The notes beneath the pieces are model-generated. The model did not search any database and was not told the origin of the DNA. It was given only the letters and a program-made list of their open reading frames with translations. Both the position numbers and the translations under genes were made by a program. This document shows positions 1 through 64,000 of a DNA stretch of 64,000 nucleotides, piece by piece. Position 1 is the first letter of the stretch, and each line of letters begins with the position of its first letter. This stretch comes from Alphaproteobacteria bacterium. Its GTDB lineage: Bacteria > Pseudomonadota > Alphaproteobacteria > Caedimonadales > UBA1908. The DNA lies in NCBI GenBank assembly GCA_021298595.1, contig JAJTHL010000015.1, positions 22,299 to 86,298 of the forward strand, given 5' to 3'.

Positions 1-1
1 A

Positions 2-751
2 AGTTGCGTTTCCGCCTCTTTTGACAACACCCTTGTGATTTTTGATGCTGGCACAGGTATGCGTGATTTGGGACTGTGGCTCAAAAATGAAAAACCCCAC
101 ATAAAAACGATCCATTTATTTTTATCCCACGCACATTACGACCATATTATTGGTTTTCCTTTCTTTGGTCCCATTTGGGACCCATCAGTTCACCTGAACA
201 TTTACACAACCATCATGGGGCCAATGGGGGGGATTCATCACTTTTTTCAACACCATTTATTTCAACCACCATTTTTTCCCGTTCAACTTTCTCAACTTCA
301 AGCAACTTTCACCTTTCACGACATCAGTGATGGAGATCATTTGACGATTCTTCCCCACGTTGGCGTGGATGTTTTTCCTTTGAACCATCCCGGTGGTGCC
401 AGCGGTTTTCGTCTTCAAGTAAATAAAAAGGTGATGTGTTATGTCAGCGATACTGAGCATGAGCCCACCAAAGGGCCTAGTAAGACGATTCTTAACGCGA
501 TCAAAGATGCAGATTTGATTGTCTACGACACCAGTTTTACCGACGAGGAATATGTTCATTTTCAAGGGTGGGGTCACTCAACGTGGCAAGAAGGCGTGCG
601 TCTTTGTCTAGATGCGGGCGTCAAACGCATGGCGCTTTATCACCATGACCCCTCCCACACAGATACGGTCATGGACGCCATCGAGTTAAAAGCACAATCC
701 TTGTTTCCTGGCGCTTTTGTGGCACGTCAAGGCATGACGGTGATTTTGTAA
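2..751 (+). CDS. MBL-fold metallo-hydrolase (5' end cut by window edge)
   Basis: Frame is open from nt 2 with no upstream stop. HxHxDH motif (LSHAHYDHIIG) and later His/Asp ligands (HPGG, DTE, GHS, HHD) are typical of the metallo-beta-lactamase fold. Confidence 0.7.
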   Translation, partial: SCVSASFDNTLVIFDAGTGMRDLGLWLKNEKPHIKTIHLFLSHAHYDHIIGFPFFGPIWDPSVHLNIYTTIMGPMGGIHHFFQHHLFQPPFFPVQLSQLQATFTFHDISDGDHLTILPHVGVDVFPLNHPGGASGFRLQVNKKVMCYVSDTEHEPTKGPSKTILNAIKDADLIVYDTSFTDEEYVHFQGWGHSTWQEGVRLCLDAGVKRMALYHHDPSHTDTVMDAIELKAQSLFPGAFVARQGMTVIL

Positions 752-930
752 GCTAAGACTTTGGCTTTCATGTTTTTTTCTTTTTGGAAAAGGCATGTTC
801 CAATACTACAAAAATCTATCTTTCTTTTTTGTTTCTTTGCCCATTTTCCAAGATTTTGATTGCGTTCAAGCAAGGAATCGTTAGGATGTCGAAGGTACGT
901 GCCTTAAAGAACTTGAAAGGATAAAAAGTC

Positions 931-1860
931 ATGGTTAAATCCTCGTTAAAAGGACTCATGTTGGGAGGCCTTTTGGTAGCTAGCTCTTCTCTTGCACTTG
1001 CCTCAGCAGATCCAAAAACTGTTGTGGCAAAAGTAAACGACGAACAAATTACTAATGCAGATGTGAGTGACGTTCAAAAAGCCCTCCCCCCTCAAATCAT
1101 TCAACAAGCAAAAGATAAGAAGAAGCTCTTTGAAGGTCTGCGTGATCAACTCGTGATTGTGCGCCTTCTTGTTCAAGAAGCTAATAAGGCAGGCATTGAA
1201 AAGGACCCAGACGTTCAAAAACAATTGACTCGTTTGAAGGAGGGCCTTTTGTTCCAAGCTTATTTATCTAAGCAAATTGCCCCACAAATTACTGAGGCTG
1301 CGCTCAAAGCTGCTTACGACAAATATGTAAAGGATTTCCCTAAAGATCTTAAGGAAACAAGGGCGCGTCATATTCTTGTAAAAGATGAGGCTGCAGCTAA
1401 GAACCTTATCAAGCAGCTGCAAGGTGGGGCTGACTTTTTGAAACTGGCGCGGGAAAATTCCATTGACCCAGGTTCCAAAAATGATGGAGGAGACCTTGGA
1501 TTTTTTACTGCTGAAACCATGCTGCCTGCTTTTTCAGAGGCTTCAGATAAACTCAAGCCAGGTGAATTTTCTAAAGAGCCTGTAAAAACTGAATTTGGCT
1601 ATCACGTAATCCGTGTGGAAGATCGCCGCACGCAACGCCCAAAAAGCTTTGATGAAATGAAGCCTGAGTTAGGGGCAAAACTGCAAGACGAAGCAGCCAA
1701 GGCCCTCATTGAAAAACTCAAGGCCGGTGCAAAGATTGCACTCTTTGATGAGCAAGGAAAGCCCGACACGGCGGCCCCTGTTCCAGCACCTGCCACAGCT
1801 GCTGCTGTTGCAGCTGCTGAAGCAACCGCTCCTGTCCCAGCAGCGCCTGCTGCCAAGTAA
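931..1860 (+). CDS. Periplasmic parvulin-type peptidyl-prolyl isomerase (SurA/PrsA-like)
   Basis: Signal peptide (MVKSSLKGLMLGGLLVASSSLALA). Parvulin core ARHILV...GGDLGFF...FGYHVIRVEDRR. Ala/Pro-rich C-terminal tail. Confidence 0.8.
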   Translation: MVKSSLKGLMLGGLLVASSSLALASADPKTVVAKVNDEQITNADVSDVQKALPPQIIQQAKDKKKLFEGLRDQLVIVRLLVQEANKAGIEKDPDVQKQLTRLKEGLLFQAYLSKQIAPQITEAALKAAYDKYVKDFPKDLKETRARHILVKDEAAAKNLIKQLQGGADFLKLARENSIDPGSKNDGGDLGFFTAETMLPAFSEASDKLKPGEFSKEPVKTEFGYHVIRVEDRRTQRPKSFDEMKPELGAKLQDEAAKALIEKLKAGAKIALFDEQGKPDTAAPVPAPATAAAVAAAEATAPVPAAPAAK

Positions 1861-1875
1861 GCTCTGTCTTTGCAG

Positions 1876-1907
1876 AAAAAAGGGTCTCCGTTTCGAGACC
1901 CTTTTTT
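1876..1907. terminator. Bidirectional rho-independent terminator
   Basis: Perfect 13-bp stem AAAAAAGGGTCTC / GAGACCCTTTTTT with a 6-nt loop. A-run and T-run flank it, and it lies between convergent stops at 1860 and 1923. Confidence 0.7.
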
Positions 1908-1922
1908 GTTTTCAAGCCCTTT

Positions 1923-3212
1923 CTATAAAGACCACGCTGTTTTAGGGGCGTACCTCTCCTTTAACAGCAGCTCAGTCACCGCCCAAACCAAAGCGTCCAG
2001 ACGATCAGGTGAGGGATCACCCGGTTGGTACTCACACAGTTGACGCTCAAGCTGACCCAGTGACCGCCCCGTGTGAAAAACACGGCCCTGGATATATAGA
2101 TTTGCAACAGGTTCTGCCCGCGTGAGTTTGCCCCGTGTGGCACGGACAGCCTTGTAGGGGATTGTATGATCATGGCTGCGCAGCATCTGCTCGACCAAAT
2201 CTCCCCCCTGATTCACCTCTGCAATGAGGTGGTCCGCCCCGTAGTGATGAAAGGCAGCAATTGCCTTAGTGGCCCACTCGTGGGGTTTGTAGCGGCCACT
2301 GACATCATCAAGAACATAGGCGCGTCCCTGCGCATCTTTGCCCGCAACAATGATCCCGGTCTCGTCGCTATTTTTGTGACTTGTCACCGCTGGATCCACA
2401 GCCACGACCACTCTGACAAGGGCAGGCGGCACTTCTTGATAACACCGACGAAGGGTTGACGCTGTCCATAAGCTGTCTTGAGAGTCCTCCACAAGCTCTC
2501 CGTACAGTTCCTGGGCCCCAAGCCGTGTATGAGCATATCTTTTTTTAATTTCTGTGAGAAAGCTTCCCGATAAGTGCGCGGCATTATCAAAAGTTGATCC
2601 TCTTGTAATTAAAATATCTTTTGTCTTACTTGCCAAAAGATCTTTTATTAGCGGCGTTGGTCTTGGTGTGGTCGTGACAATCACCCGTGGATGAGGTCCT
2701 TTTCTTAAAGAGAACATGAGTTGATCCCAAACCTCTTGAGGTCTTGTACACTTCGCAAGCTCATCCACCCAAGCTGCATCAAACTGTGGACCACGCAGTT
2801 GGGCAGGCCGCTCCCCACTAAAAAGGCTTGCTTTAGCGCCATTTTTCCATATGACAAGACCTCGTGATGGATAGAAGCGGGGGGCTTGGTGAGCGGGATG
2901 AACTTCAAGTAGGCCACTTTCACCTTCTAACATCACACGTCTGACGTCATTTAATGTGTGACCGATCAGGGCGACATGTTTTGCTTGTCCTGACATCACC
3001 CACTCTCTTACGGTTTCCGCTCCTGTTCTTGTTTTTCCAAACCCACGCCCCGCTAGAATGAGCCATACTTTCCAGGGTCCCTCTGGGATCCTCTGATTCG
3101 GCCGGGCGGTCCGGTGCCAGTTGTAGTCTTGCTCTGCCATGCGGCGACGCAAATATTCTTGGCGAATCATTTCTCTTAGTTCTTTTTTTTGACTATCAAA
3201 GTCCATGGTCAT
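1923..3212 (-). CDS. Phage/GTA-type terminase large subunit
   Basis: Intact 429-aa ORF. Walker A-like WLILAGRGFGKTRTGAE, Walker B-like AAWVDELAKC, and a C-terminal RNaseH-like nuclease part (VVAVDPAVT...GIIVAGKD). From memory it resembles RcGTA g2 / Terminase_6 proteins. Confidence 0.75.
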   Translation of the reverse strand: MTMDFDSQKKELREMIRQEYLRRRMAEQDYNWHRTARPNQRIPEGPWKVWLILAGRGFGKTRTGAETVREWVMSGQAKHVALIGHTLNDVRRVMLEGESGLLEVHPAHQAPRFYPSRGLVIWKNGAKASLFSGERPAQLRGPQFDAAWVDELAKCTRPQEVWDQLMFSLRKGPHPRVIVTTTPRPTPLIKDLLASKTKDILITRGSTFDNAAHLSGSFLTEIKKRYAHTRLGAQELYGELVEDSQDSLWTASTLRRCYQEVPPALVRVVVAVDPAVTSHKNSDETGIIVAGKDAQGRAYVLDDVSGRYKPHEWATKAIAAFHHYGADHLIAEVNQGGDLVEQMLRSHDHTIPYKAVRATRGKLTRAEPVANLYIQGRVFHTGRSLGQLERQLCEYQPGDPSPDRLDALVWAVTELLLKERYAPKTAWSL

Positions 3213-3259
3213 CCTCCTATTTGAGGATCAGTATGACCAATAGCCCTTTTATTTAGTTA

Positions 3260-4239
3260 TTAAGAAGAGGGATGATTTTTTTTTTCAATCTTTTCATCCA
3301 CTGGCACGTAGCCTAACCTTTTCGCTGTCTCATCACCCTCAAGAATCATCCACTTAAAAAGTTGGGTAATCTCTTGACCGCGTGGGTGCTTTTTTTCATA
3401 TAGCCCATAAAAAACCATGATGATTGGCCATTCTGTATCGTGGGCATGCTCGGGGATTTTTTCTTCGTCGAGGGTATGGTGAACAAGTGATTGACTAAAC
3501 ACTTGATATTTTGGTGAGATGAATTTGCTGTCACCATTATCGAGGCTGACCATAAAAAGCGATCCTTTTTTTTGCACTCGCGTAATCTGCGTAGGTAATG
3601 GCTCCCGGGGTACGAGAAAAACGATCCAACAATTCAGCTTTACCCTTGACCCCTTGACCCACTGGCCACTTAACCATAACTTCTGAGCCAATTGTTTGTT
3701 GCCACTGCCTACTTGCTTTGGCCAAATATGACGCAAAGTACTTTGTGCTCCCCGATGAATCTTCTCTATACATCACGGTGATCTCCAAGTTGGGAAGAGT
3801 CTGTGTGGGATTCAGGTCCAAGATTTTTTGGTCGTTCCATTTCGTAACCTTGCCCAAATAAATCTCCGTCAACACGTTTGCAGACAGCTTTAAATCACTC
3901 ACCTGCTTTAAATTCGCCACAACCATGATTCCTGTAAGGGCCATGGGAAACTGGACAACGTGGCTTTTTTGAACTTGGTCTGACGTTAGAGGTAAATCCG
4001 TGACAGCATAATCAAAGTCCCCCTTTTGAAGCTGAATAATCCCCGCACCAGATCCAGATGGTTCGTAGGTAATCTTTAAATCAGAATGCCCCTTGAATTC
4101 TTTGAGCCATTCGTGCATCAAATTCTCAAAGACTCGTGATCCTCCCCCTTTGAGGGTCACACTTCCTTGGCTATGAGAGAAGACCTCTCCCACCATGCAA
4201 AGGAAAAGAAAAAAGGCCCTGCCACATTACTTTTTCCAT
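3260..4239 (-). pseudogene. pstS: Frameshifted phosphate ABC substrate-binding protein PstS
   Basis: Two overlapping frames (3537-4196 and 3260-3736) together read as one PstS: SGSGAGI, GAITYADYASAKK then GSLFMVSLDNG, WPIIMVFYGLY, LGYVPV. The frame changes at a coding-strand A8 run (+ strand T8, 3566-3573). A signal-peptide-like N-terminus from ATG 4239 is out of frame across a T6 run (+ strand A6, 4209-4214). Confidence 0.6.
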
Positions 4240-4308
4240 TTATACTTTTTTCTATTTTAGGGCATCCAAATAAAAAAATGAAGGGGGCACCCCCCTCATT
4301 TAAATGAC

Positions 4309-4722
4309 TTACTTGTATAAAGAAAATCTTTTCGTCAAAAGACTTACCTCATCCCATGGGCCAAAAATCACGGCGCCGTAATAAGTAAGGTTACTTTCCT
4401 CTTGTTCTTTTGTTCGCGCAAGCTGCTCGAGATACGTGCCTCCTGTCATTGTCTCGACAAACACATCGTAAACCATCTGTTGTTCTCTTGCCCCCTTGAC
4501 AGCTTTACGAATTTCGCTGCTTTTTCCTCGCAATATCATGAAAGGCATCTGTGAAATGTAGGGGAAACTCACGCCGTCCCGGGTCTCATAGGTGTCAAAT
4601 CTCAACATCTCTTTTTCGACCTGACTTCCAAGACCCAATGTCATGTGTGCAAGGGCATTCATGGCGACTCCTGTATCGATCTCTTTATTGAGAACGGCCA
4701 CAAGTTTATACGTAAACGACAT
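4309..4722 (-). CDS. DUF2000-family protein
   Basis: 137 aa. The pattern KLVAVLNKEIDTGVAMNALAHMTLGLG ... YYGAVIFGPWDEVSLLTKRFSLYK matches my recollection of DUF2000. Confidence 0.55.
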   Translation of the reverse strand: MSFTYKLVAVLNKEIDTGVAMNALAHMTLGLGSQVEKEMLRFDTYETRDGVSFPYISQMPFMILRGKSSEIRKAVKGAREQQMVYDVFVETMTGGTYLEQLARTKEQEESNLTYYGAVIFGPWDEVSLLTKRFSLYK

Positions 4723-5941
4723 CTAAGGTCTCCTTTTGTGATTTCATCTTTTTTGCTTCTTCATAGGTCATCACCGCAAAGCCTACAGCGCCTACGGCAA
4801 GTGTAGCCGGAATAACCCCCATACCGTACAAAAAGGCTTCTTGTGAGGCAACACCGCCAAAGGCGTTCACCACCATCCCAATCACACTGTGGAAAGCTGA
4901 ACCAAACAACATGATAATCATATTGGCAACCGCCGTTGTAAGACCAGCTACACTTTCAGGTACATAGGTCGAGGCTTTATAGATGGCAATAATTTGATAA
5001 GCACAGCAGACCCCCACCATGGTAAAGCTGATGGCCATGGTGCTCATCTCCATATGCCCCGACATTAACCAAGAAAAGGCCGCAAACATTACCACACCTG
5101 AACCGCAAATAGCTGCCATATAACGACCTGACTTTTCTGCAATAAAGCTTAAGACAGGCGCACCAAAACACATGCCGACATAAACAAGTGAGGTCAAATA
5201 ACTGGCCGTGGTGGCGTCCAGGTTATAGATTTTTTTCAAAAATTCAGCGCCCCATACATCAGCAAAACCTTCCAAAGGACCCAACATAATGCCTGCACAC
5301 AAACAAACAACCCAAACTTTGCGGTTGGTCATGACCGTTTTGATTTGCTTCATGACAGGAGGCTGCACTGACTTTGGTTGTTCTGGCACCACAAGGTAGG
5401 TGATCAAGGCTAACCCAATTCCCATGACGCATAAGATTTCAATCACGTTTTGATATCCCATGCTGTCACACAAGCTTTTGACAGGACCACCACCGTATAT
5501 CGCCCCCATTAACCCAATGGTGACCGAAAGGCTTAGCATGCGTGTGAATTGCTTTTCTTGAAAGACCATGCGGATAATTTTGAAGGTTCCCAAGATCGCC
5601 GCTGATGAACCAATGCCGATGAATAGTCTGCCCACAATGGGAAAGGCGGCGTGCTCTGCCCACAATAGCGGCGACATCCCCACAACGGTCAAAAGGATGC
5701 AGCCCGTCATGACTTTTCTGGGCCCAAATCGGTCCAGCATCAACCCAATGGGCAAATGAAGAAACGCATAACCCATATAATAAAAACTGGCAAACTGCCC
5801 GAAAACAGCCGCGTCCATCTGAAACGATTCCATGATGTCCGTTAACATAATGTTGGGCATCACACGCAAAACATATTGATAGGCATAGAAAATAGACGCC
5901 GTCATCCACATAATCCATGCCACTAACCTTACTCTAGACAT
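4706..5941 (-). CDS. MFS transporter
   Basis: 411 aa with about 12 hydrophobic segments. MFS loop motif LDRFGPRKV between TM2 and TM3. Overlaps the downstream gene by 17 nt. Confidence 0.75.
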   Translation of the reverse strand: MSRVRLVAWIMWMTASIFYAYQYVLRVMPNIMLTDIMESFQMDAAVFGQFASFYYMGYAFLHLPIGLMLDRFGPRKVMTGCILLTVVGMSPLLWAEHAAFPIVGRLFIGIGSSAAILGTFKIIRMVFQEKQFTRMLSLSVTIGLMGAIYGGGPVKSLCDSMGYQNVIEILCVMGIGLALITYLVVPEQPKSVQPPVMKQIKTVMTNRKVWVVCLCAGIMLGPLEGFADVWGAEFLKKIYNLDATTASYLTSLVYVGMCFGAPVLSFIAEKSGRYMAAICGSGVVMFAAFSWLMSGHMEMSTMAISFTMVGVCCAYQIIAIYKASTYVPESVAGLTTAVANMIIMLFGSAFHSVIGMVVNAFGGVASQEAFLYGMGVIPATLAVGAVGFAVMTYEEAKKMKSQKETLDVVYV

Positions 5942-6184
5942 AGGTCACCTTATAAAAAAGATCATAAAAACACCGCCCTTAACGGGAGGTTTCAAAAAAC
6001 AACAAAGGAAAAAATTAAGAATGCTCCGCCTTAGCGGAGGAGAAGGAGACCGCGAAGAGAAATCAGCAAGGAAACTTGATGCTGGTCCAAAGTACAAAAG
6101 AGTTATCGTTCACACACAAAAAAGATATCATATACGAACGGACATTTGTCAAGTAATTTGTCACAAAAAGATGAGGTGGGATTT

Positions 6185-6270
6185 TGGTGCCCCCGGGGAG
6201 ACTCGAACTCCCACAGTCAAAAACCAACAGATTTTGAGTCTGCCGCGTCTACCAATTCCGCCACAGGGGC
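6185..6270 (-). tRNA. tRNA-Leu (anticodon CAA)
   Basis: The reverse complement GCCCCTGTGGCGGAATTGGTAGACGCGGCAGACTCAAAATCTGTTGGTTTTTGACTGTGGGAGTTCGAGTCTCCCCGGGGGCACCA folds as a cloverleaf. It has a long variable arm, the anticodon loop CTCAAAA and an encoded CCA. Confidence 0.9.
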
Positions 6271-6501
6271 CTGTCCCTATTCATTAACCTTCCAGGGCGC
6301 CCCCGTCAATGTAAAAATAGCGCGCCTCCCCCTTATCGCTGTTTTTCACGTCACACAAACAATCCATGGGCGCTTTTTATATCCTTTCACTGAGAATAAC
6401 TAAACGGGACCATTTGACTCAAGATTTTCCATTGGACTCACCTCTTGAAAAAAGATAAAGTTTACGGGTTACTAGATTAGTTCCATATGGGAGGAATAAA
6501 A

Positions 6502-6837
6502 ATGAACTATCGCGTACTTTTAACATTTATTGGCGCAGGAATTTTAGCATCCGGTGTCAGCGCTTCTCTTGACGGCGAAGGTCGCCGCGGTCATGATGAA
6601 CATACAAGCGAACTTTCCGGTCAATATGATCCAAGGGGTCCCTTTCCCACAGAAGACGGTGCCACCATCAACGAAACTCCAGACTCCGTTGAGCGCGGCC
6701 CCCATGAACACAAAGGTGTTGGCAGTGCCCATCATAAGATGAAGCACGCAGATCCAGAGCATAAGTCTGACCACACGATGAAGCACGTAGATCCAGAGCA
6801 TAAGTCTGACCATATGAAAGCCGAAGAAAAAAAGTAA
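6502..6837 (+). CDS. Small secreted His-rich repeat protein (hypothetical)
   Basis: GGAGG lies 7 nt before ATG 6502. Signal peptide MNYRVLLTFIGAGILASGVSA. C-terminal H/K/D/E-rich tandem unit MKH(A/V)DPEHKSDH. Confidence 0.5.
   Translation: MNYRVLLTFIGAGILASGVSASLDGEGRRGHDEHTSELSGQYDPRGPFPTEDGATINETPDSVERGPHEHKGVGSAHHKMKHADPEHKSDHTMKHVDPEHKSDHMKAEEKK
6739..6816 (+). repeat. 2 x 39-bp in-frame tandem repeat
   Basis: ATGAAGCACGCAGATCCAGAGCATAAGTCTGACCACACG is followed by ATGAAGCACGTAGATCCAGAGCATAAGTCTGACCATATG, with 3 mismatches by eye. Confidence 0.9.
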
Positions 6838-6846
6838 ACGCTTTTC

Positions 6847-6882
6847 CTAGACTAAGGGGAAAATACTTTCCCCTTAGTCTAG
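6847..6882. terminator. Bidirectional terminator hairpin
   Basis: 14-bp perfect stem CTAGACTAAGGGGA / TCCCCTTAGTCTAG with an 8-nt loop and a T-rich 3' flank. It lies between convergent genes and overlaps the stop codon of the minus-strand gene. Confidence 0.7.
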
Positions 6883-7395
6883 TTTCTTCCACAACTGACA
6901 AAAGGACGCCACTTCATGACGAGAAGTTAGGCGATTTTTTTTACCCTGAAACTTCTCAAACAACCCAAGATGATACCCACGTGCCGTGGACCCCTCGCGT
7001 GTTTCATAGGCGGCCGCCCATGTTTTAAGATCCTCAAGGGCCTTTTCCCTTACGTGAATTTCTGTCAGGACCTCGTCAAATTGTGGCCCCCTTTGCGTGA
7101 GATTCTCAAGACACTGCGCGAGCGGTATATCCAGCCACACAAGATGGGTCGCGCGAGGGGCGCAAAGGTCTGCCATCCACCCAAAGACACCCTCTATCAC
7201 CCAGTTACTTTCTTGAATTAATTGCGCGCACGCAGCTTCTATCTCATTTTTAGGGTGTTTTTGTGCAAAGTGTCCTGGTTGCCAAAACAGCGTGTCCATG
7301 GGATAGAAAGGGATCTGAGCCGTGCGGGCAAGGGCCTTCCCAAGCCATGTTTTGCCAGCGCCACTATTGCCAATGATAAGAACCCGGTGACTCAC
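6874..7395 (-). CDS. P-loop NTPase, adenylate-kinase/topology-modulation (FlaR)-like
   Basis: N-terminal Walker A VLIIGNSGAGKTWLGKALA. The ~170-aa size is typical of small nucleotide kinases. Confidence 0.6.
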   Translation of the reverse strand: MSHRVLIIGNSGAGKTWLGKALARTAQIPFYPMDTLFWQPGHFAQKHPKNEIEAACAQLIQESNWVIEGVFGWMADLCAPRATHLVWLDIPLAQCLENLTQRGPQFDEVLTEIHVREKALEDLKTWAAAYETREGSTARGYHLGLFEKFQGKKNRLTSRHEVASFCQLWKKLD

Positions 7396-7453
7396 TGCGC
7401 GCTCCCAAAAATCTCACGCTTCTTTCATACACCAAGTGAGAGAAAAAGAACCC

Positions 7454-8008
7454 TTAAAAGGGTTTGAGAAGCGTCCCAAAGGATTGCTTGTTCAACACTC
7501 CAAGGTGAAGGGTTTTCTCTGCCCGCTCCCCTTGCGAGAAGTGATAACTATGATCAAACTGCCATTTTTCTTGCAGGCAGATTTTTTGATCACTTCCTTC
7601 TTCACTAAGCGTTAAATAGACAGCAATATCAAAAAGATCCGATGCCTTGGCAAGCTCATCTCGCAGTAAACCATAAAACCAATAATCATGTTGAGGCGTG
7701 TGGTTGTGTGGTTTTTGATCTCGGCTTAAAAACACAAAGCTACACTCCCACACACTTTTGTCGTGAAACTTTGCACCGCGCTTTGTCAATAGCTCTCCTG
7801 ACTGGGTCGGTGTTGTGGTGGGACTAAGGCGCGCACTCCCAAAAAAACCCCGTACCTTATCCTCATAAATCAGATAAACCGCGTGCTCATGATCAAATGC
7901 GCTTTTATGGCCATTAGTAAACAGCGCATCACGGCGTATGAACATTTCATCCAAAAGCCTTTGATGCATTTTTCTATTTTGAGGGGTCACAACCGTGAAC
8001 ATAGCCAC
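7454..8008 (-). CDS. Divergent LuxI/autoinducer-synthase-like (GNAT-fold) protein, tentative
   Basis: By eye, EMFIRRDALF, FDHEHAVYLIY, GSARLSPTTTPT and VWECSF align with the LuxI-family blocks RxxxF, DxyD..YLl, vRLlPTtgPt and wExSRf. The canonical Trp and the Arg of ESSR are missing. Confidence 0.35.
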   Translation of the reverse strand: MAMFTVVTPQNRKMHQRLLDEMFIRRDALFTNGHKSAFDHEHAVYLIYEDKVRGFFGSARLSPTTTPTQSGELLTKRGAKFHDKSVWECSFVFLSRDQKPHNHTPQHDYWFYGLLRDELAKASDLFDIAVYLTLSEEGSDQKICLQEKWQFDHSYHFSQGERAEKTLHLGVLNKQSFGTLLKPF

Positions 8009-8199
8009 CTTGTTGGAAAATCGTTTTTTATATATTATTTTTTTTAATATCTGAAGTGATGGCTTGTCAACAAAATAATGTCTTTTCGCCCCCTGCTGTT
8101 TTCTTATGTCATTTTTAGAGTTAATGACGATTATCTTTTCCTTTTACGAGTAACCTCATAAAATCTATAATTAAGTATGTATAGGCACCCTCTCAAATA

Positions 8200-8730
8200 A
8201 TGAAAAATCTTTTTTTTATTTCTTTTGAACTCTTTGCTTGTGTGATCATCACTAACCAAATACGAGCAACCCCCTATTCAGGCCTCAGCCGTCCTTTTTG
8301 TGAAGCATATCTTGAAAAAATCGATGCAAGCGCTTCTGCTAATCTCTCCTCATCCTTTGATCAAGAGGGGCATGAAGTAGCGCCTGCAGATCTGCCAACC
8401 CAAGATAAATCTGAGGCAGTAGACGCCGACGGCAATCCTCTTACGCCCGCAGATCTTCAAGACGCGCCTGCCCTAATAACGCGTGAGACACTTTCTTTCC
8501 CTATCTACTTCGATTTAAAAAAATACAGAAATTCAAATATTTTTGACGGAGACAACACTTTAGATCATTCAAGACCACCTGTTTTCTTTGACAAAATGGC
8601 ACTAGGACGTATAACCATAAACCCAGATGGAAAACTAACGTTTGAAGGCCAAGCTTTGACTCCAGACGACGAACAACTTTTTGAAAAGGATTGTCGTCAA
8701 CTTTTGGCTAAACACGCTCCCGAACATTGA
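8200..8730 (+). CDS. Hypothetical secreted protein
   Basis: N-terminal hydrophobic signal-like segment and an acidic Pro/Asp-rich middle. I recognise no family. Confidence 0.4.
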   Translation: MKNLFFISFELFACVIITNQIRATPYSGLSRPFCEAYLEKIDASASANLSSSFDQEGHEVAPADLPTQDKSEAVDADGNPLTPADLQDAPALITRETLSFPIYFDLKKYRNSNIFDGDNTLDHSRPPVFFDKMALGRITINPDGKLTFEGQALTPDDEQLFEKDCRQLLAKHAPEH

Positions 8731-8737
8731 GGACACC

Positions 8738-9514
8738 ATGGATATTGTTTCAGAAAAGATTTTTTTTCCCGGAAGTCTTGGACATCTTTTAGCCGCACGC
8801 CTTGATAGGCCCGTTAAAAACCCCCGGTTTTTTGCGGTTTATGGCCCTTGTTTTACGTGCACCAAAGATATTCTGGTCGCCAAACGTATTAGCGAAACTT
8901 TGGCCGCCCTTGGCATTGGCGTTTTGCGTGTCGACTTTACGGGGCTTGGCGAAAGTGCAGGCTCCTTTGCAGAAGCAAACTTTTCCAGTAACGTCGAGGA
9001 CTTACTTGCCGCAAGCGCTTATCTTAAGGCGCATTTTGAGGCGCCACAACTAATGATCGGTCACAGCCTTGGTGGGACGACGTGCCTTGTGGCAACGTCA
9101 AAGTCACCCGACATTAAGGCCGTTGTGAGCATTAACTCGCCGTGCCATCCTAAACACGTGGCCAGGCACTTTCCTGGCCTTGAAGAAGAACTTTCCTGGA
9201 AGGGTGAAGCGGACGTTAAGATCGAAGGACGTGACTTTCGGATTCAAAAACATTTTTTTGATGATCTGCAGGGCCACGACATGAACCAAATTCTCCCCCA
9301 ACTGGGCGCCGCACTTTTAGTATTGCACTCTCCCACGGACACAAGTGTGAACATCAAAAATGCTAGCTATATTTTTTCGACGGCCGCGCACCCAAAAAGC
9401 TTTATCAGCCTTGATCAAATGGATCATTTGGTAACTAAAAAAGACGACGCCCTTTATATTGCAAGACTCATTGACGCTTGGGGCGAGCGATATGTCATGG
9501 CATCAAGATCATAA
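8738..9514 (+). CDS. Alpha/beta hydrolase
   Basis: Start moved to ATG 8738 (MDIVSEK). Motifs CFTCTKD, LRVDFTGLGESAG, nucleophile elbow GHSLGG and C-terminal DH. It resembles the hydrolase half of alpha/beta-hydrolase/OsmC proteins. Confidence 0.75.
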   Translation: MDIVSEKIFFPGSLGHLLAARLDRPVKNPRFFAVYGPCFTCTKDILVAKRISETLAALGIGVLRVDFTGLGESAGSFAEANFSSNVEDLLAASAYLKAHFEAPQLMIGHSLGGTTCLVATSKSPDIKAVVSINSPCHPKHVARHFPGLEEELSWKGEADVKIEGRDFRIQKHFFDDLQGHDMNQILPQLGAALLVLHSPTDTSVNIKNASYIFSTAAHPKSFISLDQMDHLVTKKDDALYIARLIDAWGERYVMASRS

Positions 9515-9688
9515 CCGCTATGGCCTCTTAAGCTAATCAGGAAGAACGTTGTCCTCTAATTTTTTGTGCCCCTGCTTTAACGCATACATTTTTTGATTTT
9601 TTTTACACTTATGTCCACGCGTTGACGTCTTTTTAATTATTTTTAGATAAGATTTACATAAAGACTGTATAAACCATAAAGGGACATC

Positions 9689-10420
9689 ATGCACATGCCA
9701 TCCTCCCTCTCCTCTCTTGAGATTTTTTTGCATGGAAAAATCATGCATGGTGTCATCATTGCGCTGGTGCTGCTTAACGGGGTTTTACTGGGTCTTCTCA
9801 CGGATCATGACATTTCTGCCTCCCACGGCGCCCTCTTGCAAACAATTGATAACGTCATCATCGGTATGTTTGTTCTCGAGCTCTTGATTCGATTTGCTGC
9901 GACCAAAGAACGCTTTTTTAAGCGCGGGTGGAATATCTTCGACACGATTATTATTGCCACCTCTGTGGGGGCTCTTTGGCTAAATTTTCAATCCTTGGAA
10001 ATTATCCGGGTTATGCTTTTATTTCGTATTATTGAATTTAGCCCTGATATGCGCAGGGTCATCGACGCCATTAAGCGGGCCGCCCTTGGAATTATTAATA
10101 CAGGCCTTCTTCTTGGTATCATCTTCTATATTTTTTCTGTGTCGGCGACCTATCTTTATGGAAAGACGGCGCCGGATACTTTTGGCAGCATAGGCACCTC
10201 GCTTTTCACGCTTTTTAGGCTTATGACCTTTGATAACTTAGGCGACATCATGAACCCCATCATGAAGGTGTATCCTTATTCAGGACTTTTCTTTCTTGTC
10301 TTCCTGGCTTTGACGGCCTTTTCTGTTTTGAACCTTTTGATTGGTGTGGTCGTCCAAGCCATGCAGGATGCCACCGACGCCGTTGAGAAAAAAGAAGAAA
10401 AAAAGAAAGGATCAGAGTAG
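9689..10420 (+). CDS. Single-domain voltage-gated-like cation channel (NaChBac/BacNaV family)
   Basis: Six hydrophobic segments. S4-like LEIIRVMLLFRIIEF. Pore helix and filter FTLFRLMTFDNLGD align with NavAb YTLFQVMTLESWSM. S6 is LNLLIGVVV. Confidence 0.7.
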   Translation: MHMPSSLSSLEIFLHGKIMHGVIIALVLLNGVLLGLLTDHDISASHGALLQTIDNVIIGMFVLELLIRFAATKERFFKRGWNIFDTIIIATSVGALWLNFQSLEIIRVMLLFRIIEFSPDMRRVIDAIKRAALGIINTGLLLGIIFYIFSVSATYLYGKTAPDTFGSIGTSLFTLFRLMTFDNLGDIMNPIMKVYPYSGLFFLVFLALTAFSVLNLLIGVVVQAMQDATDAVEKKEEKKKGSE

Positions 10421-10518
10421 CCTGGGTCTTTGCGCGCGAAATGGTCATAAGGTTGTGCACACGGTCCTTTTTTCATCAAAATAATTGATTTTTTGACCGT
10501 TTTTGACTAGTATGATAA

Positions 10519-10684
10519 GTGGTGCTGCGGCATTACGTCAGGGCGATTTTCCCTGGGGCCGATACTCATCCTTAAGGGAGCTGTCCCTGCCATGACTTGC
10601 GGGTTATGGTATATGGCGCCCACCTGCATTTGCGGGCCACGTGAGGATATAATCATCCAACGATTGCTGCGGCCCACTTTTTTG
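10519..10684 (+). ncRNA. ssrS: Candidate 6S RNA
   Basis: About 160 nt, non-coding, directly upstream of and co-oriented with the 5-formyl-THF cyclo-ligase gene (the classical ssrS-ygfA synteny). The 5' GTGGTGCTGCGGCA pairs with the 3' TGCTGCGGCCCAC (13 bp, one bulge). Internal partial pairing gives an imperfect rod, and a T6 run follows. Confidence 0.55.
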
Positions 10685-10693
10685 GAGTGATCT

Positions 10694-11275
10694 TTGACCA
10701 AGGAAGGTTTACGGCGACTTCTGCGCCAACGGCGTGCTCATTTTGTGAGCACCTGCACAGCCGATGAACTAGACTGTCTTTCTTTACAGCAGGCAGCCCT
10801 TTTTGAGCGCACTTTTCCCTTGGAAGATTCTTGTGTGATTGCAGGGTACTGGCCCCTTTCCAACGAATGTGACCCGACGCCTTTGTTGCAGTGTCTTGCG
10901 CGTAGCCATAAAAATGTTGTCCTTCCCCGCATTGAAAGAAATCATCTGATTTTTGTGCCGTGGGCCCCAAGTGCGCGCCTTGAACCCGGCCCCCTTGGTA
11001 CCTCGCAGCCCACGGCCAAAGCACCGATTCTTATGCCCGACTACATCATTACACCCCTTGTGGCCTTTGACAAAAAAGGCGCGCGCCTGGGACAAGGTGG
11101 CGGGTTTTACGATCGCACGTTTCACCGTTTTGCAAAGCAAACATACGCCTTCACCGTCGTTGGTTATGCCTTTGACTGTCAATACGTTGACTTTATCCCC
11201 CAAGACACGCAAGACTATCCCTTGGATTATGTTATCACCCCAACAACCCTTTACGATTTTAGAAACGGACAATAG
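10694..11275 (+). CDS. ygfA: 5-formyltetrahydrofolate cyclo-ligase
   Basis: 193 aa. Motifs LGQGGGFYDRTF and DYPLDYVITP are characteristic of MTHFS. TTG start as in the ORF track. Confidence 0.8.
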   Translation: MTKEGLRRLLRQRRAHFVSTCTADELDCLSLQQAALFERTFPLEDSCVIAGYWPLSNECDPTPLLQCLARSHKNVVLPRIERNHLIFVPWAPSARLEPGPLGTSQPTAKAPILMPDYIITPLVAFDKKGARLGQGGGFYDRTFHRFAKQTYAFTVVGYAFDCQYVDFIPQDTQDYPLDYVITPTTLYDFRNGQ

Positions 11276-12124
11276 ATGCGCCTTTTATATTGCGGAGATG
11301 TGGTGGGACGGCCTGGACGAGAAGTGGTTCAAAAACTTATCCCTCTGCTCATTCAACATTGGGCTCTCGACTGGGTCGTTGTGAACGCCGAAAACGCCGC
11401 ATCTGGATTTGGGGTTACTCCTCAAATTTGTGATGATCTTTTTGCTTTAGGGGTAGACATTATTGTGTGCGGCAATCATACATGGGATCAAAAGGACATC
11501 ATCCCTTACATCGCCAAACAGCCGCGTCTTATTCGCCCCCTGAACTATCCTGAAGGCACGCCAGGAAATGGTTTATGTGTCCTGTCTAAACCCACCTGTC
11601 GCGGGCAATTGGTCGTTGCCCAACTCATGGGTCGTCTTTTTATGGAACCTTTGGATGATCCTTTTGTTGCCATCGAAAAAGCCCTGCAACCTTACCGTTT
11701 ATCCCATCCATCCATTGGCGCCATCTTGGTGGATGTCCATGGCGAGGCCACCAGCGAGAAGATGGCCCTCGGCCACGTTCTTGATGGGCGGGTCACGGCG
11801 GTGATTGGAACCCACACTCATGTCCCCACGGCCGACTGCCAGCTTTTACCAAAAGGAACCGCTTATCAAAGCGATGCGGGGATGTGCGGGGATTATGACT
11901 CGGTAATCGGCATGGAAAAAGAAGCGGCCATCGCGCGCTTTAAAAAAAGGATTCCTACCCCGCGTCTTTCCCCTGCCCTAGGGGAAGCATCTTTGTGTGG
12001 AACGTTTCTGGACATAGATGACACAACAGGATTTGCCAGATCCATTCATCCTGTCCGTCTTTTAGGCCGTCTGTCTTCGTCTATTCCTCCGGGTCTTTCA
12101 AGTAATTTTCTTTCACTTGCATAA
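11276..12124 (+). CDS. YmdB-family metallophosphoesterase (TIGR00282-like)
   Basis: MRLLYCGDVVGRPGR, VVNAENAASGFG, GNHTWD and DVHGEATSEK motifs. Its ATG immediately follows the upstream stop. Confidence 0.8.
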   Translation: MRLLYCGDVVGRPGREVVQKLIPLLIQHWALDWVVVNAENAASGFGVTPQICDDLFALGVDIIVCGNHTWDQKDIIPYIAKQPRLIRPLNYPEGTPGNGLCVLSKPTCRGQLVVAQLMGRLFMEPLDDPFVAIEKALQPYRLSHPSIGAILVDVHGEATSEKMALGHVLDGRVTAVIGTHTHVPTADCQLLPKGTAYQSDAGMCGDYDSVIGMEKEAAIARFKKRIPTPRLSPALGEASLCGTFLDIDDTTGFARSIHPVRLLGRLSSSIPPGLSSNFLSLA

Positions 12125-12385
12125 GTAAAGATAAACACCTTTAAACATGGGAGTGGGAAAAACCTTTATGAAATTAAAAAAATTCCTAAAAATTTTTAAT
12201 TATTACAAATAATAAAGTGTATTTCTTTACTTAAATGACACAAATATCGATGTTTCAAAAATTCAAAATTAAATACTAATTAATAATTATAAGCGTCTAA
12301 TATTTATATATTTTTGTTGACACAGACTCATAATTTTGGCTTGATATTTCTTGTGAAAAAGAAAATAAACAACAGGAGAGAGTAC

Positions 12386-12451
12386 ATGACCAAGGTTAAC
12401 CTTGAAAAAAGAATGCCCGGACAAGAGCGTAGCGTCGCCATCACAGCCTAA
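12386..12451 (+). CDS. 21-codon mini-ORF (MTKVNLEKRMPGQERSVAITA): leader/precursor candidate or frameshift artefact
   Basis: This ATG has the best Shine-Dalgarno of the locus (AGGAGAGAG, about 6 nt upstream). It stops 10 nt before an in-frame GTG of the next gene. Alternatively, deleting one A from the A6 run (12405-12410) fuses this ATG to the SagB-like frame. Confidence 0.25.
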   Translation: MTKVNLEKRMPGQERSVAITA

Positions 12452-13544
12452 GCCGCTTTATGTGAATCCTTATCTCTTCCTTCACAGTGTGGGGGAAGAG
12501 ATTTGTGTGTGGGATTACTTTCACCATCAACAGTTTATTCTTGATGCTCCCCATCTTGATCGTCTGATTGCACACCTAACGTCTCCGCCCCTTTCATCTT
12601 CGCCTTTGGACAATATTTTCTTAGAAGAAGGTATTCTTTCTGAAACGCCCTTTCCTCGTCATCAGTGGGGTTGGGATCTTCTTGGGCAAATTTATCATTT
12701 TGGCACAAGAGATCTTGACGAACCTGAACAAAGATCCACACTCGCGCGTGCCACTGATTTTCTGAATGCCTGTAGCGCCTTTGAGAAAAGACAGTTGCAA
12801 ACAGGGACGCCTGATCCTTTCATCGGACTCCCCCGCATCGATTTACCAGATTGGCGTTCAGATCACTTTGATTTGAATCTGGGCAAAGCCCTTGAGGCAC
12901 GGATGACCAGTCGCGTCTTTAATGGCGAATCTATCTCTCTTCATGACTTAAGTGCGTGCCTTGGCATGACCTTTGCCCAAAAAGAAAACCCCTGGCCAGA
13001 AGCAGATATCCACAAAGTAACCTTTCTTGGCAAGCGGCGCACAAGCCCGTCTGCAGGGGGGCTTCATTCTGTCATCCCTTATATTGTCGCCTTTCACGTT
13101 GAAGGGCTTGCGCCTGGCCTATATGGCTATGATGACGTGTCCCATCAACTTGTCTTGAGGGCGAGCTACACAGCAGCCGAACTTGACACCCACGTCACAA
13201 GACTCTGCGGCGACCAGTTTTTTGGAGAGAATGCTGCGTGCGGCATCTTTTTTGTGTCACGTCTTGATCAAGTATGGACCAAATATCCTCACTCTCGTGC
13301 CTACCGGGATGTGTTTCTTGATGGCGGCCACCTGTCGCAAACGCTTCTTCTTTTAGCCACATCCCTTGAGTGGAATACCTGGATCACCGCTTACTTTCGT
13401 GATACAGAACTCGTGTCTTTTTTGCACTTACGGTCTGATGCGGATTTACCTCTTTTGTACGTTGCCCTTGGCAAAGGTGACCGCCAAGCCCTTCATCCGA
13501 GTGTTCTAGAGGCTTTGCGTCTGCGTCAAAAGGAGTCTACTTAG
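12402..13544 (+). CDS. SagB/ThcOx-type (nitroreductase-fold) dehydrogenase with N-terminal extra domain
   Basis: The C-terminal ~210 aa carry the SagB-type pattern: ARMTSRVF, RRTSPSAGGLHS, GLYGYD, YRDVFLDGGHLSQTLLL, LYVALGKG. The N-terminal ~150 aa (VWDYFHHQQFILD...WGWDLLGQIYHFGTRD) are an additional domain. The start is ambiguous: TTG 12402, GTG 12462, or ATG 12386 after a 1-nt correction. Confidence 0.7.
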   Translation: MKKECPDKSVASPSQPKPLYVNPYLFLHSVGEEICVWDYFHHQQFILDAPHLDRLIAHLTSPPLSSSPLDNIFLEEGILSETPFPRHQWGWDLLGQIYHFGTRDLDEPEQRSTLARATDFLNACSAFEKRQLQTGTPDPFIGLPRIDLPDWRSDHFDLNLGKALEARMTSRVFNGESISLHDLSACLGMTFAQKENPWPEADIHKVTFLGKRRTSPSAGGLHSVIPYIVAFHVEGLAPGLYGYDDVSHQLVLRASYTAAELDTHVTRLCGDQFFGENAACGIFFVSRLDQVWTKYPHSRAYRDVFLDGGHLSQTLLLLATSLEWNTWITAYFRDTELVSFLHLRSDADLPLLYVALGKGDRQALHPSVLEALRLRQKEST

Positions 13545-14972
13545 ATGTCTTTGTCTCAGTCCCGTGATTTTTGGTGGGCATGCGTTTTAAACTTTTTAGA
13601 GCGTTTCTCCTTCTACGGCGTTGTCTCCATTTTAGTGCTTTCCATGGTGGATCACGGTCTTTCCGACTGGAAGTCTTATATGGTTTATGGTGTATTTACG
13701 ACCCTTTGCTATTTGATGCCCATGTTAGGAGGCATGCTTAGCGACCACAAATTGGGTGAGCCCTGGACCATTCTTTGGGGCTTTTTTCTACAAATCATCT
13801 CGTGTTTTCTTTTAACGTTTTATACTGGTTGGGGAATGTGCCTCTGGACCGGTCTTGGGTTTATGGCGCTATCTGTGGGATTCATCAAACCAAGCCTTGT
13901 GTCGCTTGCTGGGCGCAGTTTTGATGACACGCCGCACGAAAAAGAATCTGCTTATACTATTTACTATGTTTTTCAGAATATTGGCGCACTTTTGGCGCCC
14001 TTTTTGTGCGGGACTCTCGGTCAAGTCTGGGGGTGGGAGCAGGGGTATATGACAGCCGGTTTTCTTTCAGTTGCAGGGTTTTTATGCTGTTTGTTTCGTT
14101 CTTTTTCCAAACGCTCTCTCTTTCATCTTGCCTATACCCATACAAAACTTTTGATTAGTTGTGGGTATATGGTGATGGTGCTGCCTCTTTTATGGCTCAT
14201 CAAAGAATCTCTTTGGAGTCGCGATCTTTTGACGATTTTATGCGTGGGTGTGCTCATTTGTTTTTTCACCTATGTGATGATTCAGAGAATTTTTAATCTC
14301 CAAACAGTTGTTGTTCTTTTTGCAGGCACTTTGGCCATTGCCATCTCAGGCGCCCTCATTGGACACGGCGCCGATGCCATCAGCCTTTTTGCCAAAAGGA
14401 ATGTGCACCTTTTCCTGGGCAATTTTGAAATCCTTCCTGTTCATTTTCAGATGATTAATCCCGTTGTGATTATCATTTTTGGGGCTTTGATGTCTTTTTT
14501 GTGGCGCGCGCTTTCAAAGGGCGGCATCACACTGAACGCTTTTATCAAATATATTCTTGGGTTTCTTGTGATTGCTGGGGCTTTCTTTTTACTAAAACAC
14601 GTGTGCGCTGATCACATGGAAGGCCTTGTTTCTCCCCTATGGGTGATGGTCGCCCTTGGCATTTCGGCCTTTTCAGATTTGCTTATTTTTCCGGTTGCGC
14701 TGTCTGAATGTTCGCGTGTCAGCCCTGAAAAGTGGCGCGCCCAAACCATGGGTCTTATGGTTTTTGCCATGGCCTTTTCCCAACTTATTGGCAGTTATCT
14801 CGCCCAACTGGCAGCCCTACCAGGCCCACTTCCGCCCCAAGAGAGCCTGCCCATTTATGAGTGGTTTTTCACAAACCTTGGATGGTATGCTTTAGGGGTG
14901 ATCCCATTGTTTGTACTAAGCCTAGGCGCTGTCAAATTCATCACAAAAGAAACGCACGGGCAAAGAGAATAG
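13545..14972 (+). CDS. POT/PTR2-family proton-dependent oligopeptide transporter
   Basis: Signature FLERFSFYG (ExxERFxYYG) and LGGMLSDHKLGEPWTI (GGxxxDxxxG..TI). It is multi-TM, and its ATG abuts the upstream stop (TAGATG). Confidence 0.75.
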   Translation: MSLSQSRDFWWACVLNFLERFSFYGVVSILVLSMVDHGLSDWKSYMVYGVFTTLCYLMPMLGGMLSDHKLGEPWTILWGFFLQIISCFLLTFYTGWGMCLWTGLGFMALSVGFIKPSLVSLAGRSFDDTPHEKESAYTIYYVFQNIGALLAPFLCGTLGQVWGWEQGYMTAGFLSVAGFLCCLFRSFSKRSLFHLAYTHTKLLISCGYMVMVLPLLWLIKESLWSRDLLTILCVGVLICFFTYVMIQRIFNLQTVVVLFAGTLAIAISGALIGHGADAISLFAKRNVHLFLGNFEILPVHFQMINPVVIIIFGALMSFLWRALSKGGITLNAFIKYILGFLVIAGAFFLLKHVCADHMEGLVSPLWVMVALGISAFSDLLIFPVALSECSRVSPEKWRAQTMGLMVFAMAFSQLIGSYLAQLAALPGPLPPQESLPIYEWFFTNLGWYALGVIPLFVLSLGAVKFITKETHGQRE

Positions 14973-14982
14973 GATTTTTACG

Positions 14983-15849
14983 ATGGACTTAAGCAAACTA
15001 AGAGTTTTTTATCACGTGGCAAAATGTCGCGGGGTGAGCGCTGCCGCCAGGGGCCTAGAGCTTAAGCAGTCCGCCATCAGCCAAAGCATTAAAGCTCTTG
15101 AAGAGGATTTAGGGTGCCGCCTTTTTCACCGTCATGCGCGGGGGATGACCCTGACAGAAGAGGGTGATATCCTCTTCAAAGCCGCAAGGGAAGCATTCTC
15201 CCATATTGAAGTCGCAGAGAACATTATGCGAGAACGCAGCGGCCTTTACCAAGAGAGCATCACCATTGGCACCACCGTTGGGCTTGCGGCCACCTATGTA
15301 CCGAGCAGAGTCGTTGGATACTGCCAAACTTACCCAGACGCCCCTGTTCGCATTGTGGAAATGCACACCCATGATATCGACAATAGCGCGGCCGATGTGT
15401 TTATTTGTCCGTATATCTTTGATAAGCCTGAACTTGTCCAAACTCCCATTGAACGTTTTCCTTTTAAACTATGTGCAGCCCCCTCCTATATAGAAAAACA
15501 CGGCCGGCCTCAAACATTTCAAGAACTAAGCCAGCACACACTGATTGCCTTTCCTGAAGACTCTCATAATCCTTTTAATCGGGTAGACCGTCTGCTGTTT
15601 CAAGATGAAGACAGCTCCCAGCAGCTACGCCGTCCCTTGATCGAGACGTTTACTTCCACAAGTCTTATGTATCTTGTGTCATCCGGTGTGGGGATCGGCG
15701 TTTTATCCACCAAGATGCCAGGCGCGGATGCCCTCATAGACCTTTTCCCAGACCTGCCAGCCATGGAAATCGAAATATATTTTGTCGTGCCAAAACGCCT
15801 TGCCCATATTGAACGGTTTGAGCGCCTTAAGCAGGCTTTCCTCAAGTAA
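14983..15849 (+). CDS. LysR-family transcriptional regulator
   Basis: N-terminal wHTH LRVFYHVAKCRGVSAAARGLELKQSAISQSIKALEEDLGCRLFHR, followed by a LysR substrate-binding region. It starts 10 nt after the transporter stop. Confidence 0.85.
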   Translation: MDLSKLRVFYHVAKCRGVSAAARGLELKQSAISQSIKALEEDLGCRLFHRHARGMTLTEEGDILFKAAREAFSHIEVAENIMRERSGLYQESITIGTTVGLAATYVPSRVVGYCQTYPDAPVRIVEMHTHDIDNSAADVFICPYIFDKPELVQTPIERFPFKLCAAPSYIEKHGRPQTFQELSQHTLIAFPEDSHNPFNRVDRLLFQDEDSSQQLRRPLIETFTSTSLMYLVSSGVGIGVLSTKMPGADALIDLFPDLPAMEIEIYFVVPKRLAHIERFERLKQAFLK

Positions 15850-15910
15850 ACGTTGTGATTTGACGAGCAACATGAGACACTAGTCGTGTCTTGACAAAGG
15901 AAAAAGTCCC

Positions 15911-16210
15911 ATGTCTTTTGATGTGCGTATTTATCAGCCTGCTAAAAGTGCCATGCAATCAGGGCGGGGAAAAGCGTCCTTTTGGGTGATAGAATTTCTA
16001 AATCTTGCCTCCATTGGTGAAGACCCTTTAATGGGATGGCAAAAAACAACAGCTCCCTTTAAAACAAAAAAGATCACGTTTTCCGATCGCGCGTCAGCGC
16101 TGGCCTATGCTCAAAAAAACGGTCTTTCTTACCGGCTAGAAGAACCCCACCGGGAAACCATCACGCCCAAGCAATACGGTCATCATTTTAGAGCCAATAA
16201 ACCGCTCTAA
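15911..16210 (+). CDS. ETC complex I accessory subunit, NDUFS4-like
   Basis: 99 aa. RIYQPAKSAMQSGRGK...DPLMGW...F...AYAQKNGLSY matches the alphaproteobacterial NDUFS4/AQDQ homologue pattern. Confidence 0.7.
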   Translation: MSFDVRIYQPAKSAMQSGRGKASFWVIEFLNLASIGEDPLMGWQKTTAPFKTKKITFSDRASALAYAQKNGLSYRLEEPHRETITPKQYGHHFRANKPL

Positions 16211-16436
16211 GTCTCAGCGCCTGAAGATCACCTCTTTTTTTTTGGGCGAAGACCTCATCTGCCCTCTTGCCCGACCACAACTCTTCAAACATATGCTGAT
16301 CTGGTGTTTGCCTATGCATACACCAGCTAAATTTCATTTATGAAGATAAATATTTGTTTACAGAGAATTGTGATTGACTTATGGGCTTTTTAGCCCCTAG
16401 AAATGTATGCCCCATTGGCGATTAAAGGAGTGATTT

Positions 16437-18227
16437 ATGCGTTTTTTCATGAGACCCGTGATTTTGTTTGTCTACCTTCTTTCCACACCGGCACTTTGTC
16501 TTGCAAGCCTTAACGGGGATCAAAATGACGGCCCAGAATCAAAAACACCGTCAGGTTTGTTAAGATCCGTGAGCGCTGCGCCTCTTCCCGAAGAGTTAAC
16601 AGCGCTGCCCGCCACCTCTCAATCTTCTCTAGGGGTAATGGGCGGGATCAAACTGTTTTTTACAAGCCTTTTTGAACCGTTCATTGATGATCAAGCGCAG
16701 GCTTTTTACCATACACAATTGGAGGCTATGCAACATCAAGGGGTTTTGGGATATGGGAAAGACCTTGTGATGACCCAAGCACAGTGGGCCAAAGACCATC
16801 CCATGGACGCGGTCCTGGATACGGTGAGTTTATCCGGTGCCGTTATTCTTGGTCACACCAATATTGCAGCCACCTATCCTCAGCTTTTAACGGCTTACCA
16901 AACCCTCGGGATCGCAAGACCTGTTGCGGCCGTTTTTAATGATCTTCCCTCGCAGGACGCTCGCAAATGGCTGCCACGCTTGTTGGAAGCAAGCGCCTAT
17001 TCGGTCACCCTTTATCTAGTCTCACAACTCCCCATGGGGGCTGAGGCTGCTTCTTTTAATAGTTACGCAGACGCAAGACGTACTTATAGCGGGTATGGGT
17101 GTCCCATTGATCAACAAATTGTTTCAGATGCAACCGATGTGGGACGCTGCTTGGCAGAGCCTGGAAGCACATTGGAAATATGCCAAACAAGACTGCCAAA
17201 CTATCCAGGACTTGAAAAAGATCTCTATGTTTTTACACGCCACCCGCATGTCACAAACCCCTCCCTTGATCCCGTCTCCGTGACACGTCTTGATTTGAAT
17301 CAGACCTGTATCCAGTCTGCTCTTAGCCCTAATACTCCTGTTACACAAATTTGCTATAAAGGGGAACTTATCCCAACGTCAGCCTTCAAAGTCACGCGCC
17401 TTAATGACCTGACGTTAAGTCAGGGGCATGAAGGGTTAGAATCTGGTGAAAGCGCACGGCACCTTGGCATTCGTCATGGCGGTTATGGATGTGGTCTTTT
17501 TAATAAAGCGCAAACCACCTATGACCTAGGGAAACAACCCCTTTGTTTTAAAAGTGCCACAGAAACAGGGGGGCCTGTGACTCAACTTTGTGTTGACCCA
17601 GCAAGACCAGAAGTGATGACGGTAAAGGAAGTACCTGCAGACACCTCCCTGATCTTTCCCGATGACGGCTCTCCTGCATTTCGGGTGATTATTCCAAGCC
17701 GCAAAAGTGGGATTGATATCCACCCCGATGACGGAAGAGCGCCGACGGTGCAGCTTCCGATTTTTGATCCCCTAACACAATGCGCATTAAATGGTACTCG
17801 TCCATACCACGAAGTTTGCATGGCTCTTCCTGATAGCAATGTCCGCGCCCTTCCTTTGAACAACCATGGGACGACCAGCGCGGTTTTAACCTTTGATCCT
17901 TTGACACAATGCGCGTTAAATGGCACTCGTCCACACCACGAAGTTTGTCCAGCTCTTTCAGACGTCGCCCCCTCCCTTCCTTTAAACAGCCATGGGGCAG
18001 ACGACTCTTTGACACAGTTTGGTCTGAGTGACGCACCGAATCTTGACACTGAGGAAGCAAGGACGCCGTCATCATTTTCTGACGCTGATCCCGAGGAGTT
18101 TGAGGACGAATTCGATTTAATCCAAGAGCTCTCGTCCCTTGCAACGCAAACAGCAAACCGATTTCAAGCCATTTACACTAAGTGGTCACACAGGAAGTGG
18201 TGGTTTCAGCGTCAAAAAACTCTCTAA
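16437..18227 (+). CDS. Secreted Cys-pair repeat protein (hypothetical)
   Basis: Signal peptide MRFFMRPVILFVYLLSTPALCLA. Repeated modules each carry two or three Cys (YGCP...C...C, LNQTC...ICY, YGCG...C...LC, PLTQC...VC x2). Acidic C-terminus DADPEEFEDEFD. Confidence 0.5.
   Translation: MRFFMRPVILFVYLLSTPALCLASLNGDQNDGPESKTPSGLLRSVSAAPLPEELTALPATSQSSLGVMGGIKLFFTSLFEPFIDDQAQAFYHTQLEAMQHQGVLGYGKDLVMTQAQWAKDHPMDAVLDTVSLSGAVILGHTNIAATYPQLLTAYQTLGIARPVAAVFNDLPSQDARKWLPRLLEASAYSVTLYLVSQLPMGAEAASFNSYADARRTYSGYGCPIDQQIVSDATDVGRCLAEPGSTLEICQTRLPNYPGLEKDLYVFTRHPHVTNPSLDPVSVTRLDLNQTCIQSALSPNTPVTQICYKGELIPTSAFKVTRLNDLTLSQGHEGLESGESARHLGIRHGGYGCGLFNKAQTTYDLGKQPLCFKSATETGGPVTQLCVDPARPEVMTVKEVPADTSLIFPDDGSPAFRVIIPSRKSGIDIHPDDGRAPTVQLPIFDPLTQCALNGTRPYHEVCMALPDSNVRALPLNNHGTTSAVLTFDPLTQCALNGTRPHHEVCPALSDVAPSLPLNSHGADDSLTQFGLSDAPNLDTEEARTPSSFSDADPEEFEDEFDLIQELSSLATQTANRFQAIYTKWSHRKWWFQRQKTL
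17763..17997 (+). repeat. Tandem in-frame duplication, period 129 bp (43 aa)
   Basis: FDPLTQCALNGTRP(Y/H)HEVC...LPLN(N/S)HG occurs twice, starting at 17763 and 17892. The 5' half of each unit shows high nucleotide identity. Confidence 0.8.
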
Positions 18228-18247
18228 ATCAATAAAATACTTCATTT

Positions 18248-18274
18248 ATGTCTGGGGCATCGCGCCCCAGACAT
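18248..18274 (+). terminator. Strong GC hairpin after the repeat-protein gene (terminator-like, no U tract)
   Basis: 11-bp perfect stem ATGTCTGGGGC / GCCCCAGACAT with a 5-nt loop, 20 nt after the stop. No T-run follows, so intrinsic termination is uncertain. Confidence 0.45.
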
Positions 18275-18441
18275 AGTCTTATCATCACATCTATACATCC
18301 TTAACCGGATTTCAGGATAAAGCTTGACGCCTTTTTGCACGTATTTTTTTGACAAAAGGGCATTGCTTTTTTTGTCAAAAATACCTATACCCATGGGACT
18401 ATGCTGTTCTTTTATTGTTTTTTGCCTTTAGAAAGTGCCCC

Positions 18442-19845
18442 ATGAAGAAAATTAACCTGTTGTTAAAATTAAATAATTTCGCAGCTTATTTTTTGTTTTC
18501 ATTGGCGCTAGGACCCCTGGTCCAGGCTTCGCTCTTTAACCAGAGCGACGAGTTGACATTAACGCAGCCGCTTACGCTCCCAAAACCCGCACTCCCTAGC
18601 GAGTCCCCTGTGATGCATGCTTCTTCAAGTGCCGGTCAATTTGATGAGTATGGCCCTCAAAGGGAGCGATACAAAAAGCCACGTCTTGGTAAAAAGCATA
18701 AATCTCTCTTAATGCAGGAAAATACAGAAGAGGGGGACGACTCTGAATCATCGATGTCTTCCTTGGACGCCGCGACAGGCTCTTCCTCTAGCTCACAAGA
18801 TGAAGAGAATATACCCGTTGATTTTAATCTCGCTTCACTGCCGACCTTCTCTCCTCTTCGCCCGCAACCCGTTACATGCTTTAGCCCTTTCACGCCAAAA
18901 ACCCTTAGTGATTTCAAAAGAAAGCGCATAGATCCCGAAACTTATAAAGAAGCCGTTCTTTGCCTTTTTCAGTCTCCCCAACGCAGGCCTTTGTCTATAC
19001 CTCACACGTTGCCAACTGTGCGCAATGAGAAAATACAACAAGCCCTTTTGCAAAAAAAATTCTTTTATCAGCAAGCCCTCATCGAGGCTGGAAATGGCCA
19101 CAAGTTACGCAGCCAAACACCCTCGGATATCGTGGTTCACGGAAAGAGACGCCCAGCCCATGTTTTGACCCATCAGGTGAGCGTCGTGCAAGAGCCTCGC
19201 GAAACCCGCGAAGCGCGCATCGCCCGTGAGAAACAACAAACAAAGCTTATAAAGCAGGCGCGACAGCACCAGTTTGCCCTTACGAATCCCGACGCGGTCT
19301 CCAAGGAGAGCGCACAAATTTCCCTGTACATTTGCTATTTATCTTTGCGAAAGCAAAAAGTGGACCCCGACAACTTGCGAGACACCCTCATTCGCAAAGC
19401 AGAAATTGAAGACGTTGTAGACGACTTATTCAAAGATGAAAACGCCCCAGATCTTGAGGAAAACCAAGCGACCTATTGGCGGCTTGAGATTTCTGGCTAC
19501 GTTATTTTCATGCCGACATTTTTTGATTACACGACTAAGGATGCCTTCACAGGAGAAAGTGGATTAGACAGAATGAGACGTTTTCTTGCGCCCTTTGATC
19601 CCCATGGTGACTCGACCCACCTTCATCATGCGACCCTTTACGATAAGAAAACACATCATACGACCAGCTATTTAATCGCCATGAGTCACGCAGAGCACGA
19701 ATCTCATCATAGCGGGCTCCATTTTACAGACACCCATTACTGGATGCCAAAAGCCCCGGTGGACAGAAACCTCTTTGGGCACGCCAAAAAAGAAATCTAT
19801 CCTGCTGTGGCTGATTTTATCGAAAAGCGTCTGTCCCACCAATAG
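18442..19845 (+). CDS. Secreted protein with C-terminal HNH/EndoVII-like (LHH-type) putative nuclease domain
   Basis: Start set to ATG 18442 (MKKINLLLKL..., with signal-like FAAYFLFSLALGPLVQA). Ser/Asp/Glu-rich tract and basic clusters (KKPRLGKKHK, FKRKRID). The C-terminus DSTHLHHATLYDKK..SYLIAMSHAEHESHHSG resembles the sHH...H...H beta-beta-alpha-metal motif of LHH/WHH toxin nucleases. Confidence 0.4.
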   Translation: MKKINLLLKLNNFAAYFLFSLALGPLVQASLFNQSDELTLTQPLTLPKPALPSESPVMHASSSAGQFDEYGPQRERYKKPRLGKKHKSLLMQENTEEGDDSESSMSSLDAATGSSSSSQDEENIPVDFNLASLPTFSPLRPQPVTCFSPFTPKTLSDFKRKRIDPETYKEAVLCLFQSPQRRPLSIPHTLPTVRNEKIQQALLQKKFFYQQALIEAGNGHKLRSQTPSDIVVHGKRRPAHVLTHQVSVVQEPRETREARIAREKQQTKLIKQARQHQFALTNPDAVSKESAQISLYICYLSLRKQKVDPDNLRDTLIRKAEIEDVVDDLFKDENAPDLEENQATYWRLEISGYVIFMPTFFDYTTKDAFTGESGLDRMRRFLAPFDPHGDSTHLHHATLYDKKTHHTTSYLIAMSHAEHESHHSGLHFTDTHYWMPKAPVDRNLFGHAKKEIYPAVADFIEKRLSHQ

Positions 19846-19850
19846 GGTGC

Positions 19851-20420
19851 CTATTGAACAAAAAGCCTCAACTGATCTTTTACAAAGTCAGTAAGCGATG
19901 GCCATGACTCAGGCTGACCCGTGACTCCAGCCCGGTAAACACAATAAACGCCTTTCGTGTGACGGTCGTAGCAATAGTGGGCAAGCGTGTCTGGCACTTC
20001 CATCAAGGGGGTCAAGTGTCCAAAAGATTGCTGAGGTTTTTCGCACAAAGCGCTTTTTTGCCCCCTGTAAAAGGCACGCCAAATAGCGGGATAGCGCCCT
20101 TTCGGGTGAGCTAGCTCCACAATCTCCCATCGAAGATGCGCGCATTCTTTGAAAAAATCCTTGACCACTTCTGGCAACATGCAAGGTAGCGTTTTTTCCA
20201 AATTCGTAAGATCTTCATCGCTCACTAAGGGAATGCCATCCGGGTATGTGGACGTTTTCAAATGAGGGACTTTGTCGAGCAGCTGCCCGAGCGCCTGATC
20301 TGTGCGTAAGCCCACAGAAGGGAACCGAGAGAGTTTCTCTTCTTCTTGGCTTGCAAATACAACGTTAACGGTGAAGAGCATTCCTATCATGAGAACGCGT
20401 GCTATCCATATATTTTGCAT
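19851..20420 (-). CDS. SUKH/SMI1-KNR4-like protein (putative immunity protein) with N-terminal signal/anchor
   Basis: DEDLTNLEKTLPCMLPEVVKDFFKE (the i..lE..lg..LP..yk.f pattern). The C-terminal part is HYCYDRHTKGVYCVY...ESWPSLTDFVKDQL. The N-terminal hydrophobic segment is IARVLMIGMLFTVNVVFA. It is convergent with the putative nuclease gene, 5 nt stop-to-stop. Confidence 0.4.
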   Translation of the reverse strand: MQNIWIARVLMIGMLFTVNVVFASQEEEKLSRFPSVGLRTDQALGQLLDKVPHLKTSTYPDGIPLVSDEDLTNLEKTLPCMLPEVVKDFFKECAHLRWEIVELAHPKGRYPAIWRAFYRGQKSALCEKPQQSFGHLTPLMEVPDTLAHYCYDRHTKGVYCVYRAGVTGQPESWPSLTDFVKDQLRLFVQ

Positions 20421-20670
20421 TTAATTAAAATTTATGTAATGACCTGAACCCTTATACCCAGAATGTGACTCTTGTGCAACAATTTAATGCATTTTTTGCC
20501 ATATGAGCAATGACGCGTAAAAAAGCGCTCATTTGTGCCATATTGCTCCCTAAGCTGGTATCTTTATGACTAAAAAGTAGGAGCCCGCTAAAAATCAAAC
20601 AGTGCTTATGACCTTATCTTAAGATATTCAGCTGCTCATTCAGGTAGGCTTTAGGTAAAAAGGCAAATCT

Positions 20671-21726
20671 CTATTTTATTTCAACAGTGCGACCATAGAA
20701 TTTGCCGATGCCTCGAGCAAAGGCTTCATAAATAAGAGGTAGCTTCTTTTCTGTTCCCCCAGCTATGTCTTTTCTCATGTAGACCAAAAACTGTTGTGTT
20801 GTTTGTATGGGGATTTTGTAGGCGGGCGTGCCCGCAAGAACTTTAAGCGCCATCTCCCCAACGACGTTTCCTTGCTCGTAAGGTGATGCTCCCACGGAGA
20901 TATACGCGCCGTCTTCAGTTACGAACCCGTTACCTCCGACAACGGGAATTTTCGAGTTTTTCACGGTCCACTCCATCACTTCTCTTGGGGAAATAAACCG
21001 CTCGTCTCCTTTTTTGCGCACAAGCTGCCTATAGTTTGTGATGAATAAGATGTCAGCCCTATTTTCAATTTCTTTCACGGCCTCTTTCCATTCTTGAAAA
21101 TCTTCCACAAGAACAGAGTCCATCAGGTTAACTGGGGACCAGTTAAAGCCTAGGAGCTGCTTTTCATCAAGTCTGACGGTGCTTGACTGATCGCCAAGGT
21201 TAATAAATTTAATCTCCTCAGGCTTCTTTTTCGCGCCGATCAAATAGATAAATGTATCTCTCACTGCTGCAAAGGGTACGCGCTCTAAGATGCCTGTCAC
21301 ATTTCTCGTGTTAATATACCCATAGTCGTTGAGTTCGCCGTTAACACCCCCAAAAATAACGGTAATTCTGGGATCATCCACGTAGAATTTTGCAACAAAC
21401 TCCTGGGCGTCATCATCCATTGCAATAATAATTGAGGGCTGAAGTCGGGCAATCAAACGCCTCACCAGCACGCCCATTTTTTGTTTGTAACTGACTGTGG
21501 GGTGATTTTTTGTATTCATGTATTGCCAGTGCAGGGAAAAATCCGTGCGGTTCCCAAAGGCCCTGGCAAGACCATCATTGATGTTCGTCACCCAGGTATA
21601 ATCAGTTGCGTAGCTATGCAGAATGAGCACCCGAGGTTTTTGCGTATTAAAAAAAACAAAGTAAAAAATGACGCTCATCACGAACAAAAATTTTAAAAAG
21701 ATCGAGCCACGTGAAGATAGATCCAT
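20671..21726 (-). CDS. Membrane-anchored periplasmic binding protein homologue (ABC_sub_bind/PF04392-like)
   Basis: One N-terminal TM (IFLKFLFVMSVIFYFVFF) followed by VLILHSYATDYTWVTNINDGL, typical of this PBP-like family. Start set to the ATG overlapping the upstream TGA (TGATG at 21724-21728). Confidence 0.55.
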   Translation of the reverse strand: MDLSSRGSIFLKFLFVMSVIFYFVFFNTQKPRVLILHSYATDYTWVTNINDGLARAFGNRTDFSLHWQYMNTKNHPTVSYKQKMGVLVRRLIARLQPSIIIAMDDDAQEFVAKFYVDDPRITVIFGGVNGELNDYGYINTRNVTGILERVPFAAVRDTFIYLIGAKKKPEEIKFINLGDQSSTVRLDEKQLLGFNWSPVNLMDSVLVEDFQEWKEAVKEIENRADILFITNYRQLVRKKGDERFISPREVMEWTVKNSKIPVVGGNGFVTEDGAYISVGASPYEQGNVVGEMALKVLAGTPAYKIPIQTTQQFLVYMRKDIAGGTEKKLPLIYEAFARGIGKFYGRTVEIK

Positions 21727-23582
21727 CAGACAAGCCCTATGCTTTTCCAATGGGGAATCGCCACAAAAACCGCAATCACACGTGCCACATTCATGAGCAG
21801 GTTGAATCTTATAAATGATTCCTTATCAAAAAGTTCCTCTACCCCGCAGTGATCAATAAATGTCCCATATGGTGGATATTGGCGTGGAAAAAACCACATT
21901 TTTCCCCAAAAAAGGATAATAAAACTGACGACCCATGAGTTCACTTCGTATTGCTGCGCAATGGGCATGAAGAGGGTGGCTAAGATAATTACGGCAGGAC
22001 CATAGGGAACAATCAGTCGCACCACTAGGACAATCACTAAAAGAACAAACGCAAAAATACGAAAATCTTGTTTCAAATATTGTCCTGACCACTCAATATG
22101 CTTCAGAAGAAAAACACCAATCCCCAAATAATCCACGACTGCCATCACCCCAATAAGCCCTCCTAAGAGGATTAAGGAAGGCCAATCAATGGTTTTTTGA
22201 AAGTGGTCTCGGCTTAAAACGTTAAAGCTTGTCAAGGCAAATAAAACCATAAGACCGATGGACATGGGGCTAAGACGATGAAAACTAGAGGTCATGACTC
22301 CTACCGTGAACATCAAATAACAAACCAGGGCCATTTGCTCCCGAATGTTCTTCTTTCCCAAAAGAGCCGCTTGCTCCTGTATCCTGTCTCGGTTTATGGA
22401 GATCTTCTCGGACACGCCTCCCCAAAAGAGGATGCAAACCCCAAAAAAAAATGTCATGACAAGTCCTGGAACGGCCGCCGCCTGAAGCCAACCAAGCCAT
22501 TGAAATCGTTCCTGATCTTGTGCCCACAAAAGCCCTAAGATGATAAAGTTATGAAGCGAGCTACTCAAAAATATGGCGCTAAAGAGCATGGTACCGCTGT
22601 ATGCTGAAATGGCAAGACGTGTGGCGCCGTGACCACCGGGAACTAACTTTGCATGAAAGACAAAATCGCTGACAACAGAGCCCATAATCGAAGCACGGTG
22701 CACGGCGGCTGGGACCGTAGGCGTCAAAAACAGACCCATCACAAATGCCGTGATATTAAGCCAAAACTGGTTTTCAGGGATATATTTCAGAATGGATAGA
22801 AACGAGCGATAAATGATTCCGGAGTGTATAATTACGCTTCCAAGCCCATAGATGCTAAGCGCTGTAATAAATGTCTCGGAGGCAAACCCTCCTAATATTA
22901 ATTTTGAGGGGGCAATCCCCAAGGCGAGTACGGAGACAATTAAGAATATACCGGGAATATAGGCACTAACGGTTTCAAAGACCCACATACACAAGGCAAT
23001 GGAAAGAAGAGCCAAAAAAATGCGCGACGATTTATCAGGAAGGGCATTTTCGAGGAAAACCATGATGCACAGAGGCACAATAATCGTATAAAGCCATCCC
23101 AAAACCTCTGAAAAGGGAAGTGTCTGACGCGCGCGTTCTTCATAGGTCATACGTCGAGGGCGCGGCATTAGCTCTTTCCCGAAATACGTTTTAAAAAGAC
23201 TGTTCACAAATACATTTTCACACAGCATGTTCTCCCTAAACATGCCTTCCATGGCGTTATTAGGGATTTTGATCAGCGTTACGGGCTCTTTGACCACTGC
23301 GCGAGTGGCATAGGTGACAGCGTTTACACCCGCCTCTTGGCCAAAATAATGCCCCTTTGTGACAAGGACTGGAAGCTGCCTATCCCGCGTGTAAAGATAA
23401 ACAGATCCTTCTACAACGTAGTAAGAATATCCTGCGTCTGTAGAGGGCTCAAACACAATAAGATCCGCGTCCAACGTGACAACTTCTGCATGGGATAAAA
23501 GACGTGCACGCGCCTCTGGTGTGGCCTTGGCCACAACATCATCCGTACTCATGTAAAAGCGTAGCGCTTGTGAATCGTTCAT
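21726..23582 (-). CDS. Cyclic-nucleotide-binding domain fused to SLC13/DASS-like anion permease
   Basis: The N-terminal ~130 aa form a cNMP-binding beta-roll (YYVVEGSVYLY...GHYFGQEAG...ATRAVV...LIKIP). The C-terminal ~480 aa are polytopic with a duplicated hairpin-like organisation resembling SLC13/CitT-type permeases. Confidence 0.6.
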   Translation of the reverse strand: MNDSQALRFYMSTDDVVAKATPEARARLLSHAEVVTLDADLIVFEPSTDAGYSYYVVEGSVYLYTRDRQLPVLVTKGHYFGQEAGVNAVTYATRAVVKEPVTLIKIPNNAMEGMFRENMLCENVFVNSLFKTYFGKELMPRPRRMTYEERARQTLPFSEVLGWLYTIIVPLCIMVFLENALPDKSSRIFLALLSIALCMWVFETVSAYIPGIFLIVSVLALGIAPSKLILGGFASETFITALSIYGLGSVIIHSGIIYRSFLSILKYIPENQFWLNITAFVMGLFLTPTVPAAVHRASIMGSVVSDFVFHAKLVPGGHGATRLAISAYSGTMLFSAIFLSSSLHNFIILGLLWAQDQERFQWLGWLQAAAVPGLVMTFFFGVCILFWGGVSEKISINRDRIQEQAALLGKKNIREQMALVCYLMFTVGVMTSSFHRLSPMSIGLMVLFALTSFNVLSRDHFQKTIDWPSLILLGGLIGVMAVVDYLGIGVFLLKHIEWSGQYLKQDFRIFAFVLLVIVLVVRLIVPYGPAVIILATLFMPIAQQYEVNSWVVSFIILFWGKMWFFPRQYPPYGTFIDHCGVEELFDKESFIRFNLLMNVARVIAVFVAIPHWKSIGLV

Positions 23583-23658
23583 GAAGTGTATTTTTGTAAT
23601 CCCTGTTAATTTAAACTTAATGTAAAGCGATGTTTAATACAAGAGACGAGTCAAAAAG

Positions 23659-24573
23659 ATGTCCTTGAACATGCGGTGGTTATCAACTCTTAATGAAATT
23701 ATCGATTCCTATGACGCTTTTATCCTGGACATTTTTGGATTTGTCCACAATGGGCTCACATCATTTCCAGTTACAGGGCCATGGCTTGAAAAACTTCGTG
23801 AGAAAAAAAAGCGCGTTTTATTTGTGAGCAACTCTCCCCTTTTGTCGGACAGTGTGAGCAAAACACTGCTTAAATACGGTGTTGGTAAGAATCTTTATCA
23901 AGACTTGCTGACGGCCGGTGACGAAGCTTATCGTCACCTTTACGACCAACAAGATCCATGGCACGCACAGTTAGGCAAATCTTGCTATTTCATTGGTGAA
24001 AGTAAAATGGCTCAAAGCCTTCTCCACCCTCCATATAAGAAAGTGTCTTCTGTTCAAGAGGCTGATTTTATTCTGCTAGCAGCCCCTGACCAGACAGAAG
24101 ACGTTCTTCATGATTATCAAGATCTCTTTGAAGATGCCATTCATCTAAAACTACCCCTGATCTGCACAAATCCTGACCTTTATGTTTTTGAAGGAACAAC
24201 TCAGCACCTGCGTGCTGGCAGCTTTGCAGTTTTTTATGAAAAACTTGGTGGCCTTGTGCGTTATCACGGCAAGCCCTATGAAGGCATTTATCGGTATTTA
24301 GAAAAAAAATGGCCGGAGCTGGACGAGCAAAAGACCCTTTGCGTGGGAGACGCTTTTGACACCGATATTAAAGGGGCAAGGGCCATGGGATACGACAGTC
24401 TTTTGGTTGTCGGTCCCCTTTGCTTACATGAGCTGGGACTTGAGGTCACGCAACCTATCCTTGCCAAAGATTTGCAGGAAAAAATTACTACTCAAATGGC
24501 AAAAGAGTCTTATAATCCCACCTACGGCTTACTATTTGATGAGAGTGTGGCATGGACGTCTCCGTCCCGATGA
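23659..24573 (+). CDS. HAD-superfamily class IIA hydrolase (TIGR01459-like)
   Basis: YDAFILDIFGFVHNG, FVSNSP and GDAFDTDIKGA motifs. Confidence 0.7.
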   Translation: MSLNMRWLSTLNEIIDSYDAFILDIFGFVHNGLTSFPVTGPWLEKLREKKKRVLFVSNSPLLSDSVSKTLLKYGVGKNLYQDLLTAGDEAYRHLYDQQDPWHAQLGKSCYFIGESKMAQSLLHPPYKKVSSVQEADFILLAAPDQTEDVLHDYQDLFEDAIHLKLPLICTNPDLYVFEGTTQHLRAGSFAVFYEKLGGLVRYHGKPYEGIYRYLEKKWPELDEQKTLCVGDAFDTDIKGARAMGYDSLLVVGPLCLHELGLEVTQPILAKDLQEKITTQMAKESYNPTYGLLFDESVAWTSPSR

Positions 24574-25829
24574 TTTTGTTTTTATCTTTTTGTGTAATCG
24601 CCCTAATTGGATTATCTGCATTCTTTTCTGCATCGGAAACAGCGTTTGTCGCCACTTCTAAGGCGCGTCTTATTGCTCAAATCCGCAAGGGAAACAAAAA
24701 AGCAGTCGCCATTAAAAAGCTTGTGGACCGCCTCGAAACCCTCATTGGAACCATTTTGATCTGCAACACCTTAGTGAATACACTGGCAGCGTCTCTTACA
24801 ACAGCCCTTTTAACAGATCTCTTGGGTGAAGCAGGCGTCGTGTATGCCACCTTCGTGGTAACAATCCTTATCGTCATATACGCAGAAGTCGTCCCAAAGC
24901 TTATCGCCATCAATAAAGGCGACCGCGTGACGCGCTTTATGGAGCCTTTGATTAGTCTTCTTGTTAAAGTTATCTCGCCTATTACCCGCGCCATTGAGTG
25001 GATCGCCAAACGAAGCCTTGCCCTCATCGGCGTGCGTATTGACCCTGACACCCATCTTTCAAGCCCCCTTGATGAACTGCGTGGGGCCATTGATCTTCTT
25101 CCCGAAGGAGGCCACTCAAAATCCGAAGAGCGTGCCATGCTCCACAGTATCCTTGATTTGCGTGAGGTCGACGTCGATGAGATCATGATTCACCGCCAAA
25201 GTGTTTCCATGCTGGATGCAAGTTTGCCAGCAGCCGAACTCATGGCCAAGGTGGTACAAAGCCCCTATACTCGTTTTCCTGTCTGGAAGGATAACCCTGA
25301 TAATATTATCGGCGTCCTCCACACCAAAGACCTGCTGCGAGCCCTCCATGCACAGCGTAAGAAAGCATTTGATTTAACTAAACTCTTAACAAAGCCTTGG
25401 TTTATTCCCAATACCGCCCCCCTGCGTGAACAACTCCAAGCCTTTCGTCGTAAAAAAGAACATTTTGCGTTAGTGGTGGACGAATATGGCTCATTTTTGG
25501 GTATTGTGACCCTTGAAGACGTCATGGAGGAAATCGTGGGTGAAATTATGGACGAGCATGACGAGCCCCTGGCCGGCATTGCAAGAAGCCCCAACGGTGA
25601 TCTACTCGTTAGCGGAAAAACAACCCTGCGCGATCTTAATCGGCAATTCTCTTGGGACTTTCCCGATGAAAACGCCGCCACCCTTGCCGGCCTTTTGATT
25701 CACGAATCGCGCACCATTCCCAAAGCAGGGCAAGTTTTTTTGATTAGGGGATTTCGAATCGGGGTTGTGAAGCGCGTTAAAAATCAGCTTGTGCTTTTGC
25801 GCATTACCCCGCCGAAACAGGACCGATGA
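24552..25829 (+). CDS. CNNM/TlyC-family hemolysin-like protein (DUF21-CBS-CorC)
   Basis: N-terminal DUF21 (FFSASETAF, YAEVVPK), a CBS pair, and a C-terminal CorC_HlyC region (PKAGQVF...GFRIGVVK). Confidence 0.85.
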   Translation: MDVSVPMILFLSFCVIALIGLSAFFSASETAFVATSKARLIAQIRKGNKKAVAIKKLVDRLETLIGTILICNTLVNTLAASLTTALLTDLLGEAGVVYATFVVTILIVIYAEVVPKLIAINKGDRVTRFMEPLISLLVKVISPITRAIEWIAKRSLALIGVRIDPDTHLSSPLDELRGAIDLLPEGGHSKSEERAMLHSILDLREVDVDEIMIHRQSVSMLDASLPAAELMAKVVQSPYTRFPVWKDNPDNIIGVLHTKDLLRALHAQRKKAFDLTKLLTKPWFIPNTAPLREQLQAFRRKKEHFALVVDEYGSFLGIVTLEDVMEEIVGEIMDEHDEPLAGIARSPNGDLLVSGKTTLRDLNRQFSWDFPDENAATLAGLLIHESRTIPKAGQVFLIRGFRIGVVKRVKNQLVLLRITPPKQDR

Positions 25830-26095
25830 TGGAAGATCTTTTAAGAAAAGCGCTGACGAACGCCCTTTCCCCCCTTTATCTTGAGATTCAAAACGAATCT
25901 GCCCTTCATCAAGGACACACCTCGTCCCCCCAAACAGGATCGTCTCATTTTTTCGTCAGTCTTTACGCACCGAGCCTGACCGCTCTTTCACGGGTAGAGG
26001 CCCACAGACGCGTCAATGACGCCGCCAAAGAAGCGTGGGATCAGGGGCTTCATGCCCTGCGCATACAAATCCTTAAAGAGATGCCCCAACGCTAG
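25826..26095 (+). CDS. BolA-family protein
   Basis: 89 aa. LEIQNESALHQGH...SHF...F..LSRVEAHRRV matches the BolA pattern. ATGA overlap with the upstream gene. Confidence 0.75.
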   Translation: MMEDLLRKALTNALSPLYLEIQNESALHQGHTSSPQTGSSHFFVSLYAPSLTALSRVEAHRRVNDAAKEAWDQGLHALRIQILKEMPQR

Positions 26096-26804
26096 CCCGC
26101 ACCCGCGCCTCGCCCCACCACGAAAGGAGTGTCTTGGCCTCTTGGCCTTTGAACGTCGCCGCACCGTTTTCGTCACCAATGAGGCGCAGGGCGTCCATGC
26201 GGGACGCAAACTTGAGGGCAGTCTTGAGGACGACCTTCGGGGCTTCGTATCCAAGAAAGTCACCTAAAGAAAGAGTGGCAAAAATCAAATCGCCAAGTTC
26301 AGCCTCGAGGGCCGCGACGTTATAAGGAGATTGGTCAAGCTCTAGGGCCACTTCGTCGGTTTCCTCACGTACTTTTGCAAGGGCCATCTGCGGATCTTCC
26401 CACACAAAACCAAGGGCCCTTGCGGCGTGATCAAGATCCATGAGACTTTCAAGAGGATGCAACGCTTTCAGGGAAAAAGACGGCGTGACTTTCACAAAGC
26501 CTGCTTTTTGGTAAAGTACTTCAAAAGGTTTCATGTGCGCGCTGTCAACTTTTAAGAACTTTTTCCCTTGAAGCAGGGCCTGAAGCCCCGCGCGCTGCAG
26601 CAAAAGAACGGCCCCCATTGTATTGTCTGGTGTATTTAGTGAAAGCGAAGCGATTTCTGCAATCTCAGACTCCTCCAGACGCAGCACGATTTGACCAAGC
26701 ACATTTTCTTTTGTCCTTAGGATCAGGCACGTTTGTTTTTGGCCTAGCTCTTCTTGCGCGTCAAAATGGTACATCATCACCGCTCTATCCTTTAACTGTG
26801 TCAC
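26073..26804 (-). CDS. GNAT-like N-terminal domain fused to MazG-type NTP pyrophosphohydrolase
   Basis: The C-terminal part carries a MazG EExxE/D helix pair (VREETDEVALEL, LEAELGDLIFATL). The N-terminal ~120 aa are GNAT-like (MGAVLLLQRAG..., VLYQKAGFVKV). Confidence 0.6.
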   Translation of the reverse strand: MTQLKDRAVMMYHFDAQEELGQKQTCLILRTKENVLGQIVLRLEESEIAEIASLSLNTPDNTMGAVLLLQRAGLQALLQGKKFLKVDSAHMKPFEVLYQKAGFVKVTPSFSLKALHPLESLMDLDHAARALGFVWEDPQMALAKVREETDEVALELDQSPYNVAALEAELGDLIFATLSLGDFLGYEAPKVVLKTALKFASRMDALRLIGDENGAATFKGQEAKTLLSWWGEARVRASVGASL

Positions 26805-26879
26805 TTAAGTTCCATCTTCTTGCCACAAGTCCATTTGTCATGCTAGAGACATCCAAGGATTTAAAGGATCTATATACCC

Positions 26880-27368
26880 ATGTCAGACAAACCTGTAGAC
26901 CCCACGCGGTGCGTTACAGAGGCGCTAGATCTCCATCAAGTTTCTTATGAACTGCGCACTTTTTCTCAAATCACCCACACGGCCGAGGACGCTGCCACCG
27001 CCATTGGATGCACGGCGCACCAAATCGTGAAGTCGCTTCTGTTTAAAACAAAAAAAACAGACAAGGCCGTTCTTGTCTTGACCTCTGGCCCCAACCGAGT
27101 GGACGAGGAAAAAATCAGCGCGCATCTGGGTCAAAAAACGAAAAAAGCAGACGCCGCCTTTGTCAAAGAGGCAACAGGCTTTAGCATTGGGGGCGTCAGT
27201 CCCGTCGGGCACACGCGCGCCTTGCCCTTTATTCTTTTTCACGAAGACCTCTTACTCCATGATCTTGTGTGGGCAGCGGCCGGCACCCACAACACGGTTT
27301 TTTGCATTCGCCCGCAGGATCTCGTGCACATCACTGATGCCCAGGTTCTTGAGGTAAAGGAAGGATAG
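26880..27368 (+). CDS. YbaK/EbsC-type aminoacyl-tRNA deacylase domain protein
   Basis: QIVKSLLFK, VLVLTSGPNRVD, TGFSIGGVSPVGH motifs. Confidence 0.75.
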   Translation: MSDKPVDPTRCVTEALDLHQVSYELRTFSQITHTAEDAATAIGCTAHQIVKSLLFKTKKTDKAVLVLTSGPNRVDEEKISAHLGQKTKKADAAFVKEATGFSIGGVSPVGHTRALPFILFHEDLLLHDLVWAAAGTHNTVFCIRPQDLVHITDAQVLEVKEG

Positions 27369-28706
27369 TTACGGGGCTTCGAATTTCTTGGTAAGGGCGC
27401 CTATGACCTCGTCTAGAAGCCCTTTGTCGTCAGCCTGGCCCATGATCCGTACAAGGGGCTCTGTGCCAGAAGGGCGCACCAACAGGTGCCCTTTTCCTTC
27501 AAGACGGGCCTCGGCGTCCTTGACCGCGTCCTTGATACTTTGATGATCGAGAATCTGGCGGTCCAAAAGGGGCACGTTCCGTAGCACCTGGGGGACAGGG
27601 TCAAAAACATGGGCAACCTGGGACAGGGGCGATTTAGTGCGACACAAAACAGCCAGCACCTGAAGGGCTGCAATGATGCCGTCACCCGTATGGGCATAGT
27701 CGCTTAGGATAATGTGACCTGACTGCTCGCCCCCTAAATTCGCGCCGCGCTCTTCCATCCAGGCTGCCACATATTTGTCACCCACGGGCGCCCGTAGAAG
27801 AGAAAGCCCCTGCTTTTCAAGATACCGCTCAAGGCCCAAGTTTGCCATGACAGTTCCCACAACCTGAGGACTTGTCAGGCGCCCTTCTCGCTGCCAGGAC
27901 GAGGCAATAAGCCCCAGCAATTGATCGCCGTCAATAAGATTCCCTTTTTCATCAGCCATCATAAGACGGTCCGCATCCCCATCAAGAGAAATCCCAAGAT
28001 CCGCACGTGTTTGCACCACCGTATCCTGCATGGTACGCGTAGCGGTCGCACCCACATTTTGATTGATGTTAAAACCGTTGGGCGTAATGCCGACGGGAAT
28101 GACCTCAGCGCCAAGTTCCCAAAATACGGCGGGCGCCACGCGGTAGGCAGCCCCATTGGCGCAGTCCACCACAATGCGAAGGCCTTCTAAGCGCAAGTCA
28201 TCGGGAAAGGTGCGTTTGACTGCCTCGATATAGCGCCCCAGCGCGTCATCAAGGCGCCTTGCTTTCCCCAGGTGGCTTGCATCCGGCAAGGCGTTATGAA
28301 AGGGCTCATCCATCAAAGATTCAATGGCGGACTCGTCCTCAAGGGAAATCTTCTTGCCCGTCGCATCAAACATTTTAATTCCGTTATCGGCGTGGGGATT
28401 GTGGGAGGCACTGATCATCACGCCAATGTCGGCGCGAAGAGACGGCACGAGCATGGACACGGCTGGGGTCGGCACCGGCCCCAAAAGCATCACATCAAGC
28501 CCCATGGAAATAAACCCAGCTGTCAGTGCTGGCTCAATCATGTAGCCCGAAAGCCTTGTGTCCTTTCCCATGACCACAAGGTGTCGGTGATCTTTGCGCT
28601 TTAAATGGCGCGCCGTTGCGATGGCAAGTTTTGTCATCACATCGGGCGTCATGGGGTAACAGTTCGCGCGCCCTCTCACCCCATCCGTTCCAAAAAGCTT
28701 TGCCAT
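27369..28706 (-). CDS. glmM: Phosphoglucosamine mutase
   Basis: MAKLFGTDGVRG, phosphoserine loop ISASHNPHADNGIK, DGDADR, and GGEQSGH. Confidence 0.95.
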   Translation of the reverse strand: MAKLFGTDGVRGRANCYPMTPDVMTKLAIATARHLKRKDHRHLVVMGKDTRLSGYMIEPALTAGFISMGLDVMLLGPVPTPAVSMLVPSLRADIGVMISASHNPHADNGIKMFDATGKKISLEDESAIESLMDEPFHNALPDASHLGKARRLDDALGRYIEAVKRTFPDDLRLEGLRIVVDCANGAAYRVAPAVFWELGAEVIPVGITPNGFNINQNVGATATRTMQDTVVQTRADLGISLDGDADRLMMADEKGNLIDGDQLLGLIASSWQREGRLTSPQVVGTVMANLGLERYLEKQGLSLLRAPVGDKYVAAWMEERGANLGGEQSGHIILSDYAHTGDGIIAALQVLAVLCRTKSPLSQVAHVFDPVPQVLRNVPLLDRQILDHQSIKDAVKDAEARLEGKGHLLVRPSGTEPLVRIMGQADDKGLLDEVIGALTKKFEAP

Positions 28707-28713
28707 AAAAACG

Positions 28714-30693
28714 CTACTCTTGGGTCGTATCCGACGGAGGTGTTTCTTTTTTCACGGTCTTTTTGGGCGTAGGTTTTTTCTTGGGCGCGGCCTCATCCTT
28801 GGACGCAGCAGACTCTGTTTCTTTTCCTTGTCCGCGTTTGGGAAGCGTGCTTTTTCCTTTGAGGGGTGAGACGGTTGTACGAACGGGGGGTTTTCCATCC
28901 AACAGATCTTGAATTTCAGCTCCCGTCAAGGTCTCATATTCCAAAAGCGCTAAGGCAAGGGTTTCTAGGTCTTGGCGCTTGTCCGTCAAAATTTGCTTGG
29001 CGCGCGCGTACGCTTCTTGCACAATGCGCACAACTTCAGCGTCTACCTTTTGGGCCGTTGCCTCGGATAGGTTCTTTGTCTGTGTGACTGAGTGCCCTAG
29101 GAACACCTCTTGCTGGCCAGAATCGCCGTACATGATTGGCCCTAAAGCATCGCTAAGACCCCATCTTGTCACCATGTTGCGGGCAAGTTCTGTGGCGTGC
29201 TGAATATCTGACGATGCCCCTGTTGTCACACGGTCATACCCAAAGATCATCTCTTCGGCCACGCGCCCGCCCATGGCAACAGCAAGGTCCGCATGGAGCT
29301 TTTTCCTTGAAACCGACACCCGGTCCCCTTCTGGAAGGCGCACCACCATCCCAAGGGCCCGCCCCCGGGGGATAATCGTCGCCTTGTGAATGGGATCAGA
29401 CCCATCTACATTAAGGCCGACAATAGCGTGGCCCCCTTCGTGGTAGGCTGTCAATCGCTTTTCTTCATCGCCCATGACCATGGACCGGCGCTCAGCCCCC
29501 ATAATCACTTTATCTTTGGCGTTTTCAAAGTCCGCCATGGTCACCACGCGTTTGTTTTGACGCGCCGCGATGAGGGCCGCCTCGTTCACAAGGTTCATAA
29601 GATCAGCACCCGAAAACCCAGGGGTCCCGCGGGCAAGAACGCCGGCGTCCACATCCGAGCCTAAGGGTACATGGCGCATGTGTACCTCTAGAATTTGGGT
29701 GCGTCCTCGCACATCGGGTAGAGGGACCACGACCTGTCGGTCAAAGCGGCCCGGGCGAAGAAGGGCAGGATCCAAAACGTCGGGCCTGTTGGTAGCCGCG
29801 ACCAAGATCACCCCTTGGTTCGCCTCAAATCCATCCATTTCCACAAGGAGTTGGTTCAGCGTTTGCTCGCGTTCGTCATTACCGCCTCCAAGGCCTGCCC
29901 CGCGGTGACGTCCGACGGCGTCAATTTCATCAATGAAGATAATGCAAGGGGCGTTCTTTTTTCCTTGCTCGAAAAGATCCCGCACGCGGCTTGCCCCCAC
30001 ACCCACAAACATTTCCACAAAGTCAGAGCCCGAGATAGAAAAAAAGGGAACGTTTGCTTCGCCCGCGATGGCCCGCGCAAGAAGGGTTTTACCCGTACCC
30101 GGTTGGCCTAGCATCAAGACGCCTTTGGGGATTTTACCGCCAAGTTTTTGAAACTTTCGGGGATCTTTTAAGAATTCGACGATTTCTTCGACCTCTTGCT
30201 TGGCCTCTTCAACGCCGGCCACATCTGCAAAAGTAACCTTGGTTTGCTGCTCATTCAAAAGGCGCGCGCGCGATTTTCCAAATCCCATGGCCTTGTTATT
30301 GCCTGACTGCATTTGCCGGATAAAGAAAATCCACACACCCGCAAGGAGGAGCATGGGCAGCCATGAAATCAAATGCTGCATAAACGAGTTGCCGTCTTCT
30401 GGAGGTTGCACTGAGTATCGTACTTTGTGGGCCTCCAGCTGTTCGATAATTTTAAAATCTTGAATGGGCGCGTAGGTGACGAAAGGGCGCCCGCCTGCAA
30501 GCTTGCCCTGAATTGTTTGCCCGCGAATGAGGACTTCTTCTACTTGACCTTCGCCCAGCTGAGATTTAAAGCTCGAGTAGGGAATATCCTCGAAGCGTGC
30601 CTGATCACGACCCCCTTGGAACAGGTTGAACAACCCAAAAAGAACAAGACCAATAATCACCCACAGAAGAATATTTCTATTGAAACCGCTCAC
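28714..30693 (-). CDS. ftsH: ATP-dependent zinc metalloprotease FtsH
   Basis: Two N-terminal TM segments, AAA+ [18 protein letters not shown], second region of homology, and HEGGHA zinc site. Lys/Pro-rich C-terminal tail. Confidence 0.97.
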
Positions 30694-30768
30694 AGACGTT
30701 AGATCCTTTTCTTTACATCAAGAAGATATGGCACCCTAAGACATATCAGATTATAAGAGTTACCTCAA

Positions 30769-31449
30769 TTATGCCGTGAGGAGCGGTGTTTGTTCAAGGA
30801 CTTCTTTCAGGAGTTGGACGGTGGGGCGGCGCTTTTCTTTGAGGGAGGCCTGCCAAAAGCGTGTGATGACCTTATCAAGGGCCGTGTAGGAACGGGCGCT
30901 GTGGGTTAAAAGATATGTGACAAGAAGGGGTGAAGCCTTCATGGAGCAGTCTGAAAATCTTTTATAAATAAAGGCCATTGCACTGAGGTCGTCGGGAGCT
31001 TGAATCTCATAAGCCTCAAGCCCTCTCAGCCTTGAGCAAAGATCAGGAAGCGTGAAGGGAAGCGCGCTCGGCGCAGTTCTTGACGTGAGAAGAAGGGATT
31101 TCCCTCCTTCTTTGACGCTGTTCAAGAGATGAAAAAGGGAGGCTTCACTTTGAACGATCTCGATGTTTTCTAAGACAAAGGCCGAGTGCGTCGCCCCCTT
31201 TTCCCAAAAATCTTGTAGGACAAGTTCTTTTGGAGAAAGAAAAAGAGCGCCTGTATGAAAAGAAAATATATGCGCAAGGTGCGTTTTACCACATGCTCTC
31301 TCCCCCCAAATGTATAGGGTCTTGGCAGGCTCACGGGCCGCCTTTTGCAAGGCGGCGTGAGCGTGTCGGTTGTGATCCGCCACAAAGAACGACTCAGGCC
31401 CGTAGGACGCTTCAGTCTCAAGGGGAAGGGTAAGTTGGGCAAACGACAT
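30769..31449 (-). CDS. hdaA: DnaA regulatory inactivator Hda (HdaA-type)
   Basis: Start moved to ATG 31449 (MSFAQLTLPLE), 7 nt after the upstream stop. It has the QLxLxL clamp-binding-like N-terminus and the AAA+ motif YIWGERACGKTHLAHIF. Confidence 0.7.
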   Translation of the reverse strand: MSFAQLTLPLETEASYGPESFFVADHNRHAHAALQKAAREPAKTLYIWGERACGKTHLAHIFSFHTGALFLSPKELVLQDFWEKGATHSAFVLENIEIVQSEASLFHLLNSVKEGGKSLLLTSRTAPSALPFTLPDLCSRLRGLEAYEIQAPDDLSAMAFIYKRFSDCSMKASPLLVTYLLTHSARSYTALDKVITRFWQASLKEKRRPTVQLLKEVLEQTPLLTA

Positions 31450-31456
31450 AGGAAGG

Positions 31457-32512
31457 TTACGCTTTTTTATAAAGCGCGCTTTTTTTATAGGCCTCAACGC
31501 CAAAGCGCACAAAGACCCCCACAGCCGCCGCCACGGGAAGTGCGAAAAGAAGCCCCACAAATCCAAAAAGAACGCCGCCCGCCAAAAGAGCAAAGATAAT
31601 CCATACGGGATGAAGGCCAATCCTGTCTCCCACAAGGCGAGGCACCAGAAAATAGGACTCAATAAGCTGGCCGATCCCAAAAACCACCGCAAGGCATCCT
31701 GGCATCATCCACCCTGGATGTTGGGTCAGCGCAACGCCAAAAGCCGCACACACCGCGACCAAAAAGCCAAAATAGGGCACAAAGGCAAAAAGGCCTGCCA
31801 CAAGGCCGATGGTCAAGGAATAATTTAATCCCACAAGACTAAGGGCCACACAGTAATAAAAGGCAAGACTTAGGCAGACAAGGGTTTGCCCCCTGACGTA
31901 CCCCGCCAAGACCGTATTCACACGGCTGAAAAGAGTCTTCACAGTGGAGGCATTTGAGCGGGGTAAAAGATTCTCGAGGTGTTGGGTCATCAAAGGCCAA
32001 TCCCTTAACACATAAAAGGCAACGATGGGTGTTAATACCACAAGAGAGATCAAATTTGCCAGCGCCAGTGTATTGGTTAACAGTCCAACGATCACGCGCA
32101 AACTCCAGGTCGCAATGTTACTGAGCTGCTCATGAAAAGATTCATACAAGGACGCGGCTGACCCATCATTGGTCAGGGCCGCTATTTTATCGATCCACGG
32201 CGCAAACGTCGCGTACAGAGTTTTACCGTATCCCGGAAGAGCAATGGCAAGGCGTGTGAGTTCGCTTTTGAGAAACGGCAAAGTGCTGAGAAAGCCACCC
32301 ACAAAAAGCACGAAAAAGCTTAAGATCAAAAGACCTGCCCCAAATCCTCTTGAGATGCGTTTCTTCTCAAGACGGGTCGCCAAAGGATTCAAAAAGTAAG
32401 CCAGCATTAAGCCCGCCACAAAGGGCAGAAGAATCCCTTTGACTTCGTATAGAAACACCGCCATCGCCGCAAGAACACCCACAAGAATCCATTGGTTTTT
32501 AGAGGCGCTCAT
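31457..32512 (-). CDS. AI-2E family transporter (PerM/YdiK-like)
   Basis: 351 aa, polytopic. The C-terminal motif PRLVGDRIGLHPVWIIFALL is typical of the family. Confidence 0.8.
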   Translation of the reverse strand: MSASKNQWILVGVLAAMAVFLYEVKGILLPFVAGLMLAYFLNPLATRLEKKRISRGFGAGLLILSFFVLFVGGFLSTLPFLKSELTRLAIALPGYGKTLYATFAPWIDKIAALTNDGSAASLYESFHEQLSNIATWSLRVIVGLLTNTLALANLISLVVLTPIVAFYVLRDWPLMTQHLENLLPRSNASTVKTLFSRVNTVLAGYVRGQTLVCLSLAFYYCVALSLVGLNYSLTIGLVAGLFAFVPYFGFLVAVCAAFGVALTQHPGWMMPGCLAVVFGIGQLIESYFLVPRLVGDRIGLHPVWIIFALLAGGVLFGFVGLLFALPVAAAVGVFVRFGVEAYKKSALYKKA

Positions 32513-33047
32513 GGGCGTTTCCTCCCATCATTTCAAGCCAGAGTTTTACGTAGGACGCCCCTGAAAGAAGGGTCGTCGCCCCGGTCAACCAAAAAAGGCC
32601 TTCAGATAAAAGTGGAGCAGACCGGTCAAGGGCGGCAAGCCCTAAGAGCACGCATACGAGTAAGATCTGAACGGCCGTATTGATTTTACTAATAAAAAGA
32701 GGCTCAACGCGCAGCGGCCGATCAAAAAGAATCATGAGAAGGGATCCCGCAATAATGAGTACATCCCTTGAGACGACCATAATCACAAGCCAAAGGGGAA
32801 TAAATCCCAGGACCCCCAGCGTCACAAAGGTTCCCACAAGAAGGGCTTTGTCAGCCAAAGGATCAAGATAAGCCCCAAGCTCTGTCCGTTCTTTTAAGAG
32901 ACGCGCCAGCAGGCCATCAAGAAAATCAGACGCCCCAGCCCCGCAAAAAACCCAAAACGCTGCGACCAGGTGCCGTGAGAGTAATAGCCAGATAAGAACA
33001 GGCACACTGAGAAGGCGCGCCATGCTAATCAAGTTGGGATAATTCAT
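32499..33047 (-). CDS. pgsA: CDP-diacylglycerol--glycerol-3-phosphate 3-phosphatidyltransferase
   Basis: CDP-alcohol phosphatidyltransferase motif DFLDGLLAR...G..LDPLADK. 182 aa with 4-5 TM segments. Confidence 0.8.
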   Translation of the reverse strand: MNYPNLISMARLLSVPVLIWLLLSRHLVAAFWVFCGAGASDFLDGLLARLLKERTELGAYLDPLADKALLVGTFVTLGVLGFIPLWLVIMVVSRDVLIIAGSLLMILFDRPLRVEPLFISKINTAVQILLVCVLLGLAALDRSAPLLSEGLFWLTGATTLLSGASYVKLWLEMMGGNAHERL

Positions 33048-34251
33048 CGACCTCCCCTTGAGACGGACCTTCTAAGGGCGCCGCGCTTGTTTCTGGCGTT
33101 TTTAAGCTGATCTCTAGGCTTTTGCCGAGGCGCCCGCGGGATACTTGAAACCCTTCTTGTTCAAGAAGCCTTTTCACATCGTCTTGCTTATTTGTGGGAC
33201 GTACACGTAGGGTCGCATTGTATCTGGCAAGTTGCTTTACAAGCACAAGCTTAAGAAGAGGCATATGCTCAAGACGTTTCTTAATCTCGTGCCATTCTTT
33301 CAAGGTGTCAAAGGTCGCGACCACATCTACGCCGGCCCCCATAACGGGCGAGGGCCCTTCCTCCTGATCAGACGCTGCGCTCGATGATGACGGCTCCTTG
33401 ACAAAGCCCTCTATCATTTGAAGGGCCGGCTTAAAAGAGCGGGCAGAGTCAATCTGGGGAAGAAGGGGCTTTTCTTGACGCGCCAAGACTGAGCCTTCTT
33501 TGTTGTAAAGACTAAGCGCCAAACGAGGTTCTCCAACTTTTTCCTCCTTAAGGGCCGCGACCACCAGTTGGGCAACACCGTAACGGTCCATGAGTTTTGC
33601 AAAGGACGCGGTATCTTGGGCGAGAAGCTGCTTGGGGCTTATATCAGCCACATCCTCAAGGTCTCCCGCCGGAATGACAAGCAGATCATCTCGACTACCG
33701 TTCGCCACAAACGCAAACCAGGTATTATTCTCTTCCCAAAGGATTGGCGTCCCGTGCAAAAGATAGAGGGGCAAAACAAGGGTTTTCTTGGCAGGCAAAA
33801 GGGGCGCTTTTTCCAATGCGTCAGGGTCTTCTTCTTGCGTTTTTGCTCTTGGAAGATCACCACTTTGCAGATGCTGGGTAAGAAGATCTTTGACGGCGAT
33901 ATCTTTAAATCTCACAGTAAAAGTCGCGATATAGCGCACGGCCGAGTTTTTTTCTTTGGTCACCTCGATGTCTTGCACAAGAGCTTCAATGCGAGAAGGT
34001 TTTAGCGCAAGCCACGCGCTGCGCTCGGATTCAGGCACCACGCGGTCGACGAGCTTTTGAAAAGCTTGGGTTTGTGCCGTATCAAAGGCCTTCAAGCGCG
34101 CCTCACTAGCGGACGCCGCTGTTACATCTACCTCAACGCCTTGAATTTCAAAATCATCAAGGAGAAGATCGTCGAAGGACGCCTTCCCCGAAACAGCAAA
34201 AAAGAGAGCCAGACAGGGTAACCAGCGCCCAAGAAAATCAAGAGTTTTCAT
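33025..34251 (-). CDS. Hypothetical periplasmic protein (possibly DUF2066-like)
   Basis: Signal peptide. The N-terminal VEVDVTAASASEARLKAFDTAQTQAFQKLVDRV is reminiscent of DUF2066, a weak assignment. Confidence 0.4.
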   Translation of the reverse strand: MKTLDFLGRWLPCLALFFAVSGKASFDDLLLDDFEIQGVEVDVTAASASEARLKAFDTAQTQAFQKLVDRVVPESERSAWLALKPSRIEALVQDIEVTKEKNSAVRYIATFTVRFKDIAVKDLLTQHLQSGDLPRAKTQEEDPDALEKAPLLPAKKTLVLPLYLLHGTPILWEENNTWFAFVANGSRDDLLVIPAGDLEDVADISPKQLLAQDTASFAKLMDRYGVAQLVVAALKEEKVGEPRLALSLYNKEGSVLARQEKPLLPQIDSARSFKPALQMIEGFVKEPSSSSAASDQEEGPSPVMGAGVDVVATFDTLKEWHEIKKRLEHMPLLKLVLVKQLARYNATLRVRPTNKQDDVKRLLEQEGFQVSRGRLGKSLEISLKTPETSAAPLEGPSQGEVDELSQLD

Positions 34252-34276
34252 GTTGGCTCTCTCCTTTATTGGGGTG

Positions 34277-34699
34277 TTAGCCTGTAATTTCTAGGCCTGA
34301 AAAGAAAAAGGCAATTTCTTGAGCAGCGTTTTCCAAAGAGTCTGATCCATGAACAGAGTTTCCTTCGATGGACTCAGCAAACTCTTTACGAATGGTGCCT
34401 TCTGCCGCATTGGCAGGGTTTGTTGCGCCCATTACGTCACGGTAACGTGTTACAGCGTCTTGGCCTTCCAGGACTTGAGCCACGATAGGGCCCGATGACA
34501 TGAAGGTACAGAGATCATCAAAAAACGCTCTTTCCTTGTGAACAGCGTAAAAAGCCTGTGCTTGTTCCTTGGATAAAGATAGTCTTTTTTGAGCAATGAT
34601 GCGAAGTCCAGACCCTTCGATGCGCGCGTTAATCGCACCTGTCAAATTACGTCGTGTGGCATCGGGCTTGATCAAAGAAAGTGTGCGTTGTGTTGACAT
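34277..34699 (-). CDS. ndk: Nucleoside diphosphate kinase
   Basis: [10 protein letters not shown], active-site NSVHGSDS; 140 aa. Confidence 0.95.
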
Positions 34700-34722
34700 T
34701 TAACTGTCTCCTTTAAAAGTTC

Positions 34723-35187
34723 TTACGTTGTTTGCACACGGGCTTGGGGTGTTTCCCACTCGCCCTGTGCGTTTTGTTTCCAATAGGCAAGGTGATATCC
34801 GCGCTCACGGTAAAGTCGCCACCGCGTCCGAGCCTTTTCAAGGGCACTATCGTGGCTTCCGTCAAAAATATCAAGACACCTCGTGAAAACGCGGTCGTCT
34901 TGTACCTCATCTGCGTCCAAAATGACGACTAAATCGGCGCCGTTGGGATTTTCCCACTTATCCGTCAGCCAAATGGGTTGATCCTTGGCATAACCGTCTT
35001 TTTCGGTGCCGTGGGGAAGAAAAGCCGCCGATGAATAGGTCCAAAGAACCGTATCAAGGTGGGCAAGACGCTCTTTATCCGCGCAGTAAAGGACGGCGCG
35101 TTGCCCCGCCCCCAGGACGCGCTCGAGAAGTCGTGCGCATCCTTTTTCCAGGGATGTTTTTTCAAAGTGATAGAAGCGAACTTCCAT
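34723..35187 (-). CDS. holC: DNA polymerase III chi subunit
   Basis: MEVRFYHF..., LDTVLWTYSSAAFLPHG matches the HolC pattern. It sits next to pepA, as in many proteobacteria. Confidence 0.8.
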   Translation of the reverse strand: MEVRFYHFEKTSLEKGCARLLERVLGAGQRAVLYCADKERLAHLDTVLWTYSSAAFLPHGTEKDGYAKDQPIWLTDKWENPNGADLVVILDADEVQDDRVFTRCLDIFDGSHDSALEKARTRWRLYRERGYHLAYWKQNAQGEWETPQARVQTT

Positions 35188-35189
35188 GA

Positions 35190-36683
35190 CTATCCTTCAT
35201 AGTGATCTTTGACGAGTTGATCCAAAAGCCTGACCCCAAAGCCGGTCGCGCCCTTGGCGCAAAGAGCCATGTCTTTGTGCGCCCACGCCATGCCTGCAAT
35301 ATCAAGGTGTGCCCAAGGCGTATCATTTACAAAGCGTTGCAAAAACTGAGCGGCTGTAATGCTGCCGGCCTTGCGCCCCTCGCTGATATTTTGCATATCG
35401 GCGATGGGAGAGTTAATATCTTTATCATAAGCCTCATCTAAAGGCAGGCGCCACAGTTTCTCACCTGTCTTTTGGCCCGCACTTGTAAGGCGATCACAAA
35501 GCTCGTCATTATTGGAAAAAAGTCCCGCAAACTGATCGCCAAGGGCCACCACTATGGCGCCCGTCAGCGTTGCAAGGTTCACCATGAATTGCGGCTTAAA
35601 GCGGTCTTGGGTATACCAAAGGGCGTCTGCTAGGACAAGGCGCCCTTCGGCGTCTGTATTGAGGACCTCAACGGTTTGGCCTGACATGGTGGTGACAATA
35701 TCACCGGGGCGCTGGGCGCTGCCTGAGGGCATGTTTTCCACAAGCCCCACCACACCCACCGCGTTCACCGAAGCCTTACGAAGTGCAAGGGACTTTAGCA
35801 CCCCTACCACGGCTGCGGATCCCGCCATGTCGTACTTCATCTCGTCCATGCTTTGGGCTGGCTTGAGACTGATCCCGCCCGTGTCAAAGGTAACACCCTT
35901 ACCCACAAAGGCAACGGGAGCCGCGTCTTTTTGACCGCCTTGCCACTCCATGACGACCACACAGGAATCTTTTTCGCTTCCTTGACCTACGCCAATAAGG
36001 GCCCCCATGCCAAGCTTTTTAAGAGTCTCCAAGGACAGGATCTCCACTTTGATGCCCAAAGGAGAAAGGTCTTCTTGGATGCGCTTTGCATAACTTTCAG
36101 GATAGAGAATGTTGGGCGGAAGGGTCACAACGTCGCGCGTAAAAAAGGCGCCCTTTGTCACAGCTTCCAGAGGCGCAAACGCTTTTTGTGCCGCCGACGC
36201 GTCGGACACGCACACACACACGCTTTCAAGAGCTGGCTTTTCTTCAGGCTTTTGCTTGGTTTTGAATTGGTCACAACGCCACGAACGTAAAAGAATGCCC
36301 TGGGCGACAGCAGCAGCGAGCGTGTCTTCAAACACCGAGTTTGTTTTTATGCCCTCAATTTTAACACAAAATCCTTTTTCAGGCGTTGACGCCAGCGCAG
36401 CGTAGGCGCTTCCCCCTGCCTTGGCCGCTTCTTGAACGGTCAATTTATCTTCAGCGCCAAGTCCCACCAGCAATACGCGGGAAGCTTCAAATCCCACAGG
36501 TGCATTCAGCTCAAGGGTTTGACCAACTTTTCCTTTGAATCGGCTTTTTTCAAGGGCTTTCGTCAGGGCCCCGTGGAGGGCTGTGTCTATTTCCTTGGCC
36601 GGCGCCGTTAGGGTCTTTTCAAAAGAAAACACAACCACAGGGTCGGTTGCGCACGCCTGGGTTGATGAAAACGAAACTTTCAT
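35190..36683 (-). CDS. pepA: Leucyl aminopeptidase (M17)
   Basis: GKGVTFDTGGISLKP, NTDAEGRLVLAD, MAGSAAV motifs. Confidence 0.95.
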   Translation of the reverse strand: MKVSFSSTQACATDPVVVFSFEKTLTAPAKEIDTALHGALTKALEKSRFKGKVGQTLELNAPVGFEASRVLLVGLGAEDKLTVQEAAKAGGSAYAALASTPEKGFCVKIEGIKTNSVFEDTLAAAVAQGILLRSWRCDQFKTKQKPEEKPALESVCVCVSDASAAQKAFAPLEAVTKGAFFTRDVVTLPPNILYPESYAKRIQEDLSPLGIKVEILSLETLKKLGMGALIGVGQGSEKDSCVVVMEWQGGQKDAAPVAFVGKGVTFDTGGISLKPAQSMDEMKYDMAGSAAVVGVLKSLALRKASVNAVGVVGLVENMPSGSAQRPGDIVTTMSGQTVEVLNTDAEGRLVLADALWYTQDRFKPQFMVNLATLTGAIVVALGDQFAGLFSNNDELCDRLTSAGQKTGEKLWRLPLDEAYDKDINSPIADMQNISEGRKAGSITAAQFLQRFVNDTPWAHLDIAGMAWAHKDMALCAKGATGFGVRLLDQLVKDHYEG

Positions 36684-37001
36684 AGTCCTCTCCTCAAGTG
36701 TTTAAATTTTTAAATTGATCTCTTCAGTTATCAGCCAAAAGGGCGCTTTTGTAAAGGATCACGGCCAAGAGCGCGCTCTTTTAAGCAGACTTTTGGTTTT
36801 ATCTGAATTCCTTCAACAAGATGTAATGTCAACTTTGTGCTATGAACTTTGGTGAGATTCACGCCTCTCACCACCCTTTAAAAGATCAGGTCTTCTTTTT
36901 TCACTTGACTTAATAGGGGTCCCTAAAATCTACATACATGCCTTAAAAAGGCGCATTGGATAGTTACAAAATTATTTCAGGATCTTTGATGTTCGTTCTC
37001 T

Positions 37002-37020
37002 TTGCATCATTATGATGCAA
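37002..37020. repeat. 19-bp perfect palindrome in a long non-coding gap
   Basis: TTGCATCAT T ATGATGCAA, followed by GGAAGGAG. Possible operator. No convincing downstream gene. Confidence 0.4.
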
Positions 37021-37192
37021 GGAAGGAGTTCCTTCACCTATGACGTTAAAAGCCTTTTTTGAAGAAGAAGGCCATCTTCTTGATTGATGGCTTCCCTGGG
37101 CGTACGTCCCGTAAACAAAGGATAGTTTTATGGTGATAAGCGGATCTTCAAGAAAAGGCTTGCGAAACACGTTTTTCACAAGCCCTTGATGG

Positions 37193-37636
37193 TTACTCGC
37201 GTGCTGGGCTTTCTAAAAGTAATTTGATCATATTTATATTAGCATTATTGAGTCCTTGGGCCAGATATTTCACTCGCTTTATAGTCGGCGTTTCTTTTGA
37301 GATCAGGGATTTTCCTGCCTCTAAATGCTGCAACCACTCTTTTAAACATGTTTTATCTGTCACATTTTCTGGTCTTTGGCCAGCTTGGATAATTTTTTCA
37401 GCGCAAGCCGGACTAAGCGAAGACAATTGATAGAAATCTGTGAGCTCTTTTTGAACCTGTGGCATAAGGGCCAAAATCTGCGCCTCAAGGTGCGCACGCG
37501 CTCTTTGAAAATTCTCAAGCTTACTTTGCAGCGTCACACCACCGGAACCAGAACTCACACTCGGCTCGCTTGCTGAACCAAAGGATGAGCTCAAGGATAA
37601 GACAGATATGGCAACGCAGATAAGATATTTTTTCAT
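37193..37636 (-). CDS. Hypothetical secreted protein
   Basis: Signal peptide MKKYLICVAISVLSLSSSFGSA, then a helical remainder. I recognise no family. Confidence 0.4.
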   Translation of the reverse strand: MKKYLICVAISVLSLSSSFGSASEPSVSSGSGGVTLQSKLENFQRARAHLEAQILALMPQVQKELTDFYQLSSLSPACAEKIIQAGQRPENVTDKTCLKEWLQHLEAGKSLISKETPTIKRVKYLAQGLNNANINMIKLLLESPARE

Positions 37637-38110
37637 TTTTTCCTCACCTATTTTTTATAACATATTTATAGTTACACATTGAATTATCTCATTCAATAGC
37701 GGTTACTGTACTGGCCAGGCGTTTTGAGGTTATTTGTCTAATAAAAGATCCGGTTAGCAAAGTAAGGGATGCAAAGATGGGGCCTAAAACAATCCCTGTG
37801 TCCCTGGATTATTATCGTAATTTTATCCCATAAGATTCCAAGGGTGGTCGTCCTTCGAACCACTTATGGGTGTCATTATGTACTTGGGAAGCGCCTGCTC
37901 TAGATCTTGATTTGCCATGTTTTTGGCTGACTTTGGAAGGTCTCGTCGCAGCTCCTCACCTCTTGCCCGTTTTTGACGCCTTCTAGGCACTACGCAGACA
38001 AAAACATGCCGGCGTCCACGATTGGAACGAAATAGGCCTCACCAACCTCATAGGGGCTCTTTTTGTGCGCTCTTGCTTTTATTTGAATCCCTTCAAAAAG
38101 ATAACCTTGT

Positions 38111-38690
38111 CTAAAAAAGGCGAAACCCGGTGCCGCTACAGTCTTTTAAATCCGCACTCTCAAAGGAAACATTTTCTTTCTCTTTAGTGTGCTCAAAACT
38201 GACCCTAAATAATTTTGCGTCGGCGAACCGTGTATAAATCAAAATCGCCCCTGAATAACTCAAGGACTCAAGCTCTGCTCTCTCAAAACTCACCCCTTGC
38301 AAGTTCGATCCCTTAAAAGACCCATAGCGATATGTCGTCCCTTTAAAAGTGGCGTCTTTCAAATGGCAGTCCACAAATTTGACGCTGATCAGGTGTGTAT
38401 TCTCAAAATTGGCGCCTTCCAGATCTACGCTTTCAAAGATCATATCTTTAAGGGCCATCCCTGAAAAGTTAGCCTTTTTCATGATGGCACCCTTGAAGAT
38501 CCTTCCATTATCCTTGGGATGATCCAAGTTGAAGGAGCGCATATCCGCGTCTTGTAGATCCAAAGTTGTCTGTTTTTCTTCTTTTTTTTTCAAGGATGTC
38601 CTCAAGTTTTTTTAGATCCTCATCTTTTGCAGCCTCCGCTAGCTGACCCAAAAAAAGCAACCCTATGACCATCACAATTCTTAGGGTCAT
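38111..38690 (-). pseudogene. Secreted pentapeptide-repeat protein interrupted by an A9 homopolymer frameshift
   Basis: Frame A (RBS GAGGAA, then ATG 38690) encodes the signal peptide MTLRIVMVIGLLFLGQLAEA...LEDILEKK. Frame B encodes KKEEKQ... followed by about 100 aa of pentapeptide repeats (ANFENTHLISVKFVDCHLKDATFKG...). Removing one A from the coding-strand A9 run (+ strand T9, 38582-38590) joins the two frames. Confidence 0.6.
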
Positions 38691-38823
38691 CCATCTTTCC
38701 TCTTTTGACTGTATCTTAGGAATCACTATTAAATAAAATTTCTTTTTTTACAATTGCATCTCGACAAAGGACTTAATTTTGTTCACAGTGACAATGAGGA
38801 AAACATAGGTAGAGGATTAACCC

Positions 38824-39570
38824 ATGGTTCGTGTTACAATTTTACCTGTCCTTCAAGACAATTATTCCTACTTTTTGGAAGCAGAAGATGGCACCACAGC
38901 CATCATTGACCCATCGGCCGCAGAACCCGTCTTAGCTTTTTTGCAAGCACACGGTAAACCCCTTCATTACATCCTAAATACCCATCATCACGCAGACCAT
39001 GTGGGTGGAAATCTTGAGCTTAGCCAAGAAACAGGTGCCATCATTGCAGGGTTTCAAGGAGATAGCGACCGCATTCCCGGACAATACATTTTGTTGCGCG
39101 ATCAGGACCTTTTTAAGCTTGGAAATTCATGGGCACAGATTCTCCATATTCCAGGTCACACACTGGGTCACATTGCTTATTATTTCGAGTCAGAAAGTAT
39201 GCTCTTTACAGGGGACACCCTTTTTTCTTTAGGCTGCGGTCGTCTTTTTGAAGGAACACCTGAGGCAATGTGGCACTCTCTTTCACGCCTTATGTCTCTT
39301 CCTGATGAGACAAAAGTCTACTGCGGCCACGAATATACCCTAGCAAATCTTGCCTTTGCAAGATCCCTAGCACCCAATGACGATGCCCTCAAAAAGTTGG
39401 AATATGCGTTAAAAGAAAAAAGACAAAAGGATCTCCCAACCTTGCCATCAACCCTTGGTTTTGAAAAAATATTCAATCCTTTTTTGACTTGCATCCACGA
39501 CGCGTCACCTGTAGAGGCGTTTACGAAGCGGCGGGCTCTTAAAGACGCTTTTAATTATTCATCGCTATAA
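38824..39570 (+). CDS. gloB: Hydroxyacylglutathione hydrolase (glyoxalase II)
   Basis: DNYSYFL, THHHADHVGG, GHTLGHIAYY, CGHEYT motifs. Confidence 0.9.
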   Translation: MVRVTILPVLQDNYSYFLEAEDGTTAIIDPSAAEPVLAFLQAHGKPLHYILNTHHHADHVGGNLELSQETGAIIAGFQGDSDRIPGQYILLRDQDLFKLGNSWAQILHIPGHTLGHIAYYFESESMLFTGDTLFSLGCGRLFEGTPEAMWHSLSRLMSLPDETKVYCGHEYTLANLAFARSLAPNDDALKKLEYALKEKRQKDLPTLPSTLGFEKIFNPFLTCIHDASPVEAFTKRRALKDAFNYSSL

Positions 39571-40016
39571 ACGCGCTCATCCCTTTCGTGTCGTTCTTGG
39601 GCTTCGATGCTTAGGGTTGCAACGGGCCTTGCCATGAGCCTTGTCAGACCAATGGGCTCACCTGTTTCTTCGCAGTATCCATAGCTCCCGTCTTCAATGC
39701 GGCGAAGCGCTTCATCAATCTTGTTAATAAGTTTACGCTCTCGGTCCCGGGTGCGAAGCTCAAGGGCGCGGTCCGTTTCCGTGGACGCCCGATCAGCAAT
39801 GTCTGCTTCGTTATGGGTTTGCTCTTGCATATGATGGATGGTTTCGACCGTATCGCGCAATAGTTCACCGCGCCACTCTAAAAGCTTTTGTCGAAAATAC
39901 GCCAGGTGTTGCAAGGACATGTAGGGCTCGCCGTCCTTGGGCGTATACCCCTCAGGCAGAGTCGTCGCTTTAATGCGTTCGGACAGTGAAAGTGCTTCTT
40001 GTGTTGCCATGGTCAT
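39555..40016 (-). CDS. dksA: RNA polymerase-binding factor DksA (Cys-poor variant)
   Basis: Coiled-coil with the DxxDxA tip (EADIADRAS) and a C-terminal YGYCEETGEPIGLTRLMARPVATLSIEAQ. Only one of the four canonical zinc-finger Cys residues is present. Confidence 0.9.
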   Translation of the reverse strand: MTMATQEALSLSERIKATTLPEGYTPKDGEPYMSLQHLAYFRQKLLEWRGELLRDTVETIHHMQEQTHNEADIADRASTETDRALELRTRDRERKLINKIDEALRRIEDGSYGYCEETGEPIGLTRLMARPVATLSIEAQERHERDERVYSDE

Positions 40017-40035
40017 CTATATCCCCCTTATCGTT

Positions 40036-40476
40036 TTACCATAGATTATCAGATCCATAGGTCATTTCTAATTTTGCAAGCTCAATATGAACGCGCTGTT
40101 CAATCTGTTCAAGAAGTTCTTGCAAATCAGGCTCCACATTTTCATGTACCCTTGTTGATACTTTTTTTGCAATATCTTCAAGGTCACGCTTTGAAAAATG
40201 ACCAATTAATAGGCTTGTTCGCATTTTTTCTAGAATCTCTAGCATGTCTTGAGCACGAGAAAAAGCCCGACTTTTACCACTTAAAGCGTCCGACACTTCT
40301 TGAAGGGCCATAAGTGAATTCAACGACGCCACATCCCCACAAGAAGATGCCAAACTTGTTTCTTGAGACGCGCTTGTCTCTTTTAAACTTTTTGCAAAGG
40401 CGCCCCCGCCCGTGGTCTTTTTGATCGTCTGAGAGCGCCGAAGAGGCGTGAACGGCGCCCCGTCACCTACCTTCAT
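40036..40476 (-). CDS. fliX: Flagellar assembly regulator FliX
   Basis: Start set to ATG 40476 (MKVGDGAP...). It is a small protein ending ...IEQRVHIELAKLE and is divergent from flgI, as in Caulobacter fliX-flgI (recalled). Confidence 0.6.
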   Translation of the reverse strand: MKVGDGAPFTPLRRSQTIKKTTGGGAFAKSLKETSASQETSLASSCGDVASLNSLMALQEVSDALSGKSRAFSRAQDMLEILEKMRTSLLIGHFSKRDLEDIAKKVSTRVHENVEPDLQELLEQIEQRVHIELAKLEMTYGSDNLW

Positions 40477-40528
40477 CTCCCATGATCTCCCTTCGTGTTT
40501 TGTGTTTTTTTTAATCCCATACGTCAGA

Positions 40529-40544
40529 TGGCACACTTTTCGCA
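40529..40544 (+). promoter_or_regulatory. Sigma-54 (-24/-12) promoter upstream of flgI
   Basis: TGGCAC-ACTTT-TCGCA. The GG and GC have canonical spacing (consensus TGGCAC-N5-TTGCA), and the site lies 62 nt upstream of the flgI ATG. Confidence 0.6.
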
Positions 40545-40605
40545 TAGTGATGTGAGTATAGCACGCTTCAGCTAAAAGGCACGAGAGGTTTTAAAGAGGA
40601 AACAC

Positions 40606-41763
40606 ATGAAAAAAAGATACAGCTTAGATCTTTGTATCTCTTTTAAAAAAAGCGTCTCCTTAGGCATGATGCTTCTTTGCTTGACGCCCTCCTTTGCGCC
40701 TGCAGCCGAGCTATCCGTGCGCATTAAAGACATTGTGACCTTCGAGGGAATCCGGGAAAACCAGCTTGTAGGGTACGGTCTTGTGGTGGGCCTTAAAGGA
40801 ACAGGGGACACCCTTAAAGACTCTCCCTACGCCCTTGAGACCATGGTCAGTATGCTCGAGCGCCTTGGTGTGAACGTCCGTGATAAAGCCACCGACATGA
40901 AATCTAAAAATGTGGCAGCCGTCATGGTGACGGCAAGCTTGCCCGCCTTTGCAAGACACGGCACACCCCTTGACGTGCGTGTCTCTGCTATAGGGACTGC
41001 TAAAGATTTGTTGGGTGGGACTCTTCTTGTAACCCCCCTTATGGGGGCGGACGGTGAAGTGTACGCCGTCGCCCAAGGTCCCCTTGTCACGGGGGGCTTT
41101 TCGGCCGAAGGTCAATCTGGTTCCTCGGTCACCAAAGGCGTACCCACCAGTGCCCGCATTGCCAACGGCGCCCTTGTGGAAAAAGAAATTCCCTTCGAGC
41201 TTGATTCGCTCAAAAGCATTCGCCTTTCCCTTCGCAACCCCGACATGACAACGGCCGGACGCATCGCCGCCGCCATTAATGCCCACACTCCTGGCTCGAA
41301 GGCTTCTGCCCAAGATCCCTCGACTGTCAATGTGGCACTGCCGACCGCGAGCAAGAAAAGCGTGATGGATTTTCTAACCAGCATCGAGCAACTCCGTGTG
41401 GCGCCCGATCAAACAGCCAAAGTCATTATTGACGAACAAAACGGGGTCATCGTGATGGGCAAAAATGTACGCATCTCCAGTGTGGCCGTCAGTCACGGCA
41501 ATCTGACCATTCGAATTACGGAAACGCCGCAAGTGTCCCAGCCCAATCCTTTTTCCACAACCGGCAGCACCGTTGTGGTGCCTCGGACAGGCATTAACGT
41601 AAATGAAGACGGCAAAAAAATGACAGTCCTCGAAGAAGGCGTGACCCTTCAAGAACTCGTGGATAACTTGAACGCTCTTGGTGTGTCTCCGCGCGATATG
41701 ATCACCATCCTTCGCACCATCAAAGCGGCTGGGGCCCTTCAAGCAGAAATTGAGGTGATCTAA
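40606..41763 (+). CDS. flgI: Flagellar P-ring protein FlgI
   Basis: Signal peptide, then RIKDIVTFEGIRENQLVGYGLVVGL.GTGD and the C-terminal LNALGVSPRDMITILRTIKAAGALQAEIEVI. Confidence 0.95.
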   Translation: MKKRYSLDLCISFKKSVSLGMMLLCLTPSFAPAAELSVRIKDIVTFEGIRENQLVGYGLVVGLKGTGDTLKDSPYALETMVSMLERLGVNVRDKATDMKSKNVAAVMVTASLPAFARHGTPLDVRVSAIGTAKDLLGGTLLVTPLMGADGEVYAVAQGPLVTGGFSAEGQSGSSVTKGVPTSARIANGALVEKEIPFELDSLKSIRLSLRNPDMTTAGRIAAAINAHTPGSKASAQDPSTVNVALPTASKKSVMDFLTSIEQLRVAPDQTAKVIIDEQNGVIVMGKNVRISSVAVSHGNLTIRITETPQVSQPNPFSTTGSTVVVPRTGINVNEDGKKMTVLEEGVTLQELVDNLNALGVSPRDMITILRTIKAAGALQAEIEVI

Positions 41764-41764
41764 A

Positions 41765-42076
41765 ATGGCAGAGATTCTTTTTTCCACGCAATCATCCCTT
41801 CATGAGAAAAAACTCATGGCAAACATGTCTGAGGCCACAAAGAAAGATGTGGCAGAAAACGCCAATAAATATGTGTCGTTCTTAATGTCGACCTTTGCAC
41901 AAGTCATGCTGGACGCGAGAGGTCGCTCGGAAGATCCCGCCCAGGACATGGCTGAAAGCACCTTTTTTGCCGACACCATGGGAGAGGCCCTTTGCGAGTC
42001 TGACATGGGCCGCGATCTTCAACAAACCCTTCAAGCCTCCATGCTTGAAATGGCGGCCACAGGAGGTCGTCCATGA
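41765..42076 (+). CDS. flgJ: Rod-binding (FlgJ N-terminal-like) protein
   Basis: 103 aa immediately after flgI. The pattern FLMSTFAQVMLDARG...STFFADTMGEAL loosely fits the Rod_binding domain. There is no muramidase domain. Confidence 0.45.
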   Translation: MAEILFSTQSSLHEKKLMANMSEATKKDVAENANKYVSFLMSTFAQVMLDARGRSEDPAQDMAESTFFADTMGEALCESDMGRDLQQTLQASMLEMAATGGRP

Positions 42077-42477
42077 AAGAGCTTTTTTTCTGTATTGAGG
42101 CGCTTATGACCCTTCTTCAAGAGGAAAGCATGCTTCTTGATCAAAGAAATATCAAAGAAGTGCAGCTTCTCACACCCGAAAAAAGTCGCCTTTTGGGACA
42201 GTACTTTAGCCTTTTAGAGCAAGGTACGCCTCATATCTCGACGCAAACAGAAATCAAAAACATCTTTTTGGAAAAGCTCGGCGCCCTTCAACACGCCATG
42301 GAACAAAACCACGAGAAAATCAAACTCGCGGCCGAAGCCCATTCCAGGGTTACCAACACAATCAAGCGGGCTCTTTTTGGTCAAAAGCGAAAGCCCGTAA
42401 CACAGTATGGCGCCACCGGGACCCTGGTGAAACCTTCCCTTGCTATTGGTGCGGCGCGCATCAATCAAAGAATGTAG
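42073..42477 (+). CDS. FlgN-like flagellar export chaperone
   Basis: 134-aa helical protein directly upstream of flgK. LLQEESMLLDQRNIKEVQLLTPEKSRLL resembles the FlgN N-terminus. Confidence 0.4.
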   Translation: MKELFFCIEALMTLLQEESMLLDQRNIKEVQLLTPEKSRLLGQYFSLLEQGTPHISTQTEIKNIFLEKLGALQHAMEQNHEKIKLAAEAHSRVTNTIKRALFGQKRKPVTQYGATGTLVKPSLAIGAARINQRM

Positions 42478-42486
42478 GAGGATCCC

Positions 42487-44337
42487 ATGCCTGACGCCTT
42501 TCAAATTGCACGTGCTGGGATGAGCACATCCAGTACAATTATGGATACCCATTTCACCAACATCACCAACGCACAAACACCTGGCTATTCAAAAAAAGTT
42601 TCACAAGCTTCAACCATGATCCTTGATGGAGAAGCAGCTGGGGTAAAACCAAGTGTGGCCCAAAGGCTTTTGGATCCACTTTTGGCAGGAGAGCTGCGGG
42701 ATGAGTACTCTCTTGCTACTCATCTCACAACAAAAGCGTCCCTCATGAAAAAAATAGAGCAGCAGTTTGGTACCCCAGGGGATAAAAACTCCTTAGGTGA
42801 GCAGATTCGCAGTATTTCCAATGCCTTTGAGACATTGTCTACCACCCCTACCAGCACCATTGCGAGGAAAGATGTTCTCAATAAAATTAACAATTTCTCC
42901 TATGAGATTTCACGTCTTAGTGGTCAAATCCAAGGCATGCGTCAAGAGGTTGATAATAAAATCGCAACGGCCATTGCAGAGGTAGATACACAGCTAAGCA
43001 ACGTCAAGTCCCTCAACGAGCAAATTGCTGCAAACTTCCACTCAGGAAAACCCACCGGAGATTTGGAAGATTCCCGGGACAAAGCCCTTAATATCATTGC
43101 AAAGCACATGGATATCCAGGTGACCAGTACCGATGAGGGTATCATCTATATTCAAACAGGAGGCGGAAACGCCCTTCTTTTTCCTGATATTGTGCCCATG
43201 ACCTATAATCCAACGGTTAATATTACGGCGACGTCCACCTATGATCCTAACCCTGTCACCTCAACCATCAATCACATTACCGTCACGGACAGCCTGGGTA
43301 ATATCATCAATCTAACCCCTGATTTTACCGATGGTGATATTGCAGCTTACATTGAAATGCGAGATACGGTCCTGCCCAACCTTCAGCAGCAATTGGACCG
43401 CCTGTGCACTGACTTTAGAGACGGCCTCAATGCCCTTCATAACACAGGGACGGGTTATCCGCCCCCAGACGTTCTCACGGGAACAAAAATTATGGCAAAC
43501 CCCAATACCGACCTGTTTCAAGGCGCTGGCACCGTGAGGTTTGCCCTTATTGATAAAGCCAACGGTCAAATGGTCGGCGGAAATAGCTTTGACCTTGACC
43601 TAACGGCCATGGGAAACGTCTCGGTGGCGCAACTTGCCGTGAATATCCAGGCAGGTCTTGCAGGCCTTGTGGGCACGGCGACTGCTACCTGCGATGCAAG
43701 CACCCATAACCAGCTTGTGCTGAACACGGGAAACGCGGCCTACGGCATTGGCATCGTGCCGCTGGCAGGGGGGGCAACTGAAACCGTCACGGGTCTTGGA
43801 TTTTCCCATTATTTTGGCCTGAATGATCTGATTATTACCCCAGGATACGGTGCTCAAGGGGCCGCCCCCACCCCAGGTATATGTCAAAGTTTAGGGGTGC
43901 GCGCCGACATTTTGACCAACGACCAGTATTTAGCACGCGGCGCCATCTCGTCAGCGGCAGTAGCTCCCCTTCCGCCCTTGGGGGTCATTGCAACCGGTGA
44001 TAGTTCTGTGACCCGGGCTATGGTGAACGAACTTGTCACACCGCGTACTTTTTCAGCTGCGGGAGGCCTTACCAATATTTCAGTAAGCTATATCGATTAT
44101 GGTTCAACCATTATTACCACTCACGCAGCCAGCACAAGTAACGTGAATACCAGGGCTCAAAGCGAGCTGACCCGCCAACAAGCCCTGGAATATGCCATTG
44201 GAGAACAGGTCGGCGTCGACGTCCAAGAAGAATTTGCCGACGCCATCGCGTGGCAGCAGGTCTTCATTGCCTCCTCACACGTGGTGGGGCTGGTCAAAGA
44301 ACGTAACCAGGCCATTATGGCCATTATGAACAGGTAA
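42487..44337 (+). CDS. flgK: Flagellar hook-associated protein 1 FlgK
   Basis: N-terminal rod/hook-family heptads (AFQIARAGMSTSSTIMDTHFTNITNAQTPGYS). The C-terminal is EEFADAIAWQQVFIASSHVVGLVKE. 616 aa. Confidence 0.85.
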   Translation: MPDAFQIARAGMSTSSTIMDTHFTNITNAQTPGYSKKVSQASTMILDGEAAGVKPSVAQRLLDPLLAGELRDEYSLATHLTTKASLMKKIEQQFGTPGDKNSLGEQIRSISNAFETLSTTPTSTIARKDVLNKINNFSYEISRLSGQIQGMRQEVDNKIATAIAEVDTQLSNVKSLNEQIAANFHSGKPTGDLEDSRDKALNIIAKHMDIQVTSTDEGIIYIQTGGGNALLFPDIVPMTYNPTVNITATSTYDPNPVTSTINHITVTDSLGNIINLTPDFTDGDIAAYIEMRDTVLPNLQQQLDRLCTDFRDGLNALHNTGTGYPPPDVLTGTKIMANPNTDLFQGAGTVRFALIDKANGQMVGGNSFDLDLTAMGNVSVAQLAVNIQAGLAGLVGTATATCDASTHNQLVLNTGNAAYGIGIVPLAGGATETVTGLGFSHYFGLNDLIITPGYGAQGAAPTPGICQSLGVRADILTNDQYLARGAISSAAVAPLPPLGVIATGDSSVTRAMVNELVTPRTFSAAGGLTNISVSYIDYGSTIITTHAASTSNVNTRAQSELTRQQALEYAIGEQVGVDVQEEFADAIAWQQVFIASSHVVGLVKERNQAIMAIMNR

Positions 44338-44352
44338 GGAAAGGGACGAGCA

Positions 44353-45297
44353 ATGCCAGAAATCGCCACGCGTGCCGGAGACTATGCCAGATTTCAGCAG
44401 CAGAACATTAATCGCATCAATACCGGAAAAGCCCTTGACACTACTCAAGGTCAACTCACCTCCGGTCAAAAGTCTCTTGCTTACAGTGATGATCCCAATA
44501 ATTTAACCGAGGTGTTTAACATCAAGACCGAGCTAAATAAAATTACCCAATACAAAAATAATATCAACAAGGTCGACGGACGCCTTGAGGTTGCAGAGAC
44601 TTCTCTCAATACAATCCTTGGCATCATGCAAGAGTTTCGCTCGAATCTTGCACGTATAGTGCAACCCGGAAACAAGGACGACGCCTTTCAAGCCTTTTGT
44701 AATAACTGTCTTCAAGGAATGGCCGACGCTCTCAACGCCGTAGACTCTGAAAAGAATAATGTCTTTGGTGGCACCATGTGGCAAGGGACAGTGGTGGATT
44801 TAAGCGCGCTCCCTACACCAGGCCTAGGCTCAAACCCCACAACGGCTTACTATAAAGGGGATCAGGGACAAAACATCGTTCATATCAATGATAATAATAA
44901 TATGGATTACACTTTTCGCGCTGACGATCCTGCCATTGCTGAGGTCTTTTATGCCCTAAAAATTGGCGCCACGACCACACCTGATTACGATGAATCAGGT
45001 CCCAATATGCAAAAACTTCGTCAAGCCCTGAATGCCATTAATCAGGCAACAGAGGATGTTCCAGCCATGCTTGCACGGGTTGGGACAATTCGTAAAAATT
45101 TATCTGTTACGCTCACAAACCACACCACCATTGAAGATAATTTGAAAGTCCTAGATGTCACCTTGACAGAGGTTGACCCTGTGGAAGCTTGGATTCTTTT
45201 AATGAACCTAAAGGCTCAGCTGGAAATGAATGTGGCCGCAACAGCTCAATCTGCCGAGCTGACAAAAACAACCCTCAACGCTTTAATGAAATCATAG
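44353..45297 (+). CDS. flgL: Flagellar hook-associated protein 3 FlgL
   Basis: Flagellin-like N and C termini (LTSGQKSLAYSDDP...; EVDPVEAWILLMNLKAQLEMNVAATAQ). It follows flgK. Confidence 0.75.
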   Translation: MPEIATRAGDYARFQQQNINRINTGKALDTTQGQLTSGQKSLAYSDDPNNLTEVFNIKTELNKITQYKNNINKVDGRLEVAETSLNTILGIMQEFRSNLARIVQPGNKDDAFQAFCNNCLQGMADALNAVDSEKNNVFGGTMWQGTVVDLSALPTPGLGSNPTTAYYKGDQGQNIVHINDNNNMDYTFRADDPAIAEVFYALKIGATTTPDYDESGPNMQKLRQALNAINQATEDVPAMLARVGTIRKNLSVTLTNHTTIEDNLKVLDVTLTEVDPVEAWILLMNLKAQLEMNVAATAQSAELTKTTLNALMKS

Positions 45298-45309
45298 GAG
45301 GAAAAACAC

Positions 45310-45834
45310 ATGTGTCCTGTCTCACCCCAGAAAGATTCACGCGCAACGTCGCCTCGTGAAAAGGCACCTTTTGCGTCCCCATCGTTAACCTCAGCCGTCA
45401 CAACAGAGCTGTTTTTTCAAAAAGGCATCATTGGTTTTGGCGATCATCAGCGCTATCTCCTTGCCCCCACTCCCAAAACCGAACTGTGGCCCATGAAGGT
45501 GCTTGTGCATCAACAAAATCCCTCTCTTTTCTTCCTTGTCATCGAAGATAAAGGACTTGATGAGACCCATCACCTAACCCTTAATCCCAGTGTCTTCAAA
45601 TCCTTTGGATATGATGAAATGCAAACAAGGATTTTCTTTATTGTGACGACAGCGCTTTCAGAAGAGGCTGGTCAAAAAGTGCTTCTTTTGTCTGTGAATA
45701 AAAAAGCTCCACTTTTTATCGACTGTGCCGGCAAACGGGCTGGGCAACATATTCTAGGGGATAAAAATCTTCCCTTGTGCTGCCCCTTACCTGCCTACTC
45801 CAAGCTTCTTCAAGACAGGCTCAACCTTAAATAA
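45310..45834 (+). CDS. fliW: Flagellar assembly factor FliW
   Basis: FQKGIIGFGDHQRYLLAP, NPSLFFLVIED, LSVNKKAPLFID, RAGQHIL fit the FliW (PF02623) pattern. It carries an N-terminal ~30-aa extension. Confidence 0.6.
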   Translation: MCPVSPQKDSRATSPREKAPFASPSLTSAVTTELFFQKGIIGFGDHQRYLLAPTPKTELWPMKVLVHQQNPSLFFLVIEDKGLDETHHLTLNPSVFKSFGYDEMQTRIFFIVTTALSEEAGQKVLLLSVNKKAPLFIDCAGKRAGQHILGDKNLPLCCPLPAYSKLLQDRLNLK

Positions 45835-46998
45835 TCAAGACTCTCTTGATCCGCCCATCATGCCCATGGCGTGGCGGGTCAAGAGTGTCTTCATAAAAGG
45901 CAGATGATTGGTAAGCTCCATCCCTAACCCCCTTATATGGGAAAGCGTAGACGAGGGATGAGAAAAGAGTTTCACAAGACCATGGGTCATGGCTGTCATA
46001 CTCCACACATCAAAACGGCGGTGGCGTGTATAACGCTTTGTCAAAAGAGACAGATCCGTAAACACGTGCAAAGGTTGTTGTAAAAACCAGGCAACATCCC
46101 TAAGCCCTAAGTTAAAGCCTTGTCCTGCCACCGGATGAATCCCATGGGCCGCGTCCCCCACAAGGAAAGTCCGCCCCTTTGCAGGACTCGGCACAAAATG
46201 CCCTGAAAGGGGGTAAGATTGGCGAGAACTCGTGAGTGTTAGGGCACCCAGATGAGGAAAGGATTCTTGTAAAAGGCTTTCAAACCCCTGTTCATCCAGC
46301 TGCATCAAATAGGCGGCGGCGGCGGTTTCTTCTGTCCACACAATGGCTGACTCATATTCCTTGAGAGGTAAAAAGGCAAGAGGTCCTCTGGGTAAAAAAT
46401 GCTCAAACGCCACTTGGTTGTGGGGCTTTTCATGACGTACCGTTGTCACAATTCCCGTCTGGTCATAGGGCCATTTTTTTGTCCGCATGCCCAGATGGCT
46501 TCGAATCCACGACTGCTTACCATCGGCGGCAAAGCAAAGTTTTGTGTGGATCGTCTCAGCCTTGTCACTGGTCAAAGAAACGTGATGGGCATGATTTTCA
46601 AGGGTTTTCACTTTAAAGGGTCTTATGAGGGTTACGTTGGGCTCGTTTTGTATTCTATCCTCCAAAGCCCTTTGCAGATGCCTAAGCGGGATCAAATACC
46701 CCATGGGGTCTGACCCCACGTCCTTGCTTTTGTAGTGCACAAAGCCTTTGCTTTTGGGTTGGGAAATTCTAATTTCTTCAATGGAGTGGGCGTGATCTTT
46801 CAACGCCTCCCACAAACCCAGTGTCACCAAGATTTGTCTTGATCCTTGGGCAAGGGCCAAAGTTCGTCCATCAAGAGCCGATGAGGCTGGTTGAAGGCCT
46901 GCATCCACCAAACAAACCTTTGTCCCCTTTTGGGCCATTGCAAGACCTAAGGACACCCCCACAAGGCCTCCTCCCACCACAACGCTATCGAATTCCAT
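45835..46998 (-). CDS. ubiH: UbiH/UbiF/Coq6-family FAD-dependent ubiquinone-biosynthesis hydroxylase
   Basis: N-terminal GxGxxG (VVVGGGLVGVSLGLAMA) plus the LVGDAAHGIHPVAGQGFNLGLRD motif. Confidence 0.85.
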   Translation of the reverse strand: MEFDSVVVGGGLVGVSLGLAMAQKGTKVCLVDAGLQPASSALDGRTLALAQGSRQILVTLGLWEALKDHAHSIEEIRISQPKSKGFVHYKSKDVGSDPMGYLIPLRHLQRALEDRIQNEPNVTLIRPFKVKTLENHAHHVSLTSDKAETIHTKLCFAADGKQSWIRSHLGMRTKKWPYDQTGIVTTVRHEKPHNQVAFEHFLPRGPLAFLPLKEYESAIVWTEETAAAAYLMQLDEQGFESLLQESFPHLGALTLTSSRQSYPLSGHFVPSPAKGRTFLVGDAAHGIHPVAGQGFNLGLRDVAWFLQQPLHVFTDLSLLTKRYTRHRRFDVWSMTAMTHGLVKLFSHPSSTLSHIRGLGMELTNHLPFMKTLLTRHAMGMMGGSRES

Positions 46999-47115
46999 GA
47001 CCTTGCCCTTTAAAAATGAGATCCGTTTTCATTGTAACGCACTCGGGCATATACAAGAAAGGGTGTTCGCGCTAGGATGTGACGAGCATATGACAAGTCT
47101 GATGAGGGTATTGTT

Positions 47116-49881
47116 TTGAAAAGAATTCTCTATGGTTTGACCGCCGTTATCGCCTGTCTTTTAGGTACTCTTTTTCTCGTCCCTCGTTTTATTTCCCTCG
47201 AGTCTTACAAGCCCATTCTGTCAGCTCACTTAGAAAAATCTCTTGGCAGGCGTCTGACCATTGACGGCCCCATCCATTTATCCCTTCTGCCTTCACCCAG
47301 CGTTGTCGTTGAAAAGATTCACCTGGAAAATGCGCCGGGGACAAGCCACCCCCATATGATTGATCTTCCCAAGGCGCGTCTTGAGATGGCAGTGGCCCCC
47401 CTTTTTCATAAGATGGTGAGACTGGATAAGGTGCAATTTTTTCACCCTACCCTTTACCTTGAAACCCTGTCCCAAGGAAAAAGCAACTGGGAGTTTTCTC
47501 CCCAAGAAAGCCTCGAGGACGCCGCTGACGCCGCCACCAAAGAGCTTAGCGCAAAAAAGGGGCTTGGCTTCGATCTTGCCTTTGACAAGGTCGAGGTCTT
47601 AAACGCAGAGCTTCATTATCTTGACGACGCCAAAAAAGATTACAAAGTCGAGGATTTGACGGCCAACGTCAGCATGGAAAGCCTTCAAGGGCCCTTGTCA
47701 GCTACGGGTGTTTTTCAAGCCCTTGGTAAAAACGTTCAGTTTAATTTCAACCTCAAAGGCTTTAAGGAAAAAGCACCCTTGCGTCTTATCATGACAACAC
47801 GGGGCGCCGAGATCACTCTGAAGGGAGATCTTGTCTTTGACACGCAAACATTCCAAGGCGACATCCGGTTTGCCAGCGACATCGATGATCTTGAGGAGAT
47901 TTTTACCATTAAAACGGGAACACCCGACTTTTTACGTGAAGCGTTTGTCTTGACGGGCTACGCCGAAATTTCACCCAAAGGAATGACTTTTCAGCATCTA
48001 GAGGTCACACAAGAGAATACAAGTCTTGAGGGCAGTGCCGGGGTTGAACTTTACCCCCTTCGCTTTAGTGCGGATCTTCGGGGGCTTCCTGGAGGGATCC
48101 ACCTCAAAACTAAGGCGACCCCTGACAAAAATGGGCTTTCAGGGGATCTTGATCTCTCGGTAAAGTCTCCGCGCAAGCTTCTCAAGTGGGCCCGCATGGG
48201 AGAGGATCAATCCCTTCCCTCCCATTTAGTTGACAAATCTTGGAATCTTTCCTCAACCTTTTCGACGGAAAAAGATCACGTTCGTTTGTCTGGATTTTCC
48301 TTTAGTTGTGATCAAGTGGCTTTTAAGGGAGATCTAGGGTGGGATCCCATCAAAAAAGAGATGGGCTATGATGTCCATATGTTGGCGTCTGCCACATTTC
48401 TAACCGATTGGGACCTGCCTCAATGGGCGTTGCTCAAAGACATCACCTTCAAAGGAAAAACCAAAATACAAAAACAAATTCCTTTGACCTTTGTGACCCA
48501 CACGGATGTTTTTTTTCCTTCATTTTCTTTGGGTTTTAAAGGCACGATCACCACCCGCGATGACGAAGGACCAGTGATGGTTTTTGAAACTACGGGAGCT
48601 CTTCCAAAACCTTATGGGCTTTTTGAAAAAATGACCTTGTCATCAGGGCATTTTTCCACAGACCTTCGCGTCAACGGCAAAAAAACCATACTGAACAACC
48701 TCAAAAGCACCTTTTATTTAGATGGTCATCCCTTGAGCCTTGGCGGACAACTAACCCTTGAAAAGGATAAACACCTCTATGTGGGGGGAGCTCTTTCTCT
48801 TTCGCCCCTGACCTTCAAAGATGAGCCTGCCCCTCGTGCAACAAAAGAAGGCACCCATCGTAAAGAAAAAGTGTCTCACAAAATATCTTCTTCTGGACCT
48901 ATTTGGTCTAAGGATCCCCTTGATTTATCATTCTTAACAAACATTAGGGGATCTCTTAGTCTTGCCATTCCTTCCCTTCAGTGGTCAGATATTCTGTTGA
49001 AGGATGTAACCGTGATGCATGAATTCGCTGAAAGTGAGACAAACATCTCTCTTGCCGGTAACCTTTGGGGAGGAACTTGCAAGGCGGCTCTTAAAATCGC
49101 CCCACAAACAAATACACAACTTGTGTCGCGCCTCTCTTTAGAAAACGCCTCTCTCAAAGACTCCTTGGAGAAAATAGTTACAGGTCCCTTGCATATCCTT
49201 GCCGGTGACCTAGATGTCACAGGAAACTTACGCACAAACGGTCAAAGCATACATGGATTTGTAAGTCACCTTAGCGGAATTCTTAATATCCGCGCCAATA
49301 AGGGGGTCCTTGGCGGATTCGACCTCAAGGCCTTATCTGCGGGTTTGAATAATATTCGAGATATTAAAGCGTTTGGAAATCTTCTTTCTGGCAATCTATC
49401 CCAAGGAAAAACTACTTTTTCAACGTCCAAACTTGTGCTTGATTTCAAGGACGGGGTAGGCCGTGTGGGCGCCCTTGAGGTGGTGGCGGACGGCGCGACC
49501 CTTACAGGGGCCGGTGTCATTGATCTTTTGCGCTATGTCATGGATCTTTCGTTGACCGCAACGCTCACAGATCATGCGCGTTTCCCGCCTTTCCAAATCA
49601 CCCTTAAGGGCCCCTTGAATGACCCTAAAAAAAGTTATGACGTCAGCGCCCTTCAAGGGTATTTGATCGAAAACATTTTCACGACGATTCTAAAGTCGCC
49701 TACAAAGATTTCTCCCAAAGCACTTCTTCAAGGATTGATTCCAGGGACCGGAGATGAGGGAGCGTCTCCCACGCCTTCTGATCAAAATCAAGATCAAAAG
49801 AAAAACCAAGAAAGTCCTGCAGAAGAACTTATCGAAAAGCCGGCTAAGGCCCTTGGCGGTCTCTTGAAAGGTCTATTGTAA
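47116..49881 (+). CDS. AsmA-family outer-membrane biogenesis protein
   Basis: 921 aa. N-terminal anchor, then SYKPILSAHLEKSLGRRLTIDGPIHLSLLPSPSVVVEKIHLEN, typical of the AsmA N-terminus, and an AsmA_2-like C-terminal part. Confidence 0.8.
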   Translation: MKRILYGLTAVIACLLGTLFLVPRFISLESYKPILSAHLEKSLGRRLTIDGPIHLSLLPSPSVVVEKIHLENAPGTSHPHMIDLPKARLEMAVAPLFHKMVRLDKVQFFHPTLYLETLSQGKSNWEFSPQESLEDAADAATKELSAKKGLGFDLAFDKVEVLNAELHYLDDAKKDYKVEDLTANVSMESLQGPLSATGVFQALGKNVQFNFNLKGFKEKAPLRLIMTTRGAEITLKGDLVFDTQTFQGDIRFASDIDDLEEIFTIKTGTPDFLREAFVLTGYAEISPKGMTFQHLEVTQENTSLEGSAGVELYPLRFSADLRGLPGGIHLKTKATPDKNGLSGDLDLSVKSPRKLLKWARMGEDQSLPSHLVDKSWNLSSTFSTEKDHVRLSGFSFSCDQVAFKGDLGWDPIKKEMGYDVHMLASATFLTDWDLPQWALLKDITFKGKTKIQKQIPLTFVTHTDVFFPSFSLGFKGTITTRDDEGPVMVFETTGALPKPYGLFEKMTLSSGHFSTDLRVNGKKTILNNLKSTFYLDGHPLSLGGQLTLEKDKHLYVGGALSLSPLTFKDEPAPRATKEGTHRKEKVSHKISSSGPIWSKDPLDLSFLTNIRGSLSLAIPSLQWSDILLKDVTVMHEFAESETNISLAGNLWGGTCKAALKIAPQTNTQLVSRLSLENASLKDSLEKIVTGPLHILAGDLDVTGNLRTNGQSIHGFVSHLSGILNIRANKGVLGGFDLKALSAGLNNIRDIKAFGNLLSGNLSQGKTTFSTSKLVLDFKDGVGRVGALEVVADGATLTGAGVIDLLRYVMDLSLTATLTDHARFPPFQITLKGPLNDPKKSYDVSALQGYLIENIFTTILKSPTKISPKALLQGLIPGTGDEGASPTPSDQNQDQKKNQESPAEELIEKPAKALGGLLKGLL

Positions 49882-51284
49882 TGAAAAAATATCTTTTATT
49901 TTTTGTGCTGATTGTTTTAGGGATGATCCCTGCCTTGGCCGCGTCTGACGCTGCCTTACAGGCAGAGGAACTTTCCCTTTTATGGGTAATTCCCTTTGGG
50001 GGAATTCTTCTTTGTCTGTCCTTATGTCCGCTTTTTGTCCCAAACTTGTGGCACCATCATTACGGCAAAATAGGGGCGGCGTGGGCGCTCTTAACCCTTG
50101 GGGGAATGATCCATCACGGGGGCCTCGAAACTGCCGCCTATGAGGTTTGTCACACGTATCTTGCGCACTATTTTCCCTTTATCATCTTGGTGGGAGCTCT
50201 TTTTACTATCAGTGGCGGCATCAAAGTCACCGTGCACGCCCCGGCAACACCCTTTAGTAATACGGTGCTTCTTTGCGTGGGGAGTTTCGTTGCAAGCCTT
50301 ATCGGGACAACGGGAGCGGCCATGCTTTTTATCAGACCCCTTCTGGCCATTAACAAAGAGCGTGCCTTTAAAACCCACAGTGTGATCTTTTTCATCATCC
50401 TTGTATGTAATGTGGGCGGCGCCCTTAGCGCCATTGGCGATCCACCTTTGTTTTTAGGGTTTTTGAATGGTATTGATTTCTTTTGGCCCACGAAAAAACT
50501 TTTTTGGCCGACGATGATGATTCTGATTCCCCTTCTCGCTCTTTATGCGGGGATTGATCATTGGTACCTTAAAAAGGAAACCCTAGCGCCTTACAAGGCG
50601 CCTCCAGGTCGGCGTCTGATCTTTGCTGGCAAGCGCAATATCCCCATGATGGCAGCCGCCATTGGGCTGGTGCTGCTCAGCGGTTTTTGGCAATCATCCT
50701 TCTACGTGTCTTTGATGGACGTAAAACTCTATGCCCAGGACCTTGTGCGTGATTTGGGACTTGTGGGGCTTTCCTGGGCGTCTTGGCGCTACGGCCCTCG
50801 AAGCGCACGCCAGGATAACGATTTCAGCTGGGAACCCCTAGTGGAGGTCGCAAAACTGTTTGCCGCCATTTTCATTACGGCCGCCCCTGTCATGGCCATC
50901 CTCAAGGCGGGAGACAAAGGATCCATGGCGGCCCTTGTGTCCCTTGTCACAACAAACGGTCAACCTGTAAACGCCGCGTACTTTTGGCTATCGGGGATTT
51001 TGTCGGCCTTCCTTGATAACGCACCCACCTATTTGGTGTTTTTTAGTCTGTCAGGCGGCGACCCAGAGGCTCTCATGGGCGCTTTGGACCACACTCTCAT
51101 GGCTTTTTCTATGGGGGCAGTGTTCATGGGGGCCCTTACCTATATTGGGAACGCTCCTAACTTTATGGTAAAATCCATCGCAGAAAGTCAAAACGTCGCG
51201 ATGCCCAGTTTTTTTGGGTATATGGCATGGTCTTGTGGACTTTTGCTGCCGCTTTTTCTATTACTGACCATATTAATTTATTAA
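49881..51284 (+). CDS. ArsB/NhaD-superfamily permease (sodium:proton antiporter-like)
   Basis: 467 aa, polytopic. The start codon overlaps the asmA-like stop (TAATG). The family call rests only on overall resemblance. Confidence 0.5.
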   Translation: MKKYLLFFVLIVLGMIPALAASDAALQAEELSLLWVIPFGGILLCLSLCPLFVPNLWHHHYGKIGAAWALLTLGGMIHHGGLETAAYEVCHTYLAHYFPFIILVGALFTISGGIKVTVHAPATPFSNTVLLCVGSFVASLIGTTGAAMLFIRPLLAINKERAFKTHSVIFFIILVCNVGGALSAIGDPPLFLGFLNGIDFFWPTKKLFWPTMMILIPLLALYAGIDHWYLKKETLAPYKAPPGRRLIFAGKRNIPMMAAAIGLVLLSGFWQSSFYVSLMDVKLYAQDLVRDLGLVGLSWASWRYGPRSARQDNDFSWEPLVEVAKLFAAIFITAAPVMAILKAGDKGSMAALVSLVTTNGQPVNAAYFWLSGILSAFLDNAPTYLVFFSLSGGDPEALMGALDHTLMAFSMGAVFMGALTYIGNAPNFMVKSIAESQNVAMPSFFGYMAWSCGLLLPLFLLLTILIY

Positions 51285-51306
51285 CGACCATAAAAGGACC
51301 TGTGCC

Positions 51307-52812
51307 ATGGATCAAACATCCCACCCAGAAATGGATCTTTCAGGGGAAAAAGAAAATATTTTCAGAGCCTCACGCCTGGCAAAGCTGGACGCCATCAAAG
51401 CTATGGGCATAAATCCCTACCCTTCGTCTTTTGAGCGATCCCATAATCTGGAGACCCTTCAACACGATTTTTTCGAGCTTGAATCGGGCGCAGAGACCGA
51501 GACAGTCGCCCGCGTGGCGGGACGTATTCGCGCCATTCGTAACAGCGGGATGTTCATTGACCTTCACGACAGCACCGGCAAGCTTCAGTTGTTTTGCCAT
51601 AAGGACGTTATGGGCGAAGTGGCGCTAACCCTCATCAAGCAACTAGATGTGGGAGACATCATTGGCGCCGCGGGCCTTATTCGCCGCACCACCAGGGGCG
51701 AGCTGACCCTGAACGTCAAAGAGATTTCTCTTTTGTCCAAAGCGCTTCTTCCCCTTCCTGAAAAATACCATGGCCTCAGCGACGTCGAGACCAGATACCG
51801 TCAGCGGTATCTTGATCTCATCATGAATGAAGATAGTCGGGCGACCTTGCGCGCGCGCAGCCAAATTATTTCCGCCATGCGCCGCTATTTAACGGACGAA
51901 GGATTCCTTGAGGTTGAAACACCCATGCTGCAAACCATTGCAGGGGGTGCTGCAGCAAGGCCTTTTATCACCCATCACAACGCCCTTGATCTTGATTTGT
52001 ATCTGCGTATTGCGCCCGAGCTTTACCTCAAGCGGTTGATTGTGGGCGGACTTTCCGACAAGCTTTTTGAAATTAACAGAAACTTCAGAAATGAAGGGGT
52101 GTCCACACGTCACAACCCTGAATTCACCATGATCGAGCTTTACCAAGCATACGGTGATGCCAGCACCATGATTGAGCTCACCCAAACCATGATTTCTCAT
52201 ATTGCGATGACCCTCTTTGATACCACAAGCTTTGAGTATGCTGGTAAAACTCTTCACTTTGCAAAGCCTTGGCGCGCTGTCTCCATGCTGGACGCCGTAC
52301 GTGAAGTGACGGGCCTTGACCTTGGTCAACTGGACGCGGCCGCTGCTGCCGAGGCCGTTAAAACCCTTGGCATCACTATTAAAAAGGGCGCTCTGTGGGG
52401 AGAAATCGTCGAAACTGCCTTTGCCGAAAAGGTCGAAGAAACCCTGATTCAGCCAACCTTTGTAACGGAATTTCCTTTGGATATTTCACCGCTTGCCAAA
52501 CCTCACCCCACAAACCCTCGTCTAACGGAGCGTTTTGAGGTCTTTGTGAACGGAATCGAGCTTGCCAACGGCTTTTCAGAGCTCAGCGATCCCATTGATC
52601 AGCGCGCGCGCTTCGAGGCGCAAGTGGACGCGAAAAACAAAGGAAACGATGAAGCCCACGCCATGGATGAGGATTTCATCACGGCCCTAGAGTACGCCAT
52701 GCCCCCAACCGGCGGCCTTGGGATTGGCATCGACCGCTTGGTCATGTTCCTCACGGGTGCCCCCAGCATTCGGGACGTCATCGCCTTTCCCACCATGAAA
52801 CCAAAAGACTAA
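51307..52812 (+). CDS. lysS: Lysyl-tRNA synthetase, class II
   Basis: OB-fold N domain (VAGRIRAIRNSGMFIDLHDSTGKLQ). Class II motifs FLEVETPML, FRNEG.S.RHNPEFTMIE, GGLGIGIDRLVM. Confidence 0.95.
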   Translation: MDQTSHPEMDLSGEKENIFRASRLAKLDAIKAMGINPYPSSFERSHNLETLQHDFFELESGAETETVARVAGRIRAIRNSGMFIDLHDSTGKLQLFCHKDVMGEVALTLIKQLDVGDIIGAAGLIRRTTRGELTLNVKEISLLSKALLPLPEKYHGLSDVETRYRQRYLDLIMNEDSRATLRARSQIISAMRRYLTDEGFLEVETPMLQTIAGGAAARPFITHHNALDLDLYLRIAPELYLKRLIVGGLSDKLFEINRNFRNEGVSTRHNPEFTMIELYQAYGDASTMIELTQTMISHIAMTLFDTTSFEYAGKTLHFAKPWRAVSMLDAVREVTGLDLGQLDAAAAAEAVKTLGITIKKGALWGEIVETAFAEKVEETLIQPTFVTEFPLDISPLAKPHPTNPRLTERFEVFVNGIELANGFSELSDPIDQRARFEAQVDAKNKGNDEAHAMDEDFITALEYAMPPTGGLGIGIDRLVMFLTGAPSIRDVIAFPTMKPKD

Positions 52813-52878
52813 TCCCCAAACGAAGAGAGCGGTCTCAAAGCCGCTCTTGTTTGTCTTTAGAAGAAGAAAAAATAATCG

Positions 52879-52968
52879 TGGCGGATGGGGTGGGATTCGA
52901 ACCCACGAAGGAGTCGCCCCCTTGCCGGTTTTCAAGACCGGTGCCTTCAACCGCTCGGCCACCCATCC
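52879..52968 (-). tRNA. tRNA-Ser (anticodon UGA)
   Basis: The reverse complement GGATGGGTGGCCGAGCGGTTGAAGGCACCGGTCTTGAAAACCGGCAAGGGGGCGACTCCTTCGTGGGTTCGAATCCCACCCCATCCGCCA has a cloverleaf with a long variable arm, the anticodon loop CTTGAAA and an encoded CCA. Confidence 0.9.
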
Positions 52969-53038
52969 AACACACCCTCATTGATATCCTGGGAACGAGC
53001 CTTCGTCAAGAAAACACGTGAGCTACGGGCAAGAAAAC

Positions 53039-53332
53039 CTAAAATTCTTCAGTGAATTTGTTCTGCACAAGGCTGACAAGGGCCTTAAGGGCTTCGTCGG
53101 CACCCGCGCCCGTGCAGACGATCTCAAGAAAAGTGCCTTGTCTTGCCCCCAACAGCAAAAGCCCCATGAGGGAAGTCCCCGGCACTGTACGGTGGGCATG
53201 GCAGACCTGAATATCGGCGTTAAAACTCTCGGCAAGCTTCACAAACCTTGCGGCCGCCCGCGCATGGAGTCCGCGTACATTGACGACCTCAACGATTTGG
53301 CGCACACAAGACACTTCTTCTTGAGGGGTCAC
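53039..53332 (-). CDS. ptsH: HPr-family phosphocarrier protein
   Basis: VNVRGLHARAAARFV (active-site His) and a GTSLMGLLLLGA region. 97 aa. Confidence 0.85.
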   Translation of the reverse strand: MTPQEEVSCVRQIVEVVNVRGLHARAAARFVKLAESFNADIQVCHAHRTVPGTSLMGLLLLGARQGTFLEIVCTGAGADEALKALVSLVQNKFTEEF

Positions 53333-53736
53333 GATCCAGTTCCAAGGAGGCGTGAGGCAACGTTAATATACGAGCGTGCGGCTTCTTGAGCGGCAAGGGA
53401 CGCCTCTTCCAGGGTGTGCGTGCTTCTGACTTTGGCAAGCTTCACGAGCATGGGCATGTTCACCCCTGCAATGACCTCAAGATTTTCGTAAGCCCCCAAA
53501 AAGGAGATCGCAAGGTTGGACGGCGTGCCACCAAACATATCCGTTAAAAGGAGGACCCCTTTGCCCGTCTCCACCTCGTCAATGAGCGCGGCAAGGCGTC
53601 CCCTGGTGTCTTCCATGTCCTCTTCCCAATTGACGCACAGGGCTGCTAGTTTTTCTTGCTTGCCCACCACGCGCTCAAGCACATTTAAGAATTCTTGCCC
53701 AAGAGACCCGTGGGCAACGATAATCACACCAATCAT
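53329..53736 (-). CDS. PTS EIIA, mannose-type (regulatory)
   Basis: MIGVIIVAHGSLGQEF (active-site His), LLLTDMFGGTP. ATGA-type overlap with the HPr gene. Confidence 0.8.
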   Translation of the reverse strand: MIGVIIVAHGSLGQEFLNVLERVVGKQEKLAALCVNWEEDMEDTRGRLAALIDEVETGKGVLLLTDMFGGTPSNLAISFLGAYENLEVIAGVNMPMLVKLAKVRSTHTLEEASLAAQEAARSYINVASRLLGTGS

Positions 53737-53890
53737 TTTTTACTCCCTATTTATTTTCTATCATCATACGCGCGACTGACCATCTAAACAAACAAGTCTT
53801 TTTTCTCAAGATAGTTTTTAGCTAGTAAAGTGGTCAAGAATTGACATATGATATTTTGCTTTTGTGTCAACCTTACCAAAGAGGAGTGTT

Positions 53891-55078
53891 ATGTCTACGT
53901 CATCCCCCACCCATTCTCACAAATGGGTCTTTATCACCGCTGGATTTGCCATGTTTTCCATGTTTTTTGGCTCTGGAAATTTGGTCTTTCCTTTGGTGGT
54001 GGGATACAAGACGCTAGACCAATTCTCCCACGCAGCCCTTGGTCTTTTGGTCACAGGGACCTTGGTGCCTTTTTTGGGGCTTCTGACCATGATTTTCATG
54101 AACGGAGACACAAAAAAGTTTTTCTCTAAACTTGGGGCCGTGCCGGGTTTTCTTTTACCGTTTTTGATGCTAGCGCTGCTTGGTCCTTTCGGCGTGTGTG
54201 CACGCTGTATTCTGGTGTCTTACGGCAGCATCAGTCTTGTGTGGCCCGAGCTTCCTTTTCCTATTTTTAGCATCAGTTTCGCCCTGATCGCCGCTCTCAT
54301 GACCCTCAATCGCAAGCGTCTTGTGCGCCTTCTTGGGCGCTATTTGACGCCGTGCTTGCTTTTGGGGATCACGCTGATTTTGGTGGTGGGCATCTGGCAA
54401 GCAAGCCCTCCAAGCCCTTCTCCCCTTGGATCAACGGCGTCTTTTAATATTGGCCTTCATCAAGGGTATCAGTTGATGGACCTGTTAGCCGCGTTCTTTT
54501 TTTCCGCGACCATCGTAGAGTACCTCCATGCACACCTTGGCAAGGGCGCAAGCATTCCTTACGTTGCCAAGGAAGCCGTTAAGGCAAGCGGCGTTGGGAT
54601 CACCCTTCTTGCCATCGTGTATTTAGGCTTTGTGGGCCTTGGGGCGTCTTACGCGCCGTACTTGCACGGAGCGTCCGCTGAAAAAATGCTGATCCTCATT
54701 GCCCAAAAAACCTTAGGTGATATGGCCCTTCCCCTTTTGGCGCTGACCATTTGCCTTGCATGCCTGACAACTTTGGTCGCCCTTGCAGGCCTTTTTGCCG
54801 AGTTTTGCCAAAAGGAAATGTTCAAAGGGAAAATCGGTCGCACGCCTTGCGTAATCGTGACTTACATCCTGTGTAGTGTGATTTCTTTTCTGGGCTTTGA
54901 CGAGCTTGCCTCTTGGATTGGGGGCGTCATGGACTTTGTGTACCCCGCGCTTATTGTGCTCTCTCTTGTGTCCATTACGGATTACTTTATGAAAAGCAAC
55001 TGGGCGCCAAAACTCTTTTATGTGGCCCTTGGGGTTTTGGGGCTAGCAAAGGTTGCAAAGGCGGGGGGCCTTTTTTAA
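53891..55078 (+). CDS. brnQ: Branched-chain amino acid transport system II carrier BrnQ (LIVCS)
   Basis: Start set to ATG 53891 (after AGAGGAG). [21 protein letters not shown] signature. 12 TM-like segments. Confidence 0.85.
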
Positions 55079-56172
55079 CCCTCTAACTCGCTGTCAAAAA
55101 GGGTGCTTTGTAGACGCGGCGCTTGCAAGCCAAGATGTTTGTAAGCCGCCGCCGTCAACATACGACCTCTTGGTGTGCGTTGTAAAAAACCTTGCTGAAT
55201 GAGATACGGCTCGACAACTTCTTCAAGGGTATCCCGCTGCTCGAAAAGGGCGGCAGCAAGGGTCTCGGCGCCCACAGGTCCTCCCCCGTAGGATTTTGCA
55301 ATGGCAAGGAGGTACCTCAGGTCCTGCCCATCAAGACCGATTTGATCCACGCCCAAGCGGTTTAAGGCGGCGTCCACCTGAACACGGTCCATGGGCACAC
55401 CACTTTCTGTGCCGAAATCCCGTACCCGGCGTAAAAGGCGCCCGGCAATACGAGGGGTTCCGCGCGCACGTCTTGCGATTTCCTGAATACCCTGAGCAGT
55501 AAGAGAGAATCCCAGAAGACGCGCACCACGCTCAACCACAAGCTCAAGTTCTGCCGGTGTATAAAAATCAAGGCGTAAGGGAATGCCGAAACGGTCCCGA
55601 AGGGGCGCTGTGAGAAGACCCGTTCGGGTTGTGGCCGCGACCAGTGTAAAGGGTGGCAAGTCAATTTGAATGGATCTGGCAGAGGGGCCCTCTCCTAAGA
55701 TCAAGTCAAGCTTACAATCTTCCATGGCGGGATAGAGGATTTCCTCGATCACAGGATTAAGGCGGTGAATTTCATCAATAAATAAAACATCTCTCGGTTG
55801 AAGATTGGTCAAAATGGCCGCCAGATCCCCAGCCTTTGAAATAATGGGGCCAGAGGTTGCCCGAAACCCTACCCCTAATTCCTGGGCAATAATATGGGCA
55901 AGCGTTGTTTTACCAAGACCGGGAGGGCCATGGAAGAGCACATGATCCATGGCCTCACCCCGGGCTTTGGCCGCGCCCACAAAAACACGCAGGTTCGCAC
56001 AAACTTCTTTTTGTCCAATAAAGTCCCCAAGGCTTTTAGGGCGCAGAGACGGCCCCTCCCCTTCGATCTCCTTTTCATAGGGATCCAAAAGAGGGTTGGC
56101 TGCAGACCTAAGATTTTGAGAGCTGGGCGAGGGCAAGGCGGATAACCTCCTGAACGGTTGAGTTGGGCGCAC
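55075..56172 (-). CDS. ruvB: Holliday junction helicase RuvB
   Basis: [44 protein letters not shown]. The 5' end as drawn overlaps ruvA by 65 nt, so the true start may be further downstream. Confidence 0.95.
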
Positions 56173-56734
56173 TCTTAACGATGTCTGTCACAGCGCTGGT
56201 GGCGTCCATCAAGCGGTAGCCAAGACCCACCAGAGCTTGGGTTGCGTCTTTGAGGACTCCTTGGGGACCTTGAAGTGGCTGGGAAGAAATACTTTCAAGC
56301 GCGTAAACGTTGGTAAGACTTTGCTCCATGACAGCTCCCACTTTGTCTTTAAGCTCGTTCACAATGCGTGCCGCAAGCTTAGGGCCAACCCCTTCGGCTT
56401 TTGTAAGGTAACTTTGATCTTGAAGGGAGAGCGCTCTAAAAACGTCTTCGACCGCCCCAATACTTAGTAGCGCGAGCCCCACGCGCGTGCCGACTCCCTG
56501 GACGGAGGTCAGAAGCTTAAAAAGGCGCCTTTCTTCGGGACTATGAAAGCCGATGAGGGAAATATCATCTTCGCGCACTAGCATCTGTGTCCACAAAGTG
56601 ACGGTTTGACCTGGATGGGGGAGTGCTGCCAGAGCGCCGGCCGAGCACGTTAAATGATAACCAACCCCCTGTACGTCCAAAACGACGTATGTTTCTGCGA
56701 CTTCCTCCACAAGGCCTTTTAATTTTGAGATCAC
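56108..56734 (-). CDS. ruvA: Holliday junction DNA-binding protein RuvA
   Basis: Start set to the GTG overlapping the ruvC stop (GTGA), giving (M)[11 protein letters not shown]. It has HhH motifs ([32 protein letters not shown]). Confidence 0.9.
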
Positions 56735-57225
56735 GAAGTTTTCTCCCAATAGGTTTGTGTCTGACGGCACCATCCATGACATATGGCCACGGCCAGGGCG
56801 TCAGCGGCGTCGGCCGTTGTGCAACCGGCCGTCGGTAGGAGCCTTGCCACCATGGCGCTTACTTGCTCTTTGCCGGCATGACCCGCGCCCACCACGGTTT
56901 TTTTCACTTGGTTGGCGGTGTATTCACCCACATGAAGACCATACTTGGCAGGGGTGAGAAGCACAACCCCCCTTGCCATGCCAAGCTTGAGGGTAGAGGC
57001 AGGGTTTTTGTTCACAAAGGTTTCCTCAACGGCAGCCTCTTCTGGGGCATGGGTTTCTACAATCTGACACAAGTGTGTGTAAAGGTAAGAAAGCCTTTCC
57101 GGCAGTGGCACGCCTTGGGGAGGGCTTATGACGCCGTGGGCAACGTGGGAGAGTTTTCCGCCCTTGAAGGAGATGACACCCCACCCTGTAAAGCGCAGCC
57201 CCGGATCAAGGCCCAAAATGTGCAA
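56731..57225 (-). CDS. ruvC: Crossover junction endodeoxyribonuclease RuvC
   Basis: ILGLDPGLRFTGWGVI, EEAAVEETFVNKN, ADALAVAICH. Confidence 0.95.
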   Translation of the reverse strand: MHILGLDPGLRFTGWGVISFKGGKLSHVAHGVISPPQGVPLPERLSYLYTHLCQIVETHAPEEAAVEETFVNKNPASTLKLGMARGVVLLTPAKYGLHVGEYTANQVKKTVVGAGHAGKEQVSAMVARLLPTAGCTTADAADALAVAICHGWCRQTQTYWEKTS

Positions 57226-57228
57226 GAC

Positions 57229-57981
57229 TCACACCTCTTCCAAAGCTTTTTGTGTGGCCTCATCCATATCTTCGTTGGAGAACACGTTTTGTACGTCATC
57301 CAAATCCTCGAGGGCGTCCAAAAGCTTTAAAAGGGATTTGGCCCCCTCCACATCAACGGGCACTGTGTTTTGGGCTTCCCATGAAATTTTAGAAGACAAC
57401 GGCTCACCAAATTTTTGAGAGATTAACTCTTGAATTTCGTGCAGACGCGTCATGTCACAATAAATCGTGTGTGCGTCCTCATCAGACACCACGTCATCGG
57501 CGCCCCCTTGAAGGGCCTCCTCAAACATGGCCTCGTCAGACGCGGCGTTCTTTGGATACACAATCACGCCTTGGCGTTTGAACTGAAAACTCACACTGTT
57601 GGTTTCGCCTAAGGAGCCGCCGTATTTATTAAAGGTGGATCTGACGTCCGCCGCGCTCCGGTTACGGTTGTCGGTCAAGCCCTCCACAATAATGGCAATG
57701 CCCCCGGGCCCGTATCCTTCGTACCGTACCTCTTGATAATCGGTATCATCCCCGCCGCCCATGGCTTTTTTAAGGGCACGCTCGATATTATCGCCCGGCA
57801 TGTTTTCAGCGCGCGCGGCCATGATGGCCGAGCGAAGGCGGGGGTTTGACTCAGGCGCAATGCCGCCTTCTTTAGCGGAAACGGTGATTTCCCTGATGAG
57901 CTTTGTAAAAATTTTGGCGCGCTTTTTATCCTGCGCCCCTTTGCGATACATAATGTTCTTAAATTTTGAATGTCCTGCCAT
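57229..57981 (-). CDS. YebC/PmpR-family transcriptional regulator
   Basis: MAGHSKFKNIMYRKGAQDKKRAKIF at the corrected start. It lies immediately upstream of ruvC, as usual. Confidence 0.9.
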   Translation of the reverse strand: MAGHSKFKNIMYRKGAQDKKRAKIFTKLIREITVSAKEGGIAPESNPRLRSAIMAARAENMPGDNIERALKKAMGGGDDTDYQEVRYEGYGPGGIAIIVEGLTDNRNRSAADVRSTFNKYGGSLGETNSVSFQFKRQGVIVYPKNAASDEAMFEEALQGGADDVVSDEDAHTIYCDMTRLHEIQELISQKFGEPLSSKISWEAQNTVPVDVEGAKSLLKLLDALEDLDDVQNVFSNEDMDEATQKALEEV

Positions 57982-58066
57982 GATCAATGCCTTTAGTCAT
58001 ACATCCGATCAGAGATTACAGACCTTAACGCCCGCGTCAAGGGGGACCGGCCGTCCCCCGTTGTTT

Positions 58067-58834
58067 TTACAAAGGACGTTTTACGCTTTGCCAGATGCGT
58101 CTTGTGAGAACACCCATCATAACCGTGAAGAGGCCTAAGAAAATCATCACGACTACGCCCATGTGTTTACGCGTTTCCATTTCTGGTTCAGACGCCCAAG
58201 CAAGAAAGGTCACAACGTCGTGGGCCATTTGGTGAATGGTGGCTTTGGTGCCATCGGGGTAAGTCACCTGTTCATCACTAATAATAGGAGGCGCCATGGC
58301 AATTTGATGCCCAGGAAAATATTTATTGTAGTGCATTCCTGTCGCCATCTGCATTCCTGCAGGCGTCTTTTCATATCCTGTAAGAAGTCCAAAAATGTAA
58401 TCTGCACCGTGTGGTCTTGCCTTTACAACCATGGATAAGTCTACAGGAAGGGCGCCGTTGTTAGCCTCACGCGCAGCCGCCTCTGTAGGGAAAGGGTGCG
58501 CGAAAAAGTCCTTTGGCTCTGCCTTACGTTTGGTGGGTTGACCATCATCAGCCACAGGGCCAGCGACCTCGTACTCAGCCGCAATAGCCTTAACATCTGA
58601 CTCCGTAAAGCCTAGGGCCTTGAGTTTTTCATACCTCAAGTGATGCATGCCGTGGCAGGCAGCGCACACTTCCCGGTAGACCTGAAGACCGCGCCTGACG
58701 GAGGGGCGATCATAGGTGCCAAAGGCTCCAGAAAAACTCCACTTCTGGGCAGGGGGCTTAGGGGTTTCATTGGCATAAAGAACTGACCCCCCTAAAATAA
58801 ATAAGCAAAGAAAGAGCCAAAGATTTTTTTTCAT
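58067..58834 (-). CDS. petC: Cytochrome c1
   Basis: Signal peptide, heme site CAACHGM, and a C-terminal TM anchor. Confidence 0.9.
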   Translation of the reverse strand: MKKNLWLFLCLFILGGSVLYANETPKPPAQKWSFSGAFGTYDRPSVRRGLQVYREVCAACHGMHHLRYEKLKALGFTESDVKAIAAEYEVAGPVADDGQPTKRKAEPKDFFAHPFPTEAAAREANNGALPVDLSMVVKARPHGADYIFGLLTGYEKTPAGMQMATGMHYNKYFPGHQIAMAPPIISDEQVTYPDGTKATIHQMAHDVVTFLAWASEPEMETRKHMGVVVMIFLGLFTVMMGVLTRRIWQSVKRPL

Positions 58835-58838
58835 GTGA

Positions 58839-60086
58839 CTATCCTTTCTTTGAAGGGGATTTCACTCCCGAAAACGCCGCCTCGTAAATGCTGTCAGGGA
58901 CAGCACGCGTTCGCTCTATCCGCGGCAAAAACGGCAGCACCACCAAAAAGTAAAAGAAATAATAGAATGTCGACAACCGACTCACAAGAAGCGGGATTCC
59001 TTCTGGCTGTTGGCCTCCTGCCCATCCAAGAGCCAGACATGAAACAATAAGGAGGGTGTAAAATACCTTAAAGAAAGGGCGGTATTTTCCGCTTCTTACG
59101 GGTGAGCGATCAAGCCAGGGAACAGTGAAGAGAATTCCCACTGCCGCAAACATTAAAAAGACGCCGCCGAGTTTGTCAGGAACTGATCGCAAAATGGCAT
59201 AGAAGGGTAAGAAATACCACTCAGGTACAATGTGGGGCGGAGTGAGAAGGGGGTTTGCTGGAATATAGTTATCTGGCTCACCAAAAAAGTTAGGCGCAAA
59301 AAAGACGAAACCCGCCCAAATCAATAAAAAGATCCCCAGTCCATATAGATCTTTCACGGTATAATACGGGTGAAAGGGGATGGTGTCACTGGGATTTTTC
59401 TTTTCAACACCCGATGGATTGTTCGACCCATTGGTATGAAGGGCCACAAGGTGCAGCACCACAATGCCAATGAGAAGCATGGGAAAAAGGTAGTGAAGTG
59501 AGAAAAAGCGGTTCAGGGTGGGGTTATCCACAGAAAATCCCCCCCAAAGCAGGGTCACGATCGCGTCCCCCACCACGGGAATCGCAGAAAACAGGTTCGT
59601 GATGACCGTGGCCCCCCAATAGCTCATTTGACCCCAGGGCAGCACATATCCCATAAAGGCCGTGGCCATCATCAAAAGCAAGATGACCACACCCATAATC
59701 CACAAAATCTCACGAGGCGCCTTGTATGACCCATAGAAAAGGCCCCTAAAGATATGAATATACACGGCGATAAAAAACATAGAAGCGCCATTCATATGAA
59801 TGTAGCGAATAAGCCATCCATAATTGACCTCACGCATGATACGCTCGACGCTGTCAAAGGCATGGTCCACATGGGGCGTATAGAACATAGCAAGAAAAAT
59901 TCCTGTCAGGACCATAATCACCAAGGTGATCCCCGCAAGAGACCCAAAATTCCACAGATAATTCAGGTTTACAGGAGTTTTGTAGTCAACCAGATGTTCC
60001 TTAGCAAAAGAGAAAAAAGGAAGTCTTGCATCCACCCAGGCCATAAATCCCGTTTGATTTTGTGGCGTGTTTTTTTGTTCTGACAT
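58839..60086 (-). CDS. petB: Cytochrome b
   Basis: [33 protein letters not shown]. Confidence 0.95.
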
Positions 60087-60087
60087 T

Positions 60088-60654
60088 TTAGGCCTCCTGA
60101 CCCACGCGAATGCTGGTATCGCTTAAAAAAGTATACGGGGGGACAGGCAGGTTGTGGGGGGCAGGCCCTCGTCTCACGCGCCCTGATGCGTCATATTCTG
60201 AACCATGGCACGGACAAAACCAACCTCCATATTCGCCTTTGTGATCACTGGGTTTTTGACCAGAGGGTACACACCCCAAATGGGTGCAAACACCCACGAC
60301 AATAAGCCACTCTGCTTTTTTGACCCGTTTGTCATCTGCTTCAGGATCAATGAGTTTCGTCATGGGTACAGCCCGAACTTGCTGTATTTCTTGAGGGGTG
60401 CGCCTTCTAATAAAAAGAGGTTTACCACGCCACATGATGGTGATCGCTTGGCCCACTGCGATGGGGGACAAATCCACATCCACAGTTGCACCGGCCAGGG
60501 TATCTGCAGCAGGGTTCAAACTGTCCACAAAGGGCCAAATAAAACTCGCCACACCAACGCCGCCCATGGCCGCAGACGCCAAGATCAAAAAGTCACGCCG
60601 GGTCTTTTTTTCATTGGCCACAGGTGCATTTTGAGTTGAATCGAGGGATGACAT
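60088..60654 (-). CDS. petA: Ubiquinol-cytochrome c reductase Rieske iron-sulfur subunit
   Basis: TAT-like TRRDFL, CTHLGC and CPCHGS cluster-binding boxes. Confidence 0.95.
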
Positions 60655-60865
60655 GTAAAGTACACCTCTAAAAATTATCTAAAAACCTCCATCACAGTTG
60701 TACCACAACCACAAGAACAGGACCAGTCTCTTCGCATGATCTTTATTAAACTGTGACTTCATAACCAGGAAACAAAAGATCTGTATGGTCTTAGGTTTGT
60801 CCTCTTGCGCTCACACGTTATATTTTTCACAATAGGTTAATCAATGTGATCAAACAGGGATCAGA

Positions 60866-62731
60866 ATGACAGCGTCTTCCAAGGAAAAAATCCCTTTGCT
60901 TGTCATGGGCGCCTTGGGCATTGTATATGGTGATATTGGTACAAGTCCCCTTTACGCCCTAAAAAGCTGTTTTTCTTTGGGAAATTTGCCTGCCACGGCT
61001 CCTAACATTTTGGGGCTTACGAGCCTTTTTTTCTGGACCCTGATCCTGATTGTGTCGATCAAGTATGTGCTTTTCGTTTTACGTGTAGAAGAGCACGGCG
61101 AAGGGGGAATTCTTGTTTTATCATCGATCTGTAGCCATATAAAAGAAAAGTGGGTCAAGGGTTTTTCTCTGCTTATGGGCCTCCTGGGATCAGCGCTTCT
61201 TTTTGGAGACGGGGTCATTACACCCGCCATTTCTGTCTTGAGCGCCCTTGAGGGACTCACACTCCTCTCGCCGGCCATCGCGCCCGAGGTAACGATTTTA
61301 TCTGTCACCTTGTTGATTTTATTATTTGTAGTTCAAAAACATGGAAGTGGTAAACTCGGAGCCTACTTTGGCCCCATCATGACTCTCTGGTTTTTTACCC
61401 TCGCTTTCCTTGGTGTTTTGTCCATCCTCAAAACGCCCTCCATTCTTCTTGCCATAAGCCCTACCCACGCCTTGTCCTTTCTCGTGGGCGGAGGATTACC
61501 TGCTCTTATCGCCATGGGGGGCACCATTATGGTGGTCACGGGCGCCGAAGCCCTTTACGCAGATCTGGGTCACTTTGGTGCCAGACCCATTCGCGTTTCG
61601 TGGCACAGCGTTGTTTTTCCGGCGCTCGCGCTTAACTATCTTGGCCAAGGGGCCCTTCTCTTGCGTGACGCCAGCGCTCTTGCAAACCCATTCTACCAAT
61701 TAGCCCCTTCCTGGTGTCTTGTGCCTTTAGTTGTTTTATCAACGCTTGCAACGCTTATCGCTTCCCAATCCATTATTTCGGGCGTTTTTTCGTTGACATG
61801 GCAGGCCATAATGCTTGGTGACTTACCTCGGCTTCGCGTGATACACACCTCCCACGCCCAGCGCGGTCAGGTTTATGTGCCTGCCGTTAATATTCTTTTG
61901 TGTGTGATGACCATGAGCGCCGTGCTTCTTTTTCAAACTTCCGAAGGTCTTGCGGCGGCTTATGGGTTTAGTGTGGCGGGTGCGATGCTTGCCACAACCC
62001 TCATGCTGTGCTGTGTGGCACATTTTAAGTGGCATTGGTCTGTTCTTAAGGTTTTGCTCACCTTGGCGCCCCTAGTACTTTTGGATGTGTTCTTTTTCGC
62101 GCTTAACCTATCTAAATTTCTCCATGGTGCTTGGTACGCACTTCTGTTGTCGGCTGCAACGTTTACCATTATGAAATCTTGGCAAAAAGGTACACAAACT
62201 TTGGAGCGTCAAAGGCCCTACGCCCACGAAGCTCTTTCACAGTTTTTGGAAGAACACTTAGACCTTTTTCCAACACGCCTTCCTGGAACTGCCGTCTACA
62301 TGACAAGGACGCCCGATCAAACGCCTTCTTCCTTGCGGATAAACCTAAAGCACAATAAATTTCTTCATGAAAAAGTTCTTTTTATTTCGATTATTACCAC
62401 AAGAGAACCCCGCATTAGCCTGTCAGACAAATTCACCGCCCAAGAAATTCTGCCCAATATTTATACCGTTTCGGCGTTTTACGGGTTCAAAGAAATTCCC
62501 GATCTTCAAAAGATTCTTCAATGGCTTACAGAAAAAGATCTTCTAGACTGCCATTATGACGCCTCGTTTTTCCTTACGCGCGGCGTTCCCATTTTATCTT
62601 CCAGAAGTGCGTCACATACTTTCATGAACAAGCTTTATATGTTTTTATCAAGAAACGCCTTGTCGGCCCATGAATTTTATAAAATTCCTTACCAACAACT
62701 TGTAGAAATAGGGATCCGGTACCACCTCTAG
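60866..62731 (+). CDS. kup: KUP-family potassium transporter
   Basis: GALGIVYGDIGTSPLY, GEGGILVL, TGAEALYADLGHFG motifs. 621 aa. Confidence 0.95.
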   Translation: MTASSKEKIPLLVMGALGIVYGDIGTSPLYALKSCFSLGNLPATAPNILGLTSLFFWTLILIVSIKYVLFVLRVEEHGEGGILVLSSICSHIKEKWVKGFSLLMGLLGSALLFGDGVITPAISVLSALEGLTLLSPAIAPEVTILSVTLLILLFVVQKHGSGKLGAYFGPIMTLWFFTLAFLGVLSILKTPSILLAISPTHALSFLVGGGLPALIAMGGTIMVVTGAEALYADLGHFGARPIRVSWHSVVFPALALNYLGQGALLLRDASALANPFYQLAPSWCLVPLVVLSTLATLIASQSIISGVFSLTWQAIMLGDLPRLRVIHTSHAQRGQVYVPAVNILLCVMTMSAVLLFQTSEGLAAAYGFSVAGAMLATTLMLCCVAHFKWHWSVLKVLLTLAPLVLLDVFFFALNLSKFLHGAWYALLLSAATFTIMKSWQKGTQTLERQRPYAHEALSQFLEEHLDLFPTRLPGTAVYMTRTPDQTPSSLRINLKHNKFLHEKVLFISIITTREPRISLSDKFTAQEILPNIYTVSAFYGFKEIPDLQKILQWLTEKDLLDCHYDASFFLTRGVPILSSRSASHTFMNKLYMFLSRNALSAHEFYKIPYQQLVEIGIRYHL

Positions 62732-62735
62732 CAGT

Positions 62736-62802
62736 AGGAATTTTTTTCCCCATTAGGGTCGATTCGAGCAGGAATTTTTTTCCTCTTTTGGTTTTATTCG
62801 AG
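62736..62802 (+). repeat. Two tandem 34-bp imperfect repeats upstream of the flagellin promoter
   Basis: AGGAATTTTTTTCCCCATTAGGGTCGATTCGAGC is followed by AGGAATTTTTTTCCTCTTTTGGTTTTATTCGAGA (27/34 identical by eye), centred about 90-125 nt upstream of the -24 element. Confidence 0.7.
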
Positions 62803-62877
62803 ACCCCCTCTTTTTGTTGAGTAAAAAAACATCTATCAAACAAACACTTAAGGTCATCTGTGACGAATCTTCAGACA

Positions 62878-62893
62878 TGGCACACGGCTTGCA
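62878..62893 (+). promoter_or_regulatory. Sigma-54 (-24/-12) promoter upstream of flagellin
   Basis: TGGCAC-ACGGC-TTGCA matches TGGCAC-N5-TTGCA exactly in spacing and in all conserved bases. It lies about 85 nt upstream of the flagellin ATG. Confidence 0.65.
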
Positions 62894-62975
62894 TGACTTA
62901 ACAGGGATACGTGAGTATCTCGTGAGGCGCCAGGTAGGCGCTAAAAACAACCGCAGGAAGCGAAAGGAATAAAAA

Positions 62976-64000
62976 ATGGTCGACGTAACAGGTCTTTCAA
63001 ACTTATCAGCTCTTCAAACACAAAATAACATGAAGAAGCATACCACAAGTGCTGCCGATGCCATCGCACAGCTCTCGAGTGGTACAAAACTCATCAAGGC
63101 GTCTTCTGACTCATCGGCGGCAGCTATCTCCAAAGCCATGACGTCGGATATTTCAGTCTTGAATCAAACAAAAATTAACGCGTCCAACGCCTCGAGCCTG
63201 ATTCAGGTGGCAGCCAGCGCCATGAACGACCAGCTCTCGCTCTTGACATCGCTCAAGACGCTCGCCACAAAAGCCGCTGACGCCTCTCTTAGCCCCACCA
63301 ACCGGGGTCTTGTGAACAATGAGTATCAAGAAATTCTCAAGCAAAACGGTGACGTGGCCGACCGCGCCCGCTGGAACGGGGTCTCTCTTATGACTGGCGG
63401 CGCCGGAACTGTGACCCTTTCTGGTGTTGTTGCACAAGCAACCGGTAACGTTGCAGCGCCAGCCCTTGCCAACACCATGGCAGGTACCGTGAACGCCGCG
63501 ACCACAGGTTTTATTGACGGTACGGCCACAGACGTGGTTGTGAATATTGCCAGTGCTAACTCATATGATGTCTCCATCAAAGTAGGTGAACAGTGGTTTA
63601 CAGCAGAAGGCGTCGTGCCTGCGGGCGGTGGTATTTTGACGCTTACCAGCACAGCCGATAGCGCGAACCGCATTGCCCTTGACTTTGCCGCCAACGTGGC
63701 TGGTATCGCGAGTGCGGCCAACTTCCAGCAAGGTCTTGAGGAAACCCTTGGTATTCCTGCTGGGCGTCTTAATGCGACGTTCTTGTCTCAATCCACGGCT
63801 GCCAACAACGGCCTAACAGGCGTCACTGCCGCTTCAAGCGCGCCAACAGGAACCTACTCCATTCGTTATGACGCTAACAGCAACTTAGTCACCCTTACTA
63901 ACGGCGAGCAAAAGTGGACACAAAGCATCGCCACCACGGGTGCGGCGCAAACCATTTCCTTTGCCAATGGTATCTCGGCCACTTTTGACAACACCTTTGC
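62976..64000 (+). CDS. Flagellin (3' end beyond window)
   Basis: It is not in the ORF track because there is no stop in the window. The ATG follows AAAGGAAT. The N-terminal flagellin domain reads AIAQLSSGTKLIKASSDSSAAAISKAM...INASNASSLIQVAASAMNDQLSLLTSLKTLATKAAD...NNEYQEIL...RWNGVSLMTG. Confidence 0.85.
   Translation, partial: MVDVTGLSNLSALQTQNNMKKHTTSAADAIAQLSSGTKLIKASSDSSAAAISKAMTSDISVLNQTKINASNASSLIQVAASAMNDQLSLLTSLKTLATKAADASLSPTNRGLVNNEYQEILKQNGDVADRARWNGVSLMTGGAGTVTLSGVVAQATGNVAAPALANTMAGTVNAATTGFIDGTATDVVVNIASANSYDVSIKVGEQWFTAEGVVPAGGGILTLTSTADSANRIALDFAANVAGIASAANFQQGLEETLGIPAGRLNATFLSQSTAANNGLTGVTAASSAPTGTYSIRYDANSNLVTLTNGEQKWTQSIATTGAAQTISFANGISATFDNTF

Follow-up and report, generated by a model that had tools for sequence, protein, structure and literature searches.

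A conserved short peptide gene upstream of a two-domain SagB/ThcOx-type flavoenzyme: a candidate YcaO-independent, RiPP-like operon

Organization of the locus and the flavoenzyme

Four genes in the same direction (a mini-ORF, a SagB/ThcOx-type protein, a POT transporter, and a LysR regulator) occupied positions 12386-15849 of the window, the whole 64,000-nt stretch of DNA analyzed. The genes around this segment were housekeeping genes. The features were as follows:

12317-12385, plus strand: conserved 5′ block with a TTGACA −35-like hexamer, a conserved stretch, and the mini-ORF Shine-Dalgarno sequence (alignment with ortholog locus L005)
12386-12451, plus strand: mini-ORF of 21 codons, candidate precursor peptide MTKVNLEKRMPGQERSVAITA (ORF and Shine-Dalgarno sequence)
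12402-13544, plus strand: two-domain flavoenzyme, 380 aa from TTG 12402 (PF00881, TIGR03605, and fold matches)
12472-12502, plus strand: stem-loop within the first codons of the enzyme gene (fold, conserved in L001 and L005)
13545-14972, plus strand: POT/PTR2-family oligopeptide:proton symporter, 475 aa (PF00854, TIGR00924, and synteny)
14983-15849, plus strand: LysR-type transcriptional regulator, 288 aa (PF00126, PF03466, and synteny)

The ORF map bore out the four co-directional frames and the junctions described in an earlier, sequence-only reading. The TAG stop of the enzyme gene directly abutted the ATG of the POT gene, and the LysR gene started 10 nt past the POT stop; these junctions indicate that enzyme, POT, and LysR genes form one transcription and translation unit. 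The domain calls of that reading also held for the transporter (PF00854, 105 bits; TIGR00924, 155 bits, cutoff 130) and for the regulator (PF00126 and PF03466). The mini-ORF (ATG 12386, stop 12449-12451) overlapped the enzyme gene, as called from its TTG, by 50 nt in a different reading frame. Homologs of the enzyme begin at approximately residue 19, and the true start is uncertain; TTG 12402 is the sole conserved start codon 5′ of the conserved first strand because GTG 12462 is GTA in orthologs.

The sequence preceding the mini-ORF was not the uniform AT-rich leader it had been taken for: 12317-12385 was almost invariant relative to L005 (an ortholog locus, 87% identical), whereas the 200 nt before it were divergent. 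This block contained the −35-like TTGACA hexamer at 12317-12322, the conserved stretch TTTTGGCTTGAT.TTTCTTGTGAAAA, and the Shine-Dalgarno sequence AGGAGA, which ended 6 nt 5′ of ATG 12386. Its conservation and content suggest a promoter function, and it was not among the listed matches of a consensus promoter scan.

The PSAGG, GLYGYD, and LDGGHLSQ motifs were all present in the enzyme translation, and both PF00881 (47.2 bits, cutoff 23.5; residues 165-358) and the SagB family model TIGR03605 (82.2 bits, cutoff 78.4) were above their cutoffs, as expected from the SagB-type pattern proposed earlier. The SagB/ThcOx-type FMN dehydrogenase domain spans approximately residues 145-358. The nearest solved relatives in a PDB profile search and in Foldseek were 3eo7, ThcOx (5lq4), BmdC, and McbC, and K294-Y295 aligned with the Lys-Tyr motif of ThcOx and BmdC; the protein is thus of the SagB/ThcOx type and not an ordinary nitroreductase.

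Residues 19-140 (approximately) form a family-specific domain for which Pfam and PDB sequence searches gave no match. In the AF2 model, this domain had a beta-beta-beta-alpha-alpha-alpha (beta3-alpha3) topology, and its 15 top Foldseek matches were almost all RRE domains, with the MccB peptide clamp among the fold matches, at E-values of only 0.09-0.7. The model is therefore consistent with the RRE-like N-terminal domain previously suggested, and the statistical weakness of the fold evidence weakens a RiPP-like reading of the locus. Eight residues of the domain were invariant (W37, Y39, H42, Q44, W89, W91, D92, and H99). The architecture was fixed at approximately 355 aa, and 1.84 billion representative proteins contained only 180 clusters (50% identity) with it. 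Judged from this conservation and from the model, the N-terminal domain looks functional.

YcaO, ThiF/E1, LanB/C, and radical-SAM domains were absent from the window ORFs scanned, in agreement with the earlier statement that no such partner lies nearby. The scan covered all ORFs of at least 150 aa in 1-32.5 kb except 3260-3736, a minus-strand frame of 158 aa that overlaps 3537-4196. In 33-64 kb, it took in 10 of the 16 ORFs with a length of 230 aa or more. With three YcaO proteins as queries, phmmer gave no match in the six-frame translation of the entire 64-kb window, and YcaO was likewise absent from the 86 related and comparison loci searched. In a canonical rhizobial TOMM cluster used as a contrast, three YcaO genes adjoined the SagB gene, and leader binding fell to a separate protein.

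The upstream peptide family

Full-length relatives of the enzyme were found in 281 species genomes. The mini-ORF, treated as incidental in the sequence-only reading, proved to belong to a conserved peptide family 5′ of the enzyme. An ORF of 20-58 codons preceded by a Shine-Dalgarno sequence lay just 5′ of the enzyme gene in 64 of 81 related loci, with the start motif M-K-K-[I/V]-x-[L/I]-E and usually with a strong hairpin 3′ of it; the peptide-plus-enzyme pair is unannotated across hundreds of bacterial species. Among 59 distinct peptides, M1 was invariant, I/V4 and E7 were each present in 55, and L/I6 was present in 54. The strict motif was found in 57 of 417 small ORFs in upstream windows vs. 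6 of 24,286 elsewhere, an enrichment of approximately 640-fold (Fisher p = 1e-95). A single ORF contained two copies of the whole peptide unit in L047 and in L059.

The window peptide begins with M-T-K-V-x-L-E, which is the family motif. It lacks Cys and contains just three Ser/Thr residues, and the class motifs of the other family peptides were not found in it. Compared with ortholog L001, the mini-ORF showed 8 substitutions, 6 of them at third codon positions and 5 synonymous; the 5 substitutions inside the overlapping enzyme frame were all non-synonymous in that frame. This pattern points to selection acting on the mini-ORF reading frame, with the window-clade enzyme represented by two sequence clusters only and peptide conservation by three near-identical sequences.

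No recognizable mini-ORF was found in 14 loci of the nearest clades (Caedibacter, Odyssella, Paracaedibacter, and Finniella), at L015, L027, and L063, or in two plasmid copies. The enzyme is retained at these loci, frequently with an EamA transporter or LysR gene next to it, so it may not always need an adjacent peptide gene.

Peptide downstream motif, enzyme clade, and tailoring genes co-varied. Peptides with ...Q-S-N-D-A-Y occurred with a carbamoyltransferase and an MFS transporter, and those with ...A-N-[L/W]... occurred with an AurF-like oxygenase and an MFS transporter, with or without a GNAT acetyltransferase. The remaining types occurred with Vut_1, a hydrolase, and KASIII, with an ATP-grasp ligase, or with a halogenase. 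A substrate would be expected to show such tracking, and a generic leader ORF would not. Taken with the conservation of the mini-ORF 5′ of the enzyme, this tracking points to the mini-ORF product as the enzyme substrate, rather than to a peptide carried by the POT protein, as had been supposed.

Proposed system and alternative readings

We consider it fairly probable that the locus is a minimal, YcaO-independent, RiPP-like operon in which a peptide is bound and oxidized by an RRE-fused flavoenzyme, the POT protein moves the product, and the LysR protein exerts control. The substrate would be the 21-residue mini-ORF product. Its N-terminal M-x-K-[I/V]-x-L-E segment would dock on the RRE-like domain, and the FMN domain, which retains Lys-Tyr, would oxidize (dehydrogenate) at least one residue in the C-terminal part of the peptide. 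We infer that trimming, probably by general peptidases, would then yield a small fragment able to cross the inner membrane via the POT protein. Export would be the simplest direction; POT proteins are normally importers, typically proton-driven, which counts against it. The operon would be under the control of the LysR protein, and the hairpin 3′ of the mini-ORF probably determines how much precursor transcript is made relative to enzyme transcript.

Alternatively, the substrate could be a peptide or peptide-like metabolite that does not come from the mini-ORF but is imported by the POT protein, sensed by the LysR protein, and oxidized by the flavoenzyme in a catabolic or detoxifying module. 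This is essentially the proposal of the sequence-only reading. It fits the usual import role of POT proteins, the common control of catabolic operons by LysR regulators, the small-molecule nature of all family-linked transporters, and the nearest clades (Holosporales), where the enzyme stands beside EamA or LysR genes with no recognizable mini-ORF. We regard it as unlikely, since the window mini-ORF appears to be under purifying selection, carries the motif of the 64 loci, and belongs to a family whose peptide class co-varies with the enzyme clade, and the enzyme has a predicted peptide-recognition fold. In addition, the GNAT genes (GNAT has a known self-immunity role in tiarins) and tailoring genes of sister clades argue for production rather than catabolism.

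The hairpin bears on a second alternative, in which the mini-ORF encodes a regulatory leader peptide and no substrate: its translation and the hairpin would jointly attenuate the enzyme and transporter genes at the level of transcription or translation. In the window, the stem arms were ATCTCTTCCTTCACA and TGTGGGGGAAGAGAT, followed by a T-rich stretch. This hairpin lay 21 nt past the mini-ORF stop, was identical in L001 and L005, and had a best 45-nt fold of ΔG = −20.4 kcal/mol. Across 64 loci, a ΔG of −12 or lower was found 3′ of the mini-ORF in 57 loci and 5′ of it in 25, with mean ΔG of −21.1 downstream vs. −11.1 upstream (Wilcoxon p = 2e-11). Transcription attenuators have this same layout of a short ORF and a hairpin after it, which counts against the RiPP-like reading; the overlap of the window mini-ORF with the enzyme start codon and the T-runs at the hairpin ends of several loci (e.g., L042, L053, L072, and L074) fit attenuation as well. 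However, many family hairpins had no T-run. RiPP operons, such as mccA, also usually have a hairpin past the precursor gene, so the hairpin does not discriminate between the two readings. The peptides themselves make attenuation a poor explanation, less likely than catabolism: the conserved parts were the N-terminus and class-specific internal motifs, not a C-terminal stall site or regulatory codon runs, the motifs tracked the tailoring enzymes, and complete units were duplicated inside single ORFs.

The POT and LysR genes could also adjoin the enzyme gene by chance, among housekeeping neighbors and with no functional coupling. The linkage claimed earlier was found in near-identical orthologs, where both genes were syntenic. 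It did not extend to the family as a whole, in which the enzyme was instead linked to some small-molecule transporter (MFS, POT, AzlCD, EamA, or Vut_1), almost always among the next one or two genes; the exact four-gene arrangement was seen only in two near-identical lineages. Fortuitous adjacency nevertheless seems improbable given the tight junctions, the transporter adjoining the enzyme in most loci, and the LysR genes flanking Holosporales family members L010, L013, and L085. Moreover, in L030 (Legionellales), a POT gene that shares its BLAST cluster with the window POT gene lay two genes after a distant family member whose enzyme belongs to a different clade from the window enzyme, which indicates two independent recruitments of POT in separate enzyme clades.

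A canonical azoline oxidase (TOMM/LAP component) with its YcaO cyclodehydratase and substrate elsewhere in the genome is very improbable: TIGR03605 was reached and the Lys-Tyr motif, used for azoline oxidation in TOMM dehydrogenases, was retained, but neither the window nor the 86 loci yielded a YcaO (vs. three in the rhizobial contrast), the enzyme clade has its own architecture and upstream peptide, and the window peptide is poor in candidate residues (no Cys and few Ser/Thr).

Comparison with known systems

A published description of such a system was not found in the searchable literature, consistent with the earlier remark that the gene combination was not recognizable as a described one. 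In small-product RiPP systems with small-molecule exporters, such as pantocin A (PaaP/PaaABC) and microcin C, a hairpin follows the gene for a very short precursor, one enzyme or a few carry a peptide clamp or RRE, and an MFS-type carrier is present. The window system shares this logic, with an FMN dehydrogenase in place of their ThiF-like adenylation chemistry and no sequence relationship. The TIGR04511 "putative peptide maturation dehydrogenase" systems of Xanthomonadaceae and Myxococcota likewise pair an uncharacterized SagB relative with a short peptide. TIGR04511 (SagB_rel_DH_2) was the best NCBIfam model for the C-terminal domain, at 121 bits against a cutoff of 240 and over model positions 163-367 only; its members aligned to 46-67% of the window enzyme at 30-37% identity, and their N-terminal domain differs.

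The catalytic fold is common to the window enzyme and to the ThcOx and McbC/SagB azoline dehydrogenases of TOMM/LAP clusters (ThcOx 5lq4, E = 4e-16 over approximately 395 alignment columns). ThcOx also has N-terminal RRE-like domains, and its Lys-Tyr motif aligns. These enzymes oxidize azolines made by a YcaO of the same cluster, whereas no YcaO was found in the window system, and the window peptide is not enriched in Cys, Ser, or Thr. The RRE-like domains of azoline dehydrogenase fusions have been described as possibly vestigial (PMC7470986), which counts against the RiPP-like reading; the N-terminal domain of the window family, in contrast, is strongly conserved.

Among known systems, the tiarins (trifolitoxin TfxB/TfxC) come closest; they comprise a TfxA precursor and the FMN dehydrogenases TfxB and TfxC (Travin et al., bioRxiv 10.64898/2025.12.02.691738). 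Tiarin clusters are defined by a TfxB and TfxC pair within 2.7 kb, and their defining modification is not YcaO-dependent in all clusters (bioRxiv 10.64898/2025.12.02.691738). The window system has a single enzyme instead of the pair, its N-terminal domain makes up a separate family without sequence matches outside it (set apart from TfxB/TfxC by description), and no aminoacyl-tRNA synthetase gene adjoined the window-family loci checked, in contrast to tiarins. Both systems have a short precursor just upstream with a strong Shine-Dalgarno sequence and SagB-type FMN enzymes with their own RRE, a likeness to TfxB/TfxC that is drawn by description. In the tiarin leader motif, aliphatic and acidic residues abound near the N-terminus, and tiarin cores carry a conserved Gln (bioRxiv 10.64898/2025.12.02.691738). 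Gln13 of the window peptide and of the Q-S-N-D-A-Y class is comparable to this Gln, the residue preceding it being the variable one, and GNAT genes occur in some sister clusters of the window family, as in tiarins. Together, the locus and its relatives point to an undescribed route to small modified peptides, with tiarins as its closest counterpart.

The operon and its enzyme

The operon consisted of four genes on the forward strand (window coordinates):

12386-12451, +, mini-ORF of 21 codons encoding MTKVNLEKRMPGQERSVAITA; an AGGAGA Shine-Dalgarno sequence ends 6 nt 5′ of its ATG
12402-13544, +, SagB-like enzyme of 380 aa, counted from a TTG start
13545-14972, +, POT transporter of 475 aa; its ATG lies immediately 3′ of the enzyme TAG stop
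14983-15849, +, LysR regulator of 288 aa; it starts 10 nt past the POT stop

The sequence-only reading had reported a SagB-type enzyme with POT and LysR genes and no YcaO, and this observation was confirmed. Its domain calls were also borne out. The enzyme scored above cutoff for PF00881 (47.2 bits, cutoff 23.5) and, by a narrow margin, for TIGR03605 (82.2 bits, cutoff 78.4), and all three motifs attributed to it (PSAGG, GLYGYD, and LDGGHLSQ) were found. The transporter scored above cutoff for PF00854 (105.2 bits, cutoff 27) and TIGR00924 (154.7 bits, cutoff 130), and far under the cutoffs of the DtpA, DtpB, and DtpD equivalog models. In the regulator, HTH_1 was followed by the LysR substrate-binding domain (PF00126, 77 bits; PF03466, 77 bits), and no equivalog model was matched at cutoff. 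On the first helix, in the N-terminal part of the POT protein (13545-13650), the POT signature reads N-F-L-E-R-F-S-F-Y, and that of the POT protein at the Legionellales locus L030 reads S-M-W-E-R-Y-A-F-Y; both seem to miss the first Glu of the canonical POT motif, E-x-x-E-R-F-x-Y-Y.

The operon is surrounded by ordinary chromosomal genes: an ion channel, 6S RNA, 5-formyl-THF cyclo-ligase, and a YmdB homologue on the 5′ side, and an NDUFS4-like gene on the 3′ side, a setting that fits an alphaproteobacterium. The 6S RNA (Rfam RF00013, 57.4 bits; gathering score 46.4; 10519-10679, +) lies directly 5′ of the 5-formyltetrahydrofolate cyclo-ligase gene (10694-11275), the classic ssrS-ygfA arrangement. 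No riboswitch was found by Rfam in the operon leader. Four other genes of the window were recorded. A terminase large subunit (Terminase_6N and Terminase_6C; 1923-3212, −) is encoded amid housekeeping genes; it occurs in the ortholog contig as well and may be what remains of a gene-transfer agent or a prophage. A 596-aa protein (16437-18227, +) has an N-terminus resembling a signal peptide and matches no Pfam family; it is internally repeated in tandem, with ...FDPLTQCALNGTRP[Y/H]HEVC... occurring twice. A 498-aa protein with a weak C-terminal LHH (HNH/EndoVII-type nuclease) match (18349-19845, +) is encoded beside an oppositely oriented gene for a SUKH_5 (SMI1/KNR4) protein (19851-20420, −); the pair is syntenic in the ortholog contig and looks like a polymorphic toxin and its immunity protein.

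The nearest public genome was the MAG “Alphaproteobacteria bacterium MCMED-G24”, in which the enzyme is 87% identical and the gene order is the same. In the enzyme tree, the window and L005 (with L001, one of the two ortholog loci) made up a long isolated branch with at most 38% identity to all other members. The window lineage comprised only two sequence clusters among 5.8 billion proteins.

The catalytic domain is a predicted member of the SagB/ThcOx family. A profile of 21 full-length homologs searched against the PDB matched 3eo7 (E = 1e-44), ThcOx (5lq4 and 8pz5; 4e-24), and then BmdC and McbC; generic nitroreductases were far weaker for the C-terminal domain in the same search. Foldseek with the AlphaFold2 model of the enzyme (pLDDT 78) ranked ThcOx first, with approximately 395 columns aligned. 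Residues K294-Y295, within the block W-x-K-Y-P-H-S-R-A-Y-R, are invariant across the family and align with the Lys-Tyr of ThcOx and BmdC, a pair required for azoline oxidation in TOMM dehydrogenases. Since SagB-type structures were nearest and the Lys-Tyr pair aligned, the enzyme is of the SagB type, as first read, and not an ordinary nitroreductase. Its homologs start at approximately residue 19 of the TTG-called ORF; thus, the first ∼18 codons are an unconserved extension overlapping the mini-ORF. GTG at 12462 was rejected as the enzyme start, since both orthologs have GTA at this codon.

A separate domain, with eight invariant residues (W37, Y39, H42, Q44, W89, W91, D92, and H99), occupies the N-terminal ∼120 residues. 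When 1.84 billion representative proteins were searched with a profile of this domain, the matches fell into only 180 clusters at 50% identity. All full-length matches were 341-380 aa long with the domain at the extreme N-terminus, which indicates a compact family with a single fixed architecture. No match was found among Pfam and PDB sequences. Modelled alone (pLDDT 75), the domain showed three strands followed by helices, a topology that matches the PqqD-like β3-α3 fold. In Foldseek, 14 of the 15 top matches were RiPP proteins containing an RRE (RiPP recognition element), including TbiB1 with its leader, McbB, lasso B1, ThcOx, CteB, and PbtF, at statistically weak values (E = 0.09-0.7, TM-scores ∼0.3). 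Of the extra RRE-like domain proposed by the sequence-only reading, the separate domain stands; its RRE-like fold, predicted from topology and Foldseek with weak E-values and no sequence match, is supported but not proven. The RRE-Finder paper (PMC7470986) cautions that where an azoline dehydrogenase carries a fused RRE, this RRE may be vestigial. The strong conservation of the domain counts against a vestigial RRE in the present family.

The mini-ORF and its peptide family

Between the window and L001 (88% identical), the mini-ORF differed by eight substitutions. Six were at third codon positions and five of these were synonymous, whereas the five substitutions inside the overlapping enzyme frame were all nonsynonymous in that frame. 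L005 showed the same pattern. The substitutions indicate that selection acts on the mini-ORF reading frame.

A scan of one genome per species gave 281 loci with full-length enzyme relatives, of which the best 80 were examined together with the window (81 loci). In 64 of the 81, an ORF of 20-58 codons preceded by a Shine-Dalgarno sequence was present within ∼200 nt 5′ of the enzyme gene. These loci yielded 59 distinct peptides with M at position 1 (59/59), K at position 2 (43/59), I or V at position 4 (55/59), L or I at position 6 (54/59), and E at position 7 (55/59). Of the 417 small ORFs within 450-nt upstream windows, 57 carried the strict motif, compared with 6 of 24,286 small ORFs in the remainder of these loci (Fisher P = 1e-95). 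Similar upstream ORFs accompany distant homologs in Neobacillus fumarioli (MKKIQLESKNFCALLPVIVRK) and Variovorax ureilyticus (MKKIQIESSLQCQSNNAYQVHFIRG). Nine of 10 peptides looked up were absent from 15 billion predicted proteins, and the tenth, a double unit, was labelled “hypothetical protein”. Six peptides searched against NCBIfam gave no match at E ≤ 10. In L047 and L059, the complete peptide unit, including the leader, occurs twice in one ORF. In the window peptide (MTKVNLEKRMPGQERSVAITA), Cys is absent, Ser occurs once and Thr twice, and the class motifs that mark the large clades are missing.

In a neighbor-joining tree of 77 enzymes, the clades coincided with peptide classes and operon types.

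Peptide classes, genes following the enzyme gene, and lineages or loci
M-K-K-I-x-L-E-P-x-L-S-X-Q-S-N-D-A-Y plus variable tail; carbamoyltransferase, MFS, some with TPR-methyltransferase; Burkholderiales, Yersinia, Photorhabdus, some Pseudomonas
...L-E-S-x-x-L-A-N-[L/W]...; AurF-like di-iron oxygenase, MFS; Pseudomonas, Cupriavidus, Pandoraea
Hydrophobic core plus basic tail; Vut_1 transporter, alpha/beta-hydrolase, KASIII; L017, L020, L057
MKKIQLESKNFCALLPVIVRK; AzlC, AzlD; Neobacillus
MIKVSREITESYKSYRCPHIWKK; 441-aa protein, POT; Legionellales (L030)
MKKVVKEITESVLDTRCIAIIKK; L030-type ∼441-447-aa protein, ATP-grasp L-amino-acid ligase; L019
MKQVVLESSYSSYGVFVGVR; tryptophan-halogenase-like enzyme; Mycoavidus

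This covariation of peptide, enzyme, and neighbor genes, together with the duplication of the peptide unit, is as expected of a substrate gene. We infer that the mini-ORF is a precursor gene adjoining its modifying enzyme.

Several features of the sister loci were recorded in addition. In the L-S-X-Q-S-N-D-A-Y block, X, directly before Gln, is the only variable residue (Y, F, H, N, C, or S); such peptides lie ∼60-200 nt 5′ of the enzyme gene (L040, L049, L052, L065, L072, and ∼20 other loci). After the AurF-like/MFS pair of A-N-[L/W] operons, a GNAT gene follows in Cupriavidus and Pandoraea and ilvD follows in Pseudomonas. In many Pseudomonas genomes, the latter (dihydroxy-acid dehydratase, 613 aa) comes immediately after the peptide/enzyme/AurF-like/MFS genes, at a distance of ∼2.5-3.5 kb from the enzyme gene on its 3′ side (L021, L024, L026, L029, L031, L032, L038, L044, and L068); it may be the housekeeping copy or an additional one of the resistance type. 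Tailoring-like or resistance-like neighbors include an ATP-grasp L-amino-acid ligase with a LAL_C2 domain (L019, 10407-11696, +), a tryptophan-halogenase-like flavoenzyme (L041, 9293-10786, +), and an ABC-F protein (L072, 12017-13681, +). The conserved ∼441-447-aa protein (L030, 1410-2735; L019, 9137-10480, +) has no Pfam match and is encoded between the enzyme and POT genes (L030) or the enzyme and ligase genes (L019); it may be a tailoring enzyme or a protease.

A candidate pathway and its rivals

The operon is fairly probably a minimal RiPP-like pathway without YcaO involvement. The RRE-like domain would bind the N-terminal handle of the 21-mer, and the FMN domain would dehydrogenate one or more residues in its C-terminal part. 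Cellular peptidases would probably trim the product, which the POT protein would carry, with the LysR protein regulating the operon. We suspect a product of amino-acid or dipeptide size, because all linked transporters are small-molecule carriers, one sister has a dipeptide-forming ligase, and several have GNATs. The interpretation first offered, in which the substrate was a POT-carried peptide and the mini-ORF incidental, was thus partly supported and sharpened: the overlooked mini-ORF is now the candidate precursor gene.

The original idea of a transported small-molecule substrate, by which the enzyme oxidizes an imported compound unrelated to the mini-ORF, is supported mainly by 17 of the 81 loci having no recognizable mini-ORF and by two further full-length enzyme copies, on Paracaedimonas acanthamoebae plasmids, for which none was found. 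Fourteen of the 17 came from two clades (nine Caedibacter/Paracaedibacter/Odyssella loci; four Finniella-like loci plus Odyssella L037), with Odyssella alone contributing four copies; the others were L015, L027, and L063. The Holosporales loci yielded no mini-ORF on either side of the enzyme gene or at any other place. Some mini-ORF-less loci retain an EamA transporter or LysR gene beside the enzyme. In these loci, either the peptide is encoded elsewhere or the enzyme is able to act on something else. We regard an unrelated imported substrate as rather unlikely, given the mini-ORF in 64 loci.

Amoeba endosymbionts carry several enzyme paralogs each. In Odyssella thessalonicensis L13 they are on four scaffolds (L010, L011, L014, and L037), and in P. 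acanthamoebae on the chromosome and two mobilizable plasmids (L008, L085, and L086), none with a recognizable mini-ORF; plasmid locus L085 has an EamA transporter directly upstream and a divergent LysR gene downstream. A conserved “GTPSAGTNQIRL” translation upstream of the Finniella-like loci was rejected as a peptide because it falls on the TPP riboswitch of the divergent upstream gene. These riboswitches (− strand; L022 1668-1779, L023 7758-7875, L025 7755-7864, and L028 1733-1844) are intergenic, on the strand opposite to the enzyme, and belong to a divergent gene of ∼440 aa.

The mini-ORF could instead be a leader-peptide attenuator. A hairpin with a 14-bp to 15-bp stem (12472-12502) begins 21 nt past the mini-ORF stop and falls within the enzyme gene, in its first conserved codons; the orthologs have the identical hairpin. 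Over the 64 loci, the best 45-nt fold averaged −21.1 kcal/mol downstream of the mini-ORF stop vs. −11.1 kcal/mol upstream (Wilcoxon P = 2e-11), and folds of −12 kcal/mol or lower were found downstream in 57 loci vs. upstream in 25. Stem sequences vary between clades, so that the conserved feature is structure and position. Some stems end in a T-run, which is absent from many. The hairpin fits control of the precursor:enzyme transcript ratio as well as an attenuator and does not discriminate between these readings. With the covariation of peptide and enzyme also in view, we consider an attenuator quite improbable.

That the POT and LysR genes adjoin the enzyme fortuitously appears very unlikely. 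L030 belongs to a different enzyme clade from the window; thus, a POT gene was recruited at least twice.

Under the precursor-enzyme reading, we regard the system as a candidate new RiPP-like family, of which the window holds a divergent, POT-linked member. If this is true, ∼280 sequenced species contain an unannotated two-gene core (peptide plus one flavoenzyme) making small molecules, among them Pseudomonas, Cupriavidus, Pandoraea, Paraburkholderia, Yersinia, Photorhabdus, the fungal endosymbionts Glomeribacter and Mycoavidus, and amoeba symbionts. With nine of 10 peptides missing from the protein collection, standard genome mining would see only an orphan “SagB/ThcOx family dehydrogenase”. 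SagB-type enzymes could then be the core of a pathway without azoline formation, which would widen the expected chemistry of the superfamily. The system is very compact, with one 21-mer and one enzyme, and therefore tractable. The tailoring sets of the sister clades (carbamoyltransferase, AurF-like oxygenase, halogenase, amino-acid ligase, and GNAT) suggest bioactive, possibly antibiotic, products.

A wider reading is possible, and we hold it tentatively as a whole. It would be an unrecognized RiPP class with a 20-residue to 30-residue precursor, a seven-residue N-terminal handle, a single RRE-fused SagB-like flavoenzyme, no YcaO, and an amino-acid-sized or dipeptide-sized product moved by POT, MFS, AzlCD, EamA, or Vut_1 carriers. 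As part of the same tentative reading, Gln13 and the preceding residue (Y, F, H, N, C, or S in sisters; G in the window) could encode Trojan-horse antimetabolites whose targets might be readable from the peptide sequence, and the class would be enriched in amoeba and fungal endosymbionts and in plant-associated and insect-associated bacteria.

Comparison with known systems

In TOMM/LAP systems, the cluster includes a YcaO (with an E1-like or Ocin-ThiF partner) and the precursor core is rich in Cys, Ser, or Thr, whereas the window peptide is not and no YcaO was found in the operon. No YcaO, ThiF-like, LanB/C, or radical-SAM protein was found among the ORFs scanned across the 64-kb window (up to 32.5 kb, every ORF of 150 aa or more apart from an overlapping one of 158 aa; beyond, 10 of the 16 that reach 230 aa). 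A phmmer search, which is of limited sensitivity, was run with three YcaO queries and one TOMM leader-binding protein against the six-frame translations of the whole window and of 86 loci; it also gave nothing, in agreement with the earlier statement that no YcaO lies in the surrounding 20 kb. With no YcaO found in these searches, the defining feature of TOMM/LAP is lacking; a canonical azoline oxidase served by a YcaO elsewhere, although compatible with the Lys-Tyr pair, is extremely unlikely. By contrast, a rhizobial TOMM cluster contains three YcaO genes and a separate leader-binding protein; this Rhizobium plasmid match was rejected as a tfx cluster, being a canonical TOMM cluster. The enzyme also fell well under the cutoff of TIGR04511 (SagB_rel_DH_2; 121.4 bits, cutoff 240), with the C-terminal domain alone aligning. 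The Pseudomonas Os17 cluster was rejected as the same system, since it encodes a 650-aa SagB-domain protein and an 85-aa precursor (PMC7726476). No description of the present peptide-enzyme family was found in the searchable literature, the coverage of which is incomplete.

The nearest described system is the recently proposed tiarins, trifolitoxin-type RiPPs, compared here by description. In tiarins, a short precursor is altered around a conserved Gln by two FMN dehydrogenases with RREs, TfxB and TfxC, and the residue before this Gln sets the aminoacyl-tRNA-synthetase target; the clusters are defined by a TfxB/TfxC pair within ∼2.7 kb, and stand-alone SagB homologs appear merely as an outgroup (Travin et al., bioRxiv 10.64898/2025.12.02.691738). 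Whereas tiarins have the TfxB and TfxC pair, the window operon has one nitroreductase-fold gene, with no second among the scanned ORFs, and the same holds for related operons. Neither a resistant aaRS copy nor a GNAT immunity gene, both tiarin traits, was found in the window operon, and no aaRS gene adjoined the Q-S-N-D-A-Y clusters in the loci checked. The LysRS gene of the window (51307-52812) is 35 kb from the operon among housekeeping genes, and GNAT genes are confined to a subset of the sister clusters, in Cupriavidus and Pandoraea. The tiarin leader is aliphatic/acidic and that of the present peptides is K-[I/V]-x-L-E. The window peptide has Gln13, as do 23 of 26 Q-S-N-D-A-Y-class peptides; the A-N-[L/W] class lacks this Gln. 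In the Q-S-N-D-A-Y class, the variable position 12 before Gln13 recalls the specificity-determining residue of tiarins. The resemblance of the peptides to tiarins is suggestive.

Follow-up and report, generated by a model that had tools for sequence, protein, structure and literature searches.

A conserved convergent gene pair for an LHH-type nuclease protein and a SUKH-family protein, both with predicted export signals, in uncultured aquatic Alphaproteobacteria

The combination of an LHH domain and a SUKH protein is a textbook nuclease toxin/immunity pair of contact-dependent bacterial warfare. To our knowledge, the immunity protein is cytoplasmic in all LHH-SUKH cases described. Colicins are plasmid-borne and SOS-regulated, lack a signal peptide and are released by lysis proteins, and the immunity proteins of the DNase colicins are small cytoplasmic four-helix proteins that do not belong to SUKH. 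Pore-forming colicins act from outside the cell; their immunity genes are convergent and transcribed separately, and the products of these genes meet incoming toxin outside the cytoplasm. Two further nuclease inhibitors, NuiA and barstar, are intracellular and unrelated to SUKH.

CdiA and Rhs proteins are among the polymorphic toxins that carry LHH toxin domains with SUKH immunity (Zhang et al. 2011, PMC3113570; group 11 of Jablonska et al. 2017, PMC5714182), and LHH-SUKH is a canonical toxin-immunity pairing (PMC3113570, PMC5714182). Polymorphic toxin systems have a conserved N-terminal trafficking part, C-termini that are recombined as cassettes, an immunity gene downstream on the same strand and, often, orphan cassettes (Zhang et al. 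2012, PMC3482391). Neisseria MafB has polymorphic C-termini, a co-directional gene for the cytoplasmic immunity protein MafI and the lipoprotein MafA as a partner (PMC4287609, PMC3482391). In Myxococcus, SitA is a lipoprotein nuclease toxin that is moved between cells by TraA/B outer-membrane exchange; in the sitBAI operon, sitI directly follows sitA, and co-expressed SitI neutralises the toxin domains of SitA in the cytoplasm, their site of action (PMC5562445). Within the His-Me superfamily, the secreted nuclease NucA is a member of the DRGH branch and not of LHH (PMC5714182).

The gene pair analyzed here lies in a 64-kb stretch of alphaproteobacterial DNA (the window). The first gene (18442..19845, plus strand; ATG at 18442, stop codon at 19843-19845) was delimited from its ORF, its homologues and Pfam, and it encodes a 467-aa protein that is predicted to be an exported LHH (HNH/EndoVII) nuclease. 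An alternative TTG start at 18349 would give a longer frame, but a start equivalent to 18442 is present in all homologues. The second gene (19851..20420, minus strand), assigned from its ORF, its adjacency, Pfam and hhalign, encodes a 189-aa SUKH-family protein with an export signal, a predicted periplasmic inhibitor or immunity protein. The stop codons of the two genes are exactly 5 nt (GGTGC) apart, and the tail-to-tail junction lies inside the palindrome CAATAGG-GTG-CCTATTG (19840..19856). No terminator-like site was found between the genes. An earlier note on this DNA had described such a convergent pair, and both ORFs were recovered at its coordinates. The 467-aa protein consists of a Sec signal peptide, a low-complexity stretch of about 110 aa, a conserved central region and a C-terminal LHH domain of 128 aa, and four full-length homologues with 51-94% identity were found.

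The C-terminal domain (residues 340-467; 19459..19842, plus strand) was assigned to the LHH-type His-Me finger nucleases by hhalign, AlphaFold and Foldseek. LHH (PF14411) was the sole Pfam match of the window protein, with an E-value of 0.0034 and 18 bits versus a gathering cut-off of 23.3. The same model matched five of five close family members, with a best E-value of 5.3e-6. The scores of both window proteins lie just under the Pfam gathering cut-offs. The LHH and SUKH homology is settled by the profile-profile comparisons. The profile of the domain family matched classical LHH toxin domains with 99.1% and an E-value of 6.9e-19 (hhalign), and a profile built from classical LHH domains only recovered the 467-aa ORF from the six-frame translation of the window (E 4.6e-14). 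An exhaustive HMMER search yielded 51 cluster representatives. Outside the family, the domain is most closely related to Rhs-linked LHH toxins that have SUKH immunity.

The motif quoted in the earlier note, DSTHLHHATLYDKK..SYLIAMSHAEHESHHSG, is found at residues 390-424. Within it, His395 and His396 (codons 19624..19629, plus strand) form the HH dyad, the predicted metal ligand and general base according to the alignment and the model. The leucine before the dyad is not conserved, and one relative has ANAHH. Further downstream follow His419 and His427 (19696..19722, plus strand) and Arg442 in a (V/I)(D/N)R..F motif (19765..19767, plus strand). All four histidines and the arginine are invariant in the alignments of 37 and of 40 sequences. 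The AlphaFold model of the domain has a pLDDT of 92.4 and a strand-strand-helix core. The dyad is at the end of a strand (residues 391-396), a second strand follows, and His419 lies in the first turn of a helix (domain residues 77-82) with His427 eight residues later. This resembles the His-Me layout of PMC5714182, which the note had proposed, and the histidine spacing agrees with the metal ligands of His-Me nucleases, which are found at i and i+4 or i+8 (PMC5714182). Arg442 might likewise be an active-site residue, because a supplementary active-site arginine is known from some His-Me nucleases (PMC5714182). The five invariant residues sit at the positions expected for catalysis and metal binding in a His-Me finger, and the domain is predicted to be a metal-dependent nuclease. 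Some residues that are near-invariant elsewhere have been lost in the clade of the window (PIGxDG to PFDPHG, TN to SG).

Structure searches with the LHH domain yielded a single significant match in BFVD, a predicted structure annotated as 'LHH' (Foldseek E 8.7e-4; TM 0.63, normalised to the target). Against the PDB, Foldseek found nothing with an E-value below 2 and no solved His-Me nuclease, and there was also no PDB sequence match. An LHH structure is apparently absent from the deposited structures (table in PMC5714182).

The N-terminal 339 residues comprise three parts. The predicted Sec (SPase I) signal peptide (residues 1-29, MKK...LVQA|S; 18442..18528, plus strand) was read from the sequence; its hydrophobic segment, MKKINLLLKLNNFAAYFLFSLALGPLVQA|S, is kept in the homologues, whose comparable n-h-c segment ends in AHA|S. 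A hydrophobic N-terminus is also present in most members of the wider family. The export signals of both proteins were judged by eye and from hydropathy. Homologue comparison defined residues 30-139 (18529..18858, plus strand) as a variable low-complexity region, which is rich in Ser/Thr and Asp/Glu, contains basic patches (RYKKPRLGKKHK) and shows the lowest conservation within the protein. The central region (residues 140-339; 18859..19458, plus strand) is family-specific and conserved in an alignment of 40 family members. AlphaFold modelled it confidently together with the LHH domain (residues 140-467, mean pLDDT 92.5, pTM 0.81), and neither a Pfam match nor a Foldseek match in the PDB with E < 2 was found for it. 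Searches with Pfam, NCBIfam and PADLOC revealed no T5SS, T6SS, T7SS, Rhs or CdiA domain on the 467-aa protein, and a PAAR, LXG or other trafficking module is also absent, so that the signal peptide is the only export feature.

For the 189-aa protein the earlier note had suggested SUKH-1. The superfamily was confirmed by the profiles, but the best model turned out to be SUKH_5 (PF14567; E 1.6e-5, 25.1 bits versus a cut-off of 27, profile positions 15-141 of 142), while SMI1_KNR4 (PF09346) gave an E-value of 0.0012. Both models matched three of three clade members. The family profile aligned over residues 41-185 with eight other SUKH proteins (hhalign, 95.2%, E 2.8e-8), and orthologous or positionally equivalent partners at four loci (L009-L012) exceed the cut-off of 27 with 30-62 bits. 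The SUKH domain itself, delimited from SUKH_5 and hhalign, comprises residues 59-184 (19869..20246, minus strand). The earlier note had made its proposal depend on similarity to His-Me nucleases or SUKH proteins, and the profiles match both.

The SUKH protein starts with a signal peptide (residues 1-23, ...VVFA|SQEEE; 20352..20420, minus strand), which was identified from the sequence and the homologues. Its hydrophobic segment, MQNIWIARVLMIGMLFTVNVVFA|SQEEE, is kept in the homologues and always followed by an acidic flank; orthologues have the lipobox-like LFAS|CEEE at the end of the signal. Among the convergent SUKH partners of the wider family a hydrophobic N-terminus was found in five of five, with peak hydropathies of 2.0-2.8, whereas the 11 co-directional classical SUKH proteins reach at most 1.15 and none has a signal peptide. 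Cys 80, 93, 126 and 150 are invariant in the clade, which is a weak indication of an oxidising compartment. The 189-aa protein is a divergent SUKH protein with an export signal that is conserved at the sequence level, and it is probably located in the periplasm. It may be the cognate immunity protein that binds and neutralises the adjacent LHH toxin; the evidence for this role is the conserved adjacency.

This adjacency recurs beyond the window. SUKH homologues with 60-100% identity always adjoin the LHH gene, and the genes are adjacent and convergent in four lineages of the window's clade and in five of five testable loci of the wider family. Three other lineages of the clade share the gap of 5 nt, while in the wider family the stop codons overlap or abut; the distances range from -4 to +5 nt. 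The genes have kept their adjacency, their orientation and a spacing close to zero in nine lineages that span about 20-25% protein identity. In every related lineage tested, a SUKH partner with a signal peptide is convergent to an LHH gene with a signal peptide, while at the classical LHH loci from the same search set (L015-L025) the SUKH gene is co-directional and directly downstream of the LHH match. The family comprises about 50 sequence clusters, all of which stem from uncultured aquatic Alphaproteobacteria and are known from MAGs only. Three features had struck the earlier note as unusual, i.e. the convergence, the signal on the immunity-like protein and a toxin without a known trafficking domain. 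All three were confirmed as conserved features of the whole family that are not peculiar to this locus.

The locus was also compared between strains. It is chromosomal, single-copy, syntenic and vertically inherited without cassette swapping, and its G+C content equals that of the flanks. In comparison to strain MCMED-G24, identity drops to 54% for the LHH gene, 60% for the SUKH gene and 56% for the secreted protein encoded upstream, versus 87-98% for the flanks. The corresponding dN values are 0.27-0.38 for the fast genes versus 0.01-0.16 for the flanks, and the dN of toxin and immunity genes is 5-10 times the flank dN. The LHH dN is 0.028 even in comparison to a near-identical strain, for which most flanks are at or below 0.003. 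The variation between strains is concentrated in the N-terminal stretch and not in the toxin domain; residues 30-139 contain 20 of the 27 strain-level substitutions of the LHH protein. Both genes are under purifying selection. The dN/dS of the LHH gene is about 0.14-0.2, and values of about 0.2 mean that selection is not overtly positive.

The likeness to a polymorphic-toxin module, which the note had proposed, held in part. Toxin and immunity genes diverge rapidly, but C-termini that vary as cassettes, an immunity gene on the same strand and orphan cassettes were not observed. All aligned family members of at least 300 aa (39 and the window protein) have the same C-terminal LHH domain, and the central region is homologous over its whole length. 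The N-terminal 340 residues have been retained along with the toxin domain. A second LHH or SUKH copy was not found within the window, nor were orphan cassettes or immunity arrays at the locus. Because it is syntenic and single-copy and lacks cassette swapping, this is not a classical polymorphic-toxin locus.

Several described systems resemble the pair in part. Like classical LHH (PF14411) toxins, the 467-aa protein has a nuclease domain of the same family with the HH dyad and two helix histidines, and a partner of the same immunity superfamily is encoded immediately beside it. In contrast to the classical toxins, export would rely on a signal peptide only (no Rhs, CdiA, PAAR or LXG module), the N-terminal 340 residues are not recombined, orphan cassettes are missing, and a convergent gene encodes a SUKH protein with an export signal, while the 11 classical partners are co-directional and cytosolic. 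MafB shares Sec export by an N-terminal signal peptide only, a lineage-specific conserved domain behind it and an adjacent immunity gene (PMC4287609, PMC3482391). However, MafB consists of a signal peptide, MAFB-N/DUF1020 and a variable C-terminal toxin, and DUF1020 was not detected here with Pfam. SitBAI also pairs a Sec-exported nuclease toxin with a SUKH-family immunity protein, SitI (PMC5562445). SitB has a type I signal, and in the clade of the window a gene for a secreted protein of 596 aa (16437-18227) likewise lies upstream; this protein is absent from the loci of the wider family.

The nuclease bacteriocins (colicins E2/E7/E9, S-type pyocins) have a similar layout, with a disordered N-terminal stretch, a central domain, a C-terminal HNH-type DNase and a tightly linked specific inhibitor, and the convergent inhibitor gene is reminiscent of pore-forming colicins. 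Beyond the His-Me core no sequence similarity to nuclease bacteriocins was found. Membership of the colicin E/pyocin S group was rejected, as Pfam yields LHH and SUKH and not Colicin-DNase or colicin immunity, and a signal peptide is present; the likeness is confined to the architecture. Anabaena NucA/NuiA and barnase/barstar also pair a secreted non-specific nuclease with a dedicated protein inhibitor of the same organism. The surroundings of the pair in the window are ordinary and include genes for flagella, the respiratory chain and many transporters. An outer-membrane release system was not found in the 64 kb, and a terminase gene that stands alone hints at a gene-transfer-agent-like element.

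We consider it moderately probable that the pair is a two-gene module of a nuclease toxin exported through Sec and a SUKH inhibitor that keeps it in check in the periplasm, so that both partners leave the cytoplasm. The 467-aa precursor would be exported unfolded via Sec, and the chromosome of the producer would therefore never meet the folded enzyme. Residues 140-467 would fold in the periplasm, with His396 as general base and His395, His419 and His427 holding the metal ion. The SUKH protein would be exported separately and then cleaved or lipid-anchored, and it would bind and block the nuclease domain. This would shield the producer and its kin in the compartment from which folded toxin, own or incoming, could begin to re-enter the cell. 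The toxin would then be released, and competing bacteria would be the most likely target, in the manner of nuclease bacteriocins, with the variable disordered N-terminal stretch serving for uptake. The convergent arrangement would give the inhibitor its own promoter, and the fast divergence of both genes would reflect an arms race. What the analysis shows is which domains the proteins contain, that their catalytic residues are intact and export signals are present, that pairing and orientation are conserved, and that evolution is fast; nuclease activity, SUKH-LHH binding, the periplasmic location, the release and the nature of the target are parts of the model. Several points speak against it. 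The sub-threshold Pfam scores of the window proteins, the loss of near-invariant residues in the clade and the lack of a solved His-Me nuclease among the Foldseek matches weaken the domain evidence. The periplasm offers a DNase no obvious substrate, and the need for a periplasmic inhibitor presupposes that the toxin can re-enter cells. The 64 kb revealed no outer-membrane release system, and the dN/dS of about 0.2 is not overtly positive. In addition, a syntenic, single-copy locus lacking orphan cassettes and immunity arrays is unlike typical interbacterial toxin loci.

The absence of swappable cassettes, with the whole protein conserved as one unit, would also suit an effector that delivers the LHH nuclease into a protist or another eukaryotic host. 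Such a protein would be a genotoxin or nucleomodulin, with basic clusters in the N-terminal region as nuclear localisation signals (NLS), and the periplasmic SUKH protein would serve only to hold the nuclease in an inactive or secretion-competent state before its release. Of 38 family sequences, 19 have clusters of at least 4 K/R in 5 residues in their variable N-terminal part, versus 4.3 +/- 1.9 in shuffled sequences, and none of 2000 shuffles reached the observed count. Some resemble classical nuclear localisation signals, e.g. PPKKRKA, KKRKN and KRKRVSRRKR. However, processing by proteases or binding to DNA or membranes would explain such clusters equally well, and the window protein has a weak basic patch only, without a 4-in-5 cluster in this region. 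The restriction of the family to uncultured MAGs and the moderately low G+C content of 36-40% at several member loci would fit a host-associated lifestyle, but the window has an ordinary gene set and contains no hallmark of an intracellular lifestyle, no T4SS and no T3SS. Endosymbionts do reuse polymorphic-toxin domains as host effectors, yet the immunity gene is typically missing in these cases (PMC3482391), and here the SUKH partner is kept in every lineage. A host-directed role is unlikely.

A broader view, doubtful but conceivable, is that the family represents an undescribed class of secreted nucleases with immunity by periplasmic interception. A stronger form of this view would make the protein a genotoxin that Alphaproteobacteria associated with eukaryotes direct to the nucleus, with the conserved KKRK-type patches as NLS, the central domain of about 200 aa as a new module for delivery or DNA handling, and SUKH as a holding factor.

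That the pair is not a weapon at all is quite unlikely. In that case a secreted or periplasmic nuclease, regulated by its SUKH inhibitor in the manner of NucA/NuiA or barnase/barstar, would degrade extracellular or incoming DNA for nutrition, for remodelling of biofilms or for processing DNA that has been taken up. The vertical inheritance of a syntenic, single-copy chromosomal locus with the G+C content of its flanks would agree with this, as would the lack of a delivery apparatus, the predicted presence of both proteins in the compartment in which such an enzyme would act and the possible gene-transfer-agent-like element. However, 54-60% identity next to neighbours with 87-98% is not expected of a housekeeping or nutritional enzyme, the nearest outside relatives of the domain are toxins, and the long variable disordered N-terminal stretch would have no obvious role. 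It is very improbable that the adjacency is incidental or that the LHH domain has been co-opted for binding only, as the sub-threshold Pfam scores and the altered near-invariant positions might suggest, because pairing, orientation and spacing are kept in nine lineages, all five invariant residues are intact and both genes are under purifying selection.

Judged from the predicted export signals, the whole family places both the LHH and the SUKH partner outside the cytoplasm, and the N-terminal part of the toxin is conserved and confidently modelled without matching any solved structure. If the preferred reading of a nuclease toxin guarded in the periplasm is true, export through Sec can take the place of cytoplasmic immunity in the case of a DNase, self-protection can move to the periplasm, and SUKH proteins can function in an oxidising compartment. 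The pair would then be a tractable two-gene system for studying how a nuclease crosses membranes without a known delivery machine, and for asking whether the target is a rival bacterium or the nucleus of a host.

Both genes claimed in the earlier note were present as described. The LHH gene is a 467-codon open reading frame that runs from the ATG at 18442 to the stop codon at 19843–19845 (+), and the SUKH gene is a convergent 189-codon open reading frame at 19851–20420 (−), with 5 nt between the two stop codons. A longer version of the LHH gene would start with the TTG at 18349; all homologues start at the equivalent of the ATG at 18442. The sole Pfam match of the 467-aa protein was indeed LHH (PF14411; E 0.0034, under the gathering score), and all five close relatives also matched LHH, the best with an E of 5.3e-6. 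The nuclease-like motif that had been noticed by eye was located at residues 390–424. Searched exhaustively with HMMER, the C-terminal 128 residues retrieved 51 cluster representatives; the stronger matches were mostly proteins of 370–550 aa with the LHH domain at the extreme C-terminus, and the weakest were classical LHH toxin domains. A family-profile search of word-indexed proteins gave 7 matches only, all of them short classical LHH proteins. When the profile of the window's clade was compared with a classical LHH profile, built from PF14411-annotated and Rhs-linked proteins, hhalign aligned 114 columns with 99.1% probability (E 6.9e-19). The C-terminal domain is thus an intact LHH-type nuclease domain, and we infer that it has nuclease activity.

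Only five residues, H395, H396, H419, H427 and R442, were invariant in alignments of 37 and of 40 sequences. In the AlphaFold2 model of the domain (37-sequence alignment, pLDDT 92.4), a strand ending in H395-H396 is followed by a second strand and then by a helix that carries H419 in its first turn, with H427 eight residues further on. In His-Me finger nucleases, the catalytic His ends strand 1, often with a metal ligand just before it, and a His or Asn lies in the first helical turn with a further ligand at +4 or +8 (Jablonska et al., PMC5714182). The modelled layout of H395, H396, H419 and H427 is that of this active site. PDB sequence searches with nuclease-domain profiles gave no meaningful match, and Foldseek searches of the PDB with the models of the domain and of residues 140–467 gave nothing below an E of 2; the cited survey lists no solved LHH structure. 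For the nuclease model, Foldseek found one similar predicted structure, that of a phage protein annotated as LHH (E 8.7e-4). The window's clade has two peculiarities in this domain (19459–19842, +): the near-invariant PIGxDGxxM ahead of the HH dyad is replaced by PFDPHGDST (residues 384–392), and a near-invariant TN by SG. All five invariant residues are kept.

The remainder of the LHH protein begins with basic, hydrophobic and small-residue segments (...LVQA|S) that are kept in the relatives. Residues 30–139 form a poorly conserved low-complexity stretch with many Ser/Thr and Asp/Glu. Residues 140–339 are conserved throughout the family and have no Pfam match, and residues 140–467 were modelled as one unit (pLDDT 92.5, pTM 0.81). 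NCBIfam and PADLOC scans gave nothing relevant, and no known trafficking domain was found on the protein, as had been remarked before.

The assignment of the 189-aa protein to the SUKH superfamily was borne out by a SUKH_5 match over almost the whole profile (E 1.6e-5, 25.1 bits against a cut-off of 27). SMI1_KNR4 matched as well, and two relatives matched both families. Compared with eight other SUKH proteins, the family reached 95.2% in hhalign (E 2.8e-8); a PDB sequence search with the SUKH profile returned chance antibody matches only. The protein has its own signal-like segment of basic, hydrophobic and small residues (...VVFA|SQEEE), which is kept in relatives and reads LFAS|CEEE, lipobox-like, in two orthologues. 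An acidic flank always follows the hydrophobic segment, and therefore the SUKH domain is predicted to be extracytoplasmic, both with and without cleavage of the segment.

The layout of the pair is highly conserved. Four lineages of the window's clade are known, namely the window itself, a 94%-identical strain, the MAG MCMED-G24 and a JGI contig. They share one gene order: LysR and NDUS4 come first, then a secreted protein (roughly 560–596 aa), LHH (+) and SUKH (−), followed by an ABC-type binding protein and a Na/sulfate-family transporter. The 5-nt gap is identical in all four. At five metagenome loci of the wider family (L009–L013), the gene directly downstream of the LHH gene is also convergent, the stops overlap or abut, and the partners are products of 166–205 aa with a hydrophobic N-terminus. 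These loci came from a scan with a tighter sub-alignment, as the broad family alignment was too divergent. All four partners scanned against Pfam (L009–L012) passed the SUKH_5 cut-off, and the fifth was recognised by locally built SUKH profiles; a narrow 3-sequence profile had missed the partners at L009–L012, which Pfam and a wider profile detected. In contrast, at the classical LHH loci from the same search, of the Rhs type and others, the SUKH gene is co-directional and lacks a signal-like segment in 11 of 11 cases. The split between the exported-LHH family and the classical loci is clean, and the convergent orientation, the signal sequence on the immunity-like protein and the missing trafficking domain, which the earlier note had listed as oddities, turned out to be defining traits of a subfamily.

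At L009 (metagenome contig Ga0214919_10007270, 1946–4788), the pair adjoins divergently transcribed tssF and tssG genes (Pfam scores 619 and 208 bits). Delivery by a T6SS is unlikely, as the Sec signal argues against it and the linkage occurs at no other locus. At L011, a 515-aa secreted, lysine-rich protein without a Pfam match is encoded just upstream of the LHH gene (2665–4212, −); it is unrelated to the 596-aa protein of the window.

That 596-aa secreted protein (16437–18227, +) is encoded directly upstream of the LHH gene. It contains 13 Cys and two tandem copies of a 43-aa segment (FDPLTQCALNGTRP[YH]HEVC...), which begin at residues 443 and 486, and no family was found in Pfam, NCBIfam or PADLOC. 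The loci of the wider family have no homologue of it, so that it was dropped as a third conserved component.

The LHH and SUKH genes each terminate in CAA-TAG (Gln-stop), and their tail-to-tail stops form the palindrome CAATAGG-GTG-CCTATTG (19840–19856). The stops of distant relatives overlap, with bases used by both codons, e.g. TTAA. With a spacer of almost zero length, a terminator cannot fit between the genes, and therefore the convergent transcripts probably overlap. Pore-forming colicins have convergent, separately transcribed immunity genes, the products of which act outside the cytoplasm, and the arrangement recalls them.

Compared with MCMED-G24, the LHH, SUKH and upstream secreted proteins are 54%, 60% and 56% identical, versus 87–98% for the flanking proteins, so that the 596-aa protein diverges as fast as the pair. 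The dN is 0.27–0.38, versus 0.01–0.16 in the flanks; dS is saturated at this distance, which makes dN/dS unreliable. Relative to the near-identical strain, 30 non-synonymous differences were counted in the LHH gene (dN 0.028, dN/dS 0.21), versus 0–5 in most flanking genes, and 20 of its 27 amino-acid changes fall within residues 31–93. Recent horizontal acquisition is unlikely, as the G+C content is the same as in the flanks and the gene order is preserved. Since, in addition, the 64-kb window holds no second LHH or SUKH copy, the locus is vertically inherited, single-copy and locally fast-evolving. The proposed polymorphic-toxin module therefore held only in part: the arms-race signature is shared, but two defining features failed, with no cassette swapping. 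Elsewhere in the window, a phosphoglucomutase-family gene (27369–28706, −) has a dS of 0.20 to the near-identical strain (58 synonymous differences), its neighbours about 0.005–0.05, which suggests a recombination tract.

An effector acting on the nucleus of a host is rather unlikely. NLS-like basic clusters are strongly enriched in the N-terminal stretch (19 of 38 family members versus 4.3 expected; none of 2000 shuffles reached 19), but the window's own protein has a weak basic patch only, and the gene content of the window looks ordinary. Flagellar genes (P-ring protein FlgI and hook-associated FlgK and FlgL, from translations; 40606–45297, +) and cytochrome bc1 genes (58067–60086) indicate that the organism is motile and respiring, and nothing in the window points to genome reduction. 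An isolated gene for a large terminase subunit (Terminase_6N and 6C; 1923–3212, −) amid ordinary chromosomal genes may be a gene-transfer agent or prophage remnant. We regard a nuclease with an inhibitor that is not a weapon as quite improbable, because the conserved synteny would fit but the divergence rate would not. Incidental adjacency is very unlikely, as the pair is conserved in nine lineages.

Family members all come from alphaproteobacterial or proteobacterial MAGs and carry no more specific name than 'hypothetical protein' or 'HNH/ENDO VII family nuclease', and full-text literature searches found no description of a convergent LHH variant with an exported SUKH protein. The closest known systems include classical LHH-SUKH pairs (PMC3113570), Sec-dependent MafB toxins (PMC4287609) and Myxococcus SitBAI with its SUKH-family SitI (PMC5562445), but in none of them does an exported SUKH protein occur together with convergent genes and the conserved N-terminal architecture of this family. 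In the best-supported model, the nuclease would be exported unfolded by Sec, and therefore no cytoplasmic immunity would be needed; the separately exported SUKH protein would neutralise the folded enzyme in the periplasm, and the toxin would then be released from the cell. Host-directed toxin-domain effectors usually lack an immunity gene (PMC3482391). Because the immunity gene is kept in every lineage, the targets would most likely be other bacteria.
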